Shown: piece after piece, positions 1 to 40,863 of the stretch
Layout: each line of letters starts with the position of its first letter
Position numbering within the stretch: position 1 is the stretch's first letter
Notes under the pieces: generated by a model
The model's database searches: none
The model's input: the letters and a program-made list of their open reading frames with translations, nothing else
Told to the model about the DNA's origin: nothing
DNA from: a virus
Taxonomy: Duplodnaviria; Caudoviricetes
Strand: one strand, 5' to 3'
DNA length: 40,863 nt
Virus record (IMG/VR): IMGVR_UViG_3300030397_000743
Location: 1-40,863 of that record
Program-made: the position numbers and the translations under genes

Positions 1-17
1 GTTTCCCAGTCACGATC
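1..17 (+). other. Random-amplification (round A/B, SISPA-type) primer tag; library artefact
   Basis: GTTTCCCAGTCACGATC at base 1; its exact reverse complement is at 40847-40863. Matches the M13-derived primer B tag. Confidence 0.93.
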
Positions 18-19
18 GG

Positions 20-147
20 AGGCGGGTGTTAACGTCCTTGAGTTCTTTGGTGGCATCAATAAAGCGTTTGGTACCAGGAGCCAATGATTTTAATTCTCGG
101 TTTAATGCTTTTGAGCGGCTGATCAATTGGCCCATATTAGCACCGGC
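20..147 (-). repeat. 128-bp inverted copy of 4448-4575 (tape measure gene); probable amplification chimera
   Basis: Reverse complement matches 4448-4575 base for base and begins right after the primer tag. Confidence 0.9.
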
Positions 148-208
148 GCGCCTTACGCTTTTCGGACATACATAGCTCGGCAGGTCTTTAATATCTGCAC
201 GTAATAGT

Positions 209-248
209 TTTCTGTCCTACCCTCCCCTAGCTAAAGGCATCAACTTAG
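209..248 (+). promoter_or_regulatory. Putative late promoter (TGTCCT box plus -7-like CAACTTAG)
   Basis: GTCCT at 214; -7-like octamer starts 27 nt later (241), the same spacing as at 3637, 17585, 34665 and 38143. Confidence 0.6.
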
Positions 249-252
249 CCTT

Positions 253-588
253 ATGAGCCACGGCTGGATCAGTATATCGGAGGTCATAGCGGACATGGAG
301 CGCACAACAGATGAGGAAGGGAACCTCCACCGGTTCAGCATCGCCTTTGTGCGTCACAATGATGGGCGCAATGGCCAACGCGGTTCGATCAAAGAGATCA
401 AACGAGCGGCTAAGTTCACCAAGCCAGGCAAGAAGGTCACACTACCAAAGCGGATGACCAGCGGCTGGCAGTTCAAAGCACATGAGGTACTACCTATCCA
501 AGACCTAACCGCTGACGAGCTCAATACCATTAAGTTCACCAACATCATCGAGTACAATGGCCAGAAAGTCAGGCACTGGGGCAGCTAA
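253..588 (+). CDS. Hypothetical phage protein upstream of portal (111 aa)
   Basis: ORF directly after the promoter motif, overlapping the portal start. Confidence 0.7.
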   Translation: MSHGWISISEVIADMERTTDEEGNLHRFSIAFVRHNDGRNGQRGSIKEIKRAAKFTKPGKKVTLPKRMTSGWQFKAHEVLPIQDLTADELNTIKFTNIIEYNGQKVRHWGS

Positions 589-1903
589 TTACGTCAAATA
601 CCATGACGATGAAGTCATGATCCTAGACGGAGGTGGCGTGGTTCAATTTGAGGAGTCACGTAAGAGGGTGGCCATGGGTACCTACCAGGCATCCGGTGGA
701 CAGAAATCCGACATTGTATTCTGGGGAGATCGCAACGAACTACCAGAGCTCAGGGAATACCTGCTCAGTGAAAACAACATCGTACCACAGATCATTCGTA
801 CCAAGCGAGATATCATCATTGGTGGTGGTCTGATGGCTTACATTGAACGATTTGAAAAGGGAGAGCGCATCATAGAAGAAGTGGAACTCGATCCACAATT
901 CTCTGACTGGGTAGAAGAACAGGAAGAATTATATGGAGGTCTGGAGGAAATGTGTAATGACCTGCTCAAGCACGGTCAATACTTTGTTGAAGCTATCCGG
1001 GATGGAGAGGATAAGATTGTCACCATTAAACCCCATGCCGCCCGTTGTGTGCGGGCTCAGAAGCAGGACAGCAGCGGCCGCATTCCGAACTATTGGGTGA
1101 ATGGTGCCTGGAGTAAGGTCACCGATCAGCAGCGCCTTTCTGAAGTGAATAACCTGATGGGCATTCCAGCCTATAACCCAGCCGCTGATCCACAAGGGAA
1201 ATTCATGTATCAAGGTGCTGACCGCCTGTTAGGTGGCCCCTATTACTATGACCCCCACTATGCCGGATCTACCACCTGGATTAAGGTGGCCAACCTTATC
1301 CCCATTTTTCACGAATCAAATCTCCGGAACGGCTTTACTATCCGCTATGTGATTAAGGTGCCGGAAGATTACTTCCAGCGCAGTTTGAGCGACGATAAAC
1401 GAAAAGACACCGAAAAGGTGAAGGATCATATCATTGCGGCAAAGCAGGCCTTCAAACAGAAGCTAAACAGCTTTTTGGCCGGTGCCGAAAATGCGGGCCG
1501 GGGTCTGATCCTCACTAAGCACTTTTACAAGCACCTCCAGAAAGAATGGCCTGAATTAGAGATCATTCCATTGGATGTAGATCTGAAGGATGATGCTATG
1601 CTCAAACTTTACGAAAGTAGCAACCAAGCCAACACCAGCGCCCATGGAATCCCCCCGGTTTTGGCAGGATTGGCGACCGGCGCAAAAATGACCAGTGGGA
1701 GCGAGATTCGGAATCTGTACAACTTTTGGCAATTGTCCGCTACTCCTATTCCCCGCAAAATTCTGCTCAAAATATACCGCATAGCCTGGAAGAGCTGGGG
1801 GCTCCCCTCTTCGACCAAGCTGGGCTTTCGCAATATCGAATTGACCACTACTGACAAGAACCCATCCGGCCATTCCGGGCAAATCGTTCCAGATGCTGTT
1901 TAA
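557..1903 (+). CDS. Portal protein (448 aa)
   Basis: Size; follows terminase on the circular map; portal-like motifs WGDRNELP, YYYDPHY, GAENAGR, AHGIPPVLAG, SGSEIR. Confidence 0.85.
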   Translation: MARKSGTGAANYVKYHDDEVMILDGGGVVQFEESRKRVAMGTYQASGGQKSDIVFWGDRNELPELREYLLSENNIVPQIIRTKRDIIIGGGLMAYIERFEKGERIIEEVELDPQFSDWVEEQEELYGGLEEMCNDLLKHGQYFVEAIRDGEDKIVTIKPHAARCVRAQKQDSSGRIPNYWVNGAWSKVTDQQRLSEVNNLMGIPAYNPAADPQGKFMYQGADRLLGGPYYYDPHYAGSTTWIKVANLIPIFHESNLRNGFTIRYVIKVPEDYFQRSLSDDKRKDTEKVKDHIIAAKQAFKQKLNSFLAGAENAGRGLILTKHFYKHLQKEWPELEIIPLDVDLKDDAMLKLYESSNQANTSAHGIPPVLAGLATGAKMTSGSEIRNLYNFWQLSATPIPRKILLKIYRIAWKSWGLPSSTKLGFRNIELTTTDKNPSGHSGQIVPDAV

Positions 1904-2957
1904 AGTCACCGATACCACCGCAGGACCGAATCCAACGGTCAAAAACACCGAATTTAAAACCTTCTTTCCGGCGATCAACCGAAATATGGATTGGTGTACC
2001 GTAGAGCCGTTTATCCAACAGGCAGAGGATAATGATATCATTCCAGCCATCGGTCTGGATTTCTACAATGTACTGGAAACGGAATACCAGGCTAATGGAA
2101 CCATTGCCGACGCCACCAAAGCCTACACCTTCCGCTTGCTGCGTACCGGATTGGCCCATTACGCGATGTATTTGGCTTTACCGCAGCTGAATATCCGCGT
2201 AGGCGATGCCGGCACCAATGAAACAAGTGCAAATGATATTGTACCAGTGCGGCAATGGGTGTTCAATGTCAGCCGCTGGGAAACGGCAAAAACGGCCTAT
2301 AAATACCTGGACATGGCTCTGGAGCACATGGAAAGCCAGGTAATTGCGAATAACACCGATTACGATACATTCAAGAACAGCACAGCCTACACGGAAAGCA
2401 AAGAATTGCTTATTCCTAACGCCCGCAAATTCGGCCGCTTCTATAACATCCAAAACAGCCGTCGTTCTTACACCTCCATCCGGCCATACATTGAAAAAGC
2501 GGAAGAAATCTATCTCCGGCCCCTACTCTGCTCGTTTTTCGACGAATTGAAGGATCAACACCTCAATGGAACCCTGTCAACAGAAAACGCCGACATTTTG
2601 CCGGTGGTCCAACGGTATTTAGCTGAAAAGACCGTGGTTTTGGCCCTGCCGGATCTGAATTTCATCAATGATGGTGATGGGTGGCGCGTCATGGAAAATC
2701 AATATGGCCTAACAAGGCCAACAGAGGGCTCATTAAGCCAAAGCCTTCAGCAACTATTGACCCAGGCAGAGCAAAACGCGGCTCACTTCGAAATTCAGCT
2801 TAAAAACGAGCTGTATGCCAACCTGGACAACTACCCCACTTACCGGGATAGCGAATGCAACGAATTAACCGAAGATTCGGATGGTGACGGCATTGCCGAC
2901 GCCGATGAAGTATGTGATACGAATGGCTACCAGGATTATGGTGCCGTTATTCTCTAA
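1893..2957 (+). CDS. Probable head-tail adaptor/head completion protein (DUF6712-like)
   Basis: Overlaps the portal end; two similar helical halves (PFIQQAEDNDIIPAIG / PYIEKAEEIYLRPLLC). Confidence 0.6.
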   Translation: MLFKVTDTTAGPNPTVKNTEFKTFFPAINRNMDWCTVEPFIQQAEDNDIIPAIGLDFYNVLETEYQANGTIADATKAYTFRLLRTGLAHYAMYLALPQLNIRVGDAGTNETSANDIVPVRQWVFNVSRWETAKTAYKYLDMALEHMESQVIANNTDYDTFKNSTAYTESKELLIPNARKFGRFYNIQNSRRSYTSIRPYIEKAEEIYLRPLLCSFFDELKDQHLNGTLSTENADILPVVQRYLAEKTVVLALPDLNFINDGDGWRVMENQYGLTRPTEGSLSQSLQQLLTQAEQNAAHFEIQLKNELYANLDNYPTYRDSECNELTEDSDGDGIADADEVCDTNGYQDYGAVIL

Positions 2958-2973
2958 TTTCAATCAAATAACC

Positions 2974-3576
2974 ATGGCTAACAAAGATTACAAAGCCCCT
3001 CTTCGGGGTTTTATGGCAATTCTTGCCAAACTATTGACCCAGGTCGCTGGGTTATTCACCAACAAGTTTAAGGATCCGGAAATTCGCCAAATGGCAGTAG
3101 GATTCATTGAAGCCACCAAAAAGACGGTGGAAGTACTCAGTGATGCCAATCCTGATGATAAGGATCAGATGCGGGCCATCTTCAATGAACTTTTGACAGA
3201 AGGGCCTTTCAAAGCCGGTGCGCAAACGGAAATTCAGAGCAAGATCAACGAACTGACCAACAACAATGCCCGCGTGGCGTTAGGAGTAGCCAACGGTGAA
3301 GCCTGGAAAATCGCTGCACTGCTCACTGATAATGATCCTGCCAACAGTGACCAAATGGGGGATTACCTGACCAACCTTTTGCGAAGTGATGACGGCGTTA
3401 TCTTCCTGCGTTCTATCCTTGGCCTGATGCTGAAGAATTCGGCATACGCGGATACCGCAGCTGTCCTCATCATCCAATTGCTGCTCACTACCTTAGCCGA
3501 AGAAGGTGATACTGAAACGGCAGCCCGTATCATCGAACTACAAGACATCTACGAAAAACGGGTCTTCGCGGCCTAA
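2974..3576 (+). CDS. Hypothetical helical protein (~200 aa)
   Basis: ATG 2974 after an A-rich leader; ends just before a terminator. Confidence 0.7.
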   Translation: MANKDYKAPLRGFMAILAKLLTQVAGLFTNKFKDPEIRQMAVGFIEATKKTVEVLSDANPDDKDQMRAIFNELLTEGPFKAGAQTEIQSKINELTNNNARVALGVANGEAWKIAALLTDNDPANSDQMGDYLTNLLRSDDGVIFLRSILGLMLKNSAYADTAAVLIIQLLLTTLAEEGDTETAARIIELQDIYEKRVFAA

Positions 3577-3607
3577 TATCTTTTGTTTTCTCATAGTATT
3601 CAATTTG

Positions 3608-3636
3608 GAGCCCGGCCGCTTGGTCGGGCTTTTTTT
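3608..3636 (+). terminator. Intrinsic terminator
   Basis: GAGCCCGGCC-GCTT-GGTCGGGCTT followed by a T-run. Confidence 0.8.
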
Positions 3637-3671
3637 GTACTACCCCTCCCCTATTTGCTATTCTACTTTCG
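3632..3671 (+). promoter_or_regulatory. Putative late promoter (variant GTACT box plus TACTTTCG)
   Basis: G at 3637 and -7-like octamer at 3664 (27 nt); the downstream TACCC(C)TCCCCTA is shared with the 214 copy. Confidence 0.6.
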
Positions 3672-3675
3672 AAGC

Positions 3676-4236
3676 ATGGAAGGCTTCGATGAACAAGCGC
3701 TGGAGGTCATTGAACGGGCTGCGGAATACTTCGGCACGGAAACCCTGGCTTTGTTTATCAAATCGCTTAAACGGCAAAAGCTGGTCAATACCCGGCAATT
3801 ATTGAACAGCCTAAGTACAGCCCAAAAAACAGACCTGGGGAAAGTCGTTCATTCCGTCACCTTCGCCTTCGAAGAATACGGCCGCTTTCTGGACATCAAA
3901 AACAAGCGCTGGAGCCAACAGCCACCCATTGAGGAGATACTGAAGTGGGTAGAAGAAAAAGGCCTGGACTCTTTTGGTGAAGATCCTAATCCTTATAAAC
4001 GATCGATAAAAACGCCGGAGCGGAGAAAGAATGAGATCGCCTGGGGTATTGCAAGACAACGAGTGATTAGAAGAGGCCCGCAAAAAGGCCGGAGCTGGTA
4101 CCGAAAGAACTTCTTTAAGACCCTCAATGCGCTACAGGAAGAACTTCTCCTTGGCATCAGTGAGCGCACCGTAGAACAAATGAGAGAAACCCTGCTTTGG
4201 CGCCTCAAACGTGGCGCAAGCGGTAAATATTTCTAA
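3676..4236 (+). CDS. Putative neck/tail-completion protein (HK97 gp10-like)
   Basis: Basic ~186 aa protein with YGRFLD and GRSWY motifs, immediately before the tape measure gene. Confidence 0.55.
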   Translation: MEGFDEQALEVIERAAEYFGTETLALFIKSLKRQKLVNTRQLLNSLSTAQKTDLGKVVHSVTFAFEEYGRFLDIKNKRWSQQPPIEEILKWVEEKGLDSFGEDPNPYKRSIKTPERRKNEIAWGIARQRVIRRGPQKGRSWYRKNFFKTLNALQEELLLGISERTVEQMRETLLWRLKRGASGKYF

Positions 4237-4237
4237 C

Positions 4238-6985
4238 ATGGCAATACAGCAAGACAAGGTTCAGATCATCGTTGATATCGAAGCGCAACAAGGCGTTAGG
4301 GCATACCAGCAACTGCTCGATGAATCCAGGCAGGTCAATGATGCCATGCGACGGATGAAACGATTGGGAAAGGAGAATTCCGAAGAGTTTAAGAAGCTGG
4401 AAAAGCGAGCATCTGAACTAAATAATGAACTGGCTGAATTAGGCGGTGCCGGTGCTAATATGGGCCAATTGATCAGCCGCTCAAAAGCATTAAACCGAGA
4501 ATTAAAATCATTGGCTCCTGGTACCAAACGCTTTATTGATGCCACCAAAGAACTCAAGGACGTTAACACCCGCCTGCGAGCTATTAGAGATCAAACCCGT
4601 GGTGTCAGCGAGGCCATGCAAGAAGTACGAATTGCAGGCATCAAACTACCTGATGGCCTAGTGAAAGGCATCAACGGAGTGAACACTGCTTTCAAGGCCT
4701 TGATCGCCTTGCAAGTCATTCAGTATTTCGTTGAATTGTTCCAATCGATCGACGAAACGACCAAACGCATGGTTAAGCTGCGGGGAGAAGTCGAACAGTT
4801 CACCGATGCAACCGGGCTACAGCTCGACAACTACACCACCAGAGTGGCCGCTATTTCGCAGACCTTCGGCGAAGAAACCGATCAAGTCCTGAAAGCAGCT
4901 AATGCCCTGACCAAACAACTCACTGGTGATTTTAGCGAATCACTGGACCTCATCGAGAAGGGCTTTCTGGCCGGAGCCAACCGAGGCGGCGATTTCCTGG
5001 ATCAGGTAAAGGAATACCCCACCTTCTTCCGGGAAGCCGGGCTATCCGGTGAGCAGATGATCAGCACCATTACCCAAAGTGTGGATCAGGGGGTTTTCAG
5101 TGATAAAGGCGTGGATCAGCTCAAGGAATTTGTGCTGCGGATTCGAGAAATGCCGAAAGCGACCGCTACCGCATTGAAAGCCATTGGCCTATCAAGTACT
5201 GAAATCCAAAAGGAGATCGAAGAGAATGGCATTGGCAGCGCCTTCACCAAAATTCAAAATCAACTGGGTGAGCTGGAAGAAGATGCCCCGGAAGTAGGCT
5301 TGGTATTGGCTGATGTTTTTGGTGGTGCCGGTGAAGACGCCGGGGTGCAATTTATTCGCAATCTGGAGCTGACCGGCGATGAACTGGATCGCTTGATCGA
5401 TACAGGTAATGAGTATACGGCCTTAATGCAGGAACAACTGATCGCCAATGAGGAGCTGGCCGAAGCCGAAAACCGGGTGGCCAAAGGTTTCAGCGATGCC
5501 TCTGGTAGCTTGGGGGTCTACATTACGCAGGTAAAAGCCTTCCTTCTCCGGGTAGCCGCCGATGTTATTGAATTCTTCCGAGATCTGCCAGCCACCGCTA
5601 AAGGGGTGCAAGCCGCTTTCCGGCAGATCATGAATAACATCCAAAACTTCTTCAGCCGAACGGCATTGAACCTGGAGATCACCTACAAGCGAATCAGTAA
5701 ACTAAACCCATTCGGGAAGACCTCCGAACAACTGGATCAGGAAATCGCCGCCTTACGGGAACGCAGAGACGGCATGAAAGAAGAGGTGGTCAATATTATG
5801 CAGGCCTACCGCGAAGGCTACTTGGAAGAACGGGACAACATCAAAACCCGGCAGGCCATCGCCGAAGCCCTTACCCCTCCCCCACATGAACCTACCGTTC
5901 GGGCCAATGTCCGCAAGCAGGTGCGGGATGTGCAAAAGGTAGTCGATGAGGAGATGGCGAAGCTGCGAGCGGAACGAGCCAACGCGCCGGGGGTTGTCCA
6001 AGGATTAGGAGGCACCGGGACTCCTTCAAGTGTTAGCAGCACAGGAGAATCCGGAGTAGCCTCTGAATCCGAACAGGAGCGACTGAAAAATAAGTTCTTA
6101 AAAGCATTGATTACCGAACAAGAATATGAAGATCAACGCTTTGAACTAATCCAACAAGCCTATGATCGAAGACTAGAATACCTCCGCTCCAAATTTGGAG
6201 AAGAAAGCGCCGAATATATTGAGTTTGAAAATCAAAAACTAGAATCACAGAAAGATTATGAGGCGCAACGGCAAGCACTAACTGAAGGCACCGAAGGTAT
6301 TCGAAAACGACTAATTAGAGAAGGTATTGATGCGTTAGGTGTGGCTGTTGAAGAGACTATTAACTTCCTGCATGATGAGGAAGATGCCCGCAAAAAGAAC
6401 AGCCTGGCGTTGAAGGCGTTTTCTATCGGCAAAGTAGTCATCGATACCGAAGAGGCTATCATGTCGATCATCAAAAGCTCTGAAGGTAACCCCGGCAACC
6501 TTTTATTCCCAGGCTTATCGAAAATTATTCAGGCTGCCAAGATTGGCGGGGTTCTTCTTCGCTCAGGGGTAGCGATCAACCGCATCCGCAAGCAAGGCTT
6601 CTATGATGGTGGCTTTACCGGCAACACTGCCCTATTTAAAGATAACAGCGGCCGCAATGTAGTAGGTGCTGTCCATGCTAATGAATGGGTGGCCCCCGAA
6701 TGGATGAACAGGCACCCCAACTATGCCCCCGTCATCGGGTGGCTGGAGCAGATGCGCAAACAAGGCTTCCAGGAAGGAGGCTTTGCCCAGCCGGTCAGCG
6801 GAGCCCCAGCAACCAACGGAGCCGGAGCTGACTTCACCTTCCTTCGTAAAGCCATCGAGGAATTGGCTATTTCTCAGCAAACCATGGCCAAAGAAATTCG
6901 CCGGAAGCAGTTCACGGTTACCACGGGCCAGGTGCGCGATGCCCTGGATGCGGATTATTTGCTGGATGAAAAAAGCTCCTTTTAG
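4238..6985 (+). CDS. Tail tape measure protein (~915 aa)
   Basis: Long Ala/Glu-rich helical protein; core DQVKEYPTFF...DKGVDQLKEF...ADVFGGAGED; C-terminal GFYDGGFTG...VHANEWV. Confidence 0.88.
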   Translation: MAIQQDKVQIIVDIEAQQGVRAYQQLLDESRQVNDAMRRMKRLGKENSEEFKKLEKRASELNNELAELGGAGANMGQLISRSKALNRELKSLAPGTKRFIDATKELKDVNTRLRAIRDQTRGVSEAMQEVRIAGIKLPDGLVKGINGVNTAFKALIALQVIQYFVELFQSIDETTKRMVKLRGEVEQFTDATGLQLDNYTTRVAAISQTFGEETDQVLKAANALTKQLTGDFSESLDLIEKGFLAGANRGGDFLDQVKEYPTFFREAGLSGEQMISTITQSVDQGVFSDKGVDQLKEFVLRIREMPKATATALKAIGLSSTEIQKEIEENGIGSAFTKIQNQLGELEEDAPEVGLVLADVFGGAGEDAGVQFIRNLELTGDELDRLIDTGNEYTALMQEQLIANEELAEAENRVAKGFSDASGSLGVYITQVKAFLLRVAADVIEFFRDLPATAKGVQAAFRQIMNNIQNFFSRTALNLEITYKRISKLNPFGKTSEQLDQEIAALRERRDGMKEEVVNIMQAYREGYLEERDNIKTRQAIAEALTPPPHEPTVRANVRKQVRDVQKVVDEEMAKLRAERANAPGVVQGLGGTGTPSSVSSTGESGVASESEQERLKNKFLKALITEQEYEDQRFELIQQAYDRRLEYLRSKFGEESAEYIEFENQKLESQKDYEAQRQALTEGTEGIRKRLIREGIDALGVAVEETINFLHDEEDARKKNSLALKAFSIGKVVIDTEEAIMSIIKSSEGNPGNLLFPGLSKIIQAAKIGGVLLRSGVAINRIRKQGFYDGGFTGNTALFKDNSGRNVVGAVHANEWVAPEWMNRHPNYAPVIGWLEQMRKQGFQEGGFAQPVSGAPATNGAGADFTFLRKAIEELAISQQTMAKEIRRKQFTVTTGQVRDALDADYLLDEKSSF

Positions 6986-8034
6986 ATCGCAGGAAAATCG
7001 GTACGCAAATTGGAGAGATCCTGTACCCCCATTTGCCGGAGGTATTTATCTGTTTCATCCAGCGAGTGATGCCGAAGCTGTATTTGCAATTCCTTCACTC
7101 CTATCCCGGCTTTGATGGCCTGGATGGCTCCCGTATGCTTCCAGGAATACAAGCAATAGCCTTTACCAAATTTCAGGTCAGTCAAGATTTCCCGGTGGCG
7201 GCGGCTCATCGTATGCCGTCCGATCGGTTTTTCTTTATTCCATCGCTGGGTAAACAGATACTGCCCAGGCCCCATATCGTAGATAAAAGATAGCTTAGGG
7301 AAGAACGCATCCGGAATACTAACGTATTGGGTCTTTTTATTCTTCGACTTTGATCCGGGTATGTAGATCTTCCGCTCATGCAGCATGATATCACCGGCTG
7401 TCAACTTGGGCAGCTCCCTCCCTGGCCGGATAAAGCAGTAATACACAAACTGAATGTATAGCCACAGCTGCGGATCCTTCTCGCTGATCACCTTCTTCAA
7501 TCGCTCAACCTGGTGCGGCTGGAAATAGCGGGCCGGAGTCTTATGGGTGCGCAACCTTTGCACATTGATAAACAAATTAGGTCGATCCACGGCGGTGAAT
7601 AATCGATCCAATTCGGCGCGGTAATGATTGTAGGTAGTGGTGTGGCGTACTTTCTTCAGATAAACAAAGAAGGCCTCTACGTTGGCCCTGGTCACCTCCC
7701 TGTCCCCCATCCACTCAAAGAACACCTTCACCATGCTTCGGTGGTTGGTGATCGTACTGGGCCGCCACTCCCCCACTTTTGAGGCAATGTATTCTTCCAC
7801 GCGGTATTGTTCAACGTGCTTGGTGGGTAATAAGGAAAGGGAAAGTTCTTCAGCAAAGGAATCAGCGGCAGCCATTCGGCCCTTGTAGGTTTTCTCCCGA
7901 TTGATGCGGCCATACTTGCGGCGGCGTTTCGGGCCTTCGTACCATTCGAGATACCACTTCTGGGAAAGGTCCAATGGTGCATACAGCCGAAGCGTCACCC
8001 CATTGAAAACAAAAACTTTTTTTTCTCCTGACAT
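6982..8034 (-). CDS. int: Tyrosine integrase
   Basis: Catalytic residues: R (FIRPGRE), K (KSKNKK), YSWKHT, LRHHSLDETDKY; adjacent to a tRNA-3' att core. Start may be ATG 8034 or TTG 8040. Confidence 0.92.
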   Translation of the reverse strand: MSGEKKVFVFNGVTLRLYAPLDLSQKWYLEWYEGPKRRRKYGRINREKTYKGRMAAADSFAEELSLSLLPTKHVEQYRVEEYIASKVGEWRPSTITNHRSMVKVFFEWMGDREVTRANVEAFFVYLKKVRHTTTYNHYRAELDRLFTAVDRPNLFINVQRLRTHKTPARYFQPHQVERLKKVISEKDPQLWLYIQFVYYCFIRPGRELPKLTAGDIMLHERKIYIPGSKSKNKKTQYVSIPDAFFPKLSFIYDMGPGQYLFTQRWNKEKPIGRHTMSRRHREILTDLKFGKGYCLYSWKHTGAIQAIKAGIGVKELQIQLRHHSLDETDKYLRQMGVQDLSNLRTDFPAI

Positions 8035-8096
8035 GATCAAACTTGCCAGAAGTTCCGGTTAGAAAGGTCTGTAGACAAAGTATTTGTCTATGAACA

Positions 8097-8130
8097 CTCC
8101 CAAGCCCCTTTATTTATTGAGGCTTGGGAG
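8097..8130 (-). terminator. Hairpin downstream of the att tRNA fragment (tRNA terminator-like)
   Basis: CTCCCAAGCC (8097-8106) pairs with GGCTTGGGAG (8121-8130). Confidence 0.55.
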
Positions 8131-8135
8131 GTTTA

Positions 8136-8155
8136 GTACCCGGAGCGGGATTCGA
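8136..8155 (-). mobile_element. attP core: 3' end of a host tRNA (likely tRNA-Leu)
   Basis: Minus strand reads TCGAATCCCGCTCCGGGTAC (T-loop plus 3' acceptor strand) with no 5' half; phage genes lie on both sides; flanked by inverted repeats at 8072-8090, 8201-8220 and 8256-8281. tRNA identity is from memory of Bacteroidota tRNA-Leu 3' ends. Confidence 0.75.
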
Positions 8156-8279
8156 CACCATTAACCAGAACTCCTTAATTTTCAAATGATTAAAAAATCC
8201 GTAGACAAGCCGTTGTCTACGCTTGTGTTCATGCATGGGAGAATTTATTAGGTCCAACTATGGTCTGTATAGACCATAG

Positions 8280-9218
8280 TTAATTATTGTCAATCATTTC
8301 CAAGAACTGGGATTCTGTCAACACCTCAATTTCAATTCCTTGCGACACATATTTCTCAACGAGTTGTAGTTTTTTACTAGGCTTACCTGTTGTATATTTT
8401 TCATAATCTCTATCGCCTACAACCAAGAAATTTGTTTTTTTAGTTAATGTATTACTACAATTCCCACCAATTTGCATCACTTTGAACTGTGCTATTTTTC
8501 TCTCCATAGACTGTAAAGCACCAGTAAATACCACCAATTGGCCGAAGAATAAATGGTCTTCAATAAACTTAGTAGGGTCAATTGAAAAGCCCTCAATTCC
8601 TGTTTTCTTATTTGTATTGGCAACTCTGGTCCTAACGTGCTTTTTCAGAGATGGTTTGTAGCCTCCTTTGTAGAGCTTTCCTGTTCTCAACTTCAATTTT
8701 TGACTTATCTCTTCAAAGCTATTTATCTCTTTCTCTTTAAAGAACTCAAGCGCTATGCGAGCACAACCTTCAGCATCAGATAATGCGTCATGATGTTGAA
8801 GATCAAAGCCATAGTATTCACAGATTAAGTTCAGCTTATAGGATGGCATATTCAATATTTGTTTAGCCATCTGGTATGTACATGTATATTCCGTTTCAGG
8901 ATAATCTATTCCATATAAGTCAAGTGTATGCCGTAACACGCTGATATCAAATGCTGCATTATGTGCAATCAGAGGGAAGTCCGTGATATCAGACAATATT
9001 TGTTCGTAAATCACATCAAATTCAGGTTCATTTTCGACCATATCTGAAGTGATGCCATGGATGTATGTATTGTATGAATCAAAGTAGTTGTCTTTAGGCC
9101 TGATAAGGAATGCTTTCTGCTCAATTATCTTAAAGTCTTCTACTTTTACCAATCCCACAGCACAGGGACTAAATCTATTAGAGTTAGCTGTCTCAAAATC
9201 AATCGTTAAAAACTTCAT
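8280..9218 (-). CDS. DEDDh 3'-5' exonuclease (DnaQ/epsilon-like) with C-terminal BRCT domain
   Basis: ExoI IDFET, ExoII AHNAAFD, ExoIII HHDALSDA; BRCT pattern VVFTGAL...GG...TKKTNFLVVG...ESQFLEMI. Confidence 0.9.
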   Translation of the reverse strand: MKFLTIDFETANSNRFSPCAVGLVKVEDFKIIEQKAFLIRPKDNYFDSYNTYIHGITSDMVENEPEFDVIYEQILSDITDFPLIAHNAAFDISVLRHTLDLYGIDYPETEYTCTYQMAKQILNMPSYKLNLICEYYGFDLQHHDALSDAEGCARIALEFFKEKEINSFEEISQKLKLRTGKLYKGGYKPSLKKHVRTRVANTNKKTGIEGFSIDPTKFIEDHLFFGQLVVFTGALQSMERKIAQFKVMQIGGNCSNTLTKKTNFLVVGDRDYEKYTTGKPSKKLQLVEKYVSQGIEIEVLTESQFLEMIDNN

Positions 9219-9663
9219 GACTGCCGCCTTTTAGGTGTATCAGTTGTTGCAACTTTTTTTTGACGCCGACCTTAGGGTCGCATTCAAGTGCTTTTTTAAA
9301 GGCAATAATCGTTTCTTGAATGCGATTACGTTCCAAATACCTCTCTCCTACTTTCCGATATACCTTTGCACCAATTGGTTTAGAGCAACCCGATGCATAT
9401 TTTGATAATGCAATTAATGCCTTATCCTCTTCCCCAAGTTGTTCATAAAGATTAGCTATCCACTTGTACGGATAATGTTGATCAGCTTCATCTAAAAACC
9501 TTGAATAATTCACATAAGAGTCAATGGCTTTCGAATACAAATTGTTATTCTCATAATTCTGACCTTCCCAAAAATACTTTCGTCTACCTTTCAAAATTTC
9601 CGGATCGACACTTAGGGATACCAATTCTTCAGGGAGTAATTCAAGTTCGTCTTTCTGTTCCAT
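9199..9663 (-). CDS. TPR-repeat protein (154 aa)
   Basis: TPR-like helices (YKWIANLYEQLGEEDKAL; YRKVGERY...AFKKALECDP); 20-nt overlap with the exonuclease gene. Confidence 0.75.
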   Translation of the reverse strand: MEQKDELELLPEELVSLSVDPEILKGRRKYFWEGQNYENNNLYSKAIDSYVNYSRFLDEADQHYPYKWIANLYEQLGEEDKALIALSKYASGCSKPIGAKVYRKVGERYLERNRIQETIIAFKKALECDPKVGVKKKLQQLIHLKGGSHEVFND

Positions 9664-9736
9664 ATTCTGTTATCAATTTAAGTTAACAGAAACGGCCCCT
9701 GCCTTCTCAAACAGAGGCCGTTTAATTCTTCGGCTA

Positions 9737-9865
9737 TCATCTTTTTTTTGCCAAATGGGTTCGGTACAGTCCAAGCAATTGCCGGAGTAATTTAGCACGG
9801 GTTAGTACAGTAAGCTCATCTTTCAGTTGACCCTCCAATTCAAGGATCTGTTCAGCATCGTCCAT
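9737..9865 (-). CDS. Small hypothetical protein (42 aa, MDDAEQILELEGQLKDEL...)
   Basis: ORF read by eye, below the track cutoff; downstream of the repressor on the same strand. Confidence 0.45.
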   Translation of the reverse strand: MDDAEQILELEGQLKDELTVLTRAKLLRQLLGLYRTHLAKKR

Positions 9866-9956
9866 GGTACTGGGGATTGTGCGAGAAACGCGGTTAAGGG
9901 ATGATTGTGTATCTCGTAGAGCAGTGTCTGTTCGCTCCCCAGCTTTATCTATTTAT

Positions 9957-10325
9957 TTAATCGTCATCCAATCCTAATTTTTTGGCCAGTTCCGGGTCTG
10001 CCGTTTGTACAGCTTTGCGGACCTGCCGCAACTCCCGTTCATACTGGGCTATGATCTTTTGGTATAGGGCCTCCGTGGGGCTGCCCTTCGCCGGTGGTTC
10101 ATCCTTGTGCTTCTCCCCTTTGCTCATGTCTGCAAGGATGAAATCGTTGAGATCAACCTGGAAATAATCTACTAAAAGGAGAATTTTATCAATTGGTGGG
10201 TCATTTAAACCCTTCTCATAGCGGCTAATTTGATTAGCAACAATGCCAAGATTTTTAGCCAACTCACTTTGAGTTACATTATTTCTTTTCCTCAAGTACC
10301 TGATATTGTTAGAGATGTATATCAC
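9957..10325 (-). CDS. XRE-family HTH repressor (CI-like)
   Basis: NIRYLRK..VTQSELAKNLGI..NQISRYEKG..DP HTH; divergent from a small Cro-like gene. Confidence 0.88.
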   Translation of the reverse strand: MIYISNNIRYLRKRNNVTQSELAKNLGIVANQISRYEKGLNDPPIDKILLLVDYFQVDLNDFILADMSKGEKHKDEPPAKGSPTEALYQKIIAQYERELRQVRKAVQTADPELAKKLGLDDD

Positions 10326-10370
10326 TAAATATTAAATGTTTTCTTTAACGGATATTTTGTCCTCAAAACA

Positions 10371-10402
10371 TTTGCTTTTATCCGTAAAACATGATTTCTT
10401 TG
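10371..10402 (+). promoter_or_regulatory. Early rightward promoter with operator-like repeats
   Basis: TTTG-20 nt-TTTCTTTG fits the Bacteroidota -33/-7 consensus; inverted ATGTTTT/AAAACAT and ACGGATA/TATCCGT elements overlap it. Confidence 0.55.
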
Positions 10403-10482
10403 TAGTAATTAATAATTCAGACACGAATTTAATAATTCACCGCTAGAAACAACCACTACGCGGGGCTCTAATTCTATGCTAC

Positions 10483-10728
10483 ATGCCGAATACAATGCAA
10501 ACAGATACGAAAATACATGGCTATATCAAATCCACTCTCACTGAGGTTAAGCGCCAGGAGTTACAAAAACTAATGGGGCTTTCTGACTATCAGTGGACCT
10601 GGCATATGAACTACCCTACCCGCTGGAAACGCGACAAGGTAGTGATCATGGCTCAGTACTTACAAGTGGATTGGGAATGGTTGGCACAAGAATATGAACT
10701 AGCCAAAGAGAAGCTGAGTGCAGCATAA
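10483..10728 (+). CDS. Cro-like DNA-binding protein (81 aa)
   Basis: Divergent from the repressor; RQELQKLMGLS helix-turn-helix-like pattern. Confidence 0.6.
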   Translation: MPNTMQTDTKIHGYIKSTLTEVKRQELQKLMGLSDYQWTWHMNYPTRWKRDKVVIMAQYLQVDWEWLAQEYELAKEKLSAA

Positions 10729-10751
10729 GATTTTCATGTGATTACAATTTT

Positions 10752-10780
10752 ATGCCGGGCCTCCGGGCTCGGTATTTTTT
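10752..10780 (+). terminator. Intrinsic terminator
   Basis: ATGCCGGGCC-TCCG-GGCTCGGTAT followed by a T-run. Confidence 0.7.
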
Positions 10781-10857
10781 ACCAGAGAATTGATGAAGCG
10801 CTTACAAAGGTAGGTGCGGACTGAGATGGGTGCCGATGGAGGCACGAATATATTGCC

Positions 10858-10901
10858 GGGGATACTGACCTGTACCACTTTAGTCGGTATCCCCTTTTTT
10901 T
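10858..10901 (+). terminator. Intrinsic terminator
   Basis: GGGGATACTGAC pairs with GTCGGTATCCCC, followed by T7. Confidence 0.75.
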
Positions 10902-10970
10902 GAATCCAACTTCTTCAAAACGCAAGCCCCCAATAGCTGCAACTATCAGGGGCTCAAATGTAAAACGGAT

Positions 10971-12467
10971 ATGAGCAAAGATAATGAAAACAAAGAGCTG
11001 GCGCAACAGTATGCCAGTATCAAAATGATGATCAAAGCTGTAGATCTTGCTTCCTGGAAATGGCTTGCTATTACCACTGGTGTAATGGTATACAGTTCGT
11101 TTCAGAATTCCGTATTGAGCTGGGTATCCCCTACCCTGGCTCCTTGGGTCTTGGCTTGCATTGTAGTGATCTTTTATTTGGTCATTGACCATGGCCTTCC
11201 GGAAAGTTTAGAGCGGTTTATGAAAGGACGGAAGTCACTGGATCAGCACAAGGAAGTTTACAATAGCCATAAGCGTCTATTGAGCCTCATTCTCATTTTC
11301 TTCATTGTACGCATTTTCGCTACGGGTTTGAGTTCCGTTTGGTCTGGTGGTGAGATCGGTGATTTGACAACTGAAGATTTCAATACCGAGAAATATACCA
11401 CCGCTGCCCAGCATCGGGATAGCATGGCCAATGCCAAGTTGTCTTCAACTGAAAGCGAGTTAGCTGCCTTACGTGCATCCGAAGAAGAGCGGATCAGCAC
11501 CGCCGAAGCCAAAGGCAATGCCGAAATACGTGCTGCCATCAAAACAGGCAACCAGAGTCAGCGTGATATGTGGGCCAAGAACCCCGGTTTTTTTGATGCG
11601 ATCCCTCGCAACAAATGGTACAAAGGAAACAAAGCTTTTGCCGATCGAGTCCATGCCGCCCAGGCCAACAAACAACGATACATTGATGAAGAGCGGTCCA
11701 AGACATCCGGCGCGCAAGAACTGTTCTATGCCGTATCCAGTGATACAACCAGCGGCACTTACTTAGCCAGTCTCGGTTTAGCGGCTAATGCCGAACTCAA
11801 TAAGCTACAAGGGCAAGAAAGCAAGCGCACCAATATGATTATCATCAGTGATATCCTGGCTTTAATTTTCGGTTTGATGTGCCGGGGCATTAAGGTAAGT
11901 ATTGAAAAAGTCACTGGAGAACAGATCAACCAAAAGTCATTTTCCTATATGGTCGCAAAGGCTATGGAAAACATCCGGGTATTTATTCTGGAGGTTTTTG
12001 AGTCCTTGCTAGGCTTGGATTTAGACGGGAATGGTAAAACAGGGCAGGTAGATAATCGCATGACCGGCAATGTCATTACAGGTTTTCAACCTTCATCAGG
12101 TGCTGGTGCGGAAGTAACTACCCCCTCCCCTTCTAGCCGCAACCCGATCGGTTTTATTCATTACACCCCTAGCCCTGACCAAAAACCTCAACACAATAGT
12201 GTAGCTACATGTAGCAACACCCGTATAGCTACACCAACAGAGGAAGAACTTAGCAACAATCTGCAAATGTGTCTTTCCTACTTCAAAGACGCTAAACGGA
12301 ACTGGCAATCCTGGGAGAGCAATCCAAACGTCAGTGAACGAGCCAAGTTGAAAAATCAAGCGAAATGGCAGGACCAGATGATCTATGCACAAACCAAGCT
12401 GAAAGCATTGGGGTATGAGATCGCTAACGAAGGCCGAAAATATGTACTAAGGAAACTACAGAGCTAA
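10971..12467 (+). CDS. Membrane protein with coiled-coil region (498 aa), function unknown
   Basis: Three N-terminal hydrophobic segments, an Ala/Glu-rich coiled coil, a later hydrophobic segment and a Pro/Ser linker. Confidence 0.8.
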   Translation: MSKDNENKELAQQYASIKMMIKAVDLASWKWLAITTGVMVYSSFQNSVLSWVSPTLAPWVLACIVVIFYLVIDHGLPESLERFMKGRKSLDQHKEVYNSHKRLLSLILIFFIVRIFATGLSSVWSGGEIGDLTTEDFNTEKYTTAAQHRDSMANAKLSSTESELAALRASEEERISTAEAKGNAEIRAAIKTGNQSQRDMWAKNPGFFDAIPRNKWYKGNKAFADRVHAAQANKQRYIDEERSKTSGAQELFYAVSSDTTSGTYLASLGLAANAELNKLQGQESKRTNMIIISDILALIFGLMCRGIKVSIEKVTGEQINQKSFSYMVAKAMENIRVFILEVFESLLGLDLDGNGKTGQVDNRMTGNVITGFQPSSGAGAEVTTPSPSSRNPIGFIHYTPSPDQKPQHNSVATCSNTRIATPTEEELSNNLQMCLSYFKDAKRNWQSWESNPNVSERAKLKNQAKWQDQMIYAQTKLKALGYEIANEGRKYVLRKLQS

Positions 12468-12716
12468 TCATCATGGGATAATGATGAGTGAAGGGGTGGC
12501 GGAAGTAGAGCGCCGTCACCCACTTTTAAAGAGGCAATAAAGAGAGATGTTTTAGATGATTTGAGTAAGGGTGTCAGCAGTTATACGTCCCCTGACAAAC
12601 TCGGCCCCTTACTCCTTTTTTAAGCGAAGAGAGCGAGAGCAAACACATACATACCAAACAAGTAGCACAAAAGCGCCCGCCGCTTTTACGTCTACACCAA
12701 TTATCAGATAGGAAAT

Positions 12717-12754
12717 TCCTGTCCTTTTCCAGGCTGGGAATTGATACCATTTTG
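12717..12754 (+). promoter_or_regulatory. Putative TGTCCT-type promoter for a small RNA
   Basis: GTCCT at 12721; CCATTTTG at 12747 (26 nt spacing). Confidence 0.45.
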
Positions 12755-12756
12755 CG

Positions 12757-12864
12757 CATCCCACTAAACCGGATGACACGCAAGTATGAAGGCTGTACCC
12801 TTTCAGCCTGCTTGCCTGTCGTCTGAACTAGTGGGATGGGGGGCTTTGCGGCTCCCCACTTTTT
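12757..12864 (+). ncRNA. Candidate structured sRNA/attenuator (long hairpin plus terminator)
   Basis: Four stacked helices with G-U pairs across 12757-12838, then a terminator hairpin at 12837-12858 and a T-run. Confidence 0.55.
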
Positions 12865-12886
12865 ACGTTTGACAAAACCACGGTTC

Positions 12887-15800
12887 ATGGTAACGACGAC
12901 ATACTTCGACAAGGACACCATCGAGAAGATCAAAGAGCGCGCCGAACTGGCCGATATCCTGCCCGACTTTGTGCACCTCAAACACAAGGGGAATCAGCTA
13001 CGTGGCAACTGTCCATCTTGCAACGCGGATAAGTTCGAATACAACGAGAAAAAGAACATTTATAAGTGTTGGAACGGTTGTGAAAAAGGAGGTAGCACGG
13101 CTATCGGTTTCCTGATGGATGTGGTGGGGCAAGAATATATGGAAGCTATCAATTACCTCTCTGATCGATATAATATCAAACCCGAAGCCAAGACAGCCCG
13201 CCAAAAGAAGAACGGCAACCGCAAGAACCGCTTCCGGGATTTACAGATGAAGGAGAGCGGCATCCCCAACAAATACCAGCAGTACGTCATCCGGATTGAC
13301 AACAATACGGAGATGTTTAAAGACCGCTACGAATCAGCCACCATTGACCGCTATTGGAACGTGGTGGCCGGGGATGATATGATCCTCAACTATCTGGATA
13401 TCCATGGTCAGCCGATGACCTTCCAGCCCAAAGGCAGCAAGCGGAAGGAGCCCATCATACGGGTGCGGTGGGCGAATCCGGAATTGCATCTGAATAAAGA
13501 TGGCAAATCCATGAAGTACCAAAGCCGTCCCGGTAGCAGCTCGGCACTTTGGATACCTAATCAGCTGATCAGTTCCTTTGCCAAGGAAGAGATCATTGAA
13601 ACGCTAGTGGTGGTAGAAGGGGAGAAGAAAGCCGACCGGCTTTGCCTGGCTGGTGTGCCGGCTGTCGGGATTAGCGGCATTCACAATTTCAGCAGCAGTA
13701 GTACCATGCCGCATGAATTTGAACGGCTGATCAAAGTTTGTGCCATCAGTAACGTGATCTTCCTGCTCGATAGCGATTGGCAGGATCTAAGCATCCACCC
13801 CGGTAAGCCCGTCGACAGCCGCCCGAAAACCTTTGCCAGTGCGGTGATCAAATTCCGAAACTACTTCTATGGCTTCATGGCCTCCGGATACAATCTTCGC
13901 ATCTTTTTCGCCCATGGTACCGATCCGGTTTACAAAGGCATCGATGATGTCATCATGCGACAAATAGAAGGCGATGATGAGAAGATCAGGGAGGACTTTG
14001 CCAAGGCAATCAACGCCAAAGAGAACGGGGGGGATTATGTAAAGGCCTACGACATCACCGAAGCCAGCAGCTACCAGATCAAAATGTATTGGCATCTGCA
14101 CAGCAATCCGGCATTCCTACAGCACTATCATGATGAACTCAGCAAACTGCCCAATTTCAAGCTGGGCAAACTGCTATGGCGCTACAACGAGGAAGGTGAA
14201 GAGTTTGAATTGGCGCAGAAGATATTACCCCATGAACGCTACTGGGAGGAAACCTGGAAGGATAATGCTCCCAAGCCGTCCTTCAGCTTTTACTATCAGG
14301 GCGCTTTACAGTTCCTGTATAACCGTGGGTACGGCCTGTTTGAATACAAGCCCCACAGCTATCGTTTTGTACTGGTCAATGGTAGGGTAGTGGAGGAAAC
14401 GCAACCGATCAGCATCCGGCATTTCATGCTGGACTTCACCAAAGAGATTGATAATAAGCCGGTCCTGGAGTTGCTGCTGCGAGGCGGCAAACAATACTTC
14501 GGCCCGGACAATCTACACAACCTGCCACGGCGGCAGCTGCCGTTTCAAAAAGCCGATCGGCATGTGATGTACTTCTTCTTTCAAAATGTCTACTGGAAGA
14601 TCACGGCCGACAGCATTGAGCAGCGGCCCCTCAGCGAGCTGGAGTACTACATCTGGAAAAATCAGGTGATCGAGTTCGAGCCCAAGCAATTGGACAATCC
14701 TTTGGCAGAGGTCGAACGCAATGGGGAGGCCTGGAACTTTGACTTTAGTGATGAGTTTACCAAGGCCGATATCGCCGGGTACTACCTCTGCACCAGTAAC
14801 TTCTTCTGGAATAAATCCCAGCACCTGGTTGAGGATAAAGAAGGCAATAAATTCTACGCGCAAAAGGAGAAACCGGAGGCCATGACCGACGAAGAGCGGC
14901 AGTTCTTCTATAATAATTTAGCGGCCAAAATGCTGGCTGCGGGTTACGTCATGCACGACTTCCTGAACTACAGCTGCATGAAGGCGATCGTCTGTATGGA
15001 TGGCGCGGAAAGTGCTGTAGGGCAAAGCCAGGGAGGGACTGGTAAATCGATCTGGGGCAAGCAGTTCCAGCATATGGTCCCGATGTCGATCATTGACGGC
15101 AAGAAGAAGAACCTGGAAGATGATAACCACCTCTATGAAAACGTAGATGAGCGCACGAAAGTAATCCTCTACGATGATGTGCGGGTGAACTTCAACTTCG
15201 AATTCCTCTTCAGTCAGATCACCACCGGCCTCACCGTCAACCCCAAAGGGGAGAAGCGGTACGAGATCTTACCTCCCAAGTTCATTATCGCTACCAATCA
15301 CGCCCTCAATGGTGATGGCAATAGCTTCGACCGGAGACAGTACACTATCACCTTCTCTGACTATTTCAATGGCCATCGAACGGTAGGGGATGAGTTTGGC
15401 CATCAGCTATTTCACGAATGGGATTATGACCAATGGAATTTCTTCTACAACTGGATGGCCCAATGCGTCCAACTGTATTTGAAGCATGGTCTAGTAGATG
15501 CCAGTAATGATGGCATGATCAAGCGCCGGAAGCTACGCCAGGAAGTAGGGGAGAGTTTCATCATGTGGGCCTCACTGGTATTTGATACAGAGACCGATGC
15601 CTCCGGGGATTGGTTGGGCATCTACCTCAATAAGCGAGTAGAGAAGATGTGGCTGATGGAGAAGTACCTGGAGGCCAACCGCAAAGCGGTTCGATATATG
15701 GATGACGTGCTCTTCAAGAAGAAGATCAAGGCATATGCTCAGTATGCCGGTCTCACCTTCAACCCTAATCGGGATCCGAAGAAGAACGGCGACCGGATCA

Positions 15801-16021
15801 AAAGCAATGGGGATGAGTACTTCATCCTGGCCGATCACAACTACCAGCAACAAATGTACTCTCCCGGCATCAAGACCGATGAAAACCTGATGCAGTGGAG
15901 AACTCGCAATCAAGATATCCTTCCCTCCAGTACATCCAAGAAAGGTTTTAGAGTGGAGAGAGACCATTCTACTGGAATGACAATAACGGAACACTTTGAA
16001 AAAGACCCATTTGAGGACTGA
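12887..16021 (+). CDS. Primase-helicase (Zn finger, TOPRIM, P-loop helicase; P4 alpha-like architecture)
   Basis: CPSC...CWNGC Zn finger; VVEGEKKA and LLDSD TOPRIM motifs; GGTGKS Walker A, LYDDV Walker B, IATNH. Confidence 0.9.
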   Translation: MVTTTYFDKDTIEKIKERAELADILPDFVHLKHKGNQLRGNCPSCNADKFEYNEKKNIYKCWNGCEKGGSTAIGFLMDVVGQEYMEAINYLSDRYNIKPEAKTARQKKNGNRKNRFRDLQMKESGIPNKYQQYVIRIDNNTEMFKDRYESATIDRYWNVVAGDDMILNYLDIHGQPMTFQPKGSKRKEPIIRVRWANPELHLNKDGKSMKYQSRPGSSSALWIPNQLISSFAKEEIIETLVVVEGEKKADRLCLAGVPAVGISGIHNFSSSSTMPHEFERLIKVCAISNVIFLLDSDWQDLSIHPGKPVDSRPKTFASAVIKFRNYFYGFMASGYNLRIFFAHGTDPVYKGIDDVIMRQIEGDDEKIREDFAKAINAKENGGDYVKAYDITEASSYQIKMYWHLHSNPAFLQHYHDELSKLPNFKLGKLLWRYNEEGEEFELAQKILPHERYWEETWKDNAPKPSFSFYYQGALQFLYNRGYGLFEYKPHSYRFVLVNGRVVEETQPISIRHFMLDFTKEIDNKPVLELLLRGGKQYFGPDNLHNLPRRQLPFQKADRHVMYFFFQNVYWKITADSIEQRPLSELEYYIWKNQVIEFEPKQLDNPLAEVERNGEAWNFDFSDEFTKADIAGYYLCTSNFFWNKSQHLVEDKEGNKFYAQKEKPEAMTDEERQFFYNNLAAKMLAAGYVMHDFLNYSCMKAIVCMDGAESAVGQSQGGTGKSIWGKQFQHMVPMSIIDGKKKNLEDDNHLYENVDERTKVILYDDVRVNFNFEFLFSQITTGLTVNPKGEKRYEILPPKFIIATNHALNGDGNSFDRRQYTITFSDYFNGHRTVGDEFGHQLFHEWDYDQWNFFYNWMAQCVQLYLKHGLVDASNDGMIKRRKLRQEVGESFIMWASLVFDTETDASGDWLGIYLNKRVEKMWLMEKYLEANRKAVRYMDDVLFKKKIKAYAQYAGLTFNPNRDPKKNGDRIKSNGDEYFILADHNYQQQMYSPGIKTDENLMQWRTRNQDILPSSTSKKGFRVERDHSTGMTITEHFEKDPFED

Positions 16022-16023
16022 TA

Positions 16024-16321
16024 AATCAGTCCACCCCCTTTTTATTTTTTTACTCTTTTCTCTAAAACAGGACCTGGGTAAAATTAGTTAAAGGGGCTGG
16101 ACTTTTGGACTGTTACTATCTAACGCACTGAAAAACAAGTACTTAAAGCAGTCCACCCCAAAAGTCCAAAAGTCCAAAAGTCCAACAGACCAGTGGACTG
16201 TTTGAAAGTCCACCACAGTCCAACGGGGGGTGGACTGATTGGGCTGCATATAAACAATTGAATACCAAAGCATTATAAGCCATGAGAAATCAAAAAGTCC
16301 AAAAGTCCAGCCAAAAGTCCA
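16024..16321. repeat. Iteron cluster; probable replication origin
   Basis: About 14 AGTCCA/TGGACT copies in both orientations, including tandem AAAAGTCC; 15-bp inverted repeat at 16024-16038 / 16226-16240; AT-rich spacers. Confidence 0.75.
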
Positions 16322-16563
16322 GATTCGGAGAGGTCTCTTTTCCGGTAAATCAGGTGCTTCAGGTTGACATTAACCCCCGTGTTCAGCTAAATATGGATAG
16401 CGGGAAGGCCTTCTTGCGCATTTGGAGCCTGCCCACCCGCAGAGGAGAGTGGCGGGATATGGAAATCATCGGTAATCAGATCCCCGTTAAGGCCACTTTC
16501 TATCTGACCGTGGCAGAACAGGAACAAGTCATCACCCAAATCACCCCAGCTCATGCCCATTAA
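16282..16563 (+). CDS. Hypothetical protein (93 aa)
   Basis: Overlaps the HNH start; its own start lies within the iterons and is uncertain. Confidence 0.5.
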   Translation: MRNQKVQKSSQKSRFGEVSFPVNQVLQVDINPRVQLNMDSGKAFLRIWSLPTRRGEWRDMEIIGNQIPVKATFYLTVAEQEQVITQITPAHAH

Positions 16564-16951
16564 CAAGAAAGATTATCCGGAAGATTGGCCAGCTATCCGC
16601 GCACGCATCCTGGAGCGGGCTGGTTATTGCTGCGAACATTGCGGAGTACCGCGATACGCGGTAGGCTACCGAGAAGGGGAGGATCGTAAGATGATTACCC
16701 TCATCGTCGGCGAATCATTCAGCGAAGCCAACTCTCTCCGCTACCGGATGCAGGAAGCCATGGGTCGCAAACTGATCGTCATCCGCTTAACCACCGCCCA
16801 TCTCGATCACAACGAATGGGATCACAGTGTTACTGATGATCGCCTGGCTTGCCTATGTGAGCGCTGCCACTTCCACCATGACAAACTGGACAATCAGCTT
16901 CGCAAGAATTACGGGAAGCATTATAAACGATATCAATTGCAACTATTATGA
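16553..16951 (+). CDS. HNH-like endonuclease
   Basis: RILERAGYCCEHCG...LTTAHLDH...LACLCERCHFHHD. Confidence 0.75.
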   Translation: MPINKKDYPEDWPAIRARILERAGYCCEHCGVPRYAVGYREGEDRKMITLIVGESFSEANSLRYRMQEAMGRKLIVIRLTTAHLDHNEWDHSVTDDRLACLCERCHFHHDKLDNQLRKNYGKHYKRYQLQLL

Positions 16952-17520
16952 TGAAATCAAAATTCACTTTCGGTCTATTATTCTGGATTGTTATTTATCT
17001 GATCTATACTTCCTGGGAGCCAACAGCTCCTCCCGGTGAGGCATTGATGATGGATGAAGCGGACCCGGTGGCTGAACAGGTCACCAAGGTATCAACGATC
17101 AAAGCCAAGGACTTCCCTGGTAACAATTACATCACCGGCACCCTTAGCGCTGAAAACCTGCAAAGCTTATCTGACGCCGGAATTAGGATCATTATCCGGT
17201 TGAATGGTGACTCGCAGGATGATCGCGGTTTCCTGAGTCTTGCCGAAGAGGCTGCCATTTGTCGCCAACTTGGCATGCAATTCTATTACTTCAACATTGA
17301 AGGCAAGCTGGAGGAGTCCGGGGATATGATTCACAACCTACTGACTAATGGAAACGCGGTCATCCACTGCCGACACGGTGCGCACCGAGCCCCTAGCATG
17401 GCCGCCTATCATCTGCAAAAGGAAGGTTATCCCAAAGATTGGATCATAAAGAAAGTGGGTTGGGAACAGTTGGTTCACAATCCTGGAAGATACGAACGGT
17501 ACACCAAGATATTAACCTGA
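16948..17520 (+). CDS. Cys-based phosphatase (PTP/DSP superfamily) with N-terminal membrane anchor or signal
   Basis: HCRHGAHR matches CX5R; LSDAGIRIIIRL and EEAAICRQLGMQF are DSP-like; hydrophobic N-terminus FTFGLLFWIVIYLIY. Confidence 0.8.
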   Translation: MMKSKFTFGLLFWIVIYLIYTSWEPTAPPGEALMMDEADPVAEQVTKVSTIKAKDFPGNNYITGTLSAENLQSLSDAGIRIIIRLNGDSQDDRGFLSLAEEAAICRQLGMQFYYFNIEGKLEESGDMIHNLLTNGNAVIHCRHGAHRAPSMAAYHLQKEGYPKDWIIKKVGWEQLVHNPGRYERYTKILT

Positions 17521-17548
17521 TTTTTTTAACCCAAACCGCACTATTCCA

Positions 17549-17584
17549 TCCCCACTTTCCACCGCGAAGGTGGGGAATTTTTTT
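17549..17584 (+). terminator. Intrinsic terminator fused to late promoter
   Basis: TCCCCACTTTC pairs with GAAGGTGGGGA; the T-run leads straight into GTCCT. Confidence 0.7.
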
Positions 17585-17619
17585 GTCCTATCACCATGCG
17601 GATACCGGGGGTATTTTCA
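17581..17619 (+). promoter_or_regulatory. Putative late promoter
   Basis: GTCCT at 17585; TATTTTCA at 17612 (27 nt). Confidence 0.6.
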
Positions 17620-17635
17620 CCCAACAACATCCAAC

Positions 17636-18523
17636 ATGATCACCGCACAAATCAAGGTCAGCATCGCATCGCCCTCCTTACTGGAGCGCTTCCTATGGTT
17701 CTTCCGCAAGAAGAATTATCAATTGGCTATTCCACAAACGTGGTCAGAACTCCGGCCGAAACAAGTTGAAAAAGTAATGGCTGTGCTGATGAATCAGCAG
17801 GCTGACACCCCACAAGTGACCAGGGTAAAACTGTTGCAAGCATTACTCTCGGTACCGGAGTGGGTGTTCTTCCGTATTGCCCCCCTCGATATTGTTGAGA
17901 AGTTAGAAATGTGCGTGCTTTGGATGTTAGCCAAGCCGGTATCTGATCCCATCATCACCCAGGTGAGTGGGGGACGGTACCGGTGGCGGCTTCCGGCACC
18001 AGCTGCCAAGGATATGTCGATCGGGCAATACTTGCAGATTGAAAAGCAATGGGCCCAGTTAGCCACTAACGTCCAGGATAAAAATATTGATCGTTTGATT
18101 TCCTTTATCCTTCGCCGGGAAGATCAAGCCATCGAGCAAAGCAAGATGAAGACGGGTTTACTGCCTAACCTAAGTGATTACGCCATCACCGAACAGACCG
18201 AACAGGTTGCCCGATTGAAGGATGAATGGAAGTACTACGTACTGATGTACTGGACTGCTCAACGGGATAGCTTACGCGAAGAGTTTCCGGAGTTCTTCAG
18301 CAAGGGGAAATCAGATGATACTACACCCAAAGAAATCGACTGGGATGCCATCCCGGTTCGAATAGCGGAAACGCAAGTATTTGGTCCGGTTCATCAGGTA
18401 TTAGTTACCCCGGTGAGGAGTTACCTGGCCTGGGCCAATGCAAGACAAGAAGCGGACAAAGAGAAAGTCCAGCAATCCCTTCAGGAAACCATCCGGGCCA
18501 ATCACAATAAATTTCTGGCATGA
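17636..18523 (+). CDS. Putative tail assembly chaperone-like protein
   Basis: IPQTWSEL, DMSIGQY and ETQVFG motifs; first gene of the tail-end operon; ATG 17636 preferred. Confidence 0.5.
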   Translation: MITAQIKVSIASPSLLERFLWFFRKKNYQLAIPQTWSELRPKQVEKVMAVLMNQQADTPQVTRVKLLQALLSVPEWVFFRIAPLDIVEKLEMCVLWMLAKPVSDPIITQVSGGRYRWRLPAPAAKDMSIGQYLQIEKQWAQLATNVQDKNIDRLISFILRREDQAIEQSKMKTGLLPNLSDYAITEQTEQVARLKDEWKYYVLMYWTAQRDSLREEFPEFFSKGKSDDTTPKEIDWDAIPVRIAETQVFGPVHQVLVTPVRSYLAWANARQEADKEKVQQSLQETIRANHNKFLA

Positions 18524-19302
18524 GCAACATAACGACCACCCTCGCAGAATTACAAACCTACTTGCGCCACTTGGGAGATACCCATCCCGGCATCAAAGAG
18601 GTGATCATTGGAGACAGTGAACAGGTACTAAGCCTGGACCGCTCCAAGATGGAGTATCCCTTGTTATGGATTGAAACACCACGGGTCAGTTGGACTTTCC
18701 AGGACAACCCGCGCCGCCATTACGATCTTCATTTTGTAGTGTTGATCAACACTCCCGTCGATAATTGGCAGCATCAGCAATACATCCTACACAGAGCGCT
18801 ATTGATCACGGAACAAATACTGGTCAAGATCCGCGATGATCATGATGAGGATCTGGTGTTTGTTGAAGGTCGCCAAGCTGTAAGTGATGCGGTGTTGGGC
18901 TATGGCCATGATCATGACTACGGCTACCGAACATCATTGCGAATCAAAAGCCATATGGCCAGCTGTGCCAGTAGTTGTTACTGGCCGGATCCTTGCCCGG
19001 TGGGAGCCATGGCCCGCTTCCGGTGGACCAATGGGGTAGTGGGTGAATTATCCGATGTCCTATTTGAGGATACCAGCCTTCCATCTGACGAAGCATGGAC
19101 TACACTTTGGACTTGGCAGGTAGATAGCGGTGAGGTCAATCAATCATCTGATCCCCCCCCGCGAAACCTGGGGGGTAATTATGCCTTTGTTACGCTGACC
19201 ATCACGTTAGGGGAGTGCTCATTGACAGCGAGTGCATTGGTATTACCCGAACCTGCCTGCGGTGAAAGTGTGCCGTATCTCTTAGATCAAAATTATTGCT
19301 AA
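18520..19302 (+). CDS. Putative tail terminator/neck protein with C-terminal PKD/Ig-like domain
   Basis: EYPLLWIE beta-rich N-domain; C-terminal LFEDTS...WTWQV...YAFVTLTIT.G.CS PKD-like pattern. Confidence 0.5.
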   Translation: MSNITTTLAELQTYLRHLGDTHPGIKEVIIGDSEQVLSLDRSKMEYPLLWIETPRVSWTFQDNPRRHYDLHFVVLINTPVDNWQHQQYILHRALLITEQILVKIRDDHDEDLVFVEGRQAVSDAVLGYGHDHDYGYRTSLRIKSHMASCASSCYWPDPCPVGAMARFRWTNGVVGELSDVLFEDTSLPSDEAWTTLWTWQVDSGEVNQSSDPPPRNLGGNYAFVTLTITLGECSLTASALVLPEPACGESVPYLLDQNYC

Positions 19303-20885
19303 TGGCTATCATCAGTATTAATCAACCGGAAACGGTAAGCATGGCCCGTCAGCCGATCCACTTAGGGCTGACCTCCAACTTACCGGTAGAAGAACACACC
19401 ATCAACCGCCTACGCTGGAACGTATCCGGTGATCCAACTGTAGGGGAGACTATCACACTAACCTACGGAGATGTGTCTGAAACCCTGGAAGTGTTGGCGG
19501 TCGCTGATGATTCAGGTACTACGATTGGACAACAAGGGGCCTCATCCCTGGCTACTTATGCCAACCGATTAGTGGAAGAGTTGCAGCAAAATTATGCGTT
19601 GTTCCTGGCTTTCAATATTTACTATGAAAATCAGGGCAGCAATCATTACATTCAATTTGCCCCAAGGGAAGACCGCACCCTGGATTGGAGTTTCACCGGT
19701 TCCTTGTCAAATATTACGGTAGATATTGTTACATCGAGCAATGCTGCCTACCAACCCAATCCAGGGCTGGTGGTTGTGGTGGAAGTATATGATCCGTATA
19801 CGGATGATTATGGCACCCCCATTCAACATGATCTTCCGCTATTAGCTACTGGGGAGGAGGTGCTGTTTGATCTGCACAAGGATTTTAACATGCGGCATCA
19901 TTTACCTCCGGTCAATACCATTGGGGCGGCGGGAACTTACTTCACCATTTGCACCGATAACATCCGTCGCTACCGGTTTCGGTATGCAGAAAAATCAGGC
20001 CGACCGGCACGGGTGAAAGTATTGAAAGATATCAAAGCCGATTTTTATGCACTGCATGGAGTCAATAGCTTTGCTTCTCAATATGCCAGCTTCTGGACGT
20101 TCTGGGAAAGTAACGGCCGCTTTCTTAGCAATCAATCATCTAGCAAAACAATCAGCATTGATCAGCCGGAGTGGCTGTACTGGATGGGCCGAGCCTTTGG
20201 TAAACTGGATATCTTCGTGACCGCCACCCACCGCAGTGGAGTTATCACGACCTACGAGCGGCCAGGCTTGACGGCACAACTGGGGCAGGTCTACGCGATC
20301 AAAGCAGGCTTCCAGCAATTAAATCTACCCATTGTAGAGGATGACCCTATTATCAATTACCGGGTTGAATTGATCAACAATGTAAGCTCTTCCGTTAGCG
20401 AATCCGTACTCTATACCATCACCGGCGTTTGTGGTGAATATGAGCGCTTTTTCTTATTCGGTAACAGCCTGGGAGGATGTGATACGGTGCGCGCCACGGG
20501 TAAATTTATTGCCCACCTGGATACCGTTGGTCAGGATGCCCAGCGTATTGTCACCGAAGACACCATTAATGAAGGGCGAGGTGCCGACTTCCAGTACAAT
20601 GTCCGGGGCCGCAACGCCTTTGAAGGAAGTGTTGGCTATCGGTCTGCTTCCTACATTGCCTACCTCCAGGAACTGCTACTGAGCCCGGAGGCCTGGATCA
20701 TTGATGTGCAGAATTTGCGCTTCAATCCTATCCTTATCGATCGCGGCACCATTGAAGTGATCAAGGATTCGGAAGATCTCTTCACGCTGCGCTTCCGTTA
20801 TCGCCATGCCTGGGAAGAAAAGGGGCTGGGTGTATCAGAGGATGGCCAGCGGATTCAATTACCACCATCGTTTCAACTGGATTAA
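19296..20885 (+). CDS. Tail/baseplate structural protein (529 aa)
   Basis: Beta-rich; C-terminal FLFGNSLGGCDTVRATG...LQELLLSP pattern; tail operon context. Confidence 0.6.
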   Translation: MLMAIISINQPETVSMARQPIHLGLTSNLPVEEHTINRLRWNVSGDPTVGETITLTYGDVSETLEVLAVADDSGTTIGQQGASSLATYANRLVEELQQNYALFLAFNIYYENQGSNHYIQFAPREDRTLDWSFTGSLSNITVDIVTSSNAAYQPNPGLVVVVEVYDPYTDDYGTPIQHDLPLLATGEEVLFDLHKDFNMRHHLPPVNTIGAAGTYFTICTDNIRRYRFRYAEKSGRPARVKVLKDIKADFYALHGVNSFASQYASFWTFWESNGRFLSNQSSSKTISIDQPEWLYWMGRAFGKLDIFVTATHRSGVITTYERPGLTAQLGQVYAIKAGFQQLNLPIVEDDPIINYRVELINNVSSSVSESVLYTITGVCGEYERFFLFGNSLGGCDTVRATGKFIAHLDTVGQDAQRIVTEDTINEGRGADFQYNVRGRNAFEGSVGYRSASYIAYLQELLLSPEAWIIDVQNLRFNPILIDRGTIEVIKDSEDLFTLRFRYRHAWEEKGLGVSEDGQRIQLPPSFQLD

Positions 20886-20887
20886 TT

Positions 20888-22750
20888 ATGAGGCTACGTA
20901 TCGGTAAAAACGGACAGTACCTAGACCTTCGCCGGGGAACCAGCGTTCAGCTTGATATGACCTCCCCGCTTTACTTTGCGGAGAATAGGGGTAGTGTGTT
21001 TCCAAGTGTTAAAACGTACTCCTTTGGTGTACCGGATACCGCCCACAATCGGCTGATGTTGAACCGGCCTGCGGAACTGGATAACCCTACACCATTCATT
21101 GATGAATCAGGCTGGGTCATTGAGTTTGACGGATACATTATTCTGGAAGGAAAACTTGAGGTAGAAGATGGGGTACACGAAAGCGATATAAAAATCACCT
21201 TCATCGGGGGCTTGGCTGGTAACCTGGAAGCCCTGAAAACTTTGAATCTTAGAGACCTGCCATTGTCATCCATCAGTTTAGGGTCGACCCCCGCCGAAGC
21301 CCTGACTACCTTGGCCGAATGGGTGGATGATACCGAAGCCGACTATGTACTTCCAATGATCCGGGTAAATGCTACGGGGGAGCTACAGGATAACACGGAT
21401 GATGATACCGACAATCCGACGCCAACTGTATACACCTTCCTGAATTACTACCGGGCAGGGGCTTTCTTATTATCCGATGATGATCAAGCGTTCCCGTCAC
21501 CCGGCGACAGTTTCCCCTTTGAATCGACCATGGCCCCCATGCCGTGGCTGCGGGATATCCTGGAGCTGGCTTTGGCTCAGGTTCAGTATTCATTATCCGG
21601 CGTATTCGATAGCCACACATTAGCCGACGAACTCAACAAGCTGATCATCTTCAGCAACTACACACTAGATGAGCAGGTCAGCCAACCGAGCACCGGTGAT
21701 CTATCTTTTGAAAATGTGGCCATCAATACTACCTATCATCCAGCTCGCAGCCTTCCGAATATCAAAGCGGCTGATTTGATCAAAGCCATTTGCAATCTCT
21801 TTTGTTTGGCACCGGTGCTGGATGCTACCGGCAGCCGGCTGATATTGGTAGCCTGTCCGGATACCCTTGATCCTTTGCCATCCAAGAACTGGACGGCTAA
21901 AGTAGATCCCCGGTTTCTCCGTGGCCGACCGCTGGAAGATATCCCGCAGGAATTCAGATATGAAGACCCTAGTGAAGGATACAGCAGCAGCAGAACCCGG
22001 TTATTCAGATTGTCGGAGGTAGACTATTCGTTTGAAACGGCAGCTGATGCAGAGGCAGCCTTGACGGTGGATGATGAATTCCTACTCATCTATATCGCAG
22101 AGCTCAATGAATTCTTCTACACCCGTAAGGCGACATTAAACAGCGGCCCGGATGTGATCGAGTATTTGTTCCTGTTTCCCAGGGGGAAAGATTTAGGGGT
22201 CATCAATGAAGGCGGGGTTCCCAGCTATTCGCCCAACTGCACCACCTTGCACACCATTACCCGGACGGACATCAACGGATCACCAACTGGGGAGGTACTA
22301 TTCTATAATGGCTCTGATGTAGCGGATGGCCCTCGGTTAAGTACCGCTTTTTACGGAGACTTACAAACGCCTTTGCAAGAGGGGAGTCCTCTGGAAGAGT
22401 TGATCTTTTTGCTGTATCGCGGATTGGTGACCGCCAGAGACGGCGACAAAGTACCCCATGCTGGTTCAGGCCTCTATAATTATAATGGTTCTCAGATCGG
22501 TCAAATGTCATTACACTGGTCGGGAAATTTCGGATTGTATGAAAAGTGGTGGCGCAAATGGATGGAAGCATTACAGGCTATGCGGCCCGTCAGTTACCCG
22601 ACTCGCCTTACTGCTATTGATCTTTCGCAGTTGGATTGGACCAAGAAAGTGTTGATCGACAAGCACCCGTATTTCATCAAAAAAATTCAGGTCACATTGA
22701 CCACGGATACGATCTTATCAGCCAATGTGGAATACATGCAAATAAATTAA
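20888..22750 (+). CDS. Tail tip/baseplate hub-like protein (620 aa)
   Basis: N-terminal YLDL..GTSVQL.MTSP...TYSF.VP.T.HN; LPNIKAADLIKAI; C-terminal KVLIDKHPYFIKKI. Confidence 0.6.
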   Translation: MRLRIGKNGQYLDLRRGTSVQLDMTSPLYFAENRGSVFPSVKTYSFGVPDTAHNRLMLNRPAELDNPTPFIDESGWVIEFDGYIILEGKLEVEDGVHESDIKITFIGGLAGNLEALKTLNLRDLPLSSISLGSTPAEALTTLAEWVDDTEADYVLPMIRVNATGELQDNTDDDTDNPTPTVYTFLNYYRAGAFLLSDDDQAFPSPGDSFPFESTMAPMPWLRDILELALAQVQYSLSGVFDSHTLADELNKLIIFSNYTLDEQVSQPSTGDLSFENVAINTTYHPARSLPNIKAADLIKAICNLFCLAPVLDATGSRLILVACPDTLDPLPSKNWTAKVDPRFLRGRPLEDIPQEFRYEDPSEGYSSSRTRLFRLSEVDYSFETAADAEAALTVDDEFLLIYIAELNEFFYTRKATLNSGPDVIEYLFLFPRGKDLGVINEGGVPSYSPNCTTLHTITRTDINGSPTGEVLFYNGSDVADGPRLSTAFYGDLQTPLQEGSPLEELIFLLYRGLVTARDGDKVPHAGSGLYNYNGSQIGQMSLHWSGNFGLYEKWWRKWMEALQAMRPVSYPTRLTAIDLSQLDWTKKVLIDKHPYFIKKIQVTLTTDTILSANVEYMQIN

Positions 22751-22756
22751 AATTCA

Positions 22757-22788
22757 CTTGCGAAATTCATTATCTAATTGTATATTTG
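22757..22788 (+). promoter_or_regulatory. Host primary-sigma promoter (Bacteroidota type)
   Basis: CTTG-20 nt-TATATTTG; exact TAnnTTTG -7 element. Confidence 0.75.
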
Positions 22789-22793
22789 ATAAC

Positions 22794-22956
22794 GAAGAAA
22801 CCGATACCATTTTCAATTCATTTCTACCTCAAATGTCAATTACTTTAATTCAAGATTAGGAGCCAAGGCAGGAAACTAGAAAGGGTGGTACCTTTCGGGT
22901 TTACTCCGTATCTCATTTGAGGTAAATGGTAGGTTTCTTCACCTGCTTTGGTCTCC
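22794..22956 (+). ncRNA. Candidate regulatory RNA with interleaved pairings (C4/CI-like architecture)
   Basis: 22794-22835 is complementary to 22914-22940; 22859-22872 is complementary to 22942-22956. Confidence 0.55.
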
Positions 22957-23046
22957 GTTATTTTTCCTCCATCCATCTATTCCATCTCATTCTGAGGGCT
23001 TCAATCGCATTGATTGAACGCATGATATTTCATCCTGCTTTGTCAA

Positions 23047-23081
23047 CCGGAAGCTGGTGTCGCGCTGGCTTCCGGGTTTTT
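23047..23081 (+). terminator. Intrinsic terminator within the leader
   Basis: CCGGAAGCTGGTG-TCG-CGCTGGCTTCCGG followed by GTTTTT. Confidence 0.6.
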
Positions 23082-23225
23082 GAAAAAACGTGTCAGTTTT
23101 TGAAAATACCCTGATTCCAGGGTCGTAACAGTTTTTAAAAATATTCAAGCCCCGTAAAGCTTGGAGGCCCGGAATAGGGTAAAGAGGGATAGGGGGTATT
23201 TTGGAAAAACAGTCGAATAATCGAA

Positions 23226-23993
23226 ATGGTACTAACGAGACTTGGAAATAAAAAATCAGTTGCATCGGACATTTACCGGTACTTCCGTCCTCATCGAATG
23301 CGGATCACCCTGTTCTTTGGTGCCGGTGGACTTTGGTTTAATACTCCACGTGCTCAGTACAATGTCATTAATGACCTGGACGACAATATCACGAATCTAT
23401 TCTTGGTCATCACGGAGCAGCCAGATGAGTTGATCGATGCGCTGTTGTCAATGCCAGTATCGGATACTTTGCTAAAGAAGTGGAGAGCGGAGCAGCCAGA
23501 GGAACCCGTATTAAAAGCAGTTAGTTTTTTGCTTGCATCAAACTTCACCTACTTGGGGAAAGGTGATAGCATCCGGTACAGCGTCGGAAATGAAAAGGCG
23601 GTATTGGTAAAGAGAATCCATGAATGCCGGTTGCGGCTTGGTGACTCCAGGATAATGTGCACCGACTTTCGCGAAGTACTTCCAAAAGTTTCATTTAGCC
23701 ACAAGGTAGCAGCAAAAGAAGATTCCTTCATTTACTTGGACCCCTGCTATTTAGATACATCAAGCACTTACAAAGTACCCAAGTGGACCAAGGAAGACAC
23801 ATTTGATTGCTTTGAGATCATGGACAAAGAAGGAGTTCCTGCAGCAATGAGTGAATTTGATCACCCCTATGTGATGGAGCAGGCTTTAAGCCGTGGATTT
23901 ACTGTAATACCGATCAAGAATCGGAGGAACATCAAAGGCAGAAGCAACGAAATTTTAATAACCAATTACAAGCCGCAAGGCCTGTTATTCTAA
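23226..23993 (+). CDS. DNA N6-adenine methyltransferase (Dam/D12 class)
   Basis: LGNKK, LFFGAGG (motif I), VINDLD, FIYLDPCY (motif IV variant), EILITNY. Confidence 0.85.
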   Translation: MVLTRLGNKKSVASDIYRYFRPHRMRITLFFGAGGLWFNTPRAQYNVINDLDDNITNLFLVITEQPDELIDALLSMPVSDTLLKKWRAEQPEEPVLKAVSFLLASNFTYLGKGDSIRYSVGNEKAVLVKRIHECRLRLGDSRIMCTDFREVLPKVSFSHKVAAKEDSFIYLDPCYLDTSSTYKVPKWTKEDTFDCFEIMDKEGVPAAMSEFDHPYVMEQALSRGFTVIPIKNRRNIKGRSNEILITNYKPQGLLF

Positions 23994-24003
23994 AACGAGC
24001 GTC

Positions 24004-24558
24004 ATGCAAGTAAGACGACTACGAAAAATATTGAACACCACTCGCCCAATTGCGGACTTTGGAAATTATATCGCCGTAGGTTCTCCGATGTGCCACGATT
24101 TAATCTCGGTTGACAAAAAGACTATGCGGATTAGTTATGCGCTAGATACGTTTCGCAAGGGACGCCCTTCGGTTGACAACAAGGACGACTTGGGAGGCAT
24201 TTGGGATCAATTGCAAAAGCTAATCGATTCGGGCATTTTGGCTGAAATCATTGCAAACGACGATCCGATAACTGATAGCTGCGTAAAGGTTTATACCTAC
24301 AGGGGTGGAAAGGTGATTGAGAAATACGCCTACGAATTTGGATGGCCAAACTCTACCGTTGACGGTGAAATGATGTATAAAAACACGCACTTCTTAACCT
24401 TTGATGATGCCACTCAACGTGGTATAAATGAAGAAACCGCAGCTGTTAACTCGTTAGACCGTCGCTTAAAGGAATTAGAAGAGAGGAAGCGAAAAGCTTT
24501 TGAAGAACTTAGAGTGTGCCAAGAGAATCTGAAATCAATTCAATCACTTATCAAATAA
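24004..24558 (+). CDS. Hypothetical protein with C-terminal coiled coil (184 aa)
   Basis: Closely packed ORF in the cassette array. Confidence 0.75.
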   Translation: MQVRRLRKILNTTRPIADFGNYIAVGSPMCHDLISVDKKTMRISYALDTFRKGRPSVDNKDDLGGIWDQLQKLIDSGILAEIIANDDPITDSCVKVYTYRGGKVIEKYAYEFGWPNSTVDGEMMYKNTHFLTFDDATQRGINEETAAVNSLDRRLKELEERKRKAFEELRVCQENLKSIQSLIK

Positions 24559-24570
24559 ACCAGCGACAAG

Positions 24571-24717
24571 ATGAAAGCTAAAGCAATTCTTTGTGTACTG
24601 GCCTCGATAGCTGCCTTTTTGGTGGAGGGTGTTACATCATCATTAGCCTTTGGGATAGTCGCCGGTTACACCTTGGGCGATTTAATTGACTTCATCATTT
24701 CAATCTTCAAAAAATAG
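24571..24717 (+). CDS. Small hydrophobic membrane peptide (48 aa)
   Basis: MKAKAILCVLASIAAFLVEGVTSSLAFGIVAGYTLGDLIDFIISIFKK; fills the gap between neighbours; below the track cutoff. Confidence 0.6.
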   Translation: MKAKAILCVLASIAAFLVEGVTSSLAFGIVAGYTLGDLIDFIISIFKK

Positions 24718-24775
24718 AGCGGTTCCCCGGAGCGATCCGGGCCGCTTTCACAAACAGTCGAATAATCAGAACATC

Positions 24776-26407
24776 ATGGCAAGGAAAAATTCATACATAA
24801 CAGCCACCGATCAGTTTTGTGGTGCCGGTGGCAGCACCTCTGGTGCAAAAAAAGCCGGTGTTGAAGTTAAGATGGCACTTAACCATTGGAGCCTAGCCAT
24901 TGAGACGCATAATACTAACCACCCCGAAACCGACCACGATTGTACCGATGTGCAGGCTTGTGATCCTCGACGTTACCCTAGCACGGACATTCTCATAACT
25001 TCTCCTGAGTGCACTAACCACAGCCTCGCAAAGGGAGTAAAGCGACGCCAGCGAAACCAGCTAGATATATGGGGTCAGAACAACATACTACCTGAAGCTG
25101 AGCGAAGTAGAGCGACTATGTGGGATGTACCACGCTTTGCGGAGTATCACGATTACAATGTTGTTATTGTCGAAAATGTAGTAGATGCGCGTTATTGGCG
25201 AATGTGGGACGCTTGGCTGATGGCTATGCACTCATTGGGATACAAGCATAAGTGCTGCTACCTCAATTCAATGTTCTTTCATCCTTGCCCACAGAGCCGT
25301 GACCGAATGTATGTGGTATTCTGGAAGAAAGGGAATCCTGCACCAGATTTGGAATACCGACCAACAGCCCCATGTCCAACCTGTGGCGATAAAGAGGCTT
25401 TTCAATCATGGAAGCGAACGGATAAGAAGTGGGGGAAGTATAAGCAGCAGTACGTTTACCGATGTTCTGGATGTAATGACATTGTTACTCCCTATTTCTA
25501 TTGCGCAATGAATGTGGTAGACTGGACTGTACCTATTACTCGCATTGGAGATCGCAAAAAGCCATTAGCAGAAAAGACCATGCAGCGAATTCGTTATGGA
25601 TTAGAAAAGTATGCTGGTCGTCAGATGATTGTCACAGGCAGGTATACCTCCGGAATAGGATGTAGGGTGAAAACAGCAGACAATCACCCTTTACCTACAC
25701 AGCCAGGAGACCAGAGTCACTTCCTCCTTAGCTGTGTACAAGTAGGGAGAACTGCATACAACCATAGCGGCCAATCAGCAGACTTCCCAATGAGTACACA
25801 GACCGGCCGCCAAGATGCTTACTTGGTTGTACCTGGTTCCTCGATCGTGGAGCTCAGGAATACAAGTAAGGCCCGTGGTACAGATGAAGCACTAGCTACA
25901 CTTACGGCTGGTGGGTTCAACCATGCTTTATTGGTCCGCAATAATCATGCGAACATTCCCAAGGATTTATCTAGTGCCATTGGAGCTCAGGCTACTGCCG
26001 CACAACACGGACTGTTACTTAGTGGCCATTATCCCGGATGGGTTCGAACCCTAGATAAGCCAGCCGGTACGTTTACCACTACGACACCTCAAGCAATTCT
26101 CACAGGTGGCAACTTATCCGCATTCCTCAGCTATTACTACGGATCAAATAACACCAGCTCCGTGGCTGATGCGATCCATACAGTTACTACCCACGATCGA
26201 GCAGCACTAAACGTGCCGGCCACTAATCCGGAGGACTGTTATTACCGCTGTCTAAAAGCTCACGAAGTCCAACGAGCAATGAGCTTTGCAGATGATTATA
26301 TCGTCTTGGGAACCGCAAAACAGAAGGTAAAACAGTTAGGGAATGCGGTCACTCCACCAGTTATGGAGTGGTTGGTCCAGCAAGCAGTTAATTCACTTAC
26401 AAAATAA
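24776..26407 (+). CDS. DNA cytosine-C5 methyltransferase
   Basis: DQFCGAGG (I), SPECTNHS (IV), VENV (VI), QSRDR (VIII), QLGNAVTP (X); ATG 24776. Confidence 0.93.
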   Translation: MARKNSYITATDQFCGAGGSTSGAKKAGVEVKMALNHWSLAIETHNTNHPETDHDCTDVQACDPRRYPSTDILITSPECTNHSLAKGVKRRQRNQLDIWGQNNILPEAERSRATMWDVPRFAEYHDYNVVIVENVVDARYWRMWDAWLMAMHSLGYKHKCCYLNSMFFHPCPQSRDRMYVVFWKKGNPAPDLEYRPTAPCPTCGDKEAFQSWKRTDKKWGKYKQQYVYRCSGCNDIVTPYFYCAMNVVDWTVPITRIGDRKKPLAEKTMQRIRYGLEKYAGRQMIVTGRYTSGIGCRVKTADNHPLPTQPGDQSHFLLSCVQVGRTAYNHSGQSADFPMSTQTGRQDAYLVVPGSSIVELRNTSKARGTDEALATLTAGGFNHALLVRNNHANIPKDLSSAIGAQATAAQHGLLLSGHYPGWVRTLDKPAGTFTTTTPQAILTGGNLSAFLSYYYGSNNTSSVADAIHTVTTHDRAALNVPATNPEDCYYRCLKAHEVQRAMSFADDYIVLGTAKQKVKQLGNAVTPPVMEWLVQQAVNSLTK

Positions 26408-26416
26408 GGAGCAATT

Positions 26417-26548
26417 ATGCACATCAAATTAACCAAACAATGGACTCTCCATTTTGAAAAATTCAGGATATACCCTTGGTGGTGTTGGGGGGCGGAAGGT
26501 TGGGATATAGGGTTCCTGTTTTTTAACCTCCACCAGGAGATCAAATAA
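26417..26548 (+). CDS. Small Trp-rich hypothetical protein (43 aa)
   Basis: MHIKLTKQWTLHFEKFRIYPWWCWG...; bounded by the junction motif on both sides. Confidence 0.55.
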   Translation: MHIKLTKQWTLHFEKFRIYPWWCWGAEGWDIGFLFFNLHQEIK

Positions 26549-26559
26549 CCAGCGTAGCA

Positions 26560-26757
26560 ATGAACCCGAATAAAGAACAAAAAAGGATTTGCGATAACTG
26601 CCAACATTGTGTTGTTTACATGGGATCAAGAGAACCCGACGACCCACCTAATCAATATTGCGACTTAGGCCACTTTGAGAACGCTTGGCCGGGTGTTGAT
26701 TATGAAGAGGGTGAAGATATGGCCATAGATTGCGAAGATTTTAAACTATCAAAATAA
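26560..26757 (+). CDS. Small Cys-containing protein (65 aa)
   Basis: CDNCQHC...C...C pattern, possibly metal binding. Confidence 0.65.
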   Translation: MNPNKEQKRICDNCQHCVVYMGSREPDDPPNQYCDLGHFENAWPGVDYEEGEDMAIDCEDFKLSK

Positions 26758-26767
26758 GGAGCGAATC

Positions 26768-26989
26768 ATGACAAAATACCAGCGACTAAAAGAAGCAGTT
26801 ATAAATCACCCTTGGGTGCAATCTGTAGAGCCTCACACTCATCAAGGCGAAGCCTATTTGAAGATTGAGTTACTAGATGAATGCGACTCCCAAGATCGTG
26901 ACGAACTGATTTATAAAGCTGAGGAAATAGGAAGTAGTACGCTTATTCCCTCGGATCGGGACACGGAATTTATTTTCAAATACGAATAA
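26768..26989 (+). CDS. Hypothetical protein (73 aa)
   Basis: Closely packed ORF in the array. Confidence 0.65.
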   Translation: MTKYQRLKEAVINHPWVQSVEPHTHQGEAYLKIELLDECDSQDRDELIYKAEEIGSSTLIPSDRDTEFIFKYE

Positions 26990-27000
26990 AGGAGCCTATC

Positions 27001-27207
27001 ATGAATATACTGGAATCCAAGATTCAGGAAATCGCACACTATATAATGAATCAAAAAAAGAACCATCAACGCAATGCTTGGACTAATGATCAAATAAAGG
27101 AACTGTTTCCGGGTGATGATTATGCTAATGCTTGGAGGTTGTTGAAACAAAGGGGGAGGCGAAATGAAACCATGTTTTACGAAGATGGTCTTTGGCACCT
27201 ATGGTAA
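27001..27207 (+). CDS. Hypothetical protein (68 aa)
   Basis: Closely packed ORF; flanked by an 18-bp imperfect direct repeat. Confidence 0.6.
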   Translation: MNILESKIQEIAHYIMNQKKNHQRNAWTNDQIKELFPGDDYANAWRLLKQRGRRNETMFYEDGLWHLW

Positions 27208-27259
27208 TCAATTTTTAATTACGAATAACCGAGCGGTTCGCCGCATAAAACCTAAGACT

Positions 27260-27511
27260 ATGACAATTAAGAAAATGCTAATAGAGGAAGTGGAAATAGG
27301 AATGGCTGTTTTCCACTTTCCACCTGAGCCATACACAAATGGTTACAAACGAGTAACCTCCATTACCCACCACACTATCAATCACGGAGTGGGCGATGTT
27401 CAACAGTACGTACACCTACATCTTTTTACAGGTGAGACATACCAAGTCCTAAGCGGTACTGAAGTTGAAGTCGAAATTATTAACGAGGACCCGGAAGGTT
27501 CCGACAAATAG
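27260..27511 (+). CDS. Hypothetical protein (~83 aa)
   Basis: ATG 27260 after an A-rich leader, in frame with track ORF 27164..27511. Confidence 0.6.
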   Translation: MTIKKMLIEEVEIGMAVFHFPPEPYTNGYKRVTSITHHTINHGVGDVQQYVHLHLFTGETYQVLSGTEVEVEIINEDPEGSDK

Positions 27512-27518
27512 AGGGTTT

Positions 27519-27590
27519 GTGCCTATAGCTCAGGGGTAGAGCATCTGGCTCATAACCAGCAGGCGGGGGGTTCGAATCCCTCTAGGCACA
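27519..27590 (+). tRNA. tRNA with CAT anticodon (elongator Met or Ile2)
   Basis: Acceptor GTGCCTA/TAGGCAC, D stem GCTC/GAGC, anticodon loop CTCATAA, TTCGAAT T-loop; no encoded CCA; lacks initiator features. Confidence 0.88.
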
Positions 27591-27595
27591 CTAAT

Positions 27596-27802
27596 ATGAA
27601 AACCATGTCACACATCAAACATCTACACCAGCAACAACAACAGGCTATTAAAGATATGGCCGAATCCCTACATCAGGGCATTGATAATTACTTGGAGGAG
27701 TTTGGGGATGTCATTGAAGGAGAAGTTACTACTGGAGAAGTCTTTGCTCAGGTAGCTTTTGAATTTGGATTGCTGTCACTCTCAAAAGAATCAGGTGAAT
27801 AA
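27596..27802 (+). CDS. Hypothetical protein (68 aa)
   Basis: ORF immediately after the tRNA. Confidence 0.6.
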   Translation: MKTMSHIKHLHQQQQQAIKDMAESLHQGIDNYLEEFGDVIEGEVTTGEVFAQVAFEFGLLSLSKESGE

Positions 27803-27880
27803 ATTCACAACCGTCCTCGCTTCTCATTCGGTTAATGACTAAATTGTAATTATTAATAGGGTTTTAGGTGTTTATTTCAG

Positions 27881-27910
27881 ATAGCTCGCTTCGGCGGGCT
27901 ATTTTTATTT
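27881..27910 (+). terminator. Intrinsic terminator with C(UUCG)G loop
   Basis: ATAGCTCGC-TTCG-GCGGGCTAT followed by a T-run into GTCCT. Confidence 0.85.
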
Positions 27911-27944
27911 GTCCTGCCTATTCCAGCAAATACCCGCGACATTG
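27907..27944 (+). promoter_or_regulatory. Putative late promoter for the holin operon
   Basis: GTCCT at 27911; CGACATTG at 27937 (26 nt). Confidence 0.5.
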
Positions 27945-28006
27945 ATCCCGTCATCCCTGAACATATATCCACAAACCGATAGAAACACTATTCAAACCGG
28001 GGAGTA

Positions 28007-28537
28007 ATGAGAGACTTGAACAACCGCCACTTCAAAAATGGAGGTGATACAGAAATGAATTTTCAAGAATTATTAATGGAACTGGCACGACAGAATTCTG
28101 GCAAAGCTGCTCTTTCCATCATCGCTTCGTTTGTGTTGGGCCATCTTTTGCCGATCGCTCACTTTATCGGTATCGGTATCCTTTTGGTTACATCTGATTG
28201 GGTCACTGGGGTATGGGCCGCGATGAGGAGAGAAGAAAAGATTACATCTAAGGGATTGCGCCGAACCGTAGAAAAGATCTTCCTTTATTCATTAGCTATA
28301 TTGCTGGTGATGGTTGTGGAGTCGGCATTCTTCCATACGCATATTCTCACCGCTGCGGTGGCGCTTTATATTTCCTTGGTAGAGTTGTTTTCTAACCTGG
28401 AGAACATCAGCGACATAACCGGCAGCAATATCATATCGGCTTTCCGGAAGTCCTTATTTACCCGCTTTCCTGCACTTAAATACATATTCACGAATAAGAA
28501 GGAGCAAGAGCCAAATGATCAAGAAACTTCTGGCTAA
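28007..28537 (+). CDS. Holin (phage holin family 4-like); second start at 28055
   Basis: DWVTGVWAA...ITSKGLRRTVEK...ELFSNLENI motif with 3-4 hydrophobic segments. Confidence 0.8.
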   Translation: MRDLNNRHFKNGGDTEMNFQELLMELARQNSGKAALSIIASFVLGHLLPIAHFIGIGILLVTSDWVTGVWAAMRREEKITSKGLRRTVEKIFLYSLAILLVMVVESAFFHTHILTAAVALYISLVELFSNLENISDITGSNIISAFRKSLFTRFPALKYIFTNKKEQEPNDQETSG

Positions 28538-28608
28538 CATTTCGTATATTCGTATTAGCGATATGATTCGCGGTCAGTGGATACGTGCGGTTTCCATGAC
28601 TTGAGAAA

Positions 28609-29475
28609 ATGCCAGAAGTTGTTCTTAACGTCTCTCCTTTTGTGAAGCGGGTTTTTACCGCCCGTTATGGCGATGAGCCCATCAAGATTCACCGATCGGA
28701 TATTGTTTACCATTACTTGCAAGGAGATCCACTTGTGGCGAATAGGCATAGGTATCGATCTCTTCAAAAGTTGTTAACTGAACAACTAACGCTCAACGTT
28801 TCAAATCTCTTAGCCAGGCGACTACGTTCCCGGAAACGTCAGGTATATGTAGGCTACTACTTGCACAAGGTTTATCAGGATGAGATCCTGGTATTTGTAG
28901 ATGCCCAGGTGAAGGCTGGTATCCCTGCTCAAACATCAATGAAGCAGTGGCTAAATGAAAATGGAGTCCAGGAAGATGATTACGGACTAGACACAGCCTA
29001 TACCTCCTGGAAACGCAAGAAGAACTTCCTATCTAAAATAAAGAGCAGAAACAAAGGAAAAAGCAACACTTTCCAATGTGCTACTGACCCAGTAGAAATT
29101 ATCAAATATGAACAACTGAATCAGGTTCCTGAAGATTATAGAGATGTTATCATTGCGGCGAATGATCATTTCCAGGTTGGGTTCGTCAATTTACTATGTT
29201 GCTCAATTAGAATTGAAAGCGAAGCCAAAACCTTTACCTATATCTATACAGATGACCGTTCAGCCGAAATGGTCTATCCTAGAAAGGTTTTATGCTACGT
29301 CTTGAATAAATATTGTTGGCTTTCCGGATACGACATAGCCAAGTTTGTCAAAGTAAGTCCCTCCAGAATTTACGCTTACATTCGGGAAATAGAGTTTTCA
29401 GCTCAACATTACCCGGAGATTAAATCAGATATAGAAGCTCTCCTTACCCATAATACCAAGCCTATCCCGTGCTAA
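28609..29475 (+). CDS. Putative DNA-binding regulator with C-terminal DnaA-C/TrpR-like HTH
   Basis: RKVLCYVLNKYCWLSGYDIAKFVKVSPSRIYAYIREI resembles the DnaA domain IV helix pattern; basic N-domain. Confidence 0.5.
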   Translation: MPEVVLNVSPFVKRVFTARYGDEPIKIHRSDIVYHYLQGDPLVANRHRYRSLQKLLTEQLTLNVSNLLARRLRSRKRQVYVGYYLHKVYQDEILVFVDAQVKAGIPAQTSMKQWLNENGVQEDDYGLDTAYTSWKRKKNFLSKIKSRNKGKSNTFQCATDPVEIIKYEQLNQVPEDYRDVIIAANDHFQVGFVNLLCCSIRIESEAKTFTYIYTDDRSAEMVYPRKVLCYVLNKYCWLSGYDIAKFVKVSPSRIYAYIREIEFSAQHYPEIKSDIEALLTHNTKPIPC

Positions 29476-29508
29476 CGATCAGGCAGTTAGCACCTCTATT
29501 TTCGGGAT

Positions 29509-30789
29509 ATGGTCTACGACTTTTGTAAACTAATTGCGGTGGAAGGTCGCCTTTGTGCGATTGATTCAGGAGCGAACCGGCTGAATCATGGTTCTGTTAT
29601 TGAAACCATTTTCATCCAGGAAAAGGATATTGTCCGGCAACCGGATTACAATTTCGCCTTTGATGATCAGGCCGCCGCTGAACTGGTTGGGAGTTTAGTG
29701 CTTCGTTCCGGTGCTACCGGTTACCGCTTTCGGTTCACGCCAAGTACAGGACGATTTACCGAACCCATGCAGGAAACGGATGATGGCATCTTCTATCCGC
29801 AACTCCTTACTATCCAGATTCCTAAAGATCGGCCGGAGATCACCTGGTTAAAACATCATATTCGCTGGGGTAGGTATGCTATCCTATACCGTGATGGCAA
29901 TGGGAATACCAAGTTTATCCGCAGACAGCGCGTAAAGCTCGATCTATCAACCGGGCAAAGCATGGTCGATTACAATGGCCATACATTAGTTGCCAGGCGC
30001 TCTACTGATGAGCCTGCCCTTCATTGGCAATTATCTCCAACGGCAAGTCTGGAAAGTATCTTCACAGTAGCGGCTTTATTCTTTAAAACGGAATTTGTAA
30101 GCCTTCCAGAAGGATGGCAGGCCGGGAAAGTCATACAACTCAGCAGCACGCCATTTAGTAGTGAGTCTATGCTGGTGATCTACAACCAAGCGCCTCCACT
30201 ACAAGCGGGCAGTCATTTCACCCTAAACGGAGACAAGATCACCTTACAATTTGCAGATGATGTAGCTAGTGGTGATCCGGGTACGATTTACATCCTTTAC
30301 GCTTCGAATGATATTGGTACTGATATCGGGGCCTTTGTGCAAGGCAAAGAAACCAAGGGAGCCTCTTATAGTAATGGTTCTACGTTTGCTCTACCGTCTT
30401 CGCCGATCGACAGCGACAACCTACTGATCATCTATAATGATGCTCTCACTTTAGTACCTGGTACAGATTATTCTTTGGCCGGTAATACCGTTACCCATAA
30501 TTGGGGTGGGGATTCCGGTGATACATTTCGTTATTTCTTTGCGGCTGCCGGTGGTGGCCCTATTCCAATAAGCGGCTGGAAGCAGTATTCATTCCCTGTT
30601 GTTTCGGCCGAATCTTCTGGCTTTACATTCAATTTACCACATACGCCAATAGCCAATAGCCTTATGCTCCATTATGATGGTAGTGTATGGCTGGAAGAAG
30701 GCGTTCATTTTAATCTGACTGATGATGAAATCGAAATTTTATTTGATCTGCCTGCTGACAGCAGCCTGCTGGCTTGGTACGCATATTGA
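29509..30789 (+). CDS. Tail-tube paralogue fused to three beta-rich repeats
   Basis: N-domain aligns by eye with 37300..37833; three LxxxP...L.IYN...L..G..(F/Y).L....(I/V) repeats. Confidence 0.65.
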   Translation: MVYDFCKLIAVEGRLCAIDSGANRLNHGSVIETIFIQEKDIVRQPDYNFAFDDQAAAELVGSLVLRSGATGYRFRFTPSTGRFTEPMQETDDGIFYPQLLTIQIPKDRPEITWLKHHIRWGRYAILYRDGNGNTKFIRRQRVKLDLSTGQSMVDYNGHTLVARRSTDEPALHWQLSPTASLESIFTVAALFFKTEFVSLPEGWQAGKVIQLSSTPFSSESMLVIYNQAPPLQAGSHFTLNGDKITLQFADDVASGDPGTIYILYASNDIGTDIGAFVQGKETKGASYSNGSTFALPSSPIDSDNLLIIYNDALTLVPGTDYSLAGNTVTHNWGGDSGDTFRYFFAAAGGGPIPISGWKQYSFPVVSAESSGFTFNLPHTPIANSLMLHYDGSVWLEEGVHFNLTDDEIEILFDLPADSSLLAWYAY

Positions 30790-33781
30790 TCTTGTAGCCC
30801 AACCAGTTGTCAAACTGCGAAATATTGAGCCCGCGCCGGGGTCTGGCTATTCTCTGACTACCGGTGGAGATGGTAAATTGTATTATGTGACCTCCACCAA
30901 TGGTGCTATTGAGGTCAATCTGACCCCGATTGGCTATGTGCCGGCGGCATCTGGAAACACCTCTAACCTTAACGAAGTAGTCACAGATCCGAACGGAGAC
31001 GTTTGGATTATTGATGAAGGAGGTGATGCAATTAAAGTTTCTGTTGCTGGTTCAGGTGGTGGAGTTTCTGACGGTGATAAAGGAGATATTACGGTAAGTG
31101 GAAGTGGGAGTTCTTGGCAACTAAATTCGAGTGCCGTTGAATGGGATAATTTATCTACTCCAGTAAAGGACTCCATACAAGCTGGAGGTGCAGGAATAAC
31201 GGATGGTGATAAGGGAGATATCACCGTCAGTGGCTCCGGTTCAAATTGGCAATTAAATCCTTCTAGTGTGAGTTCTTCGGAAATTGCTACAGATGCGGTA
31301 ACCAGTTCTGAAATAGCAATTGGTGCAGTAGGTAACTCAGAGTTATCAAATACAGCGGTGACTCCAGGAAGCTACACAACGGCCAATTTCACAGTGGATG
31401 AAGACGGCCGAATAACTAACGCTTCAAACGGCACAGTAGGATCGGGCCTTCCTTTGGGATCGCCTAATAAATTTGTCAGTTATTCTAGGGATGGGGAGGG
31501 ATTAGCGGAATACATAGGAACAAGTCGTCAATCAACTGCCCGTGGTGATACAATCGTTTGGGTAGGTGATAGCAACTTCAACGGCAGGCCAGGACACCGC
31601 ACAGCATATGAAGCACATTTGTTTTGTGATGAGTGTCCAATGTCAGGAATAACTTCTTACAACATAGGAAAGAACGGAAGTACATTAGATGGATGGGTAA
31701 ATGGGATACGCACTACATCTTTTCAAGATTCCATATTAGCAGATTTTACAACTACATCTAACCCAACAAACGCCAATATTTGGCGGGTTAAAAATGGAGA
31801 TATTACCGGCGCAAAGCCAGGGTTAGTATTTATTTCTCTTGGTACTAATGATATAAGAAATGATGCAAACCGAGCAAGTATAGGTACAGAAAGTGAACTT
31901 AGGGCCAACTTAGATACACTTGTTAACTTCTTACTAGATAGCACGGCAGTAAATGTTTCATTATGGATACCGCCGCCAATTGGCCATATTGATGATGGTA
32001 GTTTCCCTACAGAATTTACAGATTCTACGGAGGCAGCTGCTTATTCGGCTATACTGCGAAAGGTTTATTTAGAATGGCAAGGAGTGCACCCCAGAGTCGA
32101 TGTATATGATACACATGCTGACATTTTCGGTACATCACTTGGAACTGTGGCCAATGGACCAACTGACCCGGCAGGAACTGCACTATTATTTGATGATAAT
32201 TTACATCCTTCTACGATTGGGTTTATTCGTCGAATTCAAGGGTTTATAAAACAAATTGATCCAGGTGCTGATATCGCCACTAGAAAAACCTATGTTATAC
32301 CAAAAGAATTTTATCAAGAGGCTAAATGGGGGCGCGTTTTTTATATGCGTACTAATCGTACCTCAAACAGCTTATTAGAATTAGAAGCCAATGTTCAAGC
32401 TTCTTTATTGGGAAATGATTACACATTGAATAACCAAGATAGTGGGCCTGCTAAACAAATTATCGATAATGAGAGTAATACCTTTTTTGGAGCCGAGCCA
32501 ATTTATCAGGAGATACTTTGGCTATCAACAAACGACCCAGACACAACATTCATTTATTTCCTCAAATCTGGGAATCAATATGCAGCTACATCAATTAATC
32601 ATAATCAGTATGTAGCAGGACCACCCGATTGGTTCCAAATGACGTTCAATGGAGCAAGTATTACGGAAGAGGCTGGGCCTGTGTTAATTTACCATAAAAA
32701 AACAGCCTCCATTCCTTTTGGTTCTGCTGCGGGAGGCGAGGTAAACACTGCTGCAAACACTGGTGCTGGAGAGGGTGTATTTGCCCAAAAAATAGGCACT
32801 GAATTACAGTTTAAAAGTCTTATTGCTGGTACTGGAATGAACATTTCTAGTAACGCCGACGAAATAACGATTACCTCTACCGGTGGCGGAGGTGGCATTC
32901 CTTATACAGGTGCAACTGATAATTTAACCTATTGGGCTTCCGGTGATTCTCTTTCTTATGTTCCGCGTACATATATGGGTGATGATGGGTACACTTTTGG
33001 AAACACAACAGCTGGCAGTGGGTATTTTACTATTAGGAATGATGTCACAAACGGACAAGATAAAAATGCGCTTTACATTCAGCAGCAAAGAACTTTCCCG
33101 GCAATTAGTATTAATAGTAATGTGAATGCGAACGGGTTAGAGTTTATTAAGTCATCCGGCACGGGTACTCTCCAAAGAATGACACTAGGAACTGCACAAG
33201 GGCGAGGCATAGATATTGATATAGATGATACTGGAACCTACCTATATAATTCGGATACATACGGAGCAAGGTTTGATGTAAATGTTTCAGTGGATCAGCC
33301 AGCTGGTTATGGTGTTTGGGCGCGAGCCACTAAAAACAGAAGTACAGTTGGAAGTAATACGGATTACGCTGTTGCTGTGAAAGGGATTACTAATGCCGGA
33401 ACAATGCCAGGCGACAAAGGGTATTGCTTTTGGGCGAACGCTCAAAGCGATAATGTAATACCATTTTTTGCTGAAACTACAGCAGGACATACATCTGATT
33501 TAATTCACATTAAAGTGAATTCTATTGAAGCGTTTGCTATTGAGGCAGATGGTGACGCTGTAATTACTGGTGATGCGTTGGTAAGTGGAAACGTAGATAT
33601 TACTGGTGATTTAGTTTTAGATAATGCTAATAACGTCCGCATTATTACAGGGTCCGGCACACCCGAAGGAGCTGTTACAGCTGGTGTGGGTTCTACCTAC
33701 CATAGGTCAGACGGCGGGGCTGGTACATCTTATTATGTCAAAGAATCAGGCACGGGTAATACCGGTTGGGTTGCAAAATAA
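30722..33781 (+). CDS. Fibre/spike-like protein with SGNH (GDSL) esterase domain and N-terminal signal peptide (1019 aa)
   Basis: SGNH blocks WVGDS, GKNG, LGTND, DNLHP; fibre motifs DGDKGDITVSGSG x2, VTPGSYTTANFTVDEDGRIT; C-terminal GSGTPEGAVTAGVGS...KESGTGNTGW. Confidence 0.8.
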   Translation: MMKSKFYLICLLTAACWLGTHIDLVAQPVVKLRNIEPAPGSGYSLTTGGDGKLYYVTSTNGAIEVNLTPIGYVPAASGNTSNLNEVVTDPNGDVWIIDEGGDAIKVSVAGSGGGVSDGDKGDITVSGSGSSWQLNSSAVEWDNLSTPVKDSIQAGGAGITDGDKGDITVSGSGSNWQLNPSSVSSSEIATDAVTSSEIAIGAVGNSELSNTAVTPGSYTTANFTVDEDGRITNASNGTVGSGLPLGSPNKFVSYSRDGEGLAEYIGTSRQSTARGDTIVWVGDSNFNGRPGHRTAYEAHLFCDECPMSGITSYNIGKNGSTLDGWVNGIRTTSFQDSILADFTTTSNPTNANIWRVKNGDITGAKPGLVFISLGTNDIRNDANRASIGTESELRANLDTLVNFLLDSTAVNVSLWIPPPIGHIDDGSFPTEFTDSTEAAAYSAILRKVYLEWQGVHPRVDVYDTHADIFGTSLGTVANGPTDPAGTALLFDDNLHPSTIGFIRRIQGFIKQIDPGADIATRKTYVIPKEFYQEAKWGRVFYMRTNRTSNSLLELEANVQASLLGNDYTLNNQDSGPAKQIIDNESNTFFGAEPIYQEILWLSTNDPDTTFIYFLKSGNQYAATSINHNQYVAGPPDWFQMTFNGASITEEAGPVLIYHKKTASIPFGSAAGGEVNTAANTGAGEGVFAQKIGTELQFKSLIAGTGMNISSNADEITITSTGGGGGIPYTGATDNLTYWASGDSLSYVPRTYMGDDGYTFGNTTAGSGYFTIRNDVTNGQDKNALYIQQQRTFPAISINSNVNANGLEFIKSSGTGTLQRMTLGTAQGRGIDIDIDDTGTYLYNSDTYGARFDVNVSVDQPAGYGVWARATKNRSTVGSNTDYAVAVKGITNAGTMPGDKGYCFWANAQSDNVIPFFAETTAGHTSDLIHIKVNSIEAFAIEADGDAVITGDALVSGNVDITGDLVLDNANNVRIITGSGTPEGAVTAGVGSTYHRSDGGAGTSYYVKESGTGNTGWVAK

Positions 33782-33785
33782 ATGC

Positions 33786-34214
33786 ATGAAGCTCTACCTT
33801 CCAATAGCTATACTTTTATTCATCGCAGGCCTATCCAACGGCCTGCACGAAACCATTCTCCACCACTACTCCTCCAGCCGCTTGCCGCAGCAGGGAGAGA
33901 AGTGGCATGATTGGTTAAACCCCGGTAGCAGCTGGGAGCTGAAGTATAAAGATTGGCCGGATGACAAACGGGCAGCTTTCCCAGGCAGCAAAACAGTATT
34001 GGTTTTCCTGACAGATGCCTACCACCTCACCAAATTCATCTATCATGGCTGCATTCGGGCAGCTTTGGTCATTGTCCTAATCAGCTTTATCGGGCAGTTG
34101 TATCATTGGACGCGATTAAAAAGATGGTTGTATGGTGTGGCGATATGGTTTATTGCTGCGGGCATTCAGGCCATCGGCTTTCATTTGCTTTACACACTAA
34201 TCCTACCACAATGA
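33786..34214 (+). CDS. Membrane protein (~142 aa)
   Basis: Three hydrophobic segments; FPGSKTVLVFLTDAYHLTK motif; ATG 33786. Confidence 0.7.
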   Translation: MKLYLPIAILLFIAGLSNGLHETILHHYSSSRLPQQGEKWHDWLNPGSSWELKYKDWPDDKRAAFPGSKTVLVFLTDAYHLTKFIYHGCIRAALVIVLISFIGQLYHWTRLKRWLYGVAIWFIAAGIQAIGFHLLYTLILPQ

Positions 34215-34651
34215 AAAAGAAAGTATCCGGAGCACTGATCACCACTGCTATTTTTTTTGCGGGCTTTGCCTTGGCCTTTACCATAAACCTGATCTGGCCA
34301 GGAGGACGCACCGCAAACGATACGGAGCCTATACAGATTCAATCTTTATACACTGACCCGGCCAAGGACACGCCCAAGGAAGAAAGCATCGAAATGCAGG
34401 CCCCCAAAGGCTTGGCATATGTATTCAATTACAAGGCCTACTTCCAGCGACCACTAACCACCAGCTCCGCTTTTCCGGATGATGATCGCACCGATATCTT
34501 TCTGGTGGATCAGGATATTACGCTCCACCAAATCTCTGGCAATCTGGGAAAGCTTCTTCGGGAAAAGCTCGTACTTCCCGATACCACCGCTGTTCAGCTC
34601 GGTGAAAGTGAGATCGAGTTCGTCACTTACTACCAGATTCCAACAGGATAG
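34211..34651 (+). CDS. Signal-anchored hypothetical protein (~146 aa)
   Basis: MKKK followed by a hydrophobic helix; ATGA-type overlap with the previous gene. Confidence 0.7.
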   Translation: MKKKVSGALITTAIFFAGFALAFTINLIWPGGRTANDTEPIQIQSLYTDPAKDTPKEESIEMQAPKGLAYVFNYKAYFQRPLTTSSAFPDDDRTDIFLVDQDITLHQISGNLGKLLREKLVLPDTTAVQLGESEIEFVTYYQIPTG

Positions 34652-34660
34652 CCACCTTCT

Positions 34661-34699
34661 TTTTGTCCTATTGGACTGCTGACCACCGCTTTATCATTG
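34661..34699 (+). promoter_or_regulatory. Putative late promoter for the head operon
   Basis: GTCCT at 34665; TATCATTG at 34692 (27 nt). Confidence 0.65.
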
Positions 34700-34721
34700 C
34701 TCCATACAATTATACAGATGT

Positions 34722-35876
34722 ATGGAACGATGGCTAAAATCTAATCCTGTTGCCTTACAGTTCAATTCTGATCAGATAGATCGGGATAATGGCATCATCC
34801 GCGATGTGATCATCGTTGAGGCGGGTGCCGCTAAAGGTCATGGAGTACATCTGGAAGAAAGCTTTATCGAACATCTGATCAATTACGATCAGCAACATTT
34901 CAGCGACACCGGCAACAAGGCCCGCTTCGGTCATCCATCCATGAGTGATTCAACCATGGGTACCCAAATGGGGTATTTCCGCAACTTCCGAAAAGAAGAG
35001 GGGCGCGGTATTGCTGATTTACATTTGCTCAAGTCTGCCGACAAAAGTCCAACCAAACCACAAATGCGGGAATGGATGCTATCCATGGCTGACGAAGCCA
35101 CGGATTTCGTGATGTGCAGCATCGTTTTCAAACCGTCCGGGTATTATCAGTATGACCCGGAAGATGGCAGCCGCGTTGATTTGGAAACCAGTTCATGGGG
35201 TCGGCCACGGGTGAAGTTTGAAAACGAACGGGTGTACGTAGATTTCAACGAAGAGAAAGGAGCGCGCCATTACTATACGGATTTAGTCGAATCCGGGGCC
35301 GCTACCAACAGCCTTTACGGCCAACAATTCAACCAGGATAAATTCGCCGTTCGAACCATCGAATGGCTCCAGGAAAATCCTGATATCCTTCAATTCATTC
35401 GCAGCAATCCGCACAAGATCCTTGAAATGTGCGAATCGCTGGAGATTCCAATTTCCACGAATATGAACCAACCGCAGAACGAGAGGAGTTTCTTCGAGCA
35501 TGTTGCATCTTTTTTTACAGGATCAGCACCCGATGAAGCCCCTGAGAATCGCGTAGAAAAAACCACGCCTGCACCTGAGGCCGTACAGCCTCAGGAAAAC
35601 GCGCTTACAGAAGAGCCGGATACTGATATCAACCAGGACACTCCTGATAGTATCGTTGAAGAGCCGGATACGACCACCAGCGAAGAACGTTTTGCCCAAA
35701 TCGAGGCGAAACTGGCACAACTGCAACAGCAGAACAATCAGCTCAAGCAAGAAAATGAAGAGCTAAGGAAGAAGCCCCAGGCTTCTCCAACCAGCTATAC
35801 CGAAGAAGTTCCCGATGCAGATTCCTCGCATCGATACTTATGTGACACAACAAAGAAGGCAATAAGCCGACGCTAG
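34722..35876 (+). CDS. Prohead protease/scaffold
   Basis: N-domain with AKGHG, KARFGHP, CSIVF and DLVESGAAT; acidic linker and C-terminal coiled coil; precedes the capsid gene. Confidence 0.65.
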   Translation: MERWLKSNPVALQFNSDQIDRDNGIIRDVIIVEAGAAKGHGVHLEESFIEHLINYDQQHFSDTGNKARFGHPSMSDSTMGTQMGYFRNFRKEEGRGIADLHLLKSADKSPTKPQMREWMLSMADEATDFVMCSIVFKPSGYYQYDPEDGSRVDLETSSWGRPRVKFENERVYVDFNEEKGARHYYTDLVESGAATNSLYGQQFNQDKFAVRTIEWLQENPDILQFIRSNPHKILEMCESLEIPISTNMNQPQNERSFFEHVASFFTGSAPDEAPENRVEKTTPAPEAVQPQENALTEEPDTDINQDTPDSIVEEPDTTTSEERFAQIEAKLAQLQQQNNQLKQENEELRKKPQASPTSYTEEVPDADSSHRYLCDTTKKAISRR

Positions 35877-35927
35877 GCCAATGCAGGTCTCATATAATAA
35901 TCCACACAAGTAAAAAGTATAATCATT

Positions 35928-36890
35928 ATGGCTGATATTGTAAACAGGACAGAGTTGCAGGCCATCCGGGACTATGTTCAGGATAACCGGGACGATGTTC
36001 TTGAGCTAGTCATGCGCCAAGCGCCGTCACTGAAATATTTCACTCGCTACGAAGGAGTAATTGGCGAACTATTACTAGAATGGAATGACATTCAGGATGT
36101 AGTCAAACCATGGGCTTGTGATTTTAGCCCTGATCCTGACCTAATTGACCGCAAGCCGATCAGCATCCGAAGCTATTTTCAAAAAGCGGAAGCGCGGTTC
36201 TGCCCCAAAAATGACTTCTTTACCTATAAGGGATACTTGGCTCAGACCAAGCAAAACCCACGAGATTACCCGTATGCCCGCTGGGCTATTGAACACCTCC
36301 TGGCTCCGAAAATTCGTCAGCAACTTGAATTCCAGCAGTTGTTTACCGGGACACGCGTCAACCCTCCTACGGCCGCATCTGAAATGTACGACGGGTTGCT
36401 GACCATAATCGCCGCAGATTTAGCCAGTGGCACACCTATTCTTACTCCAGTAACTACGGGTGTTTTGACTGCTGCGAATATCATTGACCAGGTGGAACAA
36501 ATGGATGATGCCATTGATGAGAAGTATAAAACTTCTATGATGGCAATGCGATGCGCACCAGAAATATTCAAGATGTACCGGCGCGCTTACCGTGCAGCTG
36601 CCGGATTCCACCCTGACAACCCGACCACAAATTCGGAAGACGTTGTTACCGAGATCACTATTGATGGTAGTACGACAAAATTGGTGAGTTGTCCGGGCAT
36701 GACTGGAAGTCAACGGCTGATTCTTACGCCGATCAACAACACGTATTACGCGTATGATGATCCTTCTGATGATCAAGTGTTTGAATTCTTCCAGCAGCAT
36801 CGATACCTGGATATGTGGTGTGACTTCTGGGGTGGCACAGGCTTCCTGATCTTTGATCCCCGCATCTTATATGTCAATGATCAGGCCTAG
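35928..36890 (+). CDS. Major capsid protein (320 aa)
   Basis: Size and position after protease; MYDGLLTII motif typical of HK97-fold capsids. Confidence 0.75.
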   Translation: MADIVNRTELQAIRDYVQDNRDDVLELVMRQAPSLKYFTRYEGVIGELLLEWNDIQDVVKPWACDFSPDPDLIDRKPISIRSYFQKAEARFCPKNDFFTYKGYLAQTKQNPRDYPYARWAIEHLLAPKIRQQLEFQQLFTGTRVNPPTAASEMYDGLLTIIAADLASGTPILTPVTTGVLTAANIIDQVEQMDDAIDEKYKTSMMAMRCAPEIFKMYRRAYRAAAGFHPDNPTTNSEDVVTEITIDGSTTKLVSCPGMTGSQRLILTPINNTYYAYDDPSDDQVFEFFQQHRYLDMWCDFWGGTGFLIFDPRILYVNDQA

Positions 36891-36948
36891 TGCCTGATCA
36901 CTGATTGTTTTATCAAACTCATTGATCAACTGAATAACGACCATAACC

Positions 36949-37254
36949 ATGGCAAATAAGAATCAAAGCTTGGAGGATCAGGTAGCTGAATTACGAGCAC
37001 TCGTTCAGGACCAAGCTACCGTCATCGAAAAGTTACAAGAAGGTGCCGGCCCTTCTCCTAAAAAGGAAAAAGAGAAGCTAGAGACACCGAAGGAAACCTT
37101 CAGCGTAGATGGAAAGAAGTATCGCTTCACTGTACCTAAATACATTGGGGCAGACTCAAATCCATTGTTGGCTGAAGAGGCCCTTAAACAACCGGCTGAA
37201 CTTGAGCGGCTGGTTGCGATCGAGTCCGGGGTCATCACTTTGGCGGGCAAGTAA
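36949..37254 (+). CDS. Small head-associated hypothetical protein (101 aa)
   Basis: N-terminal coiled coil; lies between capsid and tube genes. Confidence 0.7.
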   Translation: MANKNQSLEDQVAELRALVQDQATVIEKLQEGAGPSPKKEKEKLETPKETFSVDGKKYRFTVPKYIGADSNPLLAEEALKQPAELERLVAIESGVITLAGK

Positions 37255-37299
37255 CTACCGACCAGTAACCCAATTTTTCCACCCGCAAACTAATTTAAC

Positions 37300-37833
37300 A
37301 TGAGTGCATTTGATGGAACGTGCTGCGCAGCTTTAGCGGCGATCGCTAAATTTTGTGAAGAGCATTCCCTGGGCCTGGCCTCGTACATTTACATCATTGA
37401 AGCCTGCGATATTACCAGCATCCCGGCAGCCGATGCCGATACCCATACGGTAAGTACTGATATTACGATCGATAGCGGCAAGAACTTCTTCCGCTGGAAA
37501 GTCGGCGGCTCTGCGGAGTTCAATGGTAATTCAACAGGCTCCAAGGGCAACCAAACCTTTCAGAACGTGCTGACCGTCTTTGTGCCGATGAGCCGCGATG
37601 AGGTAAGCTACTTGGCTAACGCTATCATCAATGGAGAATTTGTGGTGGTGTTCGTCGATAAAAACGGCAACAAGCGAATCTTAGGTACTGAGCACAGCCC
37701 GGCCATGATCGCTGAAGGTGGTATCCAGGAGGCAATCACCGAAGATGCCAACGGCCATACGTTCACCTTTGAGAATATGGGCAAAACGCCGCTGCACTAT
37801 ACCGGTGCCGTATCGTTGACACCTGCCGCCTAA
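37300..37833 (+). CDS. Major tail tube protein
   Basis: 177 aa, beta-rich; FVVVFVDKNGNKRILG and PLHYTG motifs. Confidence 0.65.
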   Translation: MSAFDGTCCAALAAIAKFCEEHSLGLASYIYIIEACDITSIPAADADTHTVSTDITIDSGKNFFRWKVGGSAEFNGNSTGSKGNQTFQNVLTVFVPMSRDEVSYLANAIINGEFVVVFVDKNGNKRILGTEHSPAMIAEGGIQEAITEDANGHTFTFENMGKTPLHYTGAVSLTPAA

Positions 37834-37844
37834 TCCAGTAGTTA

Positions 37845-38081
37845 ATGAGTAGAGTACTTCCAAAAGCCCCAGGCTATACCTTTATTGATACTAATCTGGG
37901 GCAACGCTTTTACCGTGATCGGATTTATGATCTGAACAAGATCACTGATCAAGAAATTGATCGGCTACTATCCGAAGATCCAACCTATTGGGAAGGCAAG
38001 TTTGAAAAGGTGCCGGCTCAACCCAAACGAAAAAGAAAGGCCGGTTCGAAAAAGGAAGAAGAAGAAGAAGAAGAAGAATAA
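37845..38081 (+). CDS. Hypothetical protein with basic/poly-Glu tail (78 aa)
   Basis: ORF ends in a GAA run just before a terminator. Confidence 0.65.
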   Translation: MSRVLPKAPGYTFIDTNLGQRFYRDRIYDLNKITDQEIDRLLSEDPTYWEGKFEKVPAQPKRKRKAGSKKEEEEEEEE

Positions 38082-38104
38082 TTCTACCTGCTTTAACATG
38101 ATCT

Positions 38105-38140
38105 AAAAGCCTCAGCGGTATCCTGCTGAGGCTTTTTTAT
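38105..38140 (+). terminator. Intrinsic terminator
   Basis: AAAAGCCTCAGCGG-TATC-CTGCTGAGGCTTTT followed by a T-run. Confidence 0.85.
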
Positions 38141-38177
38141 TTGTCCTATCCTTGGCCTTCAAAGTCCACTATTGTTG
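38139..38177 (+). promoter_or_regulatory. Putative late promoter for the packaging operon
   Basis: GTCCT at 38143; TATTGTTG at 38170 (27 nt); ATG at 38182. Confidence 0.65.
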
Positions 38178-38181
38178 CAAT

Positions 38182-38892
38182 ATGCAAGATTTGCGGACAT
38201 ATCTCCGACTACCTGAAACCGAGCGCCTTTACAGCGATGGTATAAGACTCTTCGAGAAATATGCCATGGAAGCGCACAGCAAGCATTTTTCTAAGTTGAG
38301 CACCGGCCCATTTGCCACCAATCGGGAGGTGTTGTTCCGTTGTCTTCAACAGGCTTTGAAAACTGGTGTGACTCCTATCAAGCGGCCACCTACCATAAAA
38401 GTTCATGCGGCCCCAGCGCCTGCCAACATGGCCCCCACTAATGAAACAGAATTGGAGCTGGTGCTGGCTATTCGTCGACTACGACAAAAACGAATGCAGA
38501 CCAGCCAACAGTTTCACACCTGCGATCGTAGCCCTGCCGGTGACCTTGACCGGGCTGCCATTTGTGACATGCTGGATAGTGTTACCGAGAAAATACGGAA
38601 GAAGGAACAAGACCTGGCCTATGTGAAGCGCTTCGGGAAATTGCCACCAAAGGAAGAAGCTATTGCCTTTGGGCCATTACCTGATACCGAAGAAGAGATC
38701 AAACCGGAGATCAACCGGATGAGCAGTCATATTCTCAAGGTAGAAAAGATGATCGTCCACTTATTAACGCTTCCGGAGAATAACCGCAAGCGAAAGAAGC
38801 TACCCCACCAGCAATTGAAACTTTCCGCACTCGTTTCCAGGCGTTCGGAATTGAGAATCCAACTAAAAGTAATCCAAGCAACCGATGGCTAA
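38182..38892 (+). CDS. Hypothetical basic helical protein upstream of terminases
   Basis: ATG 38182; overlaps the next gene. Confidence 0.7.
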   Translation: MQDLRTYLRLPETERLYSDGIRLFEKYAMEAHSKHFSKLSTGPFATNREVLFRCLQQALKTGVTPIKRPPTIKVHAAPAPANMAPTNETELELVLAIRRLRQKRMQTSQQFHTCDRSPAGDLDRAAICDMLDSVTEKIRKKEQDLAYVKRFGKLPPKEEAIAFGPLPDTEEEIKPEINRMSSHILKVEKMIVHLLTLPENNRKRKKLPHQQLKLSALVSRRSELRIQLKVIQATDG

Positions 38893-39406
38893 ATCATCCA
38901 GTAAAGAATTAAAGCCAATGCCCGCAGAAGTTGCGGAAGTACTAACCAGGGTGGAACGCATCCAGGCGCACTTCAACGATCAGTATCAATTACATGATGA
39001 GGATATTGAATACCTGGATAAGATCAGCACAGTATTTAAAATCATCCATGCGGAGGATGAGCGAGATCTGGCCAGGGGGAAAATCAAACAATTGTATCCG
39101 GACCTGTCCCCCGCTCACATCAAGAATCTGATCGATGACGCCATGGACGTTTTCGGTGACTTCTTCGAAATGAATAGTGATGCCATGCGCATCATCCAGG
39201 AGAAGCGGCACCAACGAGTTTATGAAGCGGCGATGCGGGCCGAAGATTATCCAGCCGCAGGCCGGGCGCTGAAAAGCATCGATCAACTGTATGACCTCTA
39301 TAACCCCAAGAAAACAGGCAGGGCCTCTACCACTAAGCTGCCTTTAGTTCGTCGAACCAGTGACCCAACAGCGCTCAAAAAATTGACGGGAGATGAAGAA
39401 GAGTAA
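38885..39406 (+). CDS. terS: Putative terminase small subunit (173 aa)
   Basis: Helical; directly upstream of and overlapping terL. Confidence 0.55.
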   Translation: MAKSSSKELKPMPAEVAEVLTRVERIQAHFNDQYQLHDEDIEYLDKISTVFKIIHAEDERDLARGKIKQLYPDLSPAHIKNLIDDAMDVFGDFFEMNSDAMRIIQEKRHQRVYEAAMRAEDYPAAGRALKSIDQLYDLYNPKKTGRASTTKLPLVRRTSDPTALKKLTGDEEE

Positions 39407-40846
39407 GGCCCCACAGGAAGTGGAACTCTATTATAATTCCAAGGTATTGGAGTTTTTGGAGATGGTCCGCTCAGTGAAAGTACTAAAGGCTGGCCGGGGT
39501 GCAGGGAAGACCAGGGCGATACCAGAAGACATGCTTGATAGAGCCCATCATCTTCCGCGCTCCCGGCACTTTCTTCTTTCCCTGACCTTTGAAGCCATAG
39601 ACAGCAATATCATGCCGGATGTGCATGATGTGTTTCAATTACACGGCTTGCAACCAGGTATTCATTATGTGGTGGATCAAAAGCCACCCGCTCATTTCCA
39701 AAGACCCTACAAGGATCTGGAAGATTGGAATCATTCGGTGAGCCTGATCAATGGAACCGTATTCCAAAAAATAAGCATGGGCAGGATGCCCAAAAAGAAC
39801 AGGGGCCGAAGCTTTGATGGTGGTATTATTGATGAAGCTTTGAACCTGGATGGCTGGTCAGTGAGGAATATCATCATGCCTACCCTACGGGGCCTCGATC
39901 GCTGGAACGGTAGCCCCTACTGGAAAATGTTATCCATCTACAGCAGCCATCCAAGGACTCCAGAGGGTTCCTGGTTCCTGGTTTATGAAAAGTTGGCTAA
40001 AAGCAACCCTACAAAATATGGATGGGTGGAAGCCACCGCTTTGGATAATCTTCCCGTACTGGGAGAAGATTACATCGACAATCAAAAGGCGACGCTATCC
40101 CATACGGACTTCATGATTGAGATCATGAATAAAGGAGATGTAAAGGATAAGCCCATCCTGTTCTATTACCAGCATGATAATGACAAACATCACTATGTTG
40201 CGGAAGGACTCAGTGATGTAGATCCTAACCTTGGTTTAGAATTGAGCTTCGACTTTGGCGGCCGGTATACTTGCCTGACAACCAGCCAGACCCAGGGCAT
40301 GACAGAAAAATTCGTGCATGAGTTTGACACCAATAGCCTTACCGAAAGAGAGCGGACCAGCGGCCGGGTAAAAAAGCTGCCCGATATCGTTCGGGATTTC
40401 TGCAAGGCCTTCCGCAATCATCCCGTAAAAGTGGTCCGCATCTGGGGAGATCGTACCGGACTAAATCCTAATGAACGGGATGAAGCCAGCAATTACGACA
40501 TCATTCGCGGCATTTTGGAGAAGAACGGCTGGGAGGTAGAGATCATGGTCAGCTATGCCGACAGTGCGCTGCACAACAGCCGCTACAACTTCATGAACAC
40601 CATCTTTGAAGAGAGTATTCTGGATTATCCGCGTATTAAAATCAATGCGCTGACCTGCCCCAATTTGATCGTTAGCCTGGATACCACTAAAGTCACCGAT
40701 GATTTCAAGAAGAATAAGAAGGATGAACGCAATCCAAATTTCAATCAAAGCTACGCTCCTCACTTGACCGATACACTGGATTATAAGATGTTCAACAAGT
40801 ATCTGTATCTGTTGGAAGAAGATGATCAGTATGGCTCCTCCTCCGG
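39393..40846 (+). CDS. terL: Terminase large subunit (3' end cut by the window/primer tag)
   Basis: Read by eye from ATG 39393: Walker A AGRGAGKT, Walker B GGIIDEA, nuclease LSFDFG and HLTDTLDY. Absent from the track because it has no stop codon. Confidence 0.9.
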
Positions 40847-40863
40847 GATCGTGACTGGGAAAC
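40847..40863 (-). other. Random-amplification primer tag (reverse complement)
   Basis: GATCGTGACTGGGAAAC. Confidence 0.93.

What the first reader, a model, noticed from the sequence alone, without database searches (positions are those of the whole stretch)
22757..23225. A ~430-nt structured leader with an RNA switch in front of the methylase/accessory operon
Seen: after a strong host-type promoter, GAAGAAACC-GA-TACCATTT and TACCTCAAATG (22794-22835) are complementary to 22914-22940. That segment lies inside a second stem, GGAGCCAAGGCAGG/CCTGCTTTGGTCTCC (22859-22956), which holds an internal GAAAGG/CCTTTC hairpin. The two pairings interleave, so they are a pseudoknot or alternatives. A terminator follows at 23047, and 22975-83 can pair with 23171-79. 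Established: P1 C4 and P4 CI RNAs are processed from such leaders and pair with flanking targets to cause premature termination. Inference: a Bacteroidota analogue controlling DNA methylation and accessory genes rather than an antirepressor.
Basis: partly seen in the sequence, partly recalled or inferred. Interest (0 to 1): 0.7.

Follow-up and report, generated by a model that had tools for sequence, protein, structure and literature searches.

The report
Orphaned C4-type antisense RNA module
In this Bacteroidota phage, a predicted folded RNA built like the C4/c4-2 antisense RNAs of other phages has kept its promoter, fold and self-pairing guide, but lacks the matching start codon that most of its look-alikes carry just downstream, so it is likely an orphaned regulator rather than a dedicated switch for the methylase gene behind it.

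Summary
The pairings are real. 22859-22956 folds as a three-way junction (z -5.1), and 27 of its bases pair with the transcript's predicted 5' end (-32.6 kcal/mol; best of 1000 shuffles -24.9).

The same layout heads ORF6N antirepressor-like genes in Bacteroidota phages (30 leaders analysed) and occurs twice in a related phage. There a guide ending in CA matches the 5' end (28 of 30) and a start codon behind the RNA (24 of 30). One leader scores above the Rfam c4-2 cut-off. This scan noted the design before on other DNA.

The window's RNA meets the promoter, fold and 5'-end rules but has no matching start codon nearby. No covariance model finds it, and no close homologue was found.

Control of the methylase is unsupported. 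The terminator forms in both folds, none of 240 methylase-homologue loci shows this leader, and a 98%-identical methylase gene sits behind other DNA.

Verdict: an orphaned c4-2-type antisense module heading an inserted accessory cassette. No expression data exist.

The parts
22758..22788 (+). Bacteroidota-type promoter (TTG ... TATATTTG), predicted
   Evidence: one of 3 strict matches in the window; no transcript data
22794..22835 (+). 5' target in three blocks (22794-802, 22805-812, 22825-835); first block starts 6 bases after the promoter and reads CG where a start-codon site would read TG
22859..22956 (+). predicted 98-nt three-way-junction RNA: P1 22859-72/22942-56, P2 22873-902, P3 22904-932, single-stranded J3/1 22933-941
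   Evidence: z -5.12
22932..22941 (+). guide (GGTTTCTTCA), ending in CA directly before the P1 3' strand; by the family rule it is set for a start reading ATGAAGAAAC
22958..22993 (+). C-rich, G-free, weakly structured tract; possible Rho loading site (inference)
   Evidence: only such 36-mer on the + strand (threshold set after seeing it); 22957-23046 z -0.66
22977..23042 (+). diverged direct copy of the RNA's 3' half (P3 top and P1 3' strand; TCCTGCTTTG at 23033-42 can pair with the P1 5' strand)
   Evidence: 6 of 2000 shuffles
23047..23081 (+). intrinsic-terminator-like hairpin with a five-T tail
   Evidence: z -4.21; forms in both folds
23076..23141 (+). three copies of a near-palindromic T5-A4 motif (23076/77, 23096, 23131), the only ones on the + strand; role unexplained
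23205..24006 (+). exchangeable D12/Dam-like adenine methylase module (gene 23226-23993)
   Evidence: 98% identical piece with other flanks in run X4; a second path enters at 23993 in run X2
24428..24438 (+). only perfect ATG-type match to the guide, out of frame inside the intact 184-aa gene; candidate site, probably chance
22751..28608 (+). accessory cassette (leader, two methylases, small genes, tRNA, holin-like gene) between the 620-aa and 288-aa genes, which are neighbours in related phages
   Evidence: 9 of 11 loci, from 7 genomes or records

Best explanation
The leader is likely an orphaned c4-2/C4-type antisense module: a predicted host-type promoter would make a short transcript, ending at the 23047 hairpin, whose three-way-junction RNA carries a guide that is complementary to the transcript's own 5' end and would block a start codon reading ATGAAGAAAC, which no gene here has. 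Shown: the folds, the complementarity, the shared layout with related leaders, the missing start-codon site, and the mobility of the methylase gene. Inferred from the layout and from P4/P1: in the growing transcript the 5' end captures the guide first (predicted cotranscriptional folding). Once the 5' part is cut off or occupied, the junction RNA folds and acts in trans on RNAs with the same address. In intact modules that represses the small gene behind the RNA. Here that gene has been replaced by a C-rich tract, a diverged copy of the RNA's 3' half and a terminator. The RNA's remaining partners would be its own precursor and any co-infecting phage RNA with the same address. The methylase cassette would be reached by read-through that does not depend on the switch.
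For: Layout: 23 of 1842 promoter-like sites in fetched loci pass a sequence-blind test (5' site plus complementary guide ending in CA). They are 19 ORF6N leaders, L176, the window and 2 likely chance hits; mismatched controls give 0-6, mean 2.6, per 1675. In 30 leaders the 5' site starts within 8 bases of a promoter-like box in 28, and a start codon behind the RNA matches 6 or more of 9 guide bases in 24, against 27 of 858 crossed pairs. The window meets the first rule (9 bases at +6, with the CG-for-TG change seen in 13 of 30) and fails the second (3 of 9). Its 5' duplex (-33.0, 27 pairs) is close to the median of 27 leaders (-31.3, 28 pairs). The family scaffold covaries (24 of 26 pairs with changes on both sides) and overlaps Rfam c4-2. 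Related phage G304 has two complete modules with other addresses, one with the same P1 start CAAGGCAGG. The terminator is independent of the fold. The methylase moves without the leader.
Against: No covariance model finds the window's RNA: C4, c4-2, all of Rfam and my two family models. The second family model also missed one G304 module and caught only part of the other, so it is insensitive. Pairwise likeness is modest and was tested after the fact: P4 CI 6 of 1000, P1 C4 238 of 1000; G304 first module 6 of 500, L435 2 of 500, four others 22-172 of 500. No close homologue was found, so there is no covariation for this RNA itself. Guide ends were placed by eye, which favours the rules. No trans target was shown. 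The only strict promoter match on the + strand is this one, so the cassette may still depend on it.
Confidence: 0.45

Rival explanations
1. One reading: the RNA switch sets premature termination before the methylase cassette, as P4 CI does. It could act through Rho loading on the C-rich tract at 22958-93, through the distal P1 copy at 23033-42, or through an 8-bp contact between 22802-09 and the terminator loop.
For: The fold is intact and followed by a unique C-rich tract and a terminator with a short tail. The distal P1 copy lies 4 bases before the terminator. No other strict promoter feeds the cassette. CI causes termination in P4 (PMC4825925, section 21).
Against: Terminator pairing is 0.9 or more in both folds, and the alternative P1 has probability 0.01 or less. 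There is no seqC-like site behind the RNA. The 8-bp contact is one of 16 helices of similar strength listed in the region. The methylase is found behind other DNA.
Confidence: 0.2
2. The module is a dead relic: its gene was lost recently and the RNA, even if made, has no effect.
For: The cognate start codon is absent. The cassette is a mosaic with exchange points at 23205 and 23993. No second copy was found in IMG/VR pattern scans or in 151-301 genomes of a related family.
Against: All 27 guide-target pairs and all three helices are intact, while the neighbouring copy of the 3' half has diverged. That suggests selection on the RNA if the copy is old (inference).
Confidence: 0.2
3. The third site is the perfect match at 24428-38, and the RNA silences or cuts short the message inside the 184-aa gene.
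For: The site sequence was predicted before the scan (note, scan). Chance is 18 of 4000 within 22957-24500 and 18 of 2000 within the cassette. The duplex is -16.7 kcal/mol against -19.7 for the 5' site.
Against: It lies 1.49 kb away, beyond the terminator, and opens only a 9-codon out-of-frame ORF inside a full-length gene with 452 relatives. Family sites lie 30-45 bases behind the guide. An equally good 9-of-10 site occurs at 4870 in an unrelated gene.
Confidence: 0.08
4. Translation of the 62-codon ORF 22926-23114, which starts inside P3 and runs through the C-rich tract and terminator, sets read-through (leader-peptide attenuation).
For: The ORF exists and its start codon is paired in both predicted folds.
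Against: No homologue was found among proteins of 34-109 residues, it has no Pfam or PHROG match, and no such ORF is part of the family layout.
Confidence: 0.05

Closest known systems
c4-2 RNA (Rfam RF02944, clan CL00128; Weinberg et al. 2017, PMC5737381, called there a likely distant homologue of a known RNA; main-text passage seen, supplement unreadable)
   Same: Three-way junction closed by a long P1, with P2, P3 and a short strand before the P1 3' side. Bacteroidota leaders of the window's layout match it: L437 51.6 bits (cut-off 41), L418 35.2, L429 32.8, of 20 loci scanned.
   Different: The window's RNA gives no c4-2 match, has longer P2 and P3, lacks the GAAA-type P2 loop and the P1 internal loop, and has no cognate start codon.
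P4 CI RNA with seqA/seqC and P1 C4 RNA with a1b1/a2b2 (Rfam C4 RF01695)
   Same: Same order: promoter, upstream target, junction RNA whose J3/1 and P3 are antisense to that target (P4 record L275 scores 74.9 bits; P1 sites as annotated).
   Different: No C4 match. No downstream target. Pairing runs over the whole P3 3' arm rather than two short sites. A methylase cassette follows, not icd/ant or kil. Processing by RNase P is recalled for C4/CI and untested here.
Bacteroidota 'start-codon clamp' / three-site leaders noted earlier by this scan (e1-5911815, e1-9795453; unchecked AI notes)
   Same: Guide pairs with a look-alike site at the 5' end; addresses vary; found in phages and prophages. I rebuilt this class independently from ORF6N loci.
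   Different: Here the start-codon site is missing and a terminator follows.

Membership tests
C4 antisense RNA (RF01695) | Covariance-model match | tested here: not met
   no match at E <= 10; P4 control 74.9 bits
C4 antisense RNA (RF01695) | Three-way junction with antisense J3/1 and P3 | tested here: met
   (prediction only)
C4 antisense RNA (RF01695) | Upstream target (a1b1/seqA) | tested here: met
C4 antisense RNA (RF01695) | Downstream target (a2b2/seqC) next to the regulated gene | tested here: not met
C4 antisense RNA (RF01695) | Processed, stable small RNA acting in trans | not testable with these tools
   no RNA holder listed
c4-2 RNA (RF02944) | Covariance-model match | tested here: not met
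   only 1 of 20 layout-sharing loci passes the cut-off, so the model covers the class poorly
   9 bases at +6
   same junction as L434; 5' site reads ACG
   best 3 of 9
   no hit with R2 or R3, but R3 also failed on two complete modules of G304

The most novel reading that the evidence does not exclude
The phage keeps a gene-less guide RNA as an accessory weapon. The lysogen makes a processed C4-type RNA addressed to starts reading ATGAAGAAAC, which silences the matching antirepressor or accessory gene of competing phages, or host genes that begin Met-Lys-Lys. It would be an address-programmed, stand-alone immunity RNA traded between phages like a moron gene.
Probability: 0.15. Interest if true: 0.7.

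Novelty: new variant of a known kind. Interest (0 to 1): 0.36.

Why it matters
The case shows that C4-clan antisense modules in Bacteroidota phages are portable units (promoter, 5' site, junction RNA, gene whose first codons match the guide) that land at the head of accessory cassettes and can lose their gene. The rule 'guide equals the complement of the start codon and next bases' is directly testable and lets one read the target from the RNA. I found no paper describing it in six literature searches, but the c4-2 supplement could not be read, and the scan has noted the class before. This single orphan copy matters only if it proves to act in trans or to gate the methylases.

Tried and rejected
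Rfam, whole window and leader: only a tRNA at 27519-90, and three chance matches at E 1.9-9.4.

Homologue hunts that gave nothing usable:
- BLASTN in 50,697 phages: one chance piece.
- IMG/VR patterns: one search gave 34 loci with only short matches; two searches gave 0; one search gave 119 loci of about 150, none with promoter plus strong 5' pairing.
- Single-sequence model R1: 0 of 151 genomes, 0 of 99 loci, 0 of 5 handles.
- BLASTN over 301 genomes: promoter-level or A/T-rich pieces only.
- Gapped pattern over 301 genomes: 69 genomes matched, 30 loci were scored, none had the layout.
- C4 and c4-2 over 151 genomes: 0 and 1 weak hit without the layout.

No RNA holder was listed, which says nothing about expression. 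Runs X1-X3 may be the source of this DNA; they showed no variant in the leader.

A tie between leader and methylase was rejected: no BLASTN or nhmmer match upstream in 240 homologue loci, and the 82%-identical homologue follows another gene by 12 bases. The identity of AAATGGTA at 22924-31 with the methylase start (23224-31) was set aside as chance, because that start also occurs behind other DNA. The guide pairs no better than -11.1 kcal/mol with any of 43 gene starts.

Sabbattini 1995 (PMC176756) was not held.

Full report
Setting. The window is a whole virus record of 40,863 bases: a temperate phage with portal, tape measure, integrase, HTH repressor and primase genes. Its methylase and tail-region proteins have their nearest named relatives in Bacteroidota. 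The finding lies between a 620-aa gene (20888-22750) and a D12/Dam-like methylase gene (23226-23993). In 9 of 11 related loci, from 7 genomes or records, the 620-aa homologue is followed directly by the homologue of the gene at 28609. So 22751-28608 is an inserted accessory cassette and the leader is its head.

Observation. The pairings are as described. The 5' blocks pair with 22914-940 over 27 Watson-Crick pairs at -32.6 kcal/mol; 1000 shuffles give -12.0 +/- 2.7, best -24.9. 22859-22956 folds as a three-way junction at z -5.12. With the 5' end free, RNAfold prefers the locked fold (-53.3); with it blocked, the junction forms (-43.3). In stepwise folding of the growing transcript the lock forms before the P1 3' strand is made. 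The terminator-like hairpin is significant (z -4.21) but has a five-T tail. The 22975/23171 pairing is borderline (43 of 1000 shuffles). New features: a C-rich, G-free tract at 22958-93, unique on the + strand by a threshold I chose afterwards; a diverged direct copy of the RNA's 3' half at 22977-23042 (6 of 2000 shuffles); three T5-A4 motifs at 23076-23141.

No direct homologue. Rfam gives nothing at the leader, including targeted C4 and c4-2 searches. BLASTN, four IMG/VR pattern scans and a single-sequence model found no relative. The genome samples are incomplete, so this is 'not found', not 'absent'. Covariation for this RNA itself is therefore untested.

The class it resembles. A topology scan of 311 promoter-like sites in methylase-homologue and related loci ranked the window fourth and found the same interleaving at L136, L176 and L115. 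The gene behind L136 is an ORF6N antirepressor-like protein. Of 42 IMG/VR loci of that gene I analysed 30 leaders, dropping 5 near-duplicates and 7 without a recognisable junction. They share a layout: promoter, a site at the 5' end, then a three-way junction whose last single strand ends in CA. That guide matches a site within 8 bases of a promoter-like box in 28 of 30; the match is 9 bases or longer in 17 of 30, against 4 of 858 crossed pairs. It also matches a start codon behind the RNA by 6 or more of 9 bases in 24 of 30, against 27 of 858. I placed the guide ends by eye, which favours these counts. A sequence-blind version of the test passed 23 of 1842 sites: 19 of these leaders, L176, the window and two likely chance hits, with 0-6 expected per 1675. 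The scaffold covaries on a model-fitted alignment (24 of 26 pairs; such alignments lean towards the structure). One of 20 loci passes the Rfam c4-2 cut-off and two more match below it, so the class overlaps a catalogued family of the C4 clan. Two genome loci in the family of G001 (L460, L502) and two places in related phage G304 carry further modules with their own addresses. The G304 modules head small genes of 145 and 81 aa, one right after the tape-measure gene and one after a methylase cluster.

Where the window fits and where it does not. Its 5' site starts 6 bases after the promoter, reads CG instead of TG as in 13 of 30 leaders, and its guide ends in CA at the P1 strand as in L434. These three points were not used in the topology scan that led to the class. 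Its 5' duplex is of median strength. But no start codon matches the guide nearby (3 of 9), and no gene start in the window pairs well with it. The one perfect ATG-type match, 24428-38, is out of frame inside an intact gene with 452 relatives; its chance is about 0.5-0.9% over the nearby stretch or the cassette. Two models built without the window did not find it. The second also missed one G304 module and caught only part of the other, so this neither shows nor excludes common descent. Pairwise likeness is modest and mixed. It works like a c4-2/C4 module by layout; membership by sequence is not met.

Does it control the methylase? The evidence is against a dedicated link. None of 240 methylase-homologue loci has a match to the leader, and most follow another gene closely. 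A contig in run X4 holds the gene at 98% identity from 23205 to 24006 with different flanks (low depth, one contig). In run X2 a second path joins at 23993 and the depth nearly doubles, which points to a sibling phage with other DNA in place of the methylase. The terminator forms equally in both folds.

Mechanism. Most likely (0.45) the module was captured with the cassette and lost its own gene. It would still make a short transcript of about 290 nt, and from it the junction RNA, whose only shown partner here is its own 5' end. Transcription, processing and action in trans are inferred from P4 CI (PMC4825925, section 21 read) and P1 c4 (PMC8546580, passages read; P1 record annotation). RNase P processing is recalled, not from a call. 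Rivals: termination switch for the cassette 0.2, inert relic 0.2, distal site 0.08, leader peptide 0.05.

Literature and novelty. I saw passages and supplement hits of PMC2864571 (C4 and c4-a1b1 listed for Proteobacteria and phages; its supplementary text file could not be read) and passages of PMC5737381 (c4-2; supplement too large to read, and it may describe the start-codon pairing). Six searches showed no paper on this Bacteroidota layout. Earlier notes of this scan describe the same class on other DNA; one calls it absent from Rfam, which partly contradicts. Verdict: real structure, new variant of a known kind, moderate to low interest (0.36) unless the orphan RNA proves active.

Noticed in passing
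window 16-147 and 4448-4579: A 132-base, 99% identical inverted repeat between the contig start and the tape-measure gene; probably an assembly artefact at the contig end.
   Followed up: no
L507 (G304), minus strand, promoters ending near 14938 and 1938: Two complete c4-2-like modules with different addresses in one phage, each matching the start of a small gene (145 aa and 81 aa) in the structural region.
   Followed up: partly
L418-L457, about 200 bases upstream of ORF6N genes: A class of leaders whose guide matches both the 5' end and the start codon; L437 passes the Rfam c4-2 cut-off. In many, the matching ATG lies a few codons upstream of the aligned protein start.
   Followed up: yes
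L115 2350-2520: A different interleaved leader: the 5' end pairs with a downstream segment, and a 9-base strand between them is complementary to the loop of a terminator hairpin.
   Followed up: partly
L284 4910-5070: At the position where the window has its cassette, this relative has a promoter, a roughly 95-base hairpin RNA and a T run before the conserved 288-aa homologue.
   Followed up: no
window 27519-27590: A tRNA with anticodon CAT inside the accessory cassette, followed 5 bases later by a 68-aa ORF.
   Followed up: no
window 23993, 27513, 27626: Branch points in the assembly graphs of runs X2 and X3, with depth steps, suggest co-occurring sibling phages that share parts of the cassette.
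   Followed up: partly
window 16022-16290: Iteron-like AAAAGTCC repeats with inverted copies right after the primase gene; likely the replication origin.
   Followed up: no
window 28609-29475: The conserved 288-aa gene has a weak DnaA C-terminal-like match (E 0.008), and several homologues have a promoter-like box just upstream; possibly a late-gene regulator.
   Followed up: no
window 8280-9663 and 16948-17520: A DEDDh exonuclease-BRCT gene with a TPR gene beside the integrase, and a dual-specificity-phosphatase-like gene after the HNH gene.
   Followed up: no
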